Source: Octopus vulgaris (taxonomy: Eukaryota). Taken from it: DNA of 64,000 nt. This document shows positions 1 through 64,000 of this stretch, piece by piece. The stretch covers positions 14,260,001 through 14,324,000 of the forward strand of contig OX597843.1 of the NCBI GenBank assembly GCA_951406725.2, written 5' to 3'. The notes under the pieces were generated by a model, which was not told where the DNA came from, ran no database searches, and saw only the letters and a list, made by a program, of their open reading frames with translations. Each line of letters begins with the position of its first letter. Positions within the stretch are counted from its first letter, which is position 1. Both the position numbers and the translations under genes were made by a program.

Positions 1-479
1 CAAGTACATCAACACCAACATCAAAATGAAAATCGAATGGAAATTGTAGTTCAGATACCCGTGCCAGTGCCGCCTGACTGGCATCCGTGTCGGTGACACA
101 TAAAAGCACCAACCGATCATGGCCGTTTGCCAGCCTCTTCTGGCCCCTGTGCTGGTGGCACGTAAAAAGCTACCACTACAGATGAAACAATGATGATGAT
201 ATACATACATATATGAAAATGTATATACACGTGCATATATGGGCACAGGACACCACCGAACGTAAACAACATGAAATATGAAATACAAAAACATGGAATA
301 CAAACAAAAAACAAATGGAAAACCAGACAAGCAACATAAAATAAAACGACACTTCATCAGTTGTCGGCTGTTTTTCTACTTCGTACTTCGAGCAATTCAC
401 AAGATATGTTTTTGACAAAACAGTTGCTCCCGCAAAGCAAATCAAATTTGGGATTTTTGCGGAGGGTCAAAGTTGGTAA

Positions 480-1220
480 CAAAAACAGATATATCCTCAT
501 CGCCGGGCAAGATGCTGTGCTTGAGGAGACCCATTAAGTCAAGTAAAATCTAAAATCAAAACCAAAATCACAATCAGAATCGAAATCAAAAATGGCAATT
601 GTAGTTGTGGCCGATGCCAGTGCCACCTGACTGGCTCCCATGCTGGTGGCATGCAATAAGCACCAGTCATGTGTGGGTCGTTGCCAGTGTCACCTCACTG
701 GCTCCTCATGCTGATGGTATGTAGAAAGCACCATCTGAATGTGGCTAATGCCAATTCCGCCCGACTGGCCCCCATGCCGGTGGCACGTAAAAAGCACCCA
801 CTATACTCTCAGGGTGGTTGGTGTTAGGAAGGGCATCCAGCTGTAGAAACCTTGCCAGATCAGATTGGAGCCTGGTGCAGCCATCTGGCTTGCCAGCCCT
901 CAGTCAAACTGTCCAACTCATGCCAGCATGGAAAGCAGACATTAAATGATGATGATGCTGATGATGATCATCATCATTTAGCATCTCCCTTCCATGCTGA
1001 CATGGGTGGGGTAGTTTGACAGAAGCTGGCCAGGCGGGAGCCTGCACCAGACTTCTGTTTGTTTTGGCAGGATTTTTATGGCTGGATGCCCTTCCTTACA
1101 CCAACCGCTCTGAGAGTGGACTGAATGCTTTTTACATGGCACAAGCACTGACAAGGCCAGTTTTTGTAAGTTTTGAACGATGCCCTCCCAAATGCCAACC
1201 ATTTTACAGTGTGGACTGGG
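480..1220. mobile_element. Two RTE-like 3' ends arranged tail-to-tail around a (GAT)n/(CAT)n junction at ~965
   Basis: Family 3' UTR on + up to ~965, then on - from ~965. Confidence 0.7.
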
Positions 1221-1329
1221 TGCTTTTTAAGTGGCATCGTCAATGATAGGGTCACCTTGCAAGACAAAAACATCTTTTGAGAGGGCGTTGGAGGAATTGA
1301 TCTTTTGTCAGTTGATGAAAGATTATAGT

Positions 1330-1590
1330 GAGACTGAGAGAGATGATGTTGACTGGATGTTTGATTTTTATTACTCAGACTGACACCCAAACACTTCGAA
1401 ATGTTTGTATTGGAGCCTCCCATGTGAATGCCAAGCAGTACAGCATGCTGTTTTCAAATTTCTCACAGAGTGCTTTACGTCACGGTGCCCAACAGACCCT
1501 ACTACACTGTGTAGTCGACAAAATAAAAAACAATGCACGTGCGCGATATTAAAAATATAAAATGGCGACAATTTACCCATCGCACCCTGT
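1330..1590 (-). mobile_element. End fragment of the same Tc1/mariner-like element
   Basis: Similar to 60700-61017, ending AATTTACCCATCGCACCCTG-TA. Confidence 0.65.
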
Positions 1591-1811
1591 ACCTATGTAC
1601 ATACATACAACTCGGTCGTTAATTGAACTCAGAACGCAAAGGGACGCAACTTAACAACGCAAAGCATTTGTACTGATTGCCCTCTCCCAGTTTCCGTTTC
1701 TATGGTTACGAGGTTAAACATTCTCATAGAATTTCAGTCGCATTAAAATTACTCCAGAAAGACGAAATGCAAGGTTGACGTCGGTTTTATGGGCATATAT
1801 AAAATTTGTTG

Positions 1812-2217
1812 GGATCTTTTCGGTTTGACCGGCAGTTTTTTAAAATAATTTCTAGTTAACTAAACACTTTTAAACTTCGTATACTGGTAGAATGTGTTTA
1901 TAAAACATCTTTTCTCTTGGCTTTATTGAGAAAATTCTATAGTTTGTAAGATATTTGTTGTTTATTTTCTTCAATTTCTGCAATTTCAACCAATCAATGA
2001 CGTCTATTGAGGTAAAAAAACATTCTGTGCCGTATGAATATGTCCCTCGTTTAAGAAACAGATTGGGTTTATTTACATTTCTGAAGAAAAAAAGTTACTC
2101 CTAACCCTAACCCTAAAACAGATTGAAATCCAATAGATCGATACTAGGGTCATAATTATGTGTGACAATTTCATATGACACCGCTAGAAAAACTGCCGGT
2201 CAAACCCGAAAAGATCC
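1812..2217. mobile_element. MITE, ~410 bp, TIR GGATCTTTTCGGTTTGACCGGCAGTTTTT
   Basis: About 29-bp terminal inverted repeats, flanking direct repeat AAAATTTGTTG; further copies at 24901, 52555, 53498 (partial) and 60098. Confidence 0.88.
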
Positions 2218-2310
2218 AAAATTTGTTGTCCCATACCAGTTTCCTCATACGATCTTTTGGTTACGCACATTTTTTAAATATGCAATTTGGCGGAAATGAT
2301 TATGTAATGA

Positions 2311-2690
2311 GTGGCTGTGTGGTAAGAAGCTAGATTACCAACCACATGGTTCCAGGTTCAGTCCCACTGCGTGGCATCTAGGGCAAGTGTCTTCTGCTAT
2401 AGCCTCAGGCCGACCAAAGCCTTGTGAGTGGATTTGGTAGACGGAAACTGAAAGAAGCCTGTCGTATATGTATGTATATATGTATGTGTGTGTGTGTTTG
2501 TCCCCCTAGCATTGCTTGACAACCGATGCTGGTGTGTTTATGTCCCCGTTACTTTGCGGTTCGGCAAAAGAGACCGATAGAATAAGTACTGGGCTTACAA
2601 AGAATAAGTCCCGGAGTCGATTTGCTCGACTAAAGGCGGTGCTCCAGCATGGCCGCAGTCAAATGACTAAAACAAGTAAAAGAGTAAAGA
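2311..2690 (+). mobile_element. tRNA-derived SINE, family A (TGGCTGTGTGGTAAG...GGTTCAGTCCC head, internal microsatellite)
   Basis: Pol III A/B boxes; many copies, e.g. ~5800(-), 6840(-), 7647, 18650(-), 23846, 33935, 49905, 59588(-), 61265(-), 63110(-). Confidence 0.85.
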
Positions 2691-3224
2691 ATAAATATAA
2701 AAGCCTTCCCGCTATTTCGAAAAACTTTTATTGGAAGTTGCGTCTTAAAATAATAGGATAGAGTCGTGGCCAAGAGTTTGGAACATTTTCTTAAAAATCG
2801 AAATCGTTATTCCGAAGTACAATTCGACTCAAATATAACTTTGGGCATTATGTTCCAAACTTCTGGCCAATTAATAAATATATTGCAAGTTATATATAAC
2901 ATGGGGCGTTTAGAATAAAGAACTCTAATCTTCGCACCCATGTTGCTAACTGGTAACGACTGTAAAGGAATAAACCCGGAGGGCAACGCATTAGGGGGAT
3001 TCGAACTCAGAATGCTCGACAATTGGGCCAACGTTCTTAACGATTTGGCCAAATTACTCGCCTCGTTCAGTAATAAACTTGGAAGGAGGGATTTAATGAC
3101 CGCAGGGCAGGAGGAAGATAAAACATGACCCCTAGCCCTACACATGATTTTAATTAGAAATCTTGGCAAAATTGTTTTCTTTTTTTTCTGTGTTTTTTGT
3201 ATATTTCATGGTCTGTATTTTTTT

Positions 3225-3360
3225 TGTTAACCACACTACCGGAAAAATCCGTAGATGGCCGATAATGACCGGTTGACAAGCGGAAATGGCCGGAACGGTT
3301 TAACGCTTAAGAGCCTGACGCCAGCTTCACCGCAAAGGAGGATCACGGGAGCGAACGGCT
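3225..3360 (+). promoter_or_regulatory. Probable promoter of the ZnF-BEN gene
   Basis: CpG-rich, repeat-free patch in AT-rich DNA with ETS-like cores (ACCGGAAA, GCGGAAAT, CCGGAAC) and YY1-like AGATGGCC/AAATGGCC, upstream of a perfect splice donor at 3952/3953. The TSS itself is not determinable. Confidence 0.45.
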
Positions 3361-3952
3361 GCTATTGTTTATTATTAGTTTAATAATATTTCAACAACAA
3401 ACTCAATGCTTTGCGATGACGGCGAGGGATCGATTCCCGTTTTCTCCTCCACTCTGATTTTCCTTCTGTCTGTCTGTCTCCTGCCTTTACCTCACGTGCC
3501 CTTGCTCCCTCCCTCTCTTATTGTTGCCATCGCTTCCCCCTTTCTCTCTCCCTTCTTGTTCTTGCTTTATCTCTCTTTTCCTTTCTCTTCTCTCTCTTTT
3601 CTTGTCTCCTCCTCCTCCACCTCTTTTTCATTGCTGTTGCTCTCTCTCTCTCCCTCATCTCTATTGTTTAACTGTTGCTTCTCTCTTTCTTTCCCTCCTT
3701 CCTCTCTCACTATTGCCATGTAGCTGTTGCTCTCTCCCTCTCTCTCTCTCTTACCGTTTAGTCGTTGCTCTTTCCCTCTCTCTCGCTCACTATTTTCCTC
3801 TCCCCCTCATCTCCTCCTCCACTGCTGGGAAGAGTACAACTCGTTTGTTAGCCAAGCACTCTCCCAATCGAAGGTATTTGTCATTCTCCTGTCACCCTCC
3901 CTCGCCCCCTCTGCCTTCCTCTCTCACTCAGCTGTGGAGTGCGAACTGACAG
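3330..3952 (+). other. Probable non-coding first exon (5' UTR) of the ZnF-BEN gene; start approximate
   Basis: Consensus donor GACAG|GTAAGT at 3952/3953. The next exon (acceptor at 14443) has an in-frame stop before its ATG, so the upstream exon must be untranslated. Confidence 0.5.
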
Positions 3953-4059
3953 GTAAGTAAACAACTTGTTTACATTATATACACATAAATAAATAAATAT
4001 ATATATATATAGCTGGTTGTTTTGGGGGTGAATGTTGTATGCAAGGCACATGTTTACAT

Positions 4060-4830
4060 AAATATGTGTGTGTATAAATATATATATATGCATTAATATA
4101 TACATACATACATTTTATTGTGTGTATATGTTACATGAATGCACAGATGTATGTTTATCAAAACGGTTCATACATTCATACGACTATACACATACATTAT
4201 ATACATATGTATACCTCTCAAACCCATATCTATCCATCCATCCATCTGTCTGTCTGTCTGTCTATCTATATATCTACATATATTTATATCTATCTATATA
4301 TATATGTATGTATATACATATCAACATCTATCTATCCATCCATCCATCTATCTATCTATATATGTTTATCTATCTATCTATCTATCTATCTAACTATATA
4401 TATATATATTTATGTCTATATATATATGTATGTATATATATATATATATTTACATCTATCTATCTATCTATCTATCTATCTATTAACTATATATATATTT
4501 ATATCTATATATGTATGTATATATATATATTTACATCTATCTATCTACTAACTATATATATATTTATATCTATATATGTATGTATGTATATATACATCTA
4601 CATCTATGTATCTATCTACCTCTCTATCCATCCATCCATCTATCTATCTATCTATCCATCTATCTACCTATCCATCTATCCATCCTACATATATACATTG
4701 ACAGTACGCTATACGCATGATATATATACATAACGTGGTATATGTCGATATACACATGTGTGCACCACATTTATGGATTCAGGCTGGTGCGAAAGTGCAT
4801 ATATACACATATATATATATATATGCAAAC
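4060..4830. repeat. Compound (TA)/(TATC)/(CATC) microsatellite
   Basis: Direct inspection. Confidence 0.95.
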
Positions 4831-5257
4831 ACACACAGAGAGACGGTGTAATGCAGGGTGGAATCTCATTATAGTTAGAGGAAACTGGTTTCGTTGGAGT
4901 CCCTACTCGGAGTTTCTCCTTCATCATTCTGTCCCGCGAGCACCTTGGAACAGAACAGTAAATATATACACCAAAGACACACAAACATATGTTAGATGCC
5001 AGCCAGCATCACTTACATCGGGACATAGACGACAATTCAAGGCTGTGTATAATAAATGTGTGTATATACATATGTACACTATATATATAGGTTATCATAT
5101 ATATATATATATTTTTGTTTTTCATGCCATACTATATATACATAATACACGCGCGCACACCCTCTTACATACATCAATAAAATATATCTGAGGTTTTATC
5201 TTCCCGCTTATATATACACTCTTTCAAGTGTATGTATAACAAAACTTACTCACAGAC

Positions 5258-5319
<62 letters not shown>

Positions 5320-5410
5320 ATATATACCTATTTGCATTAAGTAATTAGACAAATTTTATGTTCATTTCATATACACACACACATGTATATTCATATCCGT
5401 AAACATACAT

Positions 5411-5475
<65 letters not shown>

Positions 5476-6366
5476 CACATGTATACGTTAATGCACATAT
5501 AGACAGCGGCGCGTGTGCATTATTTATATTAATATATTTATATGTAGACAATGTTTATTTTATATACCTGCATATATATATTCCTGTAAGTTAATGTAAA
5601 GACGCGCATTGTATACGTTGATTTATATATGCACAGGTGCGCGCGTGCATTTTTAATGTATGTATATACATATATATACACATACACACACACACGCACA
5701 TCTAGCATATATTATAGGGAAATGACTGCTCCGTGTATAAGTCTGTGTGGCTAAACTAGAGATTGGTCCCGTCTTTGCTTCCTCACAACAAATCGATCCC
5801 AGTATTTTCAACCTGGTACTTATTCCATAGGTCTCCTTTACCGAACCGCTAAGTTATGGGAACCTAAACACACCAACAGTCGTGGTGGACACACACACAC
5901 ACACGCGCACACACATACAATTTCCTTCTCTCTTCATACACCTCTCAGATCTACTCCTAAGGCTTTGGTCGAACCAAAGCCTTAGTAGCAGGCATTTGGC
6001 CAAGATGTCCTGCAGCGGGACTGAACCCACGACCACACGGTTGGGAAGCAAGCTTGTTACCACCCAGCCACGCCTGCACCTCTCTCTCTCTCTCTCATTC
6101 TGTCTTTCTGGTGACAGTCCATATGCGAGGTGTCTCAAGCTAGTATCCACCAGAATTATTAATCTGTCTCCTCTGCTCTCCTCTTTGGTATGGTCAAGGT
6201 GGTGTTGCTGCGGTCATCGCTGACCAATCTCCTTTCATCTTACATCAAACCATATCTCCGTCTCTTCATCTTCCTCGGTCGGTCGTGAAAGGAATCTGTC
6301 ACTATTTTCATCTTTATCGTTTGACAACTGTGAGTAGAAAGGCTTTGTACGTCTCTTGCTTTTTCG

Positions 6367-6416
<50 letters not shown>

Positions 6417-6681
6417 ATGTGTGTATATATTAGAAGGTTTGGAGATGATGTACAGGTATTTTATATTAGAAGAAATGAGGTACTCAGAAATTCGTATGGT
6501 TTTATATTTATTTGTATATCACATGTTTTTATACATCATGTATCATATAATAGCGCTTTCGTCTATTCTGGTGGAGTTTTCAAATTGAACTAGTATATCA
6601 TATATGATGTATAAAAACATGTGATATACAAATAAATATCTGTAAATATAAAACCATCCGAATTTCTGAGTACCTCATTTC

Positions 6682-6724
<43 letters not shown>

Positions 6725-7796
6725 GCTGTGTACATACATTGGACTGGGGTCAGGATGGGGCATCGTCTTTGACAGGATTTAGTTCAACAAATCGACACAA
6801 GCCTTTCTTTTTTAAGGTCTCATACTTATTCTGTCTCTTTTGCTGAGACCTCTAAGTTAGGTGGACGTTAACAGACCAACACCGGTAGTCGAGTAGTAGT
6901 AGACACACGCACACGCGATAGGCTTCTTTCAGTTTCCATCTACCAAATCCATTCACACGGCTTTGGTCGGTCCAGGTCTGTAGCAGAAGATACTTGCTTA
7001 AGGTGTCACAAAGTGGGACTGAACCCAAGACCATGTTTCAGTCTTCAAACCGCGGCCATGCTGGGGCCCCGCTTTGAAGGAATTCTTTTCTTTTTTTTTC
7101 TTTTGTTGAACTAATCGACCCCAGTATTTATCATTTTTTAAAAAGTCTGAAACTTATTCTATCAGTTTCTTTTGCTGAACCGCTAAGTTACAGGAATGTA
7201 GACAAATCATGTGTATGTATATATGCACGTGTCTATATATATGTATATATATACATACATACACACACACACATGCGTGAATATGCCTTGTGTGATGTGT
7301 CTATATAATCATTGTTTAACGTCTGTCTTCGATGCTAGCATGGGTGTGATTTTTTTACAAGAGCCAGGTGGGCAGACGCCTGCACCAGACTTCTGTGACT
7401 GTTTTGGCAGGATTTTTACAGCTGGATGCCCTTCACAACACCAACCACCCTGCAGAGTGGACTTAGTGGTTTCTATGTGGCACCAGCACAGGCGAGGTCA
7501 GTTTTGGCAAGGTTTTTACAGCTGGATGCCCTTCCAAACACCAACCACTTCACAGTGTGTACTGGGTGATTTTTAAGTACCTTGCCTCACAATATATATG
7601 CATGCATGCATATGTGTGTATATGCCTTATGTGTATATAGGCAAAGGCATGGCTGTGTGGTAAGAGGCTTGCTTTCCCACCACGTGGTTCTGGGTTCAGT
7701 CCCACTACGTGGCACCTTGGGCAAGTGTCTTCAGCCATAGCCTCAGGCTGACCAAAGCCTTGTGAGTGGATTTAGTAGACTGAAACTGAAAGAAGC

Positions 7797-7827
<31 letters not shown>

Positions 7828-7828
<1 letters not shown>

Positions 7829-7985
7829 GGGAGAGTTTACGAAAAAACAAACAAAAGACGAAGACAGGTGGTGTACAAAACAAACAGATGTATTAGTATA
7901 ACGCTGAGGAATAGAAAAAGTCTTTTACGTTTCGAGCCTCTGCTCTTCTACATAAAGGGACACAGAAAAAACAAGGAGAGAAAAA
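7828..7985 (-). mobile_element. (TA)n-embedded element with decayed hammerhead core; relatives at ~50960-51118(+) and ~61060-61262(-)
   Basis: Shared AGAGC-loop-GCTCGAAA(C/T)GT motif; this copy interrupts the microsatellite of a family-A SINE. Confidence 0.6.
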
Positions 7986-9413
7986 TATATATATATACAT
8001 ACACATATATGTATGTGTGTGTGTATATACATATATATTTATGTGTGTATTTGTGTCTGTGTTTGTCCCCCCCAGCATCGCTTGACAACCAATGTTGGTG
8101 TGCTTATGTACCTGAAACTTAGCGGTTCAGCAAAAGAGACTGATAGAATAAGAGGCTTAGAGAGAATAAGTCCTGGGGTCGATTTGTTTGATTAAAGGCA
8201 GTGCTCCAGCATAGCCGCGGTCAAATGACTGAAATGTGCAAAAGAATATATATGCCTTATATGATGTATATGTTATATATACATGTGTTTGTATGCTATA
8301 TAAGTGTGTGAGACTGTGTATACATGTAGAGACCACTGCACTGGTATGGTCATGTGTTACGTATGGGTGACGACAACTGTGTGAGGAAGTGCCACTCCCT
8401 AACTGTAGAAGCACCCACTGCACTCTCGGAGTGGTTGGCGTTAGGAAGGGCATCCAGCTGTAGAAACCTTGCCAGATCAGACTGGAGCCTGGTGCAGCAG
8501 CTCTGGCTTACCAGTTCCAGTCAAACTGTCTGACCCATGCCAGCATGAAAAGCAGATACTAAGTGGTGATGATGATGATGGACTTGTTCTGCACTGTGAT
8601 TGTTTGGAACAAAACACCCATGATAATATGATAAACAAAGATACATACATGCATGCATGCATACATACATTATGGCTGCCCCCTCGTTATCGAGTATGGC
8701 CATTGCACGCAGCTTAACTGTTACCGGTGCTGTGATTGAATGTGACTTTTTAGCCCAGCTAAAGATCTACAATGTCTTGTACAGAATTGGCAACTAAAAC
8801 CTTTACCGGTAAAAAGCCGGCTGTAGTTGTAACTGGGCTTCATGTACCTTTGCATGTCGTTTAAGTCCTCCTGCCGAATTACACACATACATACATACCC
8901 GACAGATATGATTAGTATGGTGTGTTACACCACCACCAGTGGCCAGGTTGTCACTCATCTGTCTCGTTTTATGACTACGAAGATGACTCATGAGTCCAGC
9001 TTTACTGAGGCTTTACATCCATACATATTCTGGGCATGGCTTTAAGCAGCATCCGGTGATGAGGCTCCAGTTTTGGTATTATGTGGAGTGTGAAGTAACC
9101 CCTCAATTACCATTACTCCCAAGTCTGTTCTGACCCAGATTGGTAGCACCTGTCAAAATCCTTCTGCAGGTTAAACAGATTCTCCAGGGGTTAAGGAGGC
9201 TCTTGTTATTTTTGACAAAGCTGTGAGGAAGGCAGTTCTTGCAGGAGAAAAATACTCTGACATTAAACTTTCAGTGAAAAAAGCCCCAGTCGTCTTGGAA
9301 CAGATTGTCTCTGGACCCTACTAGGGTGACTGAGAGAATGGCAAAAGGGTTGCAGAAGCTTTTGTTACTTAAATCCCAAACTGTACAAATGCCTGACTAT
9401 CATTTAATGTCTA

Positions 9414-9985
9414 TCATCTGACAAGATGAGGCAATTGTGGGCCCTGAATGTGGAGGACATATGAAGGCTGGAGAGGAGGAACAGAGGTGGGATGCTCCAC
9501 TGGATGTTTGGTGTCAGTGCACACATGAGACAGAGCACTGGTGTACTGAGAGAGAAGTTGGGCAAAAGGGGAACCATATGCATTGTGCAAAAGAGGAGGC
9601 TGCACTGGTTTGGTCATGGGATGCAGATGGATGAGGAGAGTTGCATAAAGAAATGGTTATCCTTTAAAGTGGAGAGATGTTGTGGAAGAGGGAAACTCAG
9701 GAAGACATGGAATGAAGTATTGAACACCGATCTCAAAACGCTGAACCTTATGAAGATGACAGAGGCCTGAGATATGTGGCATATTGCTGTACTCAAGAAA
9801 GACCTGCCCAACACAGAACTGGGATCCTTAAACCAAGGTGCCAATGCAAAAAGCACAGCTGTCGGTGCCACGTAAAAACACACAGTACACTCTATGAAGT
9901 GATTGGAATTAGGAAGGGCATCAAGCTGTGGAAACCAAGCCAGCCAACCCATACAAGCTGGAAAACAGACATTAAATGATGATGA
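9414..9985 (+). mobile_element. RTE-like LINE 3' fragment (RT C-terminus, 3' UTR, (GAT)n tail)
   Basis: RRLHWFGHGMQMDEE...GRGKLRKTWNEVL followed by the abundant 3' UTR (AGGAAGGGCATC...CCAACCCAT...TAAATGATGATGA); links that repeat to a LINE. Confidence 0.8.
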
Positions 9986-10121
9986 TATGTGTGTGTGTGT
10001 GTGTGCTTGAGAGGACCCATCAAGCCAAGTGCACCCATACTGGTGGCATGTAAAGAACACCTTTCAAACGTTGAGCTTCATGGTGGCAAGGTGGCCAAGT
10101 TCCTTTTGCCAACAGGCACAG

Positions 10122-10311
10122 GTGTGGCTGTGTGGTAAGTAGCTTGCTTACCAACCACATGGTTCCGGGTTCAGTTCCACTGCGTGGCATCTTGGGCAAG
10201 TGTCTTCTGCTATAGCCCCGGGCCGACCAATGCTTTAAAGGATCACCATTTCTTTATGCAACTCTCCTCATCCATCTGCATCCCATGACCAAACCAGTGC
10301 AGCCTGTCGTA

Positions 10312-10342
<31 letters not shown>

Positions 10343-10560
10343 GTATTTGTGTGTATGTTTGTGTGTCTGTGTTTGTGCCCCTAGCATTGTTTGACAACCG
10401 AAGCTGGTGTGTTTACATCCTCGTCACTTAGCGGTTCGGCAAAAAGAGACCAATAGAATAAGTACTGGGCTTACAAAGAATAAGTCCCGGGGTCGATTTT
10501 CTCGACTAAAGGTGGTGCTCCAGCATGGCTGCAGTCAAATGACTGAAACAAGTAAAAGAA
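10122..10560 (+). mobile_element. SINE family A copy carrying a templated inverted patch
   Basis: Matches 2311-2690 except at 10234-10300. Confidence 0.8.
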
Positions 10561-11849
10561 AAGTGAGATATAGCCTCCCTGATTGTTTTCAACCACCACC
10601 ATTGTCACCACAACTGCCATACACACACCATTCAGACTTCTGACACCACCACCATCAATACCTTCGACTTTGCTGCCTTCCTCTCTACCACCATCACCAC
10701 TGTCTTTCACATCACTTACTATCACCGTCATCCCTGACTGCCTCACCTACCACCATCATCACCGTCGCCTTCACAACTATAGCTCATGCTATTACTATCA
10801 CCCCGTTACCATCATAACCATACATCTACTACTGCCTTCACTGTCTGTATACCTATACTATTACTCACACCCCATCATGAGGAATAGTAGAAGTGTCATT
10901 GAATAGTGAGAGAGAGGGTCAAAGTGTGACACACTGACACACAGAAACTGGTTTTTGCATTTATTATTATAGATGTCAAAATGCAGTGAGTAGCTTCTTC
11001 CCCAATTCAAACTTGCATCAAGCATATTTGGGCTGATAAAAACATTGCAATGTCACTTGTCACTGCTTAGCCCCTACCCCCCTCCCAACCACCGTTCCCT
11101 CCGTAATTGAAGAAACTAATTTTCTATCAAGTTTTACCTAGTATTACACATTTATAATTACGATCACATCTGACCCACAAAATAGCAGCCTACACTCCCT
11201 ACTCAGTTTTTCCAGTTCTACTGAATAAGGAATCCTTATACTGAGTTACTGTTATTTGTGCTGCATACAACAATGAAGGAACATATTGTCCGGACTCCTT
11301 ACCTATGACTCTTGAGTTTTTTTGGTTTACACTTCCTGATTTATATAATAGCGAATTATACTATCTAATCAAATAATATTAACAGCATTCTAAAAAGTTA
11401 ATCAATAGATAACTGCTATCTACTGTCCTACTAAGACCTCTGATTTGGTGTACCCCCTTATTTCTGTATTAAGTGAGATTTATTAGTTATCCTTTTTTAC
11501 TCCAAAATGGCTTTAAAACATCCCCCTGCGTTCAATGCACTCAATGTAGGCTCAGAACTCGCTCTTAACTATGTATGTTTACAAAATGTGTGCTGCCATC
11601 TATTGGTGAACAATCGCCTAAGGTATGTTTATATTGTAAGTGGATGGGGAAGGAATTACAACCGTGTTTTGTGGTCTGCTACCACAACAGCTCCTTTATA
11701 GGATCCAGTTAGCTCAAGACAACATCAGGAGGAAGCACGTCCGGTTTCGGCCCCTACTCCTCTACCGTTTTTACGTGGTGGGGCCCCCCCTTTCAGAGGT
11801 GTCTTCAGCTCTGGTGTTGGGTGCATGTCCTCTTTCTTCTGTTCCTTGG

Positions 11850-12178
11850 CATCTTCCAGAGATGCTCTTCTGCTTTTGAAGCACCCGTGCCCGAAGCATT
11901 GTGCACAACCCACTGCGATGTCGCCATAAGCTTGACAAAGCATGCCTTAATGTCTCCGTAGCAGATTTCCCAAGTTTAGCACAAAATTTCACCTTGGCCC
12001 TTTGTTCCTGTCTATGACAAAATCACAGACTGCAGCAGCAGACATGCAATCAGAGAAGCACAACATTTTGAACAATGTCACTTGGCACACAGTCTCATGA
12101 AGGTCACTGCTAGCTCTCACCGTGCATGCAGCTGTGTACTGCCATCTGTTGGTGGGCTACAGAACTAATCCAGGAGCT
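11850..12178 (-). mobile_element. Mariner transposase 5' relic
   Basis: Frameshifted KFCAKLGKSATETL / MLCQAYGD...FKS.R.SLED, the mariner N-terminal HTH signature. Confidence 0.7.
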
Positions 12179-12500
12179 CATGTTTGGATGGTGCTTTTTA
12201 CGTGCCACCGGCATGGAGGCCAGTCGAGCACCGTATCGACTGGCCTCCGTGCTGTTGGCACGTAACAAACACCATCCGAGCGTGGCCGTTCGCCAGCCTC
12301 GTCTGGCACCTGTGCCGGTGGCACATAAAAAGCACCCACTACACTCACGGAGTGGTTGGCGTTAGGACGGGTATCCAGCTGTAGAAACACTGCCAGATCT
12401 GACTGGGCCTGGTGCAGCCTTCTGGCTTCCCAGACCCCAGTTGAACTGTCCAACCCATGCTAGCATGAAAAGTGGATGTTAAACGATGATGATGATGATA
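12179..12500 (+). mobile_element. RTE-like 3' end with an inverted 5' segment
   Basis: Family 3' UTR and (GAT)n tail; 12186-12277 is a hairpin. Confidence 0.75.
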
Positions 12501-12885
12501 TATGTATACCACATGATCAGCCAGACTATTGGATATTGTTATACATCGCTGGTCACAATGCGCTTTGCAATGTTTTTAGCTTTCGAATGATGCCACCCCT
12601 CTGTTTTGGATCATAAAAGAAATGACTAAAATTTGTGAGTTAAGGTCCCCATTAGGGTGTCTTAGAATCCTCATGAGAATTGGAAACTTTGAGAATAGTT
12701 CTTGATGTGTGTCAATTACCCATTGTTGAAATTTCTTCAATATCAAAAATTTATGATTTTTCATGGGGGTTCTGCCCCCTTTAGGCCATCTGAAATTCAA
12801 ACCAAACATATTGCATTATACCTGCCCTTATGCATTGAATCTAAGTTCCAAATATCATAAGGATCCATGAAATTGTATGAAACTG

Positions 12886-13131
12886 CAGGTGGCACGTAAA
12901 AAGCACCATCCGACCGTGGCCGATGCTAGCCTCGCCTGGCACCTGTGCAGGTGGCATGTAAAAAGCACCCACTACACTCACGGAGTGGTTGGTGTTAGGA
13001 AGAGCATCCAGCTGTAGAAACATTGCCAGATCAGACTGGAGCCTGGTGCAGCCTCCTGGCTTCCCAGACCCCAGTTGAACCGTCCAACCCATGCTAGCAT
13101 GGAGAACGGACGTTAAACGATGATGATGATG
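12886..13131 (+). mobile_element. RTE-like 3' end
   Basis: Family 3' UTR and (GAT)n tail. Other copies at ~8410, 13900, 17950, 18115 and 63305. Confidence 0.75.
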
Positions 13132-13531
13132 ACACAGCATTGCCCTTCTCCCTAGGCTTAGAACAATAAATTGAACATCAAAATTTTTATTGTTCAAATT
13201 ATAATTTATTTGATTTTAGATTAATATTTTTATGATGAATGTTTCATTGTATGGTATTCTCTGTGATTTTAAAAGTATTTGCTCTTACATATTATATGAC
13301 TGTAATAATCTTACTGTTCAATATTATAGATTATTAACATTTTAGATTATATTTTGTATGGTATATGTCCCACAGGATGGTCTTGGACGGATTCTTCATT
13401 GACTGAGTGGTGGAATGGTGGTTCGTCTCTAAATTAGTTATATACATATATTATATATTATGAAATTCGATATAATATTATTATACTGAATTTTACCTGT
13501 AAGGTTGGAATAATTTATTCCCTATTATTAT

Positions 13532-13584
<53 letters not shown>

Positions 13585-14487
13585 TGCATATATGGGCAAA
13601 AAACATCACCAATGGTGCAAATAACATGAAATATGTAAACAAGAAGAAAAAATTGGTAAACAGGACAGGTAAACAGGGCCCTTCATTGGTTGTCAGCTGT
13701 CTAGCTACTCCTCATTTCGAGCATTTAATGACAATATGAGTCTTCAAGACAGTTGCTCCCATAAGGTCTAAAATAAAATTTAAGGTTTATAGAGGGTCAA
13801 AGTTGGGAACAAAAACATGAGAGTGGAGACATACGAGGAAACCGAATGAAAACAAGCCTGGAGAGTCGTTAGACCAGAATGAGAGGAATATATATATTTG
13901 AGCATGATCGTTACCAAAGTCACCTTCTGGCACCTGTGCTCGTGGCATGTATAAAAGGATTTGAGCAAAGTCGTTGCCAGTACTGCCTGACTGGCGCCCA
14001 CTACACTCTCAGAGTGGTTGGCATTAGGAAGGGCATCCAGCTGTAGAAACTCTCTTAAAATCGTCCAACCCATGCTAGCATGGAAAGCGGACGTTAAACG
14101 ATGATGATGATGATGATGATGATTTGTGTGTGTTTGTGTTTTGTTGTCTTGACGACATTGTGCAACAGTTGTAAATGAGTGTCACTACTTTACAAGCAAT
14201 ATCGTTAATTTCCAGTATTCTGTGAGACATACCTGTTGTGGATGAATATTTACCTTGATTGGAAACAAGTTAAGAGTTGGTGACAGGAAGGTGACACCCA
14301 ACCACAGAAATACATCTGCTCCGACTAATTCTGTCCGATCATTGCCAGCATGGGAAAGTAGACCTTGAAATGATTGTGTGTATATTTATTTATTTCTCCT
14401 GCTAAACTTGTAGTTACCCTTTTTTTTTTTCCTTTCTTTTCAGATATCCAGAGTTTTGAGTGAAGAATTTACCATTTCCAGCCAGCA

Positions 14488-16353
14488 ATGCAGGAGTCTT
14501 TTACTCCGAACTTATTACCACCAGAATCGGTCGTCTGCGTCCTATCAGACGACAACAACTACAGCAAATGTTTCTACTGCCAGGAAAGATTCGGCAACAC
14601 AGCTGAACAGATTTGGCCAAACCCAAACACAAAACCATTCCACTGTCACGAGTGCGACATCAAATTCTACAAACTCGACCACTTTGTTGACCATTTCACT
14701 ACCCACAAAGTCCATGGCGAAGTCAGGCAGCCGTTCTTGTGCCCCACATGTAACAAAGGGTTTGAAAATATCATTGCATTTTCACAGCACGTTGCATCCC
14801 ACATGGAAGGTAAACTGTACGCCTGTCCTCACTGCGACGAATCGTTTGAATTCGAGAGCAACTTGATTGGTCACCAGGTGTTACATAACAAGAAGATTGA
14901 TGGCCTGATGAAGTGCGAATCGTGTGAGGCTCTCTTTCCAATTGAGAACTTTGTCGCTGACCGGCTGAATTCCAAGGAGTTGTACAGCTGTGAGATCTGT
15001 TTGCTGGACAACTTCTCTGACCTGCTGGAGTTGTGTTTGCACAGAGCAGTGCTTCATCCGAGCTATACGTACAGGTGTGCGCAGTGCAGGAAAATGAGTG
15101 TTAGCTCTCAGAAGCAAAATCCTGGGGGAAATGGCGGGACCCTATGTGAAGGGGACGTCGAGAGCCTATGCAATGGGGAAGACAACAGCGAGGTTAAGAA
15201 CCCCGAGGAACCGGGTGACTTGAGTGATAATGAAAACCTTTCACAAGCATTGAGCATTCTCGGTCAGCAGGCAGGTCATGAAAACGGGCGAGGGGCCATG
15301 CTGGAGTTGGGGGTTGTCTGTGAGAACACCACCAGTCATAGTAATAAAAATAACAAGAAGAAAAGAAAGCCCTCCGTTAGTAGCAGCAGTAACAATACAG
15401 CTGCTACTGTCATCACAAATAACAGCGGTGGTGGTGGTCATGTGGAGAGTCGTATGACGACAACAGTTGTTGATAAAGTTCTTGAAGAAGATGACGACGA
15501 CGACGACGAGAATAATGAGAATCATAATAATAGCAATGATGACAACAACAACATCATTGGTTGTGGGTCTCCGGAGGATGTCAAACCAAACATTGTTGAA
15601 CTGAATAAGGACCTGGAGATCTATGCAACCAACAACAGCAGCAGCAACAACAACAGTGTTGCAGCTGCTTGCATGGATATTGTGCAACATTTCAGCGCAT
15701 CGGACAAAGTTAATGGTGATGGCTTAATGTCGCCGGGATCGGGTGGAGGTGAGCTGGACGGGTGCGTGACGGTGAATATGAACCTAGGGGGCAGCATTAG
15801 TAGTATTGTTGAAATGAATCAATTCTCTGAGTTGTTTGGGGGTCAATCGAGCGAAGACAAGGCAACCCGAGGGTCGTCAAGCAACAACAACAACAACGTC
15901 ATTAGCAGCATTAATTCCTCTTCAGTTTCTACCTCGTCTTCCTCCATCATCACTATCGCCACTGGACACAATCACACATCAAACGAACGGCAATCGGGCT
16001 CAGGGGTCTACAGGAAAAAATCTACCCTCGGCCCCGGTGGTGCAACCCTGGCATCGTCAACGTCCTTGACGAAGGGCGTGGCCACCAAGCGCAATGCCAG
16101 CACGCTTCCTCACATCATGGATGGTCCACTACACAACACAATGTATACAACAGACTCGCAACAGCAGCAGCAGCAGTCATCTGTGGTGGACGGAACCGAA
16201 GACAACCGTCCTTTTCCTGTACTCTGTATGAGAGTACCACCCACGGTCAGCAATGACCAGTCGTCAGAGCTTGGGTCCAGTATATTGGTCAGTGACAGCC
16301 AGTGTACATATAAGATTGGTTCCATGGCAACAGAGTCCAGATCTGTGAATAAG
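14488..16353 (+). CDS. C2H2 zinc finger / BEN domain protein, coding exon 1 (622 codons; zinc fingers plus long low-complexity region)
   Basis: Acceptor TTTCTTTTCAG at 14443, in-frame TGA at 14461, ATG at 14488. Fingers CHEC..HFTTH, CPTC..HVASH, CPHC..HQVLH and CEIC..HRAVLH, plus extra CxxC motifs. Donor AAG|GTGTGT, phase 0. Confidence 0.92.
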
Positions 16354-16369
16354 GTGTGTACGAAGTACA

Positions 16370-16421
<52 letters not shown>

Positions 16422-16469
16422 CACCTGTACTTAATGTTGTGAATATACACACACGCATACACCATCCTC

Positions 16470-17650
16470 GTCACTCAACGTCCGTTCTCCCTGCTGGCAT
16501 GGGTTGGATGATTTGATTGGAGTTTGTAAAGCCAGGAACTGTCACCAGGTTCCTTTGTTTGTTCTGGCAGGGTTTCTACAGCTGGATGCCCTTCCCAATG
16601 CCACCCACTTAACAGAGTGTGCTGGGTGCTATCTATGTGGCACCATCACCAGCATCAATTCTGCAGTCGGGGGAGACAGGTCTTCTTGGGTGTAGGAAGG
16701 CACCAGGGATCTCGGTCTTTCTCCTCTCCTTAAATGCCTTCCCAGTGTTTTAAGATTCACTTTCAACACTTCATCTAATGCCTTCTTGGGTTTTCCTCTC
16801 CCACATTTTCCATCCACCCTAAGTGATCAGCCCCTTCTTTACCCAGCTGTCCCCACCCATCCGCATCACATGACCAAACCAGCACAGCCTTCTCTTTTGC
16901 ACACTGCATCTAATTCCTCTTATGCCCAGCTTTTCCCTCAATATACCCCAGCATTGTCACACATGTACACTGACACGGTACACCCAGCAGAGCATACTAG
17001 CTTTTTTCCAGCTCAAAGGCTGGAAGTCTTCGACAATGACTGCCTCCGGAGCATTCTTCGCTGCCGTCGGGTGGATCGAGTTCCCACCACCAATCTCCGA
17101 CTTCGCCTGTCTCTGCGGCCCCTTCCATCTGTCCTTCTGCAACGGCGCTTGCGGTGGTTTGGCCATGCATGTAGGCGTCTGGTGGGTGAACTGAGCCGTG
17201 ATGTCCTTCTCCCAACTCCACTTCCCAACTGGCGGAAACGTGCGGGCAGGCAGCTGAAGACCTGGGTTACGACGATCAAGGAGGACCTCTCCGTGTTCAC
17301 GGGTCCGAAGGTAGTCGGCCTGTGCCGATGGAACCATGACTGGCTCGCTATCTCCAGTGAACTGGGGCAGGACCGTCGTGCGTGGGCTGCCATGGTTCGA
17401 GATGCCTCGAGGGTGGTGGAAGAAGCTGACTCAACCCACCCAGGGTGAATGTTGCTACAAGTATACTAGCTTCATTCCTCTCTAACTTTCACATGTGTTT
17501 TGCATTCATTGCCCATGTTTCACAACCATGTTGCATTGCTGTTTGTCTACATGTATCATACAATTTCCCTTTCACTCCAAGAAAGAGACCTTTGGTTGCC
17601 AACAGAGGGAAAAGCTCTCTGAATTTTCTCCATCCTGTTCGTATTCTAGT
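16470..17650 (-). mobile_element. RTE-like LINE 3' fragment, split by a nested LINE insertion
   Basis: RIRTGWRKFRELFPLL...GCETWAM and ASMLCW...WFGHV fragments either side of 17004-17462. Confidence 0.75.
17004..17462 (+). mobile_element. 5'-truncated GC-rich RTE-clade LINE of a second family
   Basis: Open frame RLEVFDNDCLRSIL...QRRLRWFGHACRR...DRRAWAAMVRDA...STHPG*; 10-bp TSD ATACTAGCTT (16994-17003 and 17463-17472). Confidence 0.85.
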
Positions 17651-19077
17651 GACACACACACACACACACACATATATAATCACATACACATGTGTACACA
17701 ATATGCTGCAGGTGTTGTAAGAAGTTTGTGATTCCAGGTTCAATCCCACTGAGTGGCACCTGGGGTGTCTTCTTAGCCCCAGGCTGATCCAGAGATAGCA
17801 AGTGGATTTTGTAGAAGAAAACTGAAAGAAGCCCATCATGTGTGTGTATGATATAAACACATGTTTATGTCCCTTCACTTATATACACCTCGTATGTGGC
17901 CATGCTGGGGCACCACCTTGAGGAACCTTTAGTTGAATGAATTCACTGCATCATCATCATCGTTTAACATTTGTTTTCTATGTTGGCATGGGTTGGACGG
18001 TTTGACAGGAGCTGTCCAGACCCCAGTTGTTTGATGTAGCAAGGTTTTTATGGCTGGATGCCCTTCCTAACGCCAACCAATTTACAGATTTTGCTGGGTG
18101 CTTTTTTACGTGGATTCGAGCGAGGATATTGCCAGTACTGCCTGACTGGCCCCCGTGCTGGTGGCACATAAAAGCACCCACTACACTCTCGGAGTGGTTG
18201 GCGTTAGGAAGGGCATCCAGCTGTAGAAACTCTGCCAGATCAAGATTGGGGCCTGGTGCAGTCGTCTGGTTCGCCAGACCTCAGTCAAAATCGTCCAACC
18301 CATGCTAGCATGGAAAGCGGACGTTAAACGATGATGATGATGATGATTGGCCCAGGTGAATATATGCAGCAGTGACACGAGTGCATCTTATGTGGCACCT
18401 GTGCCTCTATGTGTGGATGACAGCGATTTTACTCAGCTTGGCTCATCTTCTCAAGTACAGCAAATAACCACAACCCCTGACCCCTTGTTATTTCCTCAGC
18501 GTGGCCCAGCATCTGAAAATCCTTTCTCACCACTTCATCCCACCTCTTTTCAGGTTTACCCTTTCCACAACTTCCCTCCACAATTAAAACCTGTCACTTC
18601 TTTATGCAGCTATCCTCATTAATATGCATATTCTCCATTTTATTTTTAAAGTCTGGTGCTAATTCTATTGGTCCCTTTTGCTGAACCACTAAGTTATGGG
18701 GATGTAAACACACATACCCCCACAAACAAACACATTTATGCACAACAGGCTTCTTTCAGTTTCCGTCTACCAAATCCACTCACAAGAGTTTGGTTGGCCT
18801 GAGGCTATAGTAGAAGATATTTGCCTGAAGTGCCATGCAATGGGACTGAACCCAGAGTCATGTGCTTTGGAAGCAAACTTCTTACCACACAGCCACAACC
18901 ACAAAAAAATATGTAAAAATACTTTGACCACAAAATCCACTTACAAATAAATAAATCCATCCATCCGTCCATCTGTCCGTTTGTCTGTCTGTCTATCTGT
19001 CCATTTCTATCTATCTATCTGTCTGTCTATCTCTCTATCTCTCTATCTATCTGTCTGTCTGTCTTTCTGTCTGTCTG

Positions 19078-19138
<61 letters not shown>

Positions 19139-19480
19139 CTCTCTACCTCTCTCTCCTGTTGACATAAGAAATTTATAAACTTTTCAGAGATCATCATTTC
19201 TTGTTTTGGAATAGTGGATCTTGAAACACACACATAAAGCTACAAGTGATAACATGCAAAATATATTGGGCTGGAAAACCCATTTTTGATAGAAAAACTT
19301 AAAGGCTGCCCTCAACTTGTTTACCAAAGAATTTTCCAACCTAATATTTTCCTGTTATTATTTATAGCTTTTGGTGTTGTTCCTAAACACATTATTTCCA
19401 AAGTATATCTGTGTGCGTGTGCACATATATATTTGTATGTGTGTGGTGCTGTGTTTATATGTGTGTGTGTATATATATAT

Positions 19481-19677
19481 AGTGGAAGAAATAGCTAAAT
19501 TCTTTGGCTGCTATTTCTAAAAGTTCAGTATGTGGTAAAGCAAATTTTTTTGCTGAACCCTAATTATATAAAGTAATGTTTAAGTTTACCATAAATGGTC
19601 CTTTTACATACTTAACACTGCTTGGTAAAATTATTAATTACTAATTAGTTAATTAATTTTACCCTTTATTATTATTG
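19481..19677. mobile_element. ~195-bp (TA)n-embedded repeat; copies at 48597-48790 (inverted) and 51135-51385 (with fold-back)
   Basis: Near-identical dispersed copies, always flanked by (TA)n; class not established (Penelope-like end is a guess). Confidence 0.65.
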
Positions 19678-19686
19678 ATATATATG

Positions 19687-19725
<39 letters not shown>

Positions 19726-19855
19726 TCCTGTTTTATGTGTGTGTGTGTGTACTTAGATATATTTGCATATGTGTACCTATCTGCATCATGTGTGTATGTG
19801 TGTAATGTTCTAAGGGTGTTGGTCTCCAAACTGAACCTGTTTAATATCCTTACAG

Positions 19856-20165
19856 AATTCCTCAAGGTCTTCAGGGCCCAGTTCCGAGAAGCGGTCACGC
19901 ACCTCTGCAAGATTGTCGTCCAACAGCCACCATGACTACCAGCTAGTGTCCAGCACTGCTGGTAACCCCACCTACACATCTGGCCAGACATCAGTGCGGA
20001 ACGGGCGTGGCCCAGCATCAGCAAACACACAACGCCGGTGCCATGAGTGTGACATTTGGAAGAAGATGACAACAGAGACAGTGAGTCGGTTGGCGACGAA
20101 GGAGGCTGACTGCGAGATGCACGTCAACCGCATCCTACAGCTGGAACAACAACTGAAGGAATCAG
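19856..20165 (+). CDS. ZnF-BEN protein coding exon 2 (CxxC plus coiled coil)
   Basis: Acceptor CCTTACAG, reads NSSRSSGP...CHECDIWKKM...RILQLEQQLKES in phase 0; donor CAG|GTGAGT, phase 1. Confidence 0.88.
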
Positions 20166-20211
20166 GTGAGTGGGAGGGGACAAAGCCATTCCACTTGTGA
20201 CCATCACATAT

Positions 20212-21478
20212 ATGGCTGCTGTTGCTACCAAGTCTAGCTACCATGTAGAGGTCTCCCTCATTGGCTCATACATACATATATACATACATAAGAGAGTAGG
20301 GTGTGATTTGAGGGAGATTTGGCTGTTATTTCTACCAGGTCTAGCTACCATGTAGAGGTCTCCCTCATTGGCTCATACATACATATATACATACATAAGA
20401 GAGTAGGGTGTGATTTGAGGGAGATTTGGCTGCTATTTCTACCAGGCCTAGCTACCATGTAGAGGTCTCCCTCATTGGCTCATACATACATAAGACAGTA
20501 GGGTGTGATTTGAGGGAGATTTGGCTGCTATTTCTACCAGGTCTAGCTACCATGTAGAGGTCTCCCTCATTGGCTCATACATACATATATACATACATAA
20601 GAGAGTAGGGTGTGATTTGAGGGAGATTTGGCTGCTATTTCTAGCAGGTCTAGCTACCATGTAGAGGTCTCCCTCATTGGCTCATACATACATATATACA
20701 TACATAAGAGAGTAGGGTGTGATTTGAGGGAGATTTGGCTGCTATTTCTACCAGGTCTAGCTACCATGTAGAGGTCTCCCTCATTGGCTCATACATACAT
20801 ATATACATACATAAGAGAGTAGGGTGTGATTTGAGGGAGATTTGGCTGCTATTTCTAGCAGGTCTAGCTACCATGTAGAGGTCTCCCTCATTGGCTCATA
20901 CATACAATTATACATACATAAGAGAGTAGGGTGTGATTTGAGGGAGATTTGGCTGTTATTTCTAGCAGGTCTAGCTACCATGTAGATGTCTCCCTCATTG
21001 GCTCATACATACATAAGAGAGTAGGGTGTGATTTGAGGGAGATTTGGCTGCTATTTCTAGCAGGTCTAGCTACCATGTAGAGGTCTCTCATTGGCTCATA
21101 CATACATATATACATACATAAGAGAGTAGGGTGTGATTTGAGGGAGATTTGGCGGTTATTTCTAGCAGGTCTAGCTACCATGTAGAGGTCTCCCTCATTG
21201 GCTCATACATACAATTATACATACATAAGAGAGTAGGGTGTGATTTGAGGGAGATTTGGCTGCTATTTCTAGCAGGTCTAGCTACCATGTAGAGGTCTCC
21301 CTCATTGGCTCATACATAAGAGAGTAGGTTGTTGTATAAGGGAGATTTGGCTGTTATTTGTAGCAAGTCTAGCTACCATGTAGAGGTCTCCCTCATTGGC
21401 TCATACATACATATATACATACATAAGAGAGTAGGGTGTGATTTGAGGGAGATTTGGCTGCTATTTCTACCAGGTCTA
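20212..21478. repeat. Minisatellite, ~107-bp unit, ~12 copies
   Basis: Unit CTAGCTACCATGTAGAGGTCTCCCTCATTGGCTCATAC...GTGTGATTTGAGGGAGATTTGGCTGCTATTTCTA; unit length varies in the (TACA)n part. Confidence 0.95.
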
Positions 21479-21874
21479 ATAAGTTGATCTTCAATTTTGA
21501 TGGTGTTTTTGTCTCTAATAAGGGTCTACTCCTGCTCCTTCTGTTGCCCTTTTTCCATCTCAGAATTGGCAGATGGCTTGAAGGTTAAAAACTGGTTGAA
21601 TTAGGTTCTCAACTCTACAACTGTTGAGGAATATTAAATTGTTCAACAGCACCTTCCTTTATTATCATTATATTGTCATTGGCTGCTATTTCTATCTTTG
21701 TATCTCCACCATCAGCATCATTGTCATCATTATCATCATCAACCTCTACCTCTACCCCACACCACTGCCCTGTATCACTTCAGCCTTCAAAGCTTCCATT
21801 CTTCTTGAAATCTGCCAAAAAAACAAATCATGCTCCACCATTTATTCTTCTTCCTTCTTTTTCTCTAAGACTTA

Positions 21875-22410
21875 TTCACTGTTCACTCTCTGTTCATTAT
21901 TCACTCCCCATTCATTGTTCTAATCACTGTTCACTCTCTGTTCATTATTCACTCCCTGTTCATTGTTCTAATCACTGTTCACTCTCTGTTCATTATTCAC
22001 TCCCCATTCATTGTTCGAATCACTGTTCACTCTCTGTTCATTGTTCTATTCACTGTTCCCCCCCTGTACATTATTCTGTCCTCTGTTCACTTCCTGTGCC
22101 TGATTCTATTCTCTGTTCACTTCCTGTGCCTTATTCTGTTCACTGTTCACCCCCTGTACATTATTCTGTTCACTGTTCACCCCTGTACATTATTCTGTTC
22201 ACTGTTCACCCCTGTACATTATTCTGTTCACTGTTCACCCCCTGTGCCTTATTCTGTCCTCTGTTCACCCCTTGTGCCTTATTCTGTTCACTGTTCACCC
22301 CCTGTACATTATTCTGTTCACTGTTCACCCCCTGTGCCTTATTCTGTCCTCTGTTCACCCCCTGTGCCTTATTCTGTCCTGTTCACCCCCCTGTGCCTTA
22401 TTCTGTTTGC
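21875..22410. repeat. Minisatellite, 48-bp units grading into ~30-bp units (CACTGTTCACCCCCTGTACATTATTCTGTT)
   Basis: Direct inspection. Confidence 0.9.
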
Positions 22411-23042
22411 TGTTCCAACAGTTTTGGTTGCTTTTTTCTGATGACTTCTAGTGTACCCAACCGCTGTATACAGTAAGTTCATTATATATCTCACCTGTAT
22501 TCACACCTGCTTCCACTGTACCTTGAGGGGATGTCCTGATACATCTCCACCACCATCTCTCTCTCTCTCCATCCCTTTCTCACTAAATCTCTCTTTCTCT
22601 CCTTCTCCAACCCAGCGTATCTTTCTATCTCTTCTACAGCTAGACTCCCATCTCTGTCCCTCTGTTATTCTTTTAATCTCTCATCAACTGGCACACGACC
22701 CTCAATCCTCCTCTCCCCCTCGAGGGGGACTGTGTCTTGTCTTGCAAGGGACATGGTGACCCTACTGGTGCTGGTGCCATGCACGCTATTAAGAGGTTGG
22801 CATTAGGAAGAGCATCCAGCTTTGAAAGCCAAGGCAACAGAGCTGGGCACAGCCCTCTTGCTTTGCAGCTCATCATACCATCCAACCCATGCCAACGGAC
22901 ATTAAGTAATCATCACCACTCATCATCATCATCATCACCATCATCTTTGTCGTCATCATCATCACTATCATCATCATCATTGTTTGTAATATATTAATTT
23001 TTATTGGTTATGTGTTTTTTTTTTGGTTTATTTTGTTTGTAG

Positions 23043-23218
23043 CGTCGCAAGTGTCATCGTTGACGGAGGCGGTGCACACTCGGTCGAGCGACTGCCAACA
23101 GTACATGCAGCGGATCAAACAGCTGGAGCAGCAACTGCTGCACCTGCTGCAGCAAGACAATCCACAGCAGAATCAACAGAAAATACTGCAACAGATACAG
23201 CACCAAGTGCAGCAACAA

Positions 23219-23250
<32 letters not shown>

Positions 23251-23309
23251 ACAACACAACTCCCTGTTACGCCAGACTGCACCTGATGTCACCATTGCAA
23301 GTCACTCAG
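23043..23309 (+). CDS. ZnF-BEN protein coding exon 3 (coiled coil plus poly-Q)
   Basis: Acceptor TTTGTTTGTAG, phase 1 gives ASQVSSLTEAV...RIKQLEQQL...poly-Q...; donor CAG|GTGCGA, phase 1. Confidence 0.85.
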
Positions 23310-23403
23310 GTGCGAAATCTGCTTTCGGATCTCCAGTCCGATTAATCCCTTTTCTTACCAAATTTTTATCGAAATGCTTTGCCTTTTGTTTCATTAATTC
23401 AGA

Positions 23404-23835
23404 ATAATAATAATAATAATAATGAAATTATTGTATACAGTGCTCAGGTGCACCACAACTTGTCAAAAGTGTGTATAAAGTATATGCAGTAATGTAGAAA
23501 TGTCTGGAAAGCGATGAGCAGACATGTTTGCTTGGTATGGAGGGATATGAGTCAGATACATGTTTGCTTGTGTATGGAGGGGAGAAAATCAGGTGTAGTG
23601 TTGGCAAATCTCAGGAAGCATGGAAGTTTTGACAGGATGCAGTGCTCCGACAACTAACAACTGATGCTCGGCAATTTGTTCCATGCTTCAGCAACGCACG
23701 CATCTTAGCATGTTTCCTGAAGTCATGGGAGCTGTGCTGTTTTCTGACTTTGTAAACATGTCCATGGGTGTTAGACGGGTGGAGTTTGAAAGGTGCTCAG
23801 AGTTATTGTTTGTAAGATGAAGAAACTGCTAATTG
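23404..23835 (-). mobile_element. CR1/L2-like LINE 3' end
   Basis: Minus strand contains an RVAEAWNKLP-like RT C-terminal relic and ends in a (TTA)n tail. Confidence 0.55.
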
Positions 23836-24589
23836 CTAAATTGGTAGTATGGCTGTTGGGTAGGAAGCTTGGTTCCAGGTTTAGTTTCTCTGTGTGGCAC
23901 TTTGGGCCGACCAAAGCCTTGTGGGTGGATTTGGTAGACAAAAACTGAAAGAAGCCCATGGTATGTGTGTGTGTGTGTGTTTGTGCTTGTGTTTGTCCCT
24001 CACCACTGCTTGACAACCGGTGTTGGTACATTTACATCCCTGTAACTTAGTGGTTCGGCAAAAGAGACTGATAGAATAAGAGCCAGGCTTAAAAATGAAA
24101 TAAGTCCGGGAATCAATTCACTCGACTAAAAATGCTACAGGGTGGTGCCCCAGCATGGCCGCAGTCCAGTGACTGAAACAAGTTGAAAATAAGAAATCAG
24201 AGAAAATGCTCAACAGCATTTGTTTTGGCTGTCTATGTTCTGAGTTCAAATCCCACCAAGGTCAACTTTGCCTTTTTTCTTTTTTGAGGTTAATGGAATA
24301 AGAACAAGTTGAGCATTTGGGGGTCAATATAACGAAAACCCCCAACTCCTCCAATATTTCAAGCCTTGTACCTATAGTAAATTATTATTATTATTATTAA
24401 GGTGGTGAGCTGGCAGACTTGTTAGCATGCTGGATGAAAGGGTTAGTTGTACTTTGTCTCTCCTGACGTTCTAAGTTCAAATTCTGCCAAGCTCGACTTT
24501 GCCTCTCACCCTTTCGGGGGCCAAAAAAATTAAGTACTAATCGACTATCGCTCCCCCAAATTTCAGGCCTTGTGCCTATAGTAGAAAGG

Positions 24590-24630
<41 letters not shown>

Positions 24631-24900
24631 GGCAGTGAGGTGGCAGAATCGTTAGCATGCTTTGATGAAAGGGTTAGTGGTATTTCGTCCATCCTGACAT
24701 TCCAAGTTCAAATTCCGCTGAGGTCAACTTTGCCTTTCTTCCTTTTGGTGGGGTCAATGAATTAGCATATCGGAGAAAATACTTGTTGGTGTATCATCTG
24801 GCTCTTTGTGTTTTGAGTTCAAATCCCATCAAGATCAGCTTTGCATTTTATTCTTTCAGGGTTCTTGTTAATAATGCCCTGGACTTGCTGAACAAACTCG

Positions 24901-25678
24901 GGATCTTTTCGGTTTGAACGGCAGTTTTTTCTAGCGGTGTCATATGAAATTGTCACCCATAATTATGACCCTAGTATCGATCTATTGCATTTCAATCTAT
25001 TTTAGGGTTAGAGGTGGGAGGAAGAGTATCTTTTTTCTTCATCATCATCATCATCATCGTTTAGCGTCCGTTTTCCATGCTAGCATGGGTTGGACGGTTC
25101 TACTGGGGTCTGTGAAGCCAGAAGGCTTCATCAGGCCCAGTCAAATCTGGCAGTGTTTCTACGGCTAGATGCCCTTCCTAACGCCAACCACTCCAAGAGT
25201 GTAGTGGGTGCTTTTTACGTGCCACCCGCACAGGTGCCAGACAGAGCTGGCAAACGGCCACGAACGGATGGTGCTTTTTATGTGCCACCGGCATGAGGGC
25301 CAGGCGAGGCTGCCAACGGACACGAAACGGGGTGGTGCTGGCAACGGTCGCGAAACGGAAGGTTCTCTTACATGCCACCGGCACTGGTAATACATCTGTA
25401 ATTTCCATTGATCGATTTCGATTCAAATAAACCCAATCTGTTTCTTAAATGAAGGACATATTCATACAGCACAGAATGTTTTTTACCTCAATAGACGTCA
25501 TTGATTGGTTGAAATTGCAGAAATTGAAGAAAAACAACAACAAATATCTTACAAACTATAGAATTTTCTCAAGAGAAAAAGATGTTTTATAAACACATTC
25601 TACCAGTATACGAAGTTTAAAAGTGTTTAGTTACGTGGAAATTATTTGAAAAAACTGCCAGTCAAACTGAAAAGATCC
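24901..25678. mobile_element. Same MITE family, interrupted by an RTE-like 3'-end insertion (~25040-25424)
   Basis: TIRs at both ends; 8-bp TSD CAAACTCG (hAT-like length). Confidence 0.85.
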
Positions 25679-25994
25679 CAAACTCGACTTTTCTGACTGT
25701 CAAGAAAGTCTTATCTTTCAGCCACGGGAGACATATTCTTGCCAGAGTCCAGGAGCTCTTTTCTGGTCTTAAACACGAGGGACCTGGTGACATTTAAGAT
25801 GATTAAAACCTCAGAGTCCCAGTGGTTGATGGTTAAGGTGACAAGAGTAGCGTCCCTTCTCATCGCCTGCATCAGATGAGAAGCTGACACGTTGAGGGCT
25901 GAGGAAAAGAGAGAAGACATTTAGGTTGTGTCATTTATGGGTGTTAAAAGTTTTGTTTGCTTTGCTGACACACCTTGCATGGCTGTGTGTGCAT

Positions 25995-26338
25995 ATCGGG
26001 ACCCCCTTCGGTCATGACACTGACCATGGGATTGCACCTAGAAAGTCACTCTCCCAGGCACAAGTCTGGGCAAGGTGGTTTATGGAAGACCAGCAGTCGC
26101 CCATGCATACCAGCCTCCCCTTCTCCATGCCACCAGTGTTATCCAAGGGAAAGGCAAAGGGGCCGATACAGCTTGGTACCTGTGACGTCGCAACTCATTT
26201 CTTCAGCTGAGTGAACTGGAGCAACGTGAAATAAAGTGTCTTGCTCAAGAACACAACACGCAGCCCAGTCCAGGATTCAAGCTCACAACCTCACGGTCGT
26301 AAGCTCGACGCTCTAACCACTGAGCCATGCGCCTTCAC
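25995..26338 (-). mobile_element. SINE family B
   Basis: Reverse complement of 28310-28650. Confidence 0.82.
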
Positions 26339-26360
26339 TGTGTGTGTGCATATATTTATA

Positions 26361-26560
26361 TCTTATATAAAATCCGTTCTGTCTGTGTGTGTGTGTCTTC
26401 TAGTATCTCAGGCATCCTCCATCAGATAGCGCTCAAATTTGATATGTAGGTACCGACGGTATCAGGGCGTGTATAAGTCTTGAAAAAATTACAAAAATCG
26501 ATTCCAGATGAGAATGCGATCGATAAAGCTGCGGGAACGTGCATTTGTAAAATCGTCTTT
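26361..26560 (+). mobile_element. 5' fragment of a Helitron-like element
   Basis: A|TCTTATATAAAA followed by a (GTCT/GT)n tract, the same layout as 49240; no 3' end seen. Confidence 0.4.
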
Positions 26561-26741
26561 CTTGGAATAGAAAAAAAGTCTATCTTTATTTCTTTTTTTG
26601 CTGGTGTCTCAAATTTAAGTTAAATCAGTGTTTCTCAAAGGGGTGGCCTATGGGACGGTTGGACAAGTTGTTTTGAGAAAATTTGGTCTAAATGTTTGAC
26701 AACTCAGCACCGTCCATTGGACGTGGGGGGGGGCTTTTGCT

Positions 26742-26775
<34 letters not shown>

Positions 26776-28145
26776 AATTAATAAATAAAACATATGCATA
26801 TATACATACATATATGTACGTACCTACCTCTACATGTATATATATACATGTATATATGGGTAGAGGACACCAAAAAAACGTCAAACACAATGAGAAATGA
26901 AAACATAAACACAAAACCAAGGAAATGGACATTTTTCTTAAACAACGAAAAAATAGAGAACAGGACAAATAACACAAGGAAAATTCCCCTTCTTCAGTCG
27001 CCATGGTTTCATCGAAGGCGATACGCATCTTCGATTGAAACTTTCCTTCCCGCGAAAAGCAAATTAAATAAAATTTGAGATCTTTTTGCGGAGGGATAAA
27101 AATGGTAACAGAAACAGGACAGTAATGAAAGTACAAAATATAAACAGTAAAAGACAGGACAAGGAGAATATATATATATGTATATATAAAATTGCTCCAT
27201 CTTCACAGATGATTACTCTCCCCTTGCACATCCTCCTCGTCAATATCATTTCTGACTTTCCATCCATGACCTCTCGAGTGACTTTTCAGTCCCACTGCAT
27301 GATTTGGAGCATAGGCGACCAACAAAAGTTGTAACTTATTCTACACCTCCAAATGGTTAGGTTTGACACAAAGCCACAGGACTTTCAGTCGATGGAATGG
27401 CAAATAACAGGTGAGGTCACCATAAAGAAACGTCTTATGTTGTTGGATTATAGTGATAGACCCTTGTAGAACACGAGTACCACTCTCTAAGTCTCCATGG
27501 GGTTTACATCAGCATCTCCCTTTCCAAGAAGGATACTGTGACAACAGCTAGGGGTCCATCGCTGCTTGTGCTTTTACTCTGTTCCCTGACACCAACCAGA
27601 GGTATTTCTGCGTCCCTGTGCTCAGATGGGGTGTCATCACATATGCTAGTAAGTCTGTAGCTGACACCCTGAGAGGTGCTGCTACTCTGGGTTAGACTGC
27701 GAACAATAGGGTTCTACATTTTTCAAAAACCCTGAAATTCCCAGATGAGACAAACCAGAGACCCACTACCGGATGCATGCCTACACACACACACACACAT
27801 GTGATGGACTTCATTCAGTTTTTTGTTTACCAGATCTACTCACCATTGTTTGGTCATCATGGGGCTAGAGTAGAAAACACTTGCCCAAAGTACCACGTAG
27901 TGGGATTGAACCAGCAACCTTGAGGTCATGAAGAAAACTTCTTTCTTTGTAATTCTTATTCAGATCCAGCTATGAGAACTGTGTCATCAGCATAGAAGTG
28001 TTCCCATTGATGGCCAGTCTGAAACCTGTCTGTTGTAGCCTAGGGTGTGGGGTGTCTACACGGAAGAGGAGGGCAGGGGCTGAGAAATAAATATTTTTTT
28101 TGTTTACTTGTGTTTATTAACGACTTGACTTTCTTTCTGTTGCAG

Positions 28146-28237
28146 ACACATCCCAGTACAACTCTCCGATCACCTATGAGTTTGGTCGGCCCCGTGCGGG
28201 GTTCGGCATCAGCAAGACTGTTGTTGACAAATATAAG
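28146..28237 (+). CDS. ZnF-BEN protein coding exon 4
   Basis: Acceptor TTTCTGTTGCAG, phase 1 gives DTSQYNSPITYEFGRPRAGFGISKTVVDKYK; donor AAG|GTAATT, phase 0. Bridges the phases of the flanking exons. Confidence 0.82.
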
Positions 28238-28309
28238 GTAATTTTAATTAATATGTAATTAAGACTTTTTTTGTTTTTGTTCTTTTGTTACAAGTTACTC
28301 CTTAGATCT

Positions 28310-28650
28310 GTGAAGGCTCATGGCTCAGTGGTTAGAGTATCGAGCTTACGATCTTGAGGTTGTGAGCTCGAATCCCGGACCGGGCTGCATGTTGTCTTCT
28401 TGAGCAAGGCACTTTATTTCACATTGCTCCAGTTCACTCAGCTGGCAAAAATGAGTTGTGACGTCACAGGTGCCAAGCTGTATCAGCCCCTTTGTCTTTC
28501 CCTTGGATAACACTGGTGGCGTGGAGAGGGGAGGACGGTATGCATGGGCGACTGCTGGCCTTCCATAAAACAACCTTGCCCAGACTTGTGCCTGAGTGGG
28601 TAACTTTCTAGGTGCAATCCCACGGTCAGTCATGACCGAAGGGGATCTCA
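28310..28650 (+). mobile_element. tRNA-derived SINE, family B (GGCTCAGTGGTTAGAG head)
   Basis: A/B boxes; other copies at 25995-26338(-) and 34850-35085(+). Confidence 0.82.
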
Positions 28651-30139
28651 ATCAATCTCAATCAACCCCTTAGATCTGGCAGATCTATTAAGAACTAAAA
28701 GGGTCCAACTGGTTGGGGGAGATTTGGCTGCTATTTACGGTGGGTCTAGCTATCATATAGAGGTCTCCCTCATGGGATGATATAAACATAAAACAGTAAG
28801 GTATGATTTGAGGGAGATTTGGCTGCTATTTCTACCAAATAAACACCTATATCAATTCTTTGCAGCACTGTCTCTGTCCAACAATATAACCTTAACTGGC
28901 CCTTGTCACCCTCTCTCTCTATTCTTAAGGGACAAGACACCCCTATTTTAGTCCACTTGATCTGTTGTTATCACCCCGCCTTTTATTCAGACATGGTGTA
29001 TCTAGGACTACATTATCTAATGTGCTTTCCTTGTTGCTTAGCCCCAGGTCAGTCCTCATCCAACAGACCTATGATCAAAGACATTCCATTTGTGACCATC
29101 CTGTCTTTTATTGAGCCATAATGTCTCTAGGATTACATTATCAAAGAATTCATTTTTTTAAAAAAAAACATTGAGAGTGATTTAAGGAATACTTGTCAGC
29201 TATTTTCAGGAGCCATGTAACGGCTTCCTTTCTGATCAACAGGGGTCCAGTGAAAATGGTCAGTAATTTTGAATGGTCCTTGTTGGTGTTTATGCTGAGA
29301 TGGCCATTGTTGGACAAACATGTATGTGGGTATAATTTTATGAGAAGACACACAGCATCCATTCACAAACACAGGAAAATTGTTTACTTCACATAGACAT
29401 CAGTTTGGTTCAGTGACCAGGTTACCGGATGTGTGAGGAAATTTTGACAGCAGCTCATAAATGTTTGACCCTTTGGCATTCAGGTTATTCTGTCAAATGT
29501 AATTCTTATTCATACTTGGGAAATTTTCAAAAGGATTTTCAGAGTGAATTATTATTTTTATTTTTATTATTGATTGAGAGAGCAGTGCATGCATCCAAGT
29601 GACACTGGGGTACCAATATACGAAGCCCAGTATACCCATCATGACTACCCATCTGGTATGGGTACACCAGGCACATGCATCACAACTACATGTGCGTGAC
29701 ATGGTGATCTCATATCAAGATAAACAGCGCATGATCTTGCAGGTGGGGCCCAGTTAGAATTTTATTCTTGTCGAGTAACCCATCCTGCTCAAAAGGTCCC
29801 TGAATAAGGGTTGTTTAAGGATGTTGAACGAACCACCCATGTTTCCAGAGGTAAATTATCCAAACCCCAAAGAATTCCTCTCAACACATGGCTATGATGC
29901 TCCCCCACTACTTTTACTCGTGATCAGAGATGCACATATTGTCAGCCACTAAGGGACATACTCAACTGGTTAAGGTCAAACAACTGACAAGCAAATCTGT
30001 GGTATTGAGCAGAATATTTGCTGTAAAACCCATCTTTTATACCAAGACAAAACAATGTACATGATAACACTTCCCATCAGTTAAGATCAGAAGCCATGAG
30101 ATCCACTGCCTGGTACTGCATCAGGGCATTACTATTATT

Positions 30140-30640
30140 ATATGTCTGACCTTTGCTTTGTATTTGTACAAGTTGGCTCCAAGTCTCACCCAGAGACCTC
30201 AAGAGACAACAAGTTAGAAGTTCATGCTGGTGTTATGCCTAGGGTGTCATATATTTGGTTTTGTACATAGTATTGTTCTAGAGAATGTTTAAGAAAGCAT
30301 AAGAAAATTATAAGTTTGTTTTAAAATTTGAGATTACATAGACAGTATTTTACGTAGGATATGGGCAGTTCCCATGAGTTCCACTGACAACAGGTATTGT
30401 TTTAGTCTTGAGGTTCCACATTTTACCAATTTCTGTTTCAAGATCTTTATACTTGCTCAGTTTTTGGTAGGTTCCAATTCTAATCTTCTTCAGTCTTTGA
30501 GACAGCATTTTTATCTGCTGTGCCAAGTGCACCAATTACCAAAGAAATAATTATTGACTTGATCTTCCAGTCTCCTCACTTCTTTGGCTAAATTCTGATA
30601 TTTCTCCATTTTATCAATTTCCTTGACATCAACTTTGCTA
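30140..30640 (-). mobile_element. R4/Dong-like LINE relics (restriction-like endonuclease region)
   Basis: KLSKYKDLETEIGKMWNLKTKTIPVV and KEIDKMEKYQNLAKEVRRL fragments next to (TAA)n tracts. Confidence 0.6.
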
Positions 30641-30711
30641 TTATTATTATTATTATTCTTCCTGTAACATATGATGTGTGTAGCACTTACCTCTTCTCTC
30701 CTCTCTGGCAG

Positions 30712-30907
30712 ATGATAGACATCGGTCAAGGTTTGTACGTCCACCCAGATGACCTGGCCGTTGTCCTGAGCAAAGCTGATGGACAGAAAATGGTTCGTAA
30801 GCTGATGAATATTGTATTCAAGAAGGAAGACCTTGAACAAGGGGCTACGCTGTCTCCGACTGGCAAAGGGAAGCTTCTAGATCAAAGAATTGTGGATGTC
30901 ATGTTGG
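30712..30907 (+). CDS. ZnF-BEN protein coding exon 5 (BEN domain, N-terminal part)
   Basis: Acceptor CTCTCTGGCAG; MIDIGQGLYVHPDDL...KMVRKLMNIVFKKEDLEQGATLSPTGKGKLLDQRIVDVML fits the BEN pattern (R.Lh..hF..E.L...s..G....LD...h..h); donor TGG|GTGAGT, phase 1. Confidence 0.88.
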
Positions 30908-31014
30908 GTGAGTATATAAACAAGGCAGTGATTGTGGTGTGTGGGTATATATGGATGTGCACGCATATATATATGTCACTCTTTCTGGCCAGGTAACCTT
31001 GTATTTATATGTAT

Positions 31015-31675
31015 ATCATCATCGTTTAACATCCGTTCTCCATGCTAGCATAGGTTGGACGGTTCGACCGGGGTCTGGGAAGCCAGGAGGCTGCACCAGT
31101 CTCCAGTCTGATCTGGCAGTGTTTCTACAGCTGGAAGCCCTTCCTAATGCCAACCACTCCGTGAGTGTAGTGGGTGCTTTTTACGTGCCACCTGCACAGG
31201 TGCCAGGGGGGTCTGGCATCGGCCAAGATCGGTTGGTGCTTTTAACGTACCACCGGCACGGAAGCCAGCCAAGGCGGCGCTGGCATCGGCCACGTTCGGA
31301 TGATGCTTTTTATGTGCCACCGGCACAGGTATCACAACTACTATTTCCATTGATATTTGTTTCGATGTTCATGTATATGCACTTGACTCAACAGGTCTCC
31401 TCAAGCACAGCGAGATGTTCTGGGATCCAAGGTACTTTGAATGGGCAGGGGCTATGCGGAACTGGTGCCGGAAGCATCCCGGGTCTTTGCAGTCACAGCA
31501 CATCTCCAGAGATCTCGGTCCTTCGCCATTGCCTCAGTGAGGCCCAATGCTCATCCCATGTCTTCCTGGGTCTACCTCTCCCCCTGATTCCTTCAACTGT
31601 TTGGGAGCGGCACTTCTTCACACATCTCTCCTCATCCATCCGCAGTACATGACCATACCATCGCAAGTGTCGCTC
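31015..31675 (-). mobile_element. RTE-like LINE 3' fragment
   Basis: RT C-terminal relic plus the family 3' UTR and (GAT)n tail. Confidence 0.8.
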
Positions 31676-31681
31676 TTATAT

Positions 31682-31852
31682 AAGGCAGTGAGCTGGCAGA
31701 AACGTTAGCACGCCGGGCGAAATGCTTAGCGGTATTTTGTTTGCTGTTACGTTCTGAGTTCAAATTCCGCCGAGGTCGACTTTGCCTTTCATCCTTTCGG
31801 GGTCGATTAAATAAGTACCAGTTACGCACTGGGGTCGATATAATCGACTTAG
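31682..31852 (+). mobile_element. SINE family D (GAGCTGGCAGAA head, GCCTTTCATCCTTTCGGGGTCGAT Nin-like core)
   Basis: A/B boxes and a conserved core; clusters at 24190-24860, 39478-40330 and 42070-42840. Confidence 0.78.
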
Positions 31853-34549
31853 TCCCTTTGTGGGCAATAAAGAAATATATATGTGTGTGTGTATCTCTTC
31901 CTCACATTTCCTTTCTTGTGTTCTATGCTTATCTCACACTCCTCAGTCCTATCCTGTACTCCCCCAGCCCCTCTATGCACCCACGTTTTCACCAGTTACT
32001 GCACTACTCTTGGCCCTTATGCTTTTTTGCCAACACCCTGCCACTTATATTATGATCTCCGTTCCTCAAGGGTACACCCTGCCACTTTCCACCATCCATC
32101 TCTTCTTTTGCTCAACCGTGCCCTTCATATCCTAATACCCATTCCTTGTGAGTATGCCCCAGCACTTCACCACCATCTCTCTCCTCCCTCAGCCTGGATA
32201 GCCGTCCGTCTCCTCTACAGCAACACACCTGTTTTTGTCCTCATTCTTGATCACTCTCTCTGGCCAGGTAACCTTGTACCTCCTCACTTTAACCTTTCAT
32301 CATCTGACCCAAGGTCGCCTATAACCACCCCACTCTCAAAAGATTCTTTGTCATGCAGGTTACTTGGTGACCCTGTCAGTGCTGGTGCCATGTGAAAAGC
32401 ACTCAGTCCACACTGTAAAGTGGTTGGCATTTGGAAGGGCATCCAGCTCTAAAAACCATGCCAAAACTGATCTCTCCTGTGCTTGAGCCATCTACCAAAT
32501 CTACTCACAAGAGACTATAGTAGGGACTGAACCTGGAACCATGTGATTGGGAAGCAAACTTCTTACCACTCAGCCACACCTTTGCCTTTATGATGTTTGT
32601 GCCTGTCAATGTGTTTCTCCCCAACCACTACTTAACCACTGTTGGTTTGTTTCTGTTCCTATAACTTTTCAGTTTAGCAAGAGATCAATAGAATAAAATA
32701 CCATACTTTAAAAATACCATCCATAAAAAAAAAAATCCTTAAGTATTGGAGTGGATTTGTTTGATTAAACCATTCAAGGTGGTGCTCCAGCATGGCCTCA
32801 GTGCAATGACTGAAACCAGTAAAAGTTGCATGTATGTTTTGTAAAGAATGTAGATAAACCTCATTGCCATTTGTGAGTTTTTCCCAGCTTTTCTCTCAAG
32901 CCATTTTCATCATGATTGTTTTAATGTCTAATTTTACCTATATATATGTATGTATGTGCATATATATATGTATGTATGTATGGTGCGGCCTCCTGGCTTG
33001 CTAGTCCCTAGTCAAACTGTCCAACCCATGCCAGCATGGAAAACGGACGTTAATTAGCGCCATATAACGAGCTGTTCTCTTGTTCACCAGCAGAAGTCTT
33101 GTGTTGATTAAGCCATAAGTTCTCCAGCTTCCTGGCCCCTCTTGTCCAATCATTTCTTGATATTATCTCGACACTGCCCTCTCCCCTTCCCAGGCTTCTA
33201 GACATGTCATTGTACGTCTCCAGCACATTGAGGAGACCACACCAAAAGTGCCCCACCGGCCAACACACACCTTCTCCACTCTTGTCCAACCAGCTCGACA
33301 TTCTCCATTCATTCCGTCCTTTGCCTCTTCATCTATTTTAGCTCCTACGCTTCCTTCCATGACAATGTCTTCCAAACCTCTTCTTCTTCAAATGTGGCCA
33401 TAATAGATAAGCTTTTATTTCTTCAGAATGTTCGCTTGTCGTCGTCCGCATGTTACAACGACCATCCACTTATCTGATAACCCTTGGAAGGGACTCGTAA
33501 CATTCTCCTATAAACCCACATTTCAAATGCATTGATCATGTTCCCTTCAAATTTCTTTGGACCCCATGCTTCACAACCATAAATGTCTGTTGGTCAAACA
33601 AGTGTTTGTATCAGCCCTGTTTTTTGGGGATGGTTTTGCTTTTCTGGAGATCTGGAAAATACTTTTCAAATGGGGTGAAATACTGCAGAACAAACCTTTA
33701 AGAAAGCTGACCCTTTTAAAGCAAGATGACAAAGGAGTGAGCTACCTAGCATCAGGCTGTACTCAAGAAGTTCCCTAGCCTGTAGCAGAAGTGTTCAGAC
33801 CTCGATCCTGCTGGTGGTGTAAAGCACTCATGGTGGGGGCCATGTAAAAGCATCCAGCACACTCTGTAAAGTGGTTGGCATTAAGAAGGACATCCAACCG
33901 GAGAAGCCATGCCAAACCAGACTGGACTCTTGGTACCTTGGGCAAGTTTCTTCTACTATAGCCTTGGGCTAACCAAAGCCTTGTGAGTGGATTTGGTAGA
34001 CGGAAACTGAAAGAAGCCTGTCGTATATATGTATGTGTGTGTGTGTGTGTGTCCCCCTAGCATTGCTTGACAACCGATGCTGGTGTGTTTACATCCCTGT
34101 TACTTAGCAGTTCGGCAAAAGAGACCAATAGAATAAGTACTGGGCTTACAAAAGAATAAGTCCCGGGGTTGAGTTGCTCGACTAAAGGCGGTGCTCCAGC
34201 ATGGCCGCAGTCAAATGACTGAAACAAGTAAAAGAGAATGAGGTGGTACTGAAAAGCTCCTGGCTTTGGATAAAAGAAAATACAGAAGGTTCAGTTAATT
34301 AGGATTTTATTCAGCATATTCCCCTCTTAAATTCACACACTCATTGCAGGGGGTCCTTCAGTTTTTCTAAGCCCTGTAAAAGAACTCATGAGGTTGGACC
34401 TTCAACCAGGAATTTTTCAGCATCCCCTCATATATATATATATGTGTGTGTGTATGTATGTACTACTTTCTCTTTTTACATATGTGTATATTTGTGTGTG
34501 TGTGCATGTGTATATACACTCTTTGATTCATATTTCGGCTTTTTTGCAG

Positions 34550-34668
34550 CCTGGGTTCTGATGAACCAGTCGACCATGTGGAGTAGAGGAAGTCTGCGAC
34601 AGGCAATCAATCGGAAACTCACAAGTTACCGATGTCGGAGTTTAAAGAAGAAACATGAAGCCAACTAA
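34550..34668 (+). CDS. ZnF-BEN protein last coding exon (BEN C-terminal helix, stop)
   Basis: Acceptor TTTTTGCAG, phase 1 gives AWVLMNQSTMWSRGSLRQAINRKLTSYRCRSLKKKHEAN*, matching the BEN terminal helix (I..K....R). Exon lengths sum to 2850 nt = 949 aa plus stop. Confidence 0.88.
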
Positions 34669-35484
34669 CAAATTTCACTGGTAACACCCTGCCACCCCCA
34701 ATAGCTTTTTTTTTTTTTGTAAAAAGAACAAAACTTACCACATTTACACACAAACAGCTTAAAATATTTTATTTTTAAATCGGGTCTTTTGTGTTCTTTT
34801 CTTGTTTCCTTTTGATCCTGTTATTTTCTATTAATTCTATACCCAGGTATGTGAAAGCATCTGGCTCAGTGGTTTAGAGCATCCGGCTTACAGTTGCGAT
34901 TTCCATCCCTGGATTGACCTGTGTTGTGTTCTTGAGCAAGGCACTTTATTTCACGTTGCTCCAGTTCACTCAGCAGAAGAAATGAGTTGTGATGTCACTG
35001 GTGCCAAGCTGTATCGGTCCCTTTGCCTTGGATGACATCAGTGGTGTGGAGAAGGGCGGCTGATCTTCCACAAAACAACCTCCCCGGTTGGTCAAAATAA
35101 TCATCACTGGCAGATTGGATGATGTCATCACAGAGACTGGTTCCCAGCCAAGTGTTTCTTCATGTTGGGGAACACAATTGTGAGGAGAATGAGGAGGAGG
35201 CTGATCAACCAAAAACTTGTGTGCTGGGACATTGTCCTACTGAAACAAAACCCCTTTCATCAGTTTTCTTGGGCATTTGGTCTTGATAGCCTTTTGTAAC
35301 AGCCTCAGCACATTGGCATTTGATGGTTTGGCCCATTTGAAGGTAGTCAATAAGCACAATGTCCTTTGTATCACCTTTCCTACAGATGAAGAGTGTCTCT
35401 GGCTCAAAGTGATGAACCCAACACTCATCCTGGCTTAGGAGACCAGCTGGATCTGCCTCAAAACAAGTGTCAGATTTTCTGTGA

Positions 35485-35718
35485 TGTACATATATATATA
35501 TATGTATGTATGTATGTATATAGGTATGTATATATGTGTATATATATATGGATGTATATATATATATATATGTGTATATATGTATATATATATATATGTG
35601 TGTATATATATGTATGTATGTATATATGTATGTATGTATATATGCATATGTCTGTATGTATATATGTATGTATGTATGTATGTGTATGTATGTATATATA
35701 TGTATGTGTATATATATG

Positions 35719-35751
<33 letters not shown>

Positions 35752-35910
35752 ATGTATGTACATATGTATGTATGTATATATATATGTATGTATGTATATA
35801 TATATGTATGTGTATATATATGTATGTATGTGTATATATATGTATGTATGTGTATATATATGTATATGTATATATATATGTATATATGTATGTATATATA
35901 TATATGTATG
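35485..35910. repeat. Compound (TA)/(TATG) microsatellite
   Basis: Direct inspection. Confidence 0.95.
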
Positions 35911-37087
35911 GATGGTGTGGCCTCCTGGCTTGCTAGTCCCTAGTCAAACTGTCCAACCCATGCCAGCATGGAAAACAGACGTTAAATGTTGATGAAGGAA
36001 GGAGTCATGCAAAAACTTGGTTCGGGAGAAGAAACCTTGAAGATGAGATTCCTGGAAACAAGGGAATACAGATTAACCTCCGACCTGGGAAGCATGTTAG
36101 CAACAACAACAACAACAACAACAACAGAGCCCAGAAATGAAATGGAATTTTAATATTCAAATATAAATACATACATACATAATTTATATACACTAAAGCA
36201 TACATACAGTAGGAGTGAAATTAGGTAGACGGAAACTGTGAAGAAGCCCGTCAAGAACTGTACATGGAATTCAAACACAGTATTATGTTATAATACGAGT
36301 ACGATGTCTGTGGTATACTCATCCACTTTTATTATGATTTAACAAAAAGTTCCTTATATATACATATAAAGGACTGTAACTGGAGTTGAAAGGTCTGATC
36401 TGGACCCAGCACTGTCAAGCTGACTGAAGAATAGAAGTACAAATATCTGGTCCTGGTAAAAAGTGACAAAGATCCTTCATACATACATATATATATATAT
36501 ATTCAAACAAACACACATAGGTGTATATATTTGAAGGGCTGGTTATGAACACGAAACCAATCAGAAATAAAGGCCTCAAGATGGTGTCATGTGCCAGGAA
36601 TAAATATTGTCAAAATGATTCATGACAAATGGCCAGATGTTTCACTGCTCCACTTATTTGCAAACTCACAGAAGCAATGCATTTGGCTGCCTGTTATAAA
36701 TTATATATGATAGATAAGATAGGATCCTCTCTCTCTCTCTCTCGTCCATCTCAAGATGTTCAGATAAAACAAAGCAAAATTTTAAAATTCAATCGCAAAA
36801 AGCAACAACAAATAACACAAACAACTGGTTGCCTGTTGAGAATGTTGAAGATGTTCGTTTTACATTTCAATTAAAGAATTTAAATCTGAGACTAAGTATT
36901 TATAACTAGTCTCGAACTATGGAGCAAAACTGTTTGGGGAAAAGCAACAGAAATATATATATAGTTAACGATTCCATTAAAGTTAAGATCAACAAAAAAA
37001 GACAAACTCCATCCAGTGAGACACAAATACCAGTTAATGCACAGAGTAGAAAATACAAGCTGCTAATAACTGCTTGCATTGGAAACA

Positions 37088-37406
37088 CAGGTTTGTATAA
37101 CACACGTCTCCAAGCAATCTCAGGCTCTGAACACATGATTTGTTCTATTTGTATAACACACGTCTCCAAGCAATCTCAGGCTCTGAACACATGATTTGTT
37201 CTATTTGTATAACACACGTCTCCAAGCAATCTTCAGGCTCTGAGCACATGATTTGTTCTATTTGTATAACACACGTCTCCAAGCAATCTACAGGCTCTGA
37301 GCACATGATTTATTCTATTTGAAACCAGCACACTGATTTGAATAAAAGAGACCATGTGCTCAGAGCCCGAAGATTGCTTTGAGACAAGATGTGTTATAAA
37401 AACCTG
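37088..37406. repeat. TIR element whose left arm is amplified as four 56-57-bp tandem copies
   Basis: TTTGTATAACACACGTCTCCAAGCAATCTCAGGCTCTGAACACATGATTTGTTCTA x4, then one inverted copy at 37352-37406. Confidence 0.75.
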
Positions 37407-37944
37407 CCTCGACCCATGCCTCCCAGCAAGAAACTATTAGTAACCCATCTCTTTATACAATGCACACCACACTGAATAATATACATCATTATATATATAT
37501 ATATATGAATGAAATGGTTATGGTTGTGTATATAAGAGAATATTTGGAATAAAAGGAAGGAAGGTTAGAATCATTATTTCGTTAATTATTTATACAGGTA
37601 CAGGATGTCTTGAAATTTTCCAAGGAAATAAAATGGAACAGAATATTTACATTATTACATCAAAGAATTTTCCCCGTAGCTCTAAGGTTTCTCCCTCAGT
37701 TCTACAAGCGCTCAAGCGACACAAATTTTTAAAGCTCTGACTGGGTTTGGGGTTATTAGTGCAGCAAAGAAGGACCAAAGCTGCAGAAGGGGCCCACTAG
37801 GCAGCTTTGGATAAAGGGGTTATACAAATAGTTTGCTGCTATTGGGATGCATATTGGGATCTGATGCTGAAAGACCCCCAAAAAGCTCCTGAGACCCCAG
37901 AAATATCACTGATGATGCATCTCAGAGCATCTTAAAACTCGTGA

Positions 37945-38797
37945 TCCCTGTGCTGGTAGCATGTAAAAAGCACCATCCGAACATGGCCGATGCCAGCACC
38001 GCCTTGACTGGCTTCGGTGCTGGTGGCACGTAAAAAGCACCAACCGATTGTGGTCGCTGCCAGTGCCGCCTTGACAGGCTTCTGTGCCGGTGGCACGTAA
38101 AAAGCACCATCCGAACATGGCCGATGCCAGCACCGCCTTGACTGGCTTCGGTGCTGGTGGCACGTAAAAAGCACCAACCGATAGTGGTCGCTGCCAGTGC
38201 CGCCTTGACAGGCTTCTGTGCCGGTGGCACGTAAAAAGCACCATCCGAACATGGCCGATGCCAGCACCGCCTTGACTGGCTTCGGTGCTGGTGGCACGTA
38301 AAAAACACCAACCGATTGTGGTCGCTGCCAGTGCCGCCTTGACAGGCTTCTGTGCCGGTGGCACGTAAAAAGCACCATCCGAACATGGCCGATGCCAGCA
38401 CCGCCTTGACTGGCTTCGGTGCTGGTGGCACGTAAAAAGCACCAACCGATTGTGGTCGCTGCCAGTGCCGCCTTGACAGGCTTCTGTGCCGGTGGCACGT
38501 AAAAAGCACCATCCGAACATGGCCGATGCCAGCACCGCCTTGACTGGCTTCGGTGCTGGTGGCACGTAAAAAGCACCAACTAATCATGATCGCTGCCAGC
38601 TTCCCCTGGCATGTGTGTCGGTGGCATGTAAAAAGCACCCACTACACTCACAGAATGGTTGGCGTTAGGAAGGACATCCAGCTGTAGAAACTCTGCCAGA
38701 TCAGACTGGAGCCTGGTGCAGCCTCCTGGCTTCCCAAACCCCAGTCGAACTGTCCAACCCATGCCAGCACGGAAAACGGATGTTAAACGATGATGAT
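37945..38797 (+). mobile_element. RTE-like 3' end with an expanded internal 135-bp tandem repeat (~4.5 copies)
   Basis: Near-identical dimeric units, each containing two GGTGGCACGTAAAAAGCACC subunits, then the normal tail. Confidence 0.85.
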
Positions 38798-41700
38798 AAT
38801 TCTCAAGAGAGACATTTTTAAATGTTGTCACGTGAATATTTTATATTTCATTTCCTGTGAAAATTCGAAGACTTCTACCTGTATAATTAATTAATGAAGT
38901 AAATAGTCCAGCCTGTATTTCCGACTAACCTTATTACCTGTGCGTGTGTGTGTAGCCCCACCCCTCAAGAATGACCAGTGAGTTGCAGTAAAGGAGTCAC
39001 TGCCGGTCAGAGAGGCTTTCATCCGAGTTTGGCTGGATTATGGCCTCCATCCTGACCTGGTGGACAACTTGTATTATCCTATCAACATAAATGGCATTGA
39101 ACAAGAAGACACAGAAGAATCCCAAACTAAAAATAAATAAATGAGATTACAATAATAATCACACAAAAAACCCCCAAAAAAACATTCAATAAAAAAAAGC
39201 GGAAGAATAAGAGTTGGGATGAAAGAATGAGTTACGAGGATGGAACCACTGGAAGATCAGGAAAAAAAAATAATGCCTTTTGGGGTTAGTTCTTACCCCC
39301 TTACTTGCTGGGTTCACATCCCACTGAAGCCAATGCTGCCTTTTGTCCCTTTAGGGTCAATAAAACACCAGTCAGGTATTGAGGGAGGGGGAAGTGTCAT
39401 CAGTATTATCGAGCAACCCCCCCCTCCCAAATGCTACATCATCACTATGCTAGAAACATTATTATTCTTCTTCTTGAGGTGGTGAGCTGGCAGAACGGTT
39501 AGCAGACTGGGCGAAGTGCTCAGTGGTATTTTGCCTGCCACTATGTTCTGAGTTCAAATTCCACCAAGGTTGACTTCGCTCTTTTCAACCTTTCAGGGTT
39601 GATAAAATAAATACCAGCAAAACACTGGTGGGGAAGGGTGTTCGATGTAATCGACTAGTCTCCTCCCCAACAATTTCAGGCCTTGTGCCCTTAGTTGAAA
39701 GGATTATGACAGGGAGCTGGCAGAATCATTAGCATTCAAGGCCAAAATGCTACTCCGAGTATTTTTGGTTGGTCATTTTGCCTTCCTCAACAATAATTTA
39801 ATACGGACAGCAACACATTCCATCTGGCTGACCACAGCCCCTGTCTAACCGATGAATGGTATCCAAAAGCAGCCGTGATTTGGGTATCACCTGTTGGCAG
39901 GTTTGGACATCAATCTTTGTTTAATCCATCTTTTATGTTCCAAGTTCAAATTCCATCGAGGTTGACTTTGCCTTTCATTCTTTTGGGACTCGATGAAATA
40001 AGTACCGGTTGCATACTGGGGTTGGTGTAATCAACCATACCCCTAACCCGGAATTTCAGGCCTTGTGCCAATAGTAGAAAGGATTACCATTATCATCACC
40101 CTTAAAGGCAGAAAACTAACAGACTTGTCAGTGCGTCAGACAAAATGCCACTAAGGATGTGAAGGTGGACGAAAAATGTTGAGTTCAAATCTCCCCTCTG
40201 ACCCAGTCAACTTTGACTTTCATCCTTTTGGCGGTCAATAGAATAAGTTGAGCTGGTCAAGTACTAGGATCAATGCAATCAACTCGTTCCCTTCCACAAA
40301 TTTCCAGGCGTTGCGCCTTTAGGAAGAAAGGAGATTATAATCACTTTGACTCGGTTGAGTACTTTAGTTGTCAGTTTGTGCCCTTTGCAGCAGAGCAATG
40401 TGGCTCACACCCCAGACCACATCTCTGTCATTAATAAGTAGTAGATCTGGAAGGAATCAGCCAAAGTTAGAGAGGGAAGGGCTCCCACCAGACCTGACAA
40501 TGTCTGAGAGGGAAGGGCCCCACCAGGCCTGACAATGTCTGAGACAAGCCCTATTTCACAGTAGTGCAAAGGACAACCCCACCACCGAGTTGTGGGCACA
40601 AAGGCAAGACAAGGCATAGAAGGTTCATCTTTTTTTATTTCGCTTCAGTCATTGGGTTGTGGCCATGCTGGGGTATCACCGTTAAGAATTTAGTCAAAGA
40701 GGTCAACACCAGCACATATTTTTGGTATTTATTTTGTCAATCTCTTTTGCTAAACTGCTAATTCACTGGAACACAAACAAACCAACATTGGAGGACAAAC
40801 ACAAACATATACGATGTTTGGTTCCCACCCAGTCTCTGTCTGCCAAATTCACTGAGCCCTAGGAATATAATAGAACGCACTTGCCCATGGTTTTCTGCAG
40901 TGGAATCGAACTAGAAATCCTGTGGTTACAAAGCAAGCTTCTTGACCACCCATCCATGCCAGCCTCTACTTATGTAGTGGAAGTTGAGACTTACCTCTGT
41001 TGCTACTCCGAGTATTTTTGCTTGGTCGTCTCACTTTCCTCTACAACCAATTTACTGGAGTCTAGAATGGGACACGGATGGCAATGCGTTGCACCTGGCT
41101 GACCACGGTAGCCAAAAGCAGCCGTGATTTGGGTATCACCTGTCAGCAGGTTTGGACTTGGTAGCAAAGCACCAGTTCCACCTGGCTAACCAACAGCACC
41201 TGTAGCAGGTGCATTGAGTCATTCCAGTTGGCCACAGTCCCTGTCTAGCTGATCAGTGACACCTGAAACACAGCCATGTAGTTTCTATTGGCAGCAAAGC
41301 ACCAATTCCACTTGGCTGGCCACATTTGCTGCCTGGTCAGTGAACAGTACCAGGTGTAAAGAGACGGTAGCAGAGCACCAATTCTTCCAGGCTGGCCACA
41401 ATCTCTGTCAATCCAATAGACAGCATTTCAAAACAGTCACGGCTAGGATACCCCCAGCAGACATGTCATGATGACCTGAAGATGGTCAGCATTCCATGGA
41501 ATGGAATGGTAGAAGAATAGTGACCAGTTGAAAGAAGCTGATGAAGAAAACTTGCCACTCCATTTGCTGAGCAGCAAAAGGAGTTTATTACAATGGAATC
41601 ACTCTGAGTTTCTCTGGTTTGTGATCTTTCTCAGGCAACCCCTGAACATGAAAACTCTGCCACATACATTAAATACTCCCTTTCTTACACCTGTCTCCAC

Positions 41701-43264
41701 CTATTTATTGCTTTATTAATTAAAATACATCACCCTGCCATACAACCATTAACACCTGATCCCAAATTAAGAGAAAACCAAAGTGAGGTCCACAAGGTTC
41801 CAAAAATTAAGAGCGAAGGAAGGCAGGAGGGAGTACAGTTGATGGAATGGACAAAGTCTGGTGGAGCTGGCATGGTTGGAAGAGAAGATGTAGGTGACGA
41901 AAACGAGAAGAGACAAAATGATAGGCAGCTCCCTGGGTGCTCCACTAATCCAGCTTAACCCCAAGCCCCACCAACCCATACTTGCTGCCCCTTCTACTCA
42001 TGAAATGGACCTTTATGAACGCATTCGGGACTTGCCCCACACACAAAAGACAACTGCCACAACCGGATGGTTTCAAATTTTAGCACAAAGCCAGCAATTT
42101 TAGGGGAAGTGGGTAGGTCGATATCATTGATCCCCCCAGTGATCAACTGGTACTGACTTTATTGACCCCTGAAAGGAAGAAAGGCAAAGTTGACCTGGGT
42201 GGAATTTGAACTCAGAATATAAAAACCAAAAGGAATTCTGCTAAACATTTTCACTGGAACATTAACAATTCTGCCAGCTTGCTGCCTTAATAATCCTTTC
42301 TGTTATAGATACAAGGCCTGAAATTTTGGGGGAAGGGGATCGGTCGATTACATCGGCCCTGAAAGGATGAAAGGCAAAGTTGACCCCAGCAGCATTTGAA
42401 CTCAGAACGTGAAGACAGCCGAGATATTGCTAAGCATTTCACCCAGCTTGCGACCTATGAATAATAACCCTTTCTATTCAAGGCAAAAGGGCTGCAATTT
42501 TGGGGGAGGGAGTTAGATTATGACATCAACCCCCAGCACATGACTGATATTCAATTCATTGCACCCTGAAAGAATGAAAGGCAAAGTCCACCTTGGCAGA
42601 ATATATTTAATAATAATAATGATGACGGTTTCAAATTTTGGCACAAGGCCAGCAATTTCGGGATGGGGTGGGGGAGGGGAACTCAGTACGTGAAGACTGA
42701 CTGGTGCTAAGCATTTTGCCCTAAATTTCGGCAGAGGGCCTAACAATTTTGAAGGGTGCTCAGCTGGTGCTTTATTTCATAAACGGCAAAAGAACGAGAG
42801 GAAAAGCTGATCTGAGTGGGATTTGAACTCAGAATTTTGGTTGAGAAGATCCAGGAAGAAAGAGTAGAAAACATTTTGTGCAGCAAAATAACAACAATAG
42901 CAACAAGAACAACATAATGCTTCGTTTCATAAACTGAGAGAGAAGAGATGGGGAGAGAGAATTCAAAATCATAGGATAAGATTTGAACCCTTACCGCAAA
43001 GGACTGTAAAGGGTGCCTTTTAGATACAAAGAAAAGAAAAAAAAAAGGAAAAAAAGGAGACACCCTCCACCGTACCAGCAACTATAAGTCATAATGATGG
43101 TGATGATTATGATGATGATTGTGGTGGTGATGATATTGATGATGATGATGTGTCCACTTCAGCGCAACTGGGATAGGACACTAGAGGTGCTAGGGTTTAC
43201 TTTGCTGTCTGGAAATTTGTGTCACAGTTGGTCAGCTGCAATGGCTTACTGAGCCATATGTGTG

Positions 43265-43295
<31 letters not shown>

Positions 43296-43781
43296 GTGTG
43301 TGTATATATGAATATACATATATTCATATATACTCACACCCATGAATATATATATATATACATATACAAATGTGTGTGTATCCACATATGGCAATCCACG
43401 ACTGAGAGTAAATGTCTTCATTTCGCTAAGAGAAAGTCAGTGGGGGTGGGTGGGTGCTGGGAGTCCCAGGGTAGTTCTGTTGATTGGGGTGTCCAGGGTA
43501 TCTTCTCTTTAAACAGTTCATATAGTAGTGGTGGTGGTGGTAGTATTTCACTGGGCCACTACCCAGACCATACTGCAGCAACCTTTCACACACACACACA
43601 CACACACACATACATACATATACTCATACCAACATACACCCGTGTCAGAAGTTTATCATATACCGACCCTCCCCCCCAACGCACACGTGTATATATGTGT
43701 GTGTGTGTGTGTATATAGGGGTGTGTCCATGTCCCCATATAGAGAACCCGGCATCGTCCATCAACGAAGATGTGTTGTTGG

Positions 43782-43883
43782 TTATGATTTCCCATCGACT
43801 TCAAAATGTTTGTAAATTGCTGTTACGTAAGCTATCACAGCTTGCCAGTCGGGACGTTCCATAGCGACCATGTCGTTGATATT
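43782..43883 (-). CDS. SPECC1L: Cytospin-A-like last coding exon; not in the ORF track
   Basis: TCTTTGCAG|[33 protein letters not shown]. Total CDS 3369 nt = 1122 aa plus stop. Confidence 0.93.
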
Positions 43884-44654
43884 CTGCAAAGAGAAAACAG
43901 CATTCATTACATACACACACACAAATATCGTTCACAGACGAGATCCAGACATTCTCCGTAGAGAAGATTCAAGCTTAGACTCCGATGTCTTTACAGGGGA
44001 TCATTCCACAAGGTAAAGAAATGCAATAAGAGGGGCCAGGTTGAGCAGGCATACAGGTAATATGTTCTCCTCTTGTAAACAAGACCCCCAAAAACATTGG
44101 TTTTATATAAATGAACAAGCTGTTTGTACGTTCACAAAATTCTAATCAACAAATTCAAGAAGCAAATGAAAGTGCGAATAATAATGAATGCGAATAGGAA
44201 AAATTGGATACATCAAGTATATTAAACATAAAAAATTATATTTAATTTGTTTATCCTCATAACTGTGCTCTAATTGAGCTAAGTTCCAATTTATAATTTC
44301 AGTGGAGGCAATACCAGCGGAAAACTAGAGGAACATGGCCTATTATCCAGTAGAACATTCAATATATATGTGTGCAATTTCATTGGACATTAATAAATCA
44401 ATATAAAGTTCCTGATAACACAGCACGAAAACACACAAGTATATGAACTTATAAATATTCAATATTTAAAATACGTTGGCATTATAAATATATGTTTCTT
44501 ATATGTTTTCCGCTGGTATTGCCTCCATTGAAATTTTATATATATATATATATAAATTAGAAAACCCCCCCACCTTTTATCAATTCAAAATGAACAATTA
44601 AATTACACCATCTAGAAAATTACATATAATAGAAATATTAAACATAGAAGGGAT

Positions 44655-44846
44655 AAACAAGGACAGACATAGGTATTAAGTTGATTACATCGACCCCAGT
44701 GCGTATCTGGTACTTAATTTATCGACCCCAAAAGGATGAAAGGCAAAGTTGACCTCGGTGGAATTTGAACTCAGAACGTAATGGCAGATGAAATACGGCT
44801 ACGCATTTCACCCGGCGTGCTAACGTTTCTGCCAGCTCGCCACCTT
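44655..44846 (-). mobile_element. SINE family D directly downstream of the 5S copy
   Basis: Reverse complement of 31682-31852. Confidence 0.8.
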
Positions 44847-44849
44847 TTC

Positions 44850-44967
44850 GTTTACAGCACCAAGGTTTCCCAAGCGGTCACCCATCTAAGTACTAACTAG
44901 GCTTGACTTTGCTTAACTTCAGTGATCGGACGAGAACCGGTGTTTTCAAAGTGATATGGCCGTAAGC
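44850..44967 (-). pseudogene. 5S: Dispersed 5S rRNA copy (probable pseudogene)
   Basis: Reverse complement GCTTACGGCCATATCACTTTGAAAACACCGGTTCTCGTCCGATCACTGAAGTTAAGC...GTTAGTACTTAGATGGGTGACCGCTTGGGAAACCTTGGTGCTGTAAAC is a full-length 5S-like sequence; single copy, no oligo-T terminator. Confidence 0.88.
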
Positions 44968-46290
44968 TATGTTGGCATTATAAATATATAAATATATAAA
45001 TAGATATACAAATAGATATAAAATGTCGATATGATATAAAAACTTGTAGTTATTTAAAAATATTCAAAAATGCTCGATACAAGGTAATAAAGATTCACAA
45101 GTAACAACACGGAGTCCAGTGGGAAATTTGAGACTATACAACATTAACAGGACATACTAATATACGAAAATATGTTCCATCTTAAATATTAAATATATAT
45201 ATGTTCATATACTTGTTGGGGGGTCGGTTTTAATACTGTATTATCTGGAACTTTATATGTCCAATGAAAGTACATATATATATTGAGTATTGTATTCGAT
45301 AATAGGTCATGTTCATCTAGTTTTCCGCTGGTATTGCCTCCATTGAAATTTTATATATACATATATATATATATGTATATATATATAAATTAGAAAAACC
45401 CCCCACCTTTTATCAATTCAAAATGAACAATTAAATTACACCATCTAGAAAATTACATATAATAGAAATATTAAAAATAAAATAACAATAATATACCAAA
45501 TACATACGTTTTTATTATTATTTTGCAATTTACTTAATCATTGGTATATTATTATTATTTTAATTTTAATATTTCTATTATATGTAATTTTCTAGATGGT
45601 GTAATTTAATTGTCCATTTTGAATTGATAAAAGGTGTTTTTTTCTAATATTTTATATATATATTATATTTTGTGAAATTTGATTTAGTATTTCTAAATTG
45701 AATTTTTCCCTGTAAGTTAGGAATAATATTCCCTCAAATAATAATTATATATATATATACACACACACACACATACATACATACACAGAATCCATAGATG
45801 AGATCCAGACATTTTCCATATACAAGGCAGTCGTGCTCAAAAGACACAAACTTAGATTCTGTCTTTACAAGGGATTGATTCCATGGGGTAAAGAAGAACT
45901 ATAAGAGGGATCAAATGGAGTCGGTGTAGAGGTAATTATGCAGATAAACAGATATGTTAAATATATTAAATTCTGACAAGTAGGTTGGTATGGGTATATA
46001 TTTAATATATCTAATTTGTTTATCCGCATAATTACCTCTATATAAACATATATATGAATCGAACGGCTTTTGTGTGTTTCTTAAATGGCTTATAAACACC
46101 TTCCACGCTGCAATTGTTTTCGTTTCAGCACACGATCTCAGATCAAATTACTTGCTATGCGAGTACATCTCCGTAATATATTTATATATATGTATAACTA
46201 ATGTAGGATAAAATTTTTTTAGAAAAAAAAAATTTTTCTCAATGGCCAGCATATCAAAAAATACCTTTAAACGTTAAATTTATAAATAAT

Positions 46291-46446
46291 TTACAAAATA
46301 AGGGCAAAAAAAAATTCTAATGCCAAATATGCCGAAAAAAGACAAAATTGTCAATAACCATTATAATTATAATGGTTATTGACAATTTTGTCTTTTTTTG
46401 GCATATTTGGCATTAGAATTTTTTTTTTTTTGCCCTTATTTTGTAA
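46291..46446. repeat. Near-perfect spacerless palindrome, ~156 bp
   Basis: Centre CCATTATAATTATAATGG; arms differ only in a homopolymer length and about one base. Confidence 0.9.
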
Positions 46447-47158
46447 GTTATATATATGTATGTATGTATGTGTGTGTGTGTATATATATATATATACATA
46501 TATATATATGTGTGTGTTTTTAAGTTATAGTAAAAACAATTTTTACATTAATCTGATGGGTTACTCTGTACTTTTGTAGAGGACAAATTTATTATTCTCC
46601 TACAAGAACATTGTTGACAGTGATTTCAGAGTTTCGGCCAGTTAAGCCATCATCAGATGATGGCTTAGCTGGTAGAAACTTCCAAGTCACCGTCAACAGC
46701 ATTCTTGTTTAGGAATAATACATAAACATTTGTATAAGTGCAGGTATGGCTTTGTGGTGAGAAATCTGCTTCCCAAAGATATCGTTCCGGGTTCAGTCCC
46801 ATTACATCAACCAAAGCCTTGTGAAAGAAGGCCATCATTGTGTGCAAGTGTGCAAGTGTCTATGTTCACCCAGTGTGGCCTGACAATAGGGTTGCGTCCC
46901 TTTTGTAAAAATACAAAAAATGTAGATCAGTAATTATAAAAACCAGATGGAAATATCTAGTGAGGTGGGTGAGGACTAAAAGCCTTCGTGGCAGTGCTCC
47001 AGCTTGGCCACAGTTCACTGACTGAAACCGATAAAAGAGAGTATAGAAGTGCATTGTGTTAAGGTATTGAGTCCAGTGTCTCAGAGAAGAAGAACAACAT
47101 TGTGAAGACGTAGAGGAGGTGGGTGAGAGTTTGAAGGTAGAGAGTTGCAGATACTCAC

Positions 47159-47218
47159 AAGATTTGATGTAATCCCAACAGACTCGGCCGCAGCAAAGGA
47201 CAACGTGAAGTTTCTCCG
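47159..47218 (-). CDS. SPECC1L: Cytospin-A-like 60-nt exon (CH domain); not in the ORF track
   Basis: TCTTTCAG|RRNFTLSFAAAESVGITSNL|GTGAGT, phase 0/0; fills the expected gap in the CH domain. Confidence 0.92.
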
Positions 47219-48296
47219 CTGAAAGATAGAAATTGCTTTTAGAATTGAATACATCCATCCACCATCATCATTTAATGTTCATTTTCCATACTGGCAGGGG
47301 TCAGACTCACGATACCAGAGGGCGGACACTCTCCTATCTTGATGTAATCTCCAGGGATACAGGCATCCAGCAACAGGACCTCTGTAATGCTATGATGGAC
47401 TGTGAAGCATAGTAAATTCCATTGTCTCGACCACGGTTGAACAATGATGATGATGAAGCTCCAGTCTGATCTTGGCTTCGTTTCTATGACTGGATGCCCT
47501 TCCTAGTGCCAACCACTCTAAAAGTGTAGTGGGTGCCTCTAATGTGTCAGTGGCACGAGTGCCTCTTACATGTCACCAGTACTGACCATCGCAAGAACTT
47601 AGGAACTTTGAGGGAGATGAACTAAATTGTGACTGTTTCGATAATGGAGACTGAAATTTAAGATTTTTGATGAGAAACAAAAATTATTCTTATTGTAAAG
47701 AAAAAAATGTTGTTATTAAGAATGTGTGTGTGTGAAAATTGTGAACTGTATACAAGTGGTGTCACCTGTTTCCAATCTCCTGTGAAAACATGTCAGGTCT
47801 TGAGTGAAGATTATCTTGAGGGTTGGCAACAGAAAGGGGCCAACTATCAGTAGAAAACCTGCCTCAAATAAACTGCCCCATGTAAACATGGTAAAATGGG
47901 CATAAAAAACAATGATGACGATAACGATGTACACACACATCTAGATACCGTAGCCATAGCTCTGGGTCCAGTCTCACTGTGTGCCACCTTGAGCAAGTAT
48001 CTTCTACAATAACCGTGGGCCAACCAAAGCCTTGGGAGTGGATTTGGTAGAAGGAAACTAAAAGAAGCTTCCGTGTCTGTGTATATAATGTATAGTAAAT
48101 GCACAGATGAACTTTGGAAAACAGGCACAGAAGGTCCCTGACTTCTCGTCTGTTATCAGTCAGGAGGTCAAATGTAATTTCGTGCTGTGCTTAATCCTCT
48201 GGCCGATAACTCATGACCTTCTGTCTGTCTGTGTGTCCATTAATGCGATGCTACACACCCTTAATTTTATTTACAGTAAGTTGTTTATATGTGTGT

Positions 48297-48482
48297 ATCA
48301 TCATCATCGTTTAACGTCCGCTTTCCATGCTAGCATGGGTTGGACGGTTCGACTGGGGTCTGGGAAGCCAGGACGCTGCATCAGGCTCCAGTCTGATCTG
48401 GCAGTGTTTCTACGGCTGGATGCCCTTCCTAACGCCAACCACTCCAGGAGTGTAGTGGGTGCTTTTTACGTGCCAGGGGAGT
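48297..48482 (-). mobile_element. RTE-like 3' end fused to the U6 copy
   Basis: Family 3' UTR and (GAT)n tail, directly abutting the U6 oligo-T. Confidence 0.85.
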
Positions 48483-48532
48483 AAAAAGATGGAACGCTTC
48501 ACGAATTTGCGTGTCATCCTTGTGCAGGGGCC

Positions 48533-48565
<33 letters not shown>

Positions 48566-48578
48566 AATATGTACTGCC
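48483..48578 (-). pseudogene. U6: U6 snRNA retrocopy, 5'-truncated by about 11 nt
   Basis: Reverse complement GGCAGTACATATTCTAAAATTGGAACGATACAGAGAAGATTAGCATGGCCCCTGCACAAGGATGACACGCAAATTCGTGAAGCGTTCCATCTTTTT retains the ACAGAGA box and AGC triad. Upstream flank is (TA)n, not a promoter. Confidence 0.93.
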
Positions 48579-49239
48579 TGTATATATATATATATATAAC
48601 AATAATAATAAAGGGTAAAATTAATTAACTAATTAGTAATTAATAATTTTACCAAGCAGTGTTCAGTATGTAAAAGGACCACTTATGGTAAACTTAAACA
48701 TTACTTTATATAATTAGGGTTCAGCAAAAAAATTTGCTTTACCACATACTGAACTTTTAGAAATAGCAGCCAAAGAATTTAGCTATTTAGCTATATATAT
48801 ATATACATATATATAATGAAAACGAATGGTGAATAGGAAGGGGGATCCCCTTCTCTCCCTTCCTACCACCTATATCCATTGTCATGGAACCTCATCCCCA
48901 AAAAACAAAAACAATGTTCTCCTCTTGTAAACAAGACCCCCAAAAACATTGGTTTTATATAAATGAACAAGCTGTTTGGTACGTTCACAAAATTCTAATC
49001 AACAAATTCAAGAAACAAATAAAAGTGCGAATAATAATGAATGGATAAAAAGATTTTTTCCCCAAAATTCTGGCTACATTTTTTTCTCAATATTCAAGTG
49101 TTAAGTGTGGTTAAGTACACCACACTTAACACTCCATACATCAGTTCCTACCCTGGATAAAATAGATCGCTAGCAACATTTTCTTTTTGTGGCAAAATAT
49201 GCCCCTAATTCAATAAAATTATGAAGGTTACTCTGATTA

Positions 49240-49611
49240 TCTCTCTATATATAAACGGCAGTTTGTCTGTGTGTGTTTCTGTGTGTCTGTCAGGTTGTAC
49301 CCTCACCCTGACCACGGCTTTCAACCGATTCTGATGAAACTTGACACACACATAGCCCAATGTCATAATTCAAAACTAACGCAGCGAAAATTTTGAAAAG
49401 TTCCCCCAGTTCTGAAAAAGATCGATAAATTCGACATGGGGTCGAGAATAAGAAACACAAACCGCAAACTGTCTAGGGGACGCAACTCGACCTTTTTAAT
49501 TAAAAAAAAAAATTACCATCATTTTTTTCCCATTTTTTGGCTATAACTCTCTAAAAATGCTTTATAGTTATTTCCCTTACAAACCCGAGCAACGCCGGGC
49601 GATACTGCTAG
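49240..49611 (+). mobile_element. Non-autonomous Helitron
   Basis: A|TC start, subterminal hairpin CCCGAGCAACGCCGGG (49584-49599), CTAG|T end, no TSD. Confidence 0.82.
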
Positions 49612-50281
49612 TTATGCATAAAATACAAAATATTTTAATTTTTGTAGATTAGGTAGGCATAATTCGCCCTTGCTTTTCAATCTCAGAATTTAAGCTACAT
49701 GTAGCACTGCTGTAGTACACATGCTGTGTACACTCCTACAACAACATTTTCTTTACACACTATAAAGGCAAAACTAAATCTGCCATCAACTCAGTCACAC
49801 GTCCGTGTTTTGCTTATTTTTTTGTGTTTTACTACATAAAGGTCACCAACTGCCTACCCTGAGTAATTACTGATGGCACATGACTGGCATATGTCTACAT
49901 ATAGGTGCAGGTGTGACTGAGTGGTAAGAAGCTTGCTTCCTAACCACATAGTTCCAGCTCAGTCTCACTGTGTTGTACCTTGGGCTGACCAAGGCCTTGT
50001 GAATGGATCTGACAGATGGAAACTGAAAAGAAGCCCGTTGTATGTGTGTGTATTTTTGTCCCCACTACCATTGCTTAACAACTGGTGGTGGGGACAATAA
50101 CTTAGTGGTTCAGCAAAAGAGACCAATGGAATAAGTGCCAGCTTAAAAAGAAAAGATAAGTAATAAGGATCGATTTGTTCAACTGAACATTCTTCAATGT
50201 GGTGCCCCAGCATGGCCACAGTCTTAATGACTGAAACAAGATAAAAGAATAATTAAACACAAAACATTTGCAGCAACAATT

Positions 50282-50625
50282 CATCATCATCGTCTAACGT
50301 TCATTTTCTGCGCTAGCATGGGTTGGATGGTTCGACCAGGGTCTGGGAAGCCAGGAGGCTGCACCAGGCTCCAATCTGATCTGGTAGTGTTTCTACACCT
50401 GGATGCCCTTCCTTATGCCAACCACTCCGTGAGTGTAGTGGGTGCTTTTTACGTGCCACTGGCACAGGTGCCAGGGGAGTCTGACATCGGCCACGTTCGG
50501 ATGATGCTTTTTACGTGCCACCGGCACAGAAGCCAGTTGAGGCGGCGCTGGCATCGGCCACGTTCGGATGGTGCTTTTTATGTGCCACCGCCACAGGTAT
50601 CACAACTATTTCCATTGATATATCT
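50282..50625 (-). mobile_element. RTE-like 3' end
   Basis: Family 3' UTR and (GAT)n tail. Confidence 0.8.
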
Positions 50626-50747
50626 ATTTCGATAATTGAAGATTTGAAAATAATCCCCCCCCCCCCCACGCCTAAATTGTTCTTACAAGACACACAGACA
50701 CAGAGAAGAGAGAAAGATGATCAAGAGAAGCAAAGTGGTGAGGTTAC

Positions 50748-50864
50748 CTTGTCTTCTGAGGTCAGTTCATCATAAGGCATCTTTTCAGGAAGGTAACTAT
50801 GTATAAGGGCACAGAATGCCAGTCCATCATTCCAGCTGCTGCTGAAGTTGGTGATGTCAACACC
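50748..50864 (-). CDS. SPECC1L: Cytospin-A-like exon (CH domain)
   Basis: [39 protein letters not shown], a classic type-2 CH motif; CAG acceptor and AAG|GTAACC donor, phase 0. Confidence 0.95.
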
Positions 50865-51382
50865 CTGCGGAGGAGAGAGAGAGAGATGCAGACAAATGCT
50901 AACTCGCCAGATTGACACATAGGAATACATACATGAAGAGAGACAAGGAGACAGTCAACAGAGATGATGGATTGCTGGCCACTGAACCTTTTTTTATTTC
51001 TGAGTTCCTTTCTAACAAAGAGCGTAGGCTCGAAATGTAAAAGACTTTCTCACTTCCCCAGCTGTTTGTTGTTTGCACACCCGTCTTCATCTTATGTTAT
51101 TTTGTAAATTCTCACTCTATATATATATATATATTTTATAATTAGGGTTCAGCAAAGATTTGCTTTACCACATACCGAAGTTTAGAAATAGCAGCCAGAG
51201 AACCTTAGCTATTTCCTCTACTATTTCTAAACTTCAGTATGTGGTAAAGCAAATCTTTGCTGAACCCTAATTATAAAATATTACTTAAGCTTACCAAGAA
51301 ATAGTCCCTTTTCATGCTGAATTCTACTTGGTGAAATTATTGATTACTAGTTAATTAATTAATTTTACCCTTTGTTATTTGT

Positions 51383-51795
<413 letters not shown>

Positions 51796-52554
51796 TGATA
51801 TATATATATATATATATATATACATACACACATATAGATACAGATAGACAGATAGGGAAATAGATAGACTAATAGAGCAGTGGTTCCCAACTTATGTTAT
51901 GCACCGCACCCCTAAAAACTTTTAATGTGTTCTTGCACCCCTTAAAGTAATAACTTATATAAGAATAAAGGTGCCCAGGGCAATTGCCCTCTTTGCCCCC
52001 CCCCCCCCCTCTAAATCCAGCCCTGGTTGGGAAACCCTACAATAGAGAGAGACAGACAGATGTATAAGAGTACGTGTAGATAAAAAGATAGATAGACAGA
52101 GAGATAAAGAGAGAAAAGTAAGTAGATATAGAGTTACAGGTATATAGGAAAACAGGAATATATATATATATAGAGAGAGAGAGAAAGACAAACAGAGAGA
52201 GAGAGAGACTTAGTTGGAGACTGGGTTAAAGTTACCTCCCTTTACGCATTTTCTCTCGTTCAAGTGTGGACCGATAATACAGTAAAATGGGCCACTCCAT
52301 AAATCCCCTACAACAGTACAATAGACTGGTCCGCAACCTCCCTAGAGACACAACAGTACAAAAAAGCTATCCACATGCACACCTGCACCAAAGTACAACA
52401 GACCACACCATACACCCCTACAACAAACAACAGATTAGTCCAAACCCCTACAATAGTTATAATAGACCAGTCCACCCCACCCCAACAACAGTAGAATAGA
52501 CCAGTCCATGCTCCCACCAAAATACCCCACAGGAGATAAGACCACACACAGCCT

Positions 52555-52959
52555 GGATCTTTTCCGTTTGAACGGCAGTTTTTCTAGCAGTGTCATGAAA
52601 TTGTCACCCATAATTATGACCCTAGTATTGATCTATTGCATTTCAATCTGTTTTAGGGTTAGGGGTGGGGGAAGGGTATCTTTTTTCTTCACAAATGTAA
52701 ATAAACCCAATCTGTTTCTTAAACGAGGAACATATTCATACGGCACAATGTTTTTTTTACCTCAATAGACGTCATTGATTGGTTGAAATTGCAGAAATTG
52801 AAGAAAAAAACAACAATTATCTTACAAACTATAGAATTTTCTCAATAAAGCCAAGAGAAAAGATGTTTTATAAACACATTCTACCAGTATACAAAGTTTT
52901 AAAGGGTTTAGTTAGATGGAAATTATTTTAAAAAACTGCCAGTCAAACCGAAAAGATTC
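52555..52959. mobile_element. Same MITE family
   Basis: TIRs; TSD CACAGCCT/CACAGCCC. Confidence 0.85.
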
Positions 52960-53154
52960 CACAGCCCTTACAGCAGTATAATAAACTACCTCCTACACAC
53001 CCCTCCTACATCACAATGGACCAGTTCACACCCACCTATTACAGTACAAAAGACCAAATCCACACAGTACAATAAACCAAGCTACACAAACCCCTTACCA
53101 TGGTACCCTAGACACACACACACCCTATCCCAGTGCAACGTAATGGTGTCTTAC

Positions 53155-53281
53155 ATTATAGCTGAGCGTCTTCTGTTGGCACCATTTGAGTAAGGCATTC
53201 CGCTTGGATCCTCCCATTTGTCTGGCAAGTCCTACCAAAGGGTCTTTAGCTGCTGCCTCTTTACGTTCCAATTCTGTACAG
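53155..53281 (-). CDS. SPECC1L: Cytospin-A-like exon (start of CH domain)
   Basis: Acceptor CCGTTGCAG; [31 protein letters not shown]; donor AAT|GTAAGA. Confidence 0.93.
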
Positions 53282-54605
53282 CTGCAACGGAGAAAGAAGA
53301 AATAAAAACATAACAAAACCAACACCATCACTGTACCTTTTTTTTAATGTCATCATCATCATCTACAACAAAACAGATTAGTCCAAACCCCTACAATAGT
53401 TATAATAGACCAGTCCACCCCACCCCAACAACAGTACAATAGACCAGTCCATGCTCCCACCAAAAAACCCCACAGGAGATAAGTCCACACACAGCCCGGA
53501 TCTTTTCCGTTTGACCGGCAGTTTTTTCTAGCGGTGTCATGAAATTGTCACCCATAATTATGACCCCAGTATCGATCTATTGCATGGTTCAGTGGTTAGA
53601 GCATGGGGCCCTCAATTGCGAGGTTTCACTGGTACTTAATTTATCGACCACAAAAGGATGAAAGGCAAAGTCGACCTCAGCAGAATTTGAACTCAGAACA
53701 TAGCGATCGGCAATTATATGCAATAAGATGCATACTCTTCTCATTCTTTGAAGAAGAAAAAAATTCTCTACAGAAAAGAAGGACATGCTTAGAAACGATT
53801 ATCTGCCTCCCATGGGGAACAATTCCCTTTTTTTTTGTTCTCTGCCTTTATCCCAGAATATACAGCTTCCAAACCTGAGTTACAGATTAAGTGTCCTACC
53901 TGTTTCTCCACCCCTGAGGGAGAACTCAATCCACCATTAGTGACCCCAGAGGCATGAAAGAAACAAATTGACCTCAGTAGGGCATGAACCCAGACAGACA
54001 GCCCCCCCCCACCACCATTTCCTCTAATTAACAATCAGTCTGTGGCAAAAAAATATCATGATAATTATTTTTATCTGAGACAAAAGTATGTGTGTCATTG
54101 AACAGGTAATTAGTGTAATTATTAATTAACAGTTCATTTTAAGTAATGAGCCTTTTGTGAATGTATTAATTATTTTTGTCAGCTGGTTGTAAGGTGTGTG
54201 TATATGTATGTGTGTTAGCTGGTCATAGAATGTCTTTGTATGAATATATCTACCTATCTATACATATGTGTGTGTGTGTGCGCACGTAAGTGAGGAAGTT
54301 CCATCTTAGGTGTCCAAGGGTTCTGAGTAAGTACAGTTACCCCCTCAGGGACCAATCCAACTCCCAGGTCATCTCTGGTCCCTAGTCCTAGATCCTGTGG
54401 CTAACACAGCAGAGAAGTCACAAAAAGGTTAGTCCCTAGACAGATGTCACACAAACCTATCAATGCCCTAACTAAGGGTTAAATAGCCCCATGGATCACA
54501 CAGGCACACCCCGTTATGTGAACCAGTCTGCTACCAAAGAACTAAAAAGGCTCTGGGCAAATAGTGTAGTCTTGAGACTTAGGCATACAATCATTGATGC
54601 CATAA

Positions 54606-54992
54606 GGAGTGGCTGTGTGGTAAGTAGCTTGCTTACCAACCACGTAGTTCCAGGTTCAGTCCCACTGCGTGGCACTTTGGGCAAGTGTCTTCTACTATAG
54701 CCTCTCGGGCTGACCAAAGCTTTGAGAGTGGATTTGGTAGACGGAAACTGAAAGAAGCTCGTTGTATATATATCTATATGCATTTGTGTGTCTGTGTTTA
54801 TCCCCCTAGCATTGATTGACAACCGATGCTGGTGTGTTTATGTCCCCGTTACTTAGCAGTTCGGCAAAAGATACCGATAGAATAAGTACTGGGCTTACAA
54901 AAGAATAAGTCCCAGTGTCGAGTTGCTCTATTAAAGGCAGTGCTCCAGTATGGCCACAGTCAAATGACTGAAAACAAGTAAAAGAGTAAAAG
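54606..54992 (+). mobile_element. SINE family A, full length
   Basis: Co-linear with 2311-2690. Confidence 0.85.
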
Positions 54993-55432
54993 AACAAGTT
55001 TCTTATTTAAAAGTTTAATGGGTCCTTGGTACCAGGGTGCTTTGCAGGACTATGGGTTACCAATGGCTGGATTTCCTATCCAACCAATGACTCTACTCAG
55101 AAACTGGGATACCTCCTGTTGTTTGGAAGGTTTGGGAATGCCAGCTCAGAACCGCCTGGCCATGTTGCTCAGTTTCCCAGGTTAAAGCCTGCTGACCATG
55201 TTCTCTCTTCACCGAGGACCAGGCTATTCAACCACAAGCCACATGGTGCTGCCACATGAGGAGGTATCCCATGGAGATGGAGACTGACTGGGGGTTCTGC
55301 TAAACATCCAGGAATTAGGTGCCAACAAAAAGTGGACGCAGCAACGTGCTGCAGCCACACCTGACCTGATCCCAGACAACTAAAATGCTTCAAATAAATC
55401 TCTGAACAAGATGTAAACAGTAACCGCTTGAC

Positions 55433-55853
55433 AACGTAAAGTATACTAGCCATCTGATTATGGCTAACCACTAAGGGTGGGTGTTACTGTAGCTTGTAGC
55501 CCCAGGAGAACATCGTCTCCAGCTGGCTTTAGACACACTTTCTGTGCCCTTATGTGACAGTGACAGTGGTTGCTGGGAAAAACATTAAATAGATATTCGC
55601 AAACAGGTCTCTCCTCATCGAAAACTGGTGATTGCCGTACGTTGACAAGAGGGCCGTACATTGACAAGAGGCAAATTACCTCGAAACTGCAGTCCGTGCG
55701 TATCACTTAGGTTTATGAGAGAGGGATGACCTCCCTTTGCAAATACCATAAGGGCAAAGCCAGCTGGAGACGATGATCTCCTGGGGCTAAAAGCTTCAGT
55801 AACACCCACCCTTAGTGGTTAGCCATATTGAGATGGCTAGTATACTTTACGTT
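55433..55853. repeat. Inverted repeat with ~98-bp arms (55433-55530 and 55756-55853)
   Basis: AACGTAAAGTATACTAGCCATC...CCAGCTGGCTTT against its reverse complement, few mismatches. Confidence 0.8.
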
Positions 55854-55954
55854 AAAATGCTTCTGACCAAAGGTTAACCAACAACAACAATGTGCCCTCC
55901 TCCACTGCTCACATCTACACAACAACAACAACAAGATTAAGTAGGGTTACTCAC

Positions 55955-58917
55955 CAGATTCCACTATTGCGCCTACTGCTGCTCCGGGACGACAAGATAG
56001 ACGAGATGGACGGTGACACTTTCGAATGTTCAGACTCATTTCGGTTGTTCTGCTGAACCGGTTTCAATTCCTTGCCTTTCTCAAACGTCGTGCCGAGCGG
56101 TTGCAGGGGTGATAGCTTCTCAGCAGCAGGTCGCTTCAAGACAGACCTCAGTGGCAGTTCCGACGACCCCTGGGGTGACAGATCAGTGGGCGTCGACGGG
56201 GACTTGGCATCAGTGAGGTCACTGTTGGATGGGGACAGGGGGCAGCACACGAGCTCCAATGAGCTGCGACGAGAGCTGTTCTCGCTCGAGTGGATCGATG
56301 AGTTGCCACTCTTCACTTGATCCTCGATTGACCGGATCAGGTTCTTCACAGACATCGTTTGGTTCTTGCTGTCCATACGTCGGCCTTCTCGCAGCGCAAT
56401 CAACTCCCGATCGACTGAGCTAAGCATTTTACCTTTTAGCTCAGCAGGCGAGAAGATTGGCTTTGATGACCGTTCGTCCCAGGAGCGCAGTTTCACGCTG
56501 TCCAGCTCATCCTTTGCTTTGCTCAGCTGACTCTGCAACGACTTCAGTTTCTCCCGCATTGACGCATTCTCACAGACCAGCCGTTCCATATCCTCCTGGG
56601 TCTCTGTCCGGAAATCATTAGCAATGACCACTGCCACCTGCAGGTCTTTCTGGAACTGCTTCCACTCCTCGGATTCCTCTTCGTGTCGGTGATGGACGTC
56701 ATGCAGTTCTGACTCCATGACCGACTTCTGCCGAAGCAGGTCTTTGATTTCCTGTTGCAGTTCTTGGATCTTTGCATTGCACCTCTTCACATCGTCACGG
56801 TAACGGTCACAGTCCTGTTCCAGCTGTTCAATGTGGTCCCGCAGTGTTTCCTCTTCCTGCTGAATGTCCACACGTTCCTTCTGCATTGCGTCTACCTTCA
56901 GCTCCAGTTCAGAGATCCTTGTTTTGGAGTTTGACTTGAGGCCCCTCACCTCTTCCTCACGTGCCATCAGGGTCCCGCGCACTTTTTCCATCTCTCGTTG
57001 CAACAGCAAAATCTCTTCTGTCATGTTGGTCACCTTCATCTCCATCTCATCCTTCTCCTTCCGAGTGGTCAACAGCAGCTGTTCAAGGTCAGACTTGTTG
57101 TCCTGAGCCAACTGCATTTGCTCCAGCTTTTCGACCTTTGACCGCTCGCATTCCAGCATGGTCTTGTACCGGGTCATCTCAATCCTGTCGTCCGACAGTG
57201 ACTGCTTCATCTCGGAAATCAGTTTCTCCGAGTTCTCTTTCTCTTCGGTCAATGTATCCACCTCACCCTGGAGCAGCTGTGTTTTGTCCCGAAGGGCACT
57301 CACAAGTTCCTGTGCCTCTCGGTTCTCGGTGATGGCCATCTGGAGCTCATTCGAATACTCGTCCTGTTTGCGCAGCATCTCTTCTCGCTCGATCGATGCA
57401 CTCTTGAGCAAATCAATCATTTGTTGTTCTCGCTCTGTGCTGTTTATCAGACTGCTGTTGATCAATAATGACTTCAGGTGCTCCAGCTGGGTGCGACAGT
57501 GCTCCAGCTTCTCAGTCTGCGTGCACAGCGACTCAAGCACGACGCCTCGTTCGTCTGCAAGCTTCTCGTTATCCTCAGTCAATTCGTTCACCATGTCCTG
57601 GAGATCGCTAAGTTCCTGCAATGTTGCCTGTAGTTCCTCGTTAGTGCTGTAATGAGTCTCTTCCATCTGAAGGATCCGCTCCGTGAGGCACGCCACCGAC
57701 ACCTCACTCATTGCGTCGCTGCTTTTGTTGCTCTGTTTGTCCCAGCCGACATTGTCCAGCGACAGCTCCGAGGGGTGTTCTGGTGTGCCACACAGGTCAT
57801 CCAACGTCAAGCCCGGTTCGGACATGGGATAGTCGTAATGCCTCGGACAAGGTTCTCGCAGAGAGTCAAAATTGGATAGATTATCACAACTTATGCTTGA
57901 CGGCATCACTTTGCTAGCAGGTTCACTTTGGTTTGACGATGGTGGACTTGGGGTCTTCTTTGGCATGGAAATTTTCTCAGCATCGGGGAGTTGCTCAATA
58001 GAGATACCAAATTCCTTTAAGCGTTCTTGAAGAACTTTGTTCTGATTCCTAAGCAACTCACATTCCTCTCGAAGATCCTGAGATGGGATTTGTTCTTTAA
58101 GATTCCTTATCTCGTACTTGTGCCTCTCAATCTCTGCTTTCCGCCCTTCAGTGATCTGGATCAATTCTGAAATGCGGTTTTCCAGGGCCTTTTTCTCACG
58201 CTCAAAATTGGCAAGCAGCTCGGCATTGTACGCCATCACATCAGCCGGTGCCGAAGTCCTCTTACGTACCGTCTTATCTTTGGTCATGCTTTGTGAACTG
58301 TGTGCCCGCTTCATCGAAGAGTGGGTCTTGCCACTGGAGTGTAAACCCGCCGACCCCGTCGTGAAAACGCCTTTGCCAGTTTTATCAATGTTCTGGGTAC
58401 TCGATGCTTTGCGGATGGTTGAATTTACACCTGTGGCAGTCCGTCCACCTTTGGTCGTCGTTGACGACGAAGATGTCGTCGTCGTTGTAGCTGCTGTCGT
58501 TGACGATGTGGTGATTGTTGCCGAAGTCCCAGTCGGGGCCGGTTTCGCAAACACCACATTCTTCTCCTTCTCTTTGAGGACATTCTCCTTGTTGCTGCTC
58601 GTCTTGCTAACGCCGGTCCCACCGCTGTTTACCTTTGGTCTGTCCGGTAACAGAGACAGCTGCTTCTTCTTCTTCTGCTGTTGGTGGGTGGTGAGGTTTT
58701 CGTGGCTTTTGCTCAGATATTGTTTACTGAGTGGGGCACCCATTATTTTTCTTGAGGACGGTGTGGATGTAGAGATGGTGCTAAGTCCGGAGTTCTCAGA
58801 TTTCGATCGCATCGGTGCCACCGTTTCGGTGGCTGTCGTCATTGTCGTGGTGGTGGTGGTGGTACTGTTGCTGCTGACTACAAACATCTTGGAGGGCCCT
58901 TTCTCTTGCTTCTTCAT
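55955..58917 (-). CDS. SPECC1L: Cytospin-A / SPECC1L-like protein, large coding exon (S/T-rich N-terminus and long coiled coil)
   Basis: 988-aa ORF with SPECC1-family motifs SEVSVACLTERILQMEETHYSTNEELQATLQELSDLQ and EEWKQFQKDLQVAVVIANDFRTE. Acceptor TTTTACAG (exon starts 58941); donor TG|GTGAGT, phase 2. Confidence 0.93.
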
Positions 58918-59065
58918 GGTAAGAACCTTCTGGCCAACTTTCTGTAAAAAAAAAAGAAAAAAAAAGACAAGTTATTAAACAATAGCAAAAAAAAAAAAGA
59001 GAACACCAAAAACAAAAGGACAAACTAAAAAAAAAGGGACGCTGGAAATAGTAACGACCCCTTAA

Positions 59066-59286
59066 ACCTTTAGCATTTAAACCGGCCATATCCGGCCAAA
59101 AGTATTCTGCCTGTTTTATGTCCAAACTGGCCAGATTTGGTCTCTCACACCAACCCCACAATATCACTTTAAAAATTAACAGCTTCCTCATCAAAATCTC
59201 ATAAATACAAGATAATGCAAGATTAGCTCAAACCAATGTGGATAAAAAGGGATTAGTTTTGGCAGAATAATGCGACCACTAAAGGG
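59066..59286. mobile_element. TTAA-flanked MITE (piggyBac/Kolobok-type target)
   Basis: TTAA-ACCTTTAG...CTAAAGGG-TTAA short TIRs with TTAA on both sides. Confidence 0.6.
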
Positions 59287-59369
59287 TTAAATGACAAAAT
59301 GGTTGCATGATGGCATGTGCCAAATGGGGACTGGGCTGGAATAACTGTATCCACATAACTACATCCACA

Positions 59370-59582
59370 CCAGAAGGTTCTTACCATGAAGAAGCAAGAG
59401 AAAGGGCCCTCCAAGATGTTTGTAGTCAGCAGCAACAGTACCACCACCACCACCACGACAATGACGACAGCCACCGAAACGGTGGCACCGATGCGATCGA
59501 AATCTGAGAACTCCGGACTTAGCACCATCTCTACATCCACACCGTCCTCAAGAAAAATAATGGGTGCCCCACTCAGTAAACA
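59370..59582 (+). repeat. Perfect 213-bp inverted duplicate of 58721-58933 (cytospin 5' UTR, ATG and first ~65 codons)
   Basis: Base-by-base reverse-complement comparison shows no mismatch; explains ORF 59386-59694 (MKKQEKGPSK...). Confidence 0.95.
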
Positions 59583-59800
59583 TAAAGAACTTCTTTCAGT
59601 TTCCGTCTACCAAATCCATTTACAAGGCTTTGTTGGCCTGGGGCTAAGTAGGAGACACCTTGACCAAGGTGCTGAGCACCGAGATGGAACTTGAAACCTT
59701 GTGGTTGGGAAGTAAACTTCTTACGACATGGCCATCCCTACACCTACACACACATATCCTATATGCATGTACCTGTCTGGCTTCTCCTACTGTATTTCTG

Positions 59801-59838
<38 letters not shown>

Positions 59839-59841
<3 letters not shown>

Positions 59842-61017
59842 GGGTGCAGTGAATAAGACTGACATTTCATTCTAACAGATATATTTACCAAAATTACACA
59901 AAAATATCTTCAAAGAGTAAATTTATTCAACCATAACCCCCAGATGACCTTGGAATCTCCTCCAACTCTTCTTGATGGTCTCCTTGTTTAAGTTGGTGAA
60001 TGCTGCCGTAATCCTTGCCTTAAGTTCATCTTTGGTGTTACAAGGAGTTTTGTTGGTCTCTCACTCAACTGTGCCCCACACATAATAATCAAGGGAGGGA
60101 TCTTTTCAGTTTGACCGGCAGTTTTTTAAAATCATTTCTAGTTAACTAAACACTTTTAAACTTGGTATACTAGTAGAATGTGTTTATTAAACATCTTTTT
60201 CTTTTGGCTTTATTGAGAAAATTCTATAGTTTCTAAGATATTTGTTGTTTTTTTCTTCAATTTCTGCAATTTCAACCAATCAATGAAAACTATTGAGGTA
60301 AAAAAACATTGTGTGCTGTATGAATATGTCCCTCGTTTAAGAAACAGATTGGGTTTATTTACATTTGTGAAGAAAAAAAGATACCTTCCTCCCCACCCTA
60401 ACCCTAAAACAGATCGAAATGCAATAGATCGATACTAGGGTCATATTTATGGGTGACAATTTCATATGACACCGCTAGAAAAAACTGCCGTTCAAACCGA
60501 AAAGATCCGAAGGGGGTTGCAGTCTGGGGAGTAAGGTGCCTAGATGTTAAGGGTGTTGTGGTTACAGAAATTGTCTGACAGCCATGGTGCAGAGTCCTGT
60601 TACCAGACATAGGGTCTTGCAGCAGCCACCCTCTTGACCCAGGGCAGCACCACCTCCTTCAGGTACTTGATGTAGGCATAACATCACCATCACTAGTGAT
60701 CACTCCAAACACCATGATGCTGACTGGATGTTTGATTTTTATCACTCTTGGTACATGTTTTGGGGACACAGCAAGTCCTTAGATTGACACCCAAACACTC
60801 TGAAAATGTCTGTATTGGAGCTTTCAAAGCGAATACCAAGCAGTACATTATGTTGTTTCCAAATTTCTGACAGACTGAATTGTGCCATGGCACTGTTTTT
60901 GTCCCAGACAGTGCCCAACTGACCCTACTATACTGTGTAGCTGACAAAATCAAGAACAAACAATGCACAGGGGCGAAATTAAAAATATAAAATGGCAACA
61001 ATTTACCCATCGCACCC
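59839..61017 (-). mobile_element. Decayed Tc1/mariner-superfamily DNA transposon
   Basis: Minus strand gives fragments KHPVSIMVFGVITSDG, YVW*QDSAP, YSPDCNPL/DYYVWG and DELKARITAAF with stops and deletions. CAGGGTGC-type ends; related end fragment at ~1330-1590. Confidence 0.75.
60098..60508. mobile_element. Same MITE family, inserted into a Tc1/mariner transposase relic
   Basis: TIRs; decayed TSD CAAGGGAG/GAAGGGGG; splits the SPDCNPL/DYYVWG motif. Confidence 0.85.
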
Positions 61018-61562
61018 CACATGTATGTATGTGTGTGTATGTATATATATATATATATAAAGTTAATCCAAACAAGAAAACAAAAACCAAAAAACAACAA
61101 CGCGAGGACGTGGAACAAATAAAGTATTATTGGACGCTCAGGAAAGAAGGACGCTTTGACGTTTCGAGCGGAGCTCTTCGTGGGAAACATAGGAGAAGGA
61201 AAGATCCAGAGAAGGGAAGACGGGGAAAAAAAAAAAATCGCTAGTGATACAGACGAGGTCACATACGACAGGCTTCTTTCAGTTTCTGTCTACCAAATCC
61301 ACTCACAAGTGTTTGGTCGGCCCGAGGCAATAGTAGAAGACACTTGCCAAAGGTGCCACACAGTGGGAATGAACCCAGAACCATGTGGTTGGTAAGCAAG
61401 CTACTTACCACACATCCACGCCTGTAATGACAATATTATAACACACTACAATACATGGGTCCACTCTAAGGGGACATGAACTATAGGGATGATGATGATG
61501 ATGATGATAGCCGTACAACAGCCACACAAACACACCATGAAACTCAACAAGACCTGACTCAC

Positions 61563-61900
61563 AGAACAGATTGAGCAAGGACATTTGGGACATCGATGGT
61601 GGTGGTGGTGGTGGGTAGTGGTGACAGTAGTGATGGTGTGGTGGAGGTAGTGGCTGTGGTACTATGGGAATGGTAGCTGCAGTATGGGTGGTATAGTGAC
61701 AGCAGTTATGTGGTGTAGTAGTAGTAGTAGTGGTGGTAGTGCTAGTTGAAATCCTATCACACAAGTGTCTCAAAGGTGAAGGTGGTGGTGCAAAAGAAGT
61801 GTCTTCGAGATCCGAGGCAGTGGAGCACCCACCAATGGTGAAGAGTGCAAAAAAAATCACAAGAGAGTGGACAACAACCTGCCTCCACCCTCTCTTTCTT
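61563..61900 (-). other. Possible upstream 5' UTR exon of the cytospin gene; 5' boundary unknown
   Basis: Minus-strand donor TCT|GTGAGT at 61563/61562 ending a non-transposon, trinucleotide-rich stretch. The coding exon has an acceptor at 58942, so an upstream exon is required. Confidence 0.35.
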
Positions 61901-62157
61901 ATATCCCCCCCCCCCCCCGTATTTCCTCCTCCTCCTCCTCTCCTATATTTTAACTGCTACCCCACCCCCTATTCTCTCTGTATCTATCTTCATTTCTGTA
62001 TCCCTCTATACACTAACTCTCCCTCTTTCCCTGTCCATCTCTCTCTATTTCTCTGCATCTGTCTGTGTGTCTCTCACTGTCTCTCAGTTTCCGATGGAGG
62101 AAAAACAGTAGTTAAGGGTGAGTGGGGGGAGAGAGAGAGAGAGAAAGAAAGAAAGAA

Positions 62158-62213
<56 letters not shown>

Positions 62214-64000
62214 TGATGATGTGACCTTTTTATAGGTTATTACTGGATTATATAAACTGCACACGTGGGAAAGTGTGTGTGTGTGTGTTTATATACACAC
62301 ACAAACACACAAGTGTGCATAAGTTTGTATACACACATACTTGTATATACACACACATACACAAGTAAGCTGGACAATAATTACTTCACTGGTACTCAAC
62401 CACCACCACCACCACCACCACCACCACCACCACCACCACCACCACCATACAGTAATACAAAGCTGAACCATAATTAGCAATTTGGAAAATTAATAGTCTG
62501 GGGGGAACTGGTGGGGGAGGGAGAAAGGAGAGGGGGAGAGAATGAGAGAGAGAGAGAGAGAAAGGTAAGTGAAAATAAGATGAGGAAGAAAGCAGAATGA
62601 AGGGAAAAAGATTTGAAGATAACCCCTACCCTGCTCCCCAACACACTATTAATAGCAAGAAGTGTGTGTGTGTGTTGTGGGGGTTCCTCTGAAAGTGGGG
62701 GATAGGTAATAAACAGTCCTTCAACTAAGACAATGTAAAACAAGAAGAAAAGAAAAAACTGGAAGCAGAATGGGGGACAAAGCATCTGCTGAGTTGAGTG
62801 AGGCAACTGGTGTCTCACTGTTTATAATGACTAATTTAGAGCAGACCTTGTCTATCTTTTGTAGCTTAGTGACCCCCTACCACTGAATGGAATGGCATAT
62901 CATTAATGCTCCCCTGGGTCTTGGGGGGGGGGGGCAGATTTTTAATCAAATAGAAGCAAATTTTGCTCAGTGTTTAACTGTCCAAATTTCTTAATCTATT
63001 CCACTGGACATGTTTGTCCACCTTTTAGCGCCCTCTATGTTCAGTTTTTATGGAAACTACTGAAGAAAGTGAGGCCTTTTAAAATGAAAGTATTTTGCAC
63101 ATTGGTACAGCATCAGTCATTAGACTGTGGCCATGCTGGGGCAACACCTTGAAGAATATTTTGGTGAATGAATTAACCCCAGTTCTTACGTTTTTTGAAA
63201 GCCTAATTATTATTCTGTTGGTCTCTTTTACCAAACTGCAAAGCTACAAGGACATAAACACACCGAAAGGCGTGTTTATGTGGCAGGGAACAAAGACACA
63301 CCTATCATCATTTAACATTCATTTTCCATGCTGGCATGGGTTAGATGGTTTGACTGGAACCAGAAAGCCAGAGAGCCACCATCAACTTCTACTGTCTGAT
63401 CTGGCATGGTTTCTATGGCCGGATGCCCTTCCGAACACCAACCACTTCACAGAGTGGCACTGGGTGTCATTTACATGCTACCAGCACGGGTACCTTTTGT
63501 GTCTCAGAGAGGCTTCTTTCAGTTTCTGTTTACCAAATCCAAACACTAGATTTTGGTCAGTCTGTGACTTATAACAAAAGAGACTTGTCCAAGGTTTCAC
63601 ACAACGGGACTGAACCTGGAACCATGTGGTTGGGAAGCAAGCTCCTTGCCACACCGCCACACCGATGCCTATTCACTAACATAATCTCCTTCTTCTACAC
63701 GTAAGACATTCGAGTGGACTTGTGCCTTCTCTTTTAAATGACTAAAGAAGATGAAGACTTCTAGAATGAAATTCTATTGGACCTTGCTACAAACATCAAT
63801 CGTGTTTTCTGCTCCCCTCATACACAACCACCTCCTCATACACAAAAGACATAAGTAGGGACTGACCTGGGGTTAAACAACATGGAAGGGCATGATGTTG
63901 CTCTTAATGCACTATTTCTGAATAAAAGACAGGGTGGTCATAGCTGGAACATCTTTGATTACTTGTGGCTGTGGTATCAGGCGATATAAGGCGGCGAACT

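Follow-up and report, generated by a model that had tools for sequence, protein, structure and literature searches.

An exact inverted copy of the start of the large cytospin-A coding exon lies in the intron just upstream of that exon, and it occurs in material carrying two species labels. The reading that we favour, with some reservation, is that a single episode of DNA repair or replication, with several template switches in succession, produced this copy, that it has been tolerated as a near-neutral change, and that the hairpin predicted for the pre-mRNA gives at most partial and incidental editing by ADAR. In what follows, the window is the whole 64-kb stretch of DNA that was analysed, which is free of N, and the exonic and intronic arms are the two copies listed with the neighbouring features in Table 1. 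As the initial annotation had claimed, the intronic arm is the reverse complement of the exonic one at 213 of 213 nt; the match cannot be extended at either end, and it is the longest exact inverted match within the window, the runner-up being 106 nt long. When the region 59290-59600 was searched against its own genome (G000, 2.80 Gb in 227 contigs), in a search whose repeat counts are lower bounds, four matches were found, namely both arms and two matches of 33-49 nt at the microsatellite-like part. The arms themselves exist in exactly two copies genome-wide, one of which is the coding exon, and the earlier description of the copy as unique gene sequence rather than a transposon stands. For the same reason an origin as a transposon TIR was rejected, since these are not the ends of a multicopy element.

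Table 1. Features of the cytospin-A inverted repeat and its surroundings (window coordinates)
Feature	Position	Strand	Remarks
Coding exon of cytospin-A, about 3 kb	55955..58941	-	Donor inferred from protein match and GT consensus
Exonic arm	58721..58933	-	Residues about 15-85 of long cytospin-A; short-isoform ATG at 58917-58915
3′ splice site and polypyrimidine tract	58942..58965	-	From sequence and predicted fold; 8 nt ahead of the stem, within the loop
High-copy element of about 230 bp with short terminal inverted ends	59060..59292		3422 candidates, 90-94% matches
Two 14-nt near-tandem units (2 differences)	59341..59368	+	Second unit overlaps the 13-mer
6-bp direct repeat, left copy	59353..59358	+	Flanks the 227-bp insert; rough chance 0.002 over 8 registers
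13-mer, second templated piece	59359..59371	+	Copy of 58760-58772 (minus) / 59531-59543; 2 nt shared with the arm
Intronic arm	59370..59582	+	Exact inverted copy of the exonic arm; antisense to the exon in the pre-mRNA
6-bp direct repeat, right copy	59580..59585	+	First 3 nt are the last 3 nt of the arm
Old SINE head	59584..59738	-	Median 76%, best 82% identity to other copies; lacks the usual microsatellite and tail

The window was then compared with the assembled contigs of four public runs (X1, X3, X4 and X5), one of which may be its source. The left junction of the copy was present on contigs in all four runs (59262-59582 without difference in X1, and 59265-59399 in X3, X4 and X5), and the right junction (59553-59614, without difference) in three of them; in X5 it was not seen among the matches listed, of which 76% were read. 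Both junctions were thus on contigs of three DNA runs from three studies, one of which (X4) carries a second species label, and this speaks against the initial suggestions that the copy might be an assembly artefact or a private polymorphism. The left contig of X1 (321 nt) joins 108 flank letters to 213 arm letters. The other junction contigs hold 30 arm letters, as would be expected if contigs built from 31-letter words break on entering a two-copy repeat, and the exon contig stops at 58750, i.e., 30 nt into the repeat, in X1, X3 and X4, and runs to 58863 in X5. The depth of the two junctions was 69 and 67 against 62 for the exon contig in X3, and 37 and 39 against 45 in X4, where the arm contigs were at double depth (83 and 85); in X1 the depth was uneven (junction 18, exon 34). 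Junctions as deep as the exon in X3 and X4, together with the doubled arm depth in X4, fit homozygosity, and no joint of an empty site was found among 15 of the 18 joints. An artefact might have been suspected from the full identity of the arms and from the right-junction contigs, whose arm letters are one short of what 31-letter bridging takes, no contig spanning both arms; against the junction contigs of three studies, the long left contig of X1, the break inside the repeat in three of four runs and the doubled depth in X4, we give it hardly any probability. The inverted copy is real and likely fixed, and it is present in two close species.

Since the junctions occur under both the organism A and the organism B labels, the insert predates, or has crossed, the split between A and B. 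From its closeness, organism B would be O. sinensis, in which case the split is put at 2.5 million years (10.1101/2023.05.16.540928, in the part available). Run X5 is labelled as organism A and shares four variants with the organism B run X4 (at 58486, 58657, 59296 and 59329); its species label and its genotype may be mismatched.

By its protein matches, the gene is cytospin-A. The minus-strand ORF that starts at 58917 has 65 relatives, many of them named cytospin-A, it matches the Octopus vulgaris entry P0068 without a difference along 987 aa, and it differs at 3 positions from the O. sinensis entry and at 29, plus indels, from that of O. bimaculoides. The only Pfam match of the exon ORF was a sub-threshold one to Fez1. 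Two protein forms could be distinguished: entries P0002, P0068 and P0069 have 19 extra N-terminal residues, and P0067 and P0070 start at the 58917 ATG (four of these five named entries were compared); a more distant protein, P0003, has a similar N-terminal extension. Codons for the first 11 of the 19 extra residues lie on the minus strand at G000:C30:14408100-14408134, with a donor GT after them, and the 58917 ATG is codon 20 of the long isoform. As this previous coding exon lies about 89 kb upstream, the intronic arm is co-transcribed in the long-isoform pre-mRNA, and the initial proviso that transcription should start upstream of the arm, so that arm and exon share one pre-mRNA, holds for that isoform. 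The duplicated segment had been described as beginning with 16 nt of 5′ UTR followed by the ATG; the ATG does start the short isoform, but those 16 nt are coding in the long one, which starts upstream, and the AUG is not the sole start. The upstream coding exon (L014, G000:C30 about 14408100-14408550, minus strand) seems to have an acceptor of its own about 420 nt before its ATG, and from this the gene likely has further 5′ exons.

The exonic arm encodes a low-complexity, poorly conserved N-terminus and ends at the conserved YLSKSHENL motif; the mean identity of its residues to 19 non-cephalopod orthologues is 0.21-0.23, against 0.51 just downstream. Within it, a (GTG)n run (58847-58863) encodes a Thr tract that is one Thr longer in O. 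bimaculoides, a species that has several residue differences in this segment. The contigs of runs X4 and X5 break exactly at this run; its length may vary from one arm, allele or species to another, or the contigs may branch there to other microsatellites. In the intronic arm, the copied ATG opens a chimeric frame of 102 aa (59386-59694, plus strand) that runs from the cytospin N-terminus into the SINE. This chimeric ORF (59386-59691), used as a query for the arm in other species, had no match in two protein collections, in searches that were length-limited or would miss full-length cytospins too and so do not bear on its absence, and a protein search for short, possibly edited N-terminal cytospin fragments found none. 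A cryptic antisense exon in the arm was rejected as well: a donor-like site is present at 59384, but no acceptor passed a simple filter.

The spacer between the arms contains the acceptor AG (58943-58942), and the initial placement of the 3′ splice site in the loop is borne out. About half of this loop is occupied by the high-copy element, which had been absent from the first description and appears to be MITE-like. No special stability of the loop was detected (z -0.14). On the other side of the intronic arm lies the head of an element that we take, by resemblance, to be a SINE. Matches to this head numbered 188 in the 864 kb described below, 95 of them without a tail, 90 with a tail and 3 at locus edges. 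Given its low median identity to other copies (Table 1) and the commonness of head-only copies, the SINE is an old bystander; its truncation, which had been read as a sign of the event, is not diagnostic, and it was discarded as evidence for a template switch. Read-through from the SINE giving antisense RNA was also rejected, as a T4 run occurs 26 nt past the end of the SINE.

What the junctions do retain is an insert of 227 bp in two templated pieces (213 nt and 11-13 nt), between 6-bp direct repeats that the initial annotation had missed. It had noted that the 13-mer at 59359 recurs inside the duplicated segment, and this was confirmed, the other occurrences being at 59531 (plus) and 58760 (minus); a match to the arm of at least 13 nt ending at a given position was found for only 12 of 19,720 random window positions. 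The second templated piece and the flanking 6-bp repeat fit the template-switch origin that had been proposed, and the insertion fits a multi-step, MMBIR-like switch. Two nt of microhomology are seen at the internal switch, and the 6-bp repeat would imply 3 nt at the first; these microhomologies are reconstructed, as no ancestral empty allele was seen. In such an event, minus-strand synthesis would have left the intron at the end of the old SINE and been primed at 58721 on about 3 nt of microhomology, with 213 nt of the opposite strand then being copied; a jump to 58760 on 2 nt would have added 11 more nt, and a return to the intron with slippage would have duplicated the 6 bp. The two 14-nt near-tandem units would be the scar of this return to the original template. 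In the available parts of the two papers concerned, templated insertions that involve several switches and microhomologies of 2-12 nt build up among germline variants (PMC8421209), and local template switches create inverted repeats (PMC5453318).

The same 6-bp repeat could be taken as a target-site duplication, in which case the template would have been RNA, i.e., a cytospin RNA fragment that was retro-copied or captured during repair. Such a fragment would account for an insert that holds exon sequence only and that reads in the mRNA sense on the plus strand. However, the insert contains no exon-exon junction or poly(A) tail, its start lies 8 nt into the exon, and it is inverted, 436 nt away from its template and provided with a second internal templated piece, so that we consider RNA templating improbable and retain a template switch on DNA as the preferred origin.

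A broader sample gives a measure of how common such pairs are. It covered 864 kb, i.e., the window and 80 loci of 10 kb (20 adjoining the window and 60 at round coordinates on other stretches), and inverted pairs were scored at ≥80 nt and ≥85% identity, in complex sequence only, with simple repeats removed. In this sample, which is 0.03% of the genome and includes a window that was itself chosen for its perfect pair, there were 123 complex inverted pairs, 117 of them of the shared-repeat kind. The six that were not shared with other sampled loci were the cytospin-A pair, at 100% identity, and five others at 85-97%, of which the one that was checked (L067) turned out to be a repeat family. Local inverted pairs are common, but a perfect pair derived from single-copy coding sequence is not. 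The pair at L067:809-1793 (293 nt, 97%, spacer 402 nt) belongs to a family in which the identity of the other members to its arm is 83-93%, and it is possibly a local inverted duplication or conversion. Further local inverted pairs (85-96%), unshared with the sampled loci and with spacers below 1 kb, are at L084:7305-8515, L033:2885-3910 and L066:8043-8770. Within the window, an inverted pair at 55433-55853 (98 nt, 95%, spacer 225 nt), just downstream of the large exon, is common to other loci and on that ground likely represents element ends. The window also holds tandem arrays at 20210-21478 and 37948-38644, which repeat about every 107 and 134 nt and contain long exact internal matches (up to 216 nt), and a direct duplication (44062-44190 and 48914-49043; 130 nt, 98%, unshared with the sampled loci) in the cytospin gene near its 3′ exons.

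The absence of divergence between the arms was evaluated against the difference between A and B. Between organism B and the window, 7 of 308 intronic sites and 3 of 167 synonymous ones are different (about 2.1%), one of the seven intronic differences being found in X1 also. No A-versus-B substitution was seen in the arm, where 4.5 would be expected (P(0) about 0.02 for both lineages), with 60 arm bases read on intron-specific contigs and the rest collapsed with the exon copy; the depth there would allow one hidden substitution but speaks against two or more. Furthermore, the locus was picked for its perfection in A, and therefore only the B lineage gives a fair test, in which 2.2 substitutions are expected and P(0) is about 0.12, or 0.35 if one change is hidden by the collapsing. 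The conservation of the arm is suggestive, not significant after this ascertainment, and would be explained by conversion as well as by selection. With regard to conversion, the insertion might be older than it appears and functionless, with template switching, or gene conversion from one arm to the other, having recurrently kept the arm identical. The arms show zero differences and are 436 nt apart, template switching turns near-perfect inverted repeats into perfect ones (PMC5453318, partial text), and the background pair at L067 is more alike locally than to its family members over the arm; the junction scars, however, are still crisp, and the other five local inverted pairs have decayed, which leaves this a minor possibility.

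For the transcript, a fold of 931 nt (-559 kcal/mol) predicts the full 213-bp stem, in agreement with the earlier proposal of a stem over the ATG and the following codons. In the predicted loop, most of the polypyrimidine tract is left unpaired and the AG is paired in a weak local helix. ADAR acts on duplexes before splicing. There are 72 adenosines in the exonic arm, 55 of which would be recoding and 17 silent, and no stop is created by the 55 recodings. Under the preferred reading, i.e., a single template-switching event, the arm has probably persisted because it is placed 428 nt upstream of the acceptor and leaves the polypyrimidine tract largely free; it would pair only with codons of the variable N-terminus, none of which turns into a stop by an A-to-G change. 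Long duplexes are edited in clusters by ADAR (PMC9989829), and octopus editing is mostly in introns and 3′ UTRs (PMC9699675), according to the accessible portions of both sources, and some editing of the predicted duplex is plausible. When RNA-like runs were scored for word presence only, the kind of run being guessed and the runs being ranked by holding, 12 of 16 (5 studies) held 20-21 of the 36 arm words (0.56-0.58) and 4 held none; the prediction for an arm interior is 19.6 words. With about 10 adenosines per word, editing of 30% leaves about 2.5% of molecules unedited per 31-mer, and the presence of unedited arm words gives a weak hint against wholesale hyper-editing. The exon:intron duplex is likely to be incidental, the regulatory switch being a candidate only.

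Selection would imply more, namely that the arm is kept as an editing-complementary or regulatory element which recodes the N-terminus, edits the short-isoform AUG, or reduces expression by nuclear retention or by siRNA. Both species labels have the arm, its depth is that of single-copy DNA and no substitution was seen in it, it is co-transcribed in the long isoform, its perfect predicted stem offers the recoding adenosines counted above and ends where the conserved motif begins, and young low-divergence repeats are the main metazoan ADAR targets in the part of PMC9989829 available. Set against this, the conservation signal is not significant after ascertainment, long perfect duplexes lead to clustered hyper-editing and not to site-selective recoding (same partial source), and the arm words in the RNA-like runs, weak as they are with the kind of run guessed, are at the predicted level; we therefore regard selection as unlikely. 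We would place equally little weight on a more far-reaching scenario, in which a repair accident before the split created a perfect intronic complement in one step that became fixed and was held identical, and ADAR now recodes the cytospin-A N-terminus or silences the downstream AUG, shifting the isoform ratio. If true, this would be the birth of a cephalopod recoding cluster, caught in the act.

Literature on this locus, including cytospin-A in octopus, was not found, and the terms cytospin/SPECC1 had no match in the supplementary text of PMC8382921, PMC9068888, PMC9989829 and PMC9699675, these texts being small or partial. One study of recoding clusters describes introns as largely ignored (PMC8891338, partial text), and some pipelines keep uniquely mapped reads alone (PMC9699675, PMC9068888; both in part). 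A unique-mapping filter drops short reads that lie wholly inside a two-copy arm, so that existing editing catalogues may miss any editing here. Little is known of the RNA structures that underlie recoding in cephalopods, and this locus makes a definite prediction: editing should stay between 58721 and 58933, the remaining 2.8 kb of the exon serving as an internal control and species that lack the arm as an outgroup control. Were this borne out, it would show how recoding clusters can come into being; if not, a perfect exon:intron duplex of 213 bp would be seen to be able to escape ADAR in an animal that edits heavily. The cytospin-A exon:intron pair is a good and clean test case, and the 6-bp direct repeat and the two-piece anatomy of the 227-bp insert are new here.

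Known ECSs (e.g., that of the GRIA2 Q/R site) are short, imperfect, deeply conserved and site-selective, and often lie downstream of the exon. With ECSs and editing inducer elements (PMC3479170, PMC5654063; partial texts) the cytospin-A arm shares an intron segment that would pair in cis with a coding exon before splicing: it is in the same pre-mRNA in the long isoform, and its duplex with the exon is predicted. Unlike them, it is a long, perfect and literal copy, upstream and young, and it is a putative ECS only. The long, low-divergence intramolecular dsRNA predicted here is also a property of hyper-edited young inverted repeats (PMC9989829, in part), but one arm of the cytospin-A pair is single-copy coding sequence and not a transposon, and therefore editing would reach the protein. 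Drosophila hpRNAs (PMC10317233, PMC10292708; in the parts available) likewise derive from inverted duplication of a gene and have a predicted long stem; however, they are separate loci that act in trans, whereas splicing removes one arm of the cytospin-A pair, so that its predicted stem would exist only in nuclear pre-mRNA. The nearest likeness is to MMB-TI/MMBIR insertions (PMC8421209) and four-point switches (PMC5453318), which, in the available text, share with it a nearby reverse-complement template, more than one switch, a reconstructed 2-3-nt microhomology, a switch back onto the original template and germline persistence. The cytospin-A insert differs from the MMB-TI cases in its coding-exon template, its 213-nt length, its distance of 436 nt and its occurrence under two species labels. 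Among these systems, the locus behaves like an insertion of templated origin that generated an exon:intron inverted repeat, its membership among ECSs being putative.
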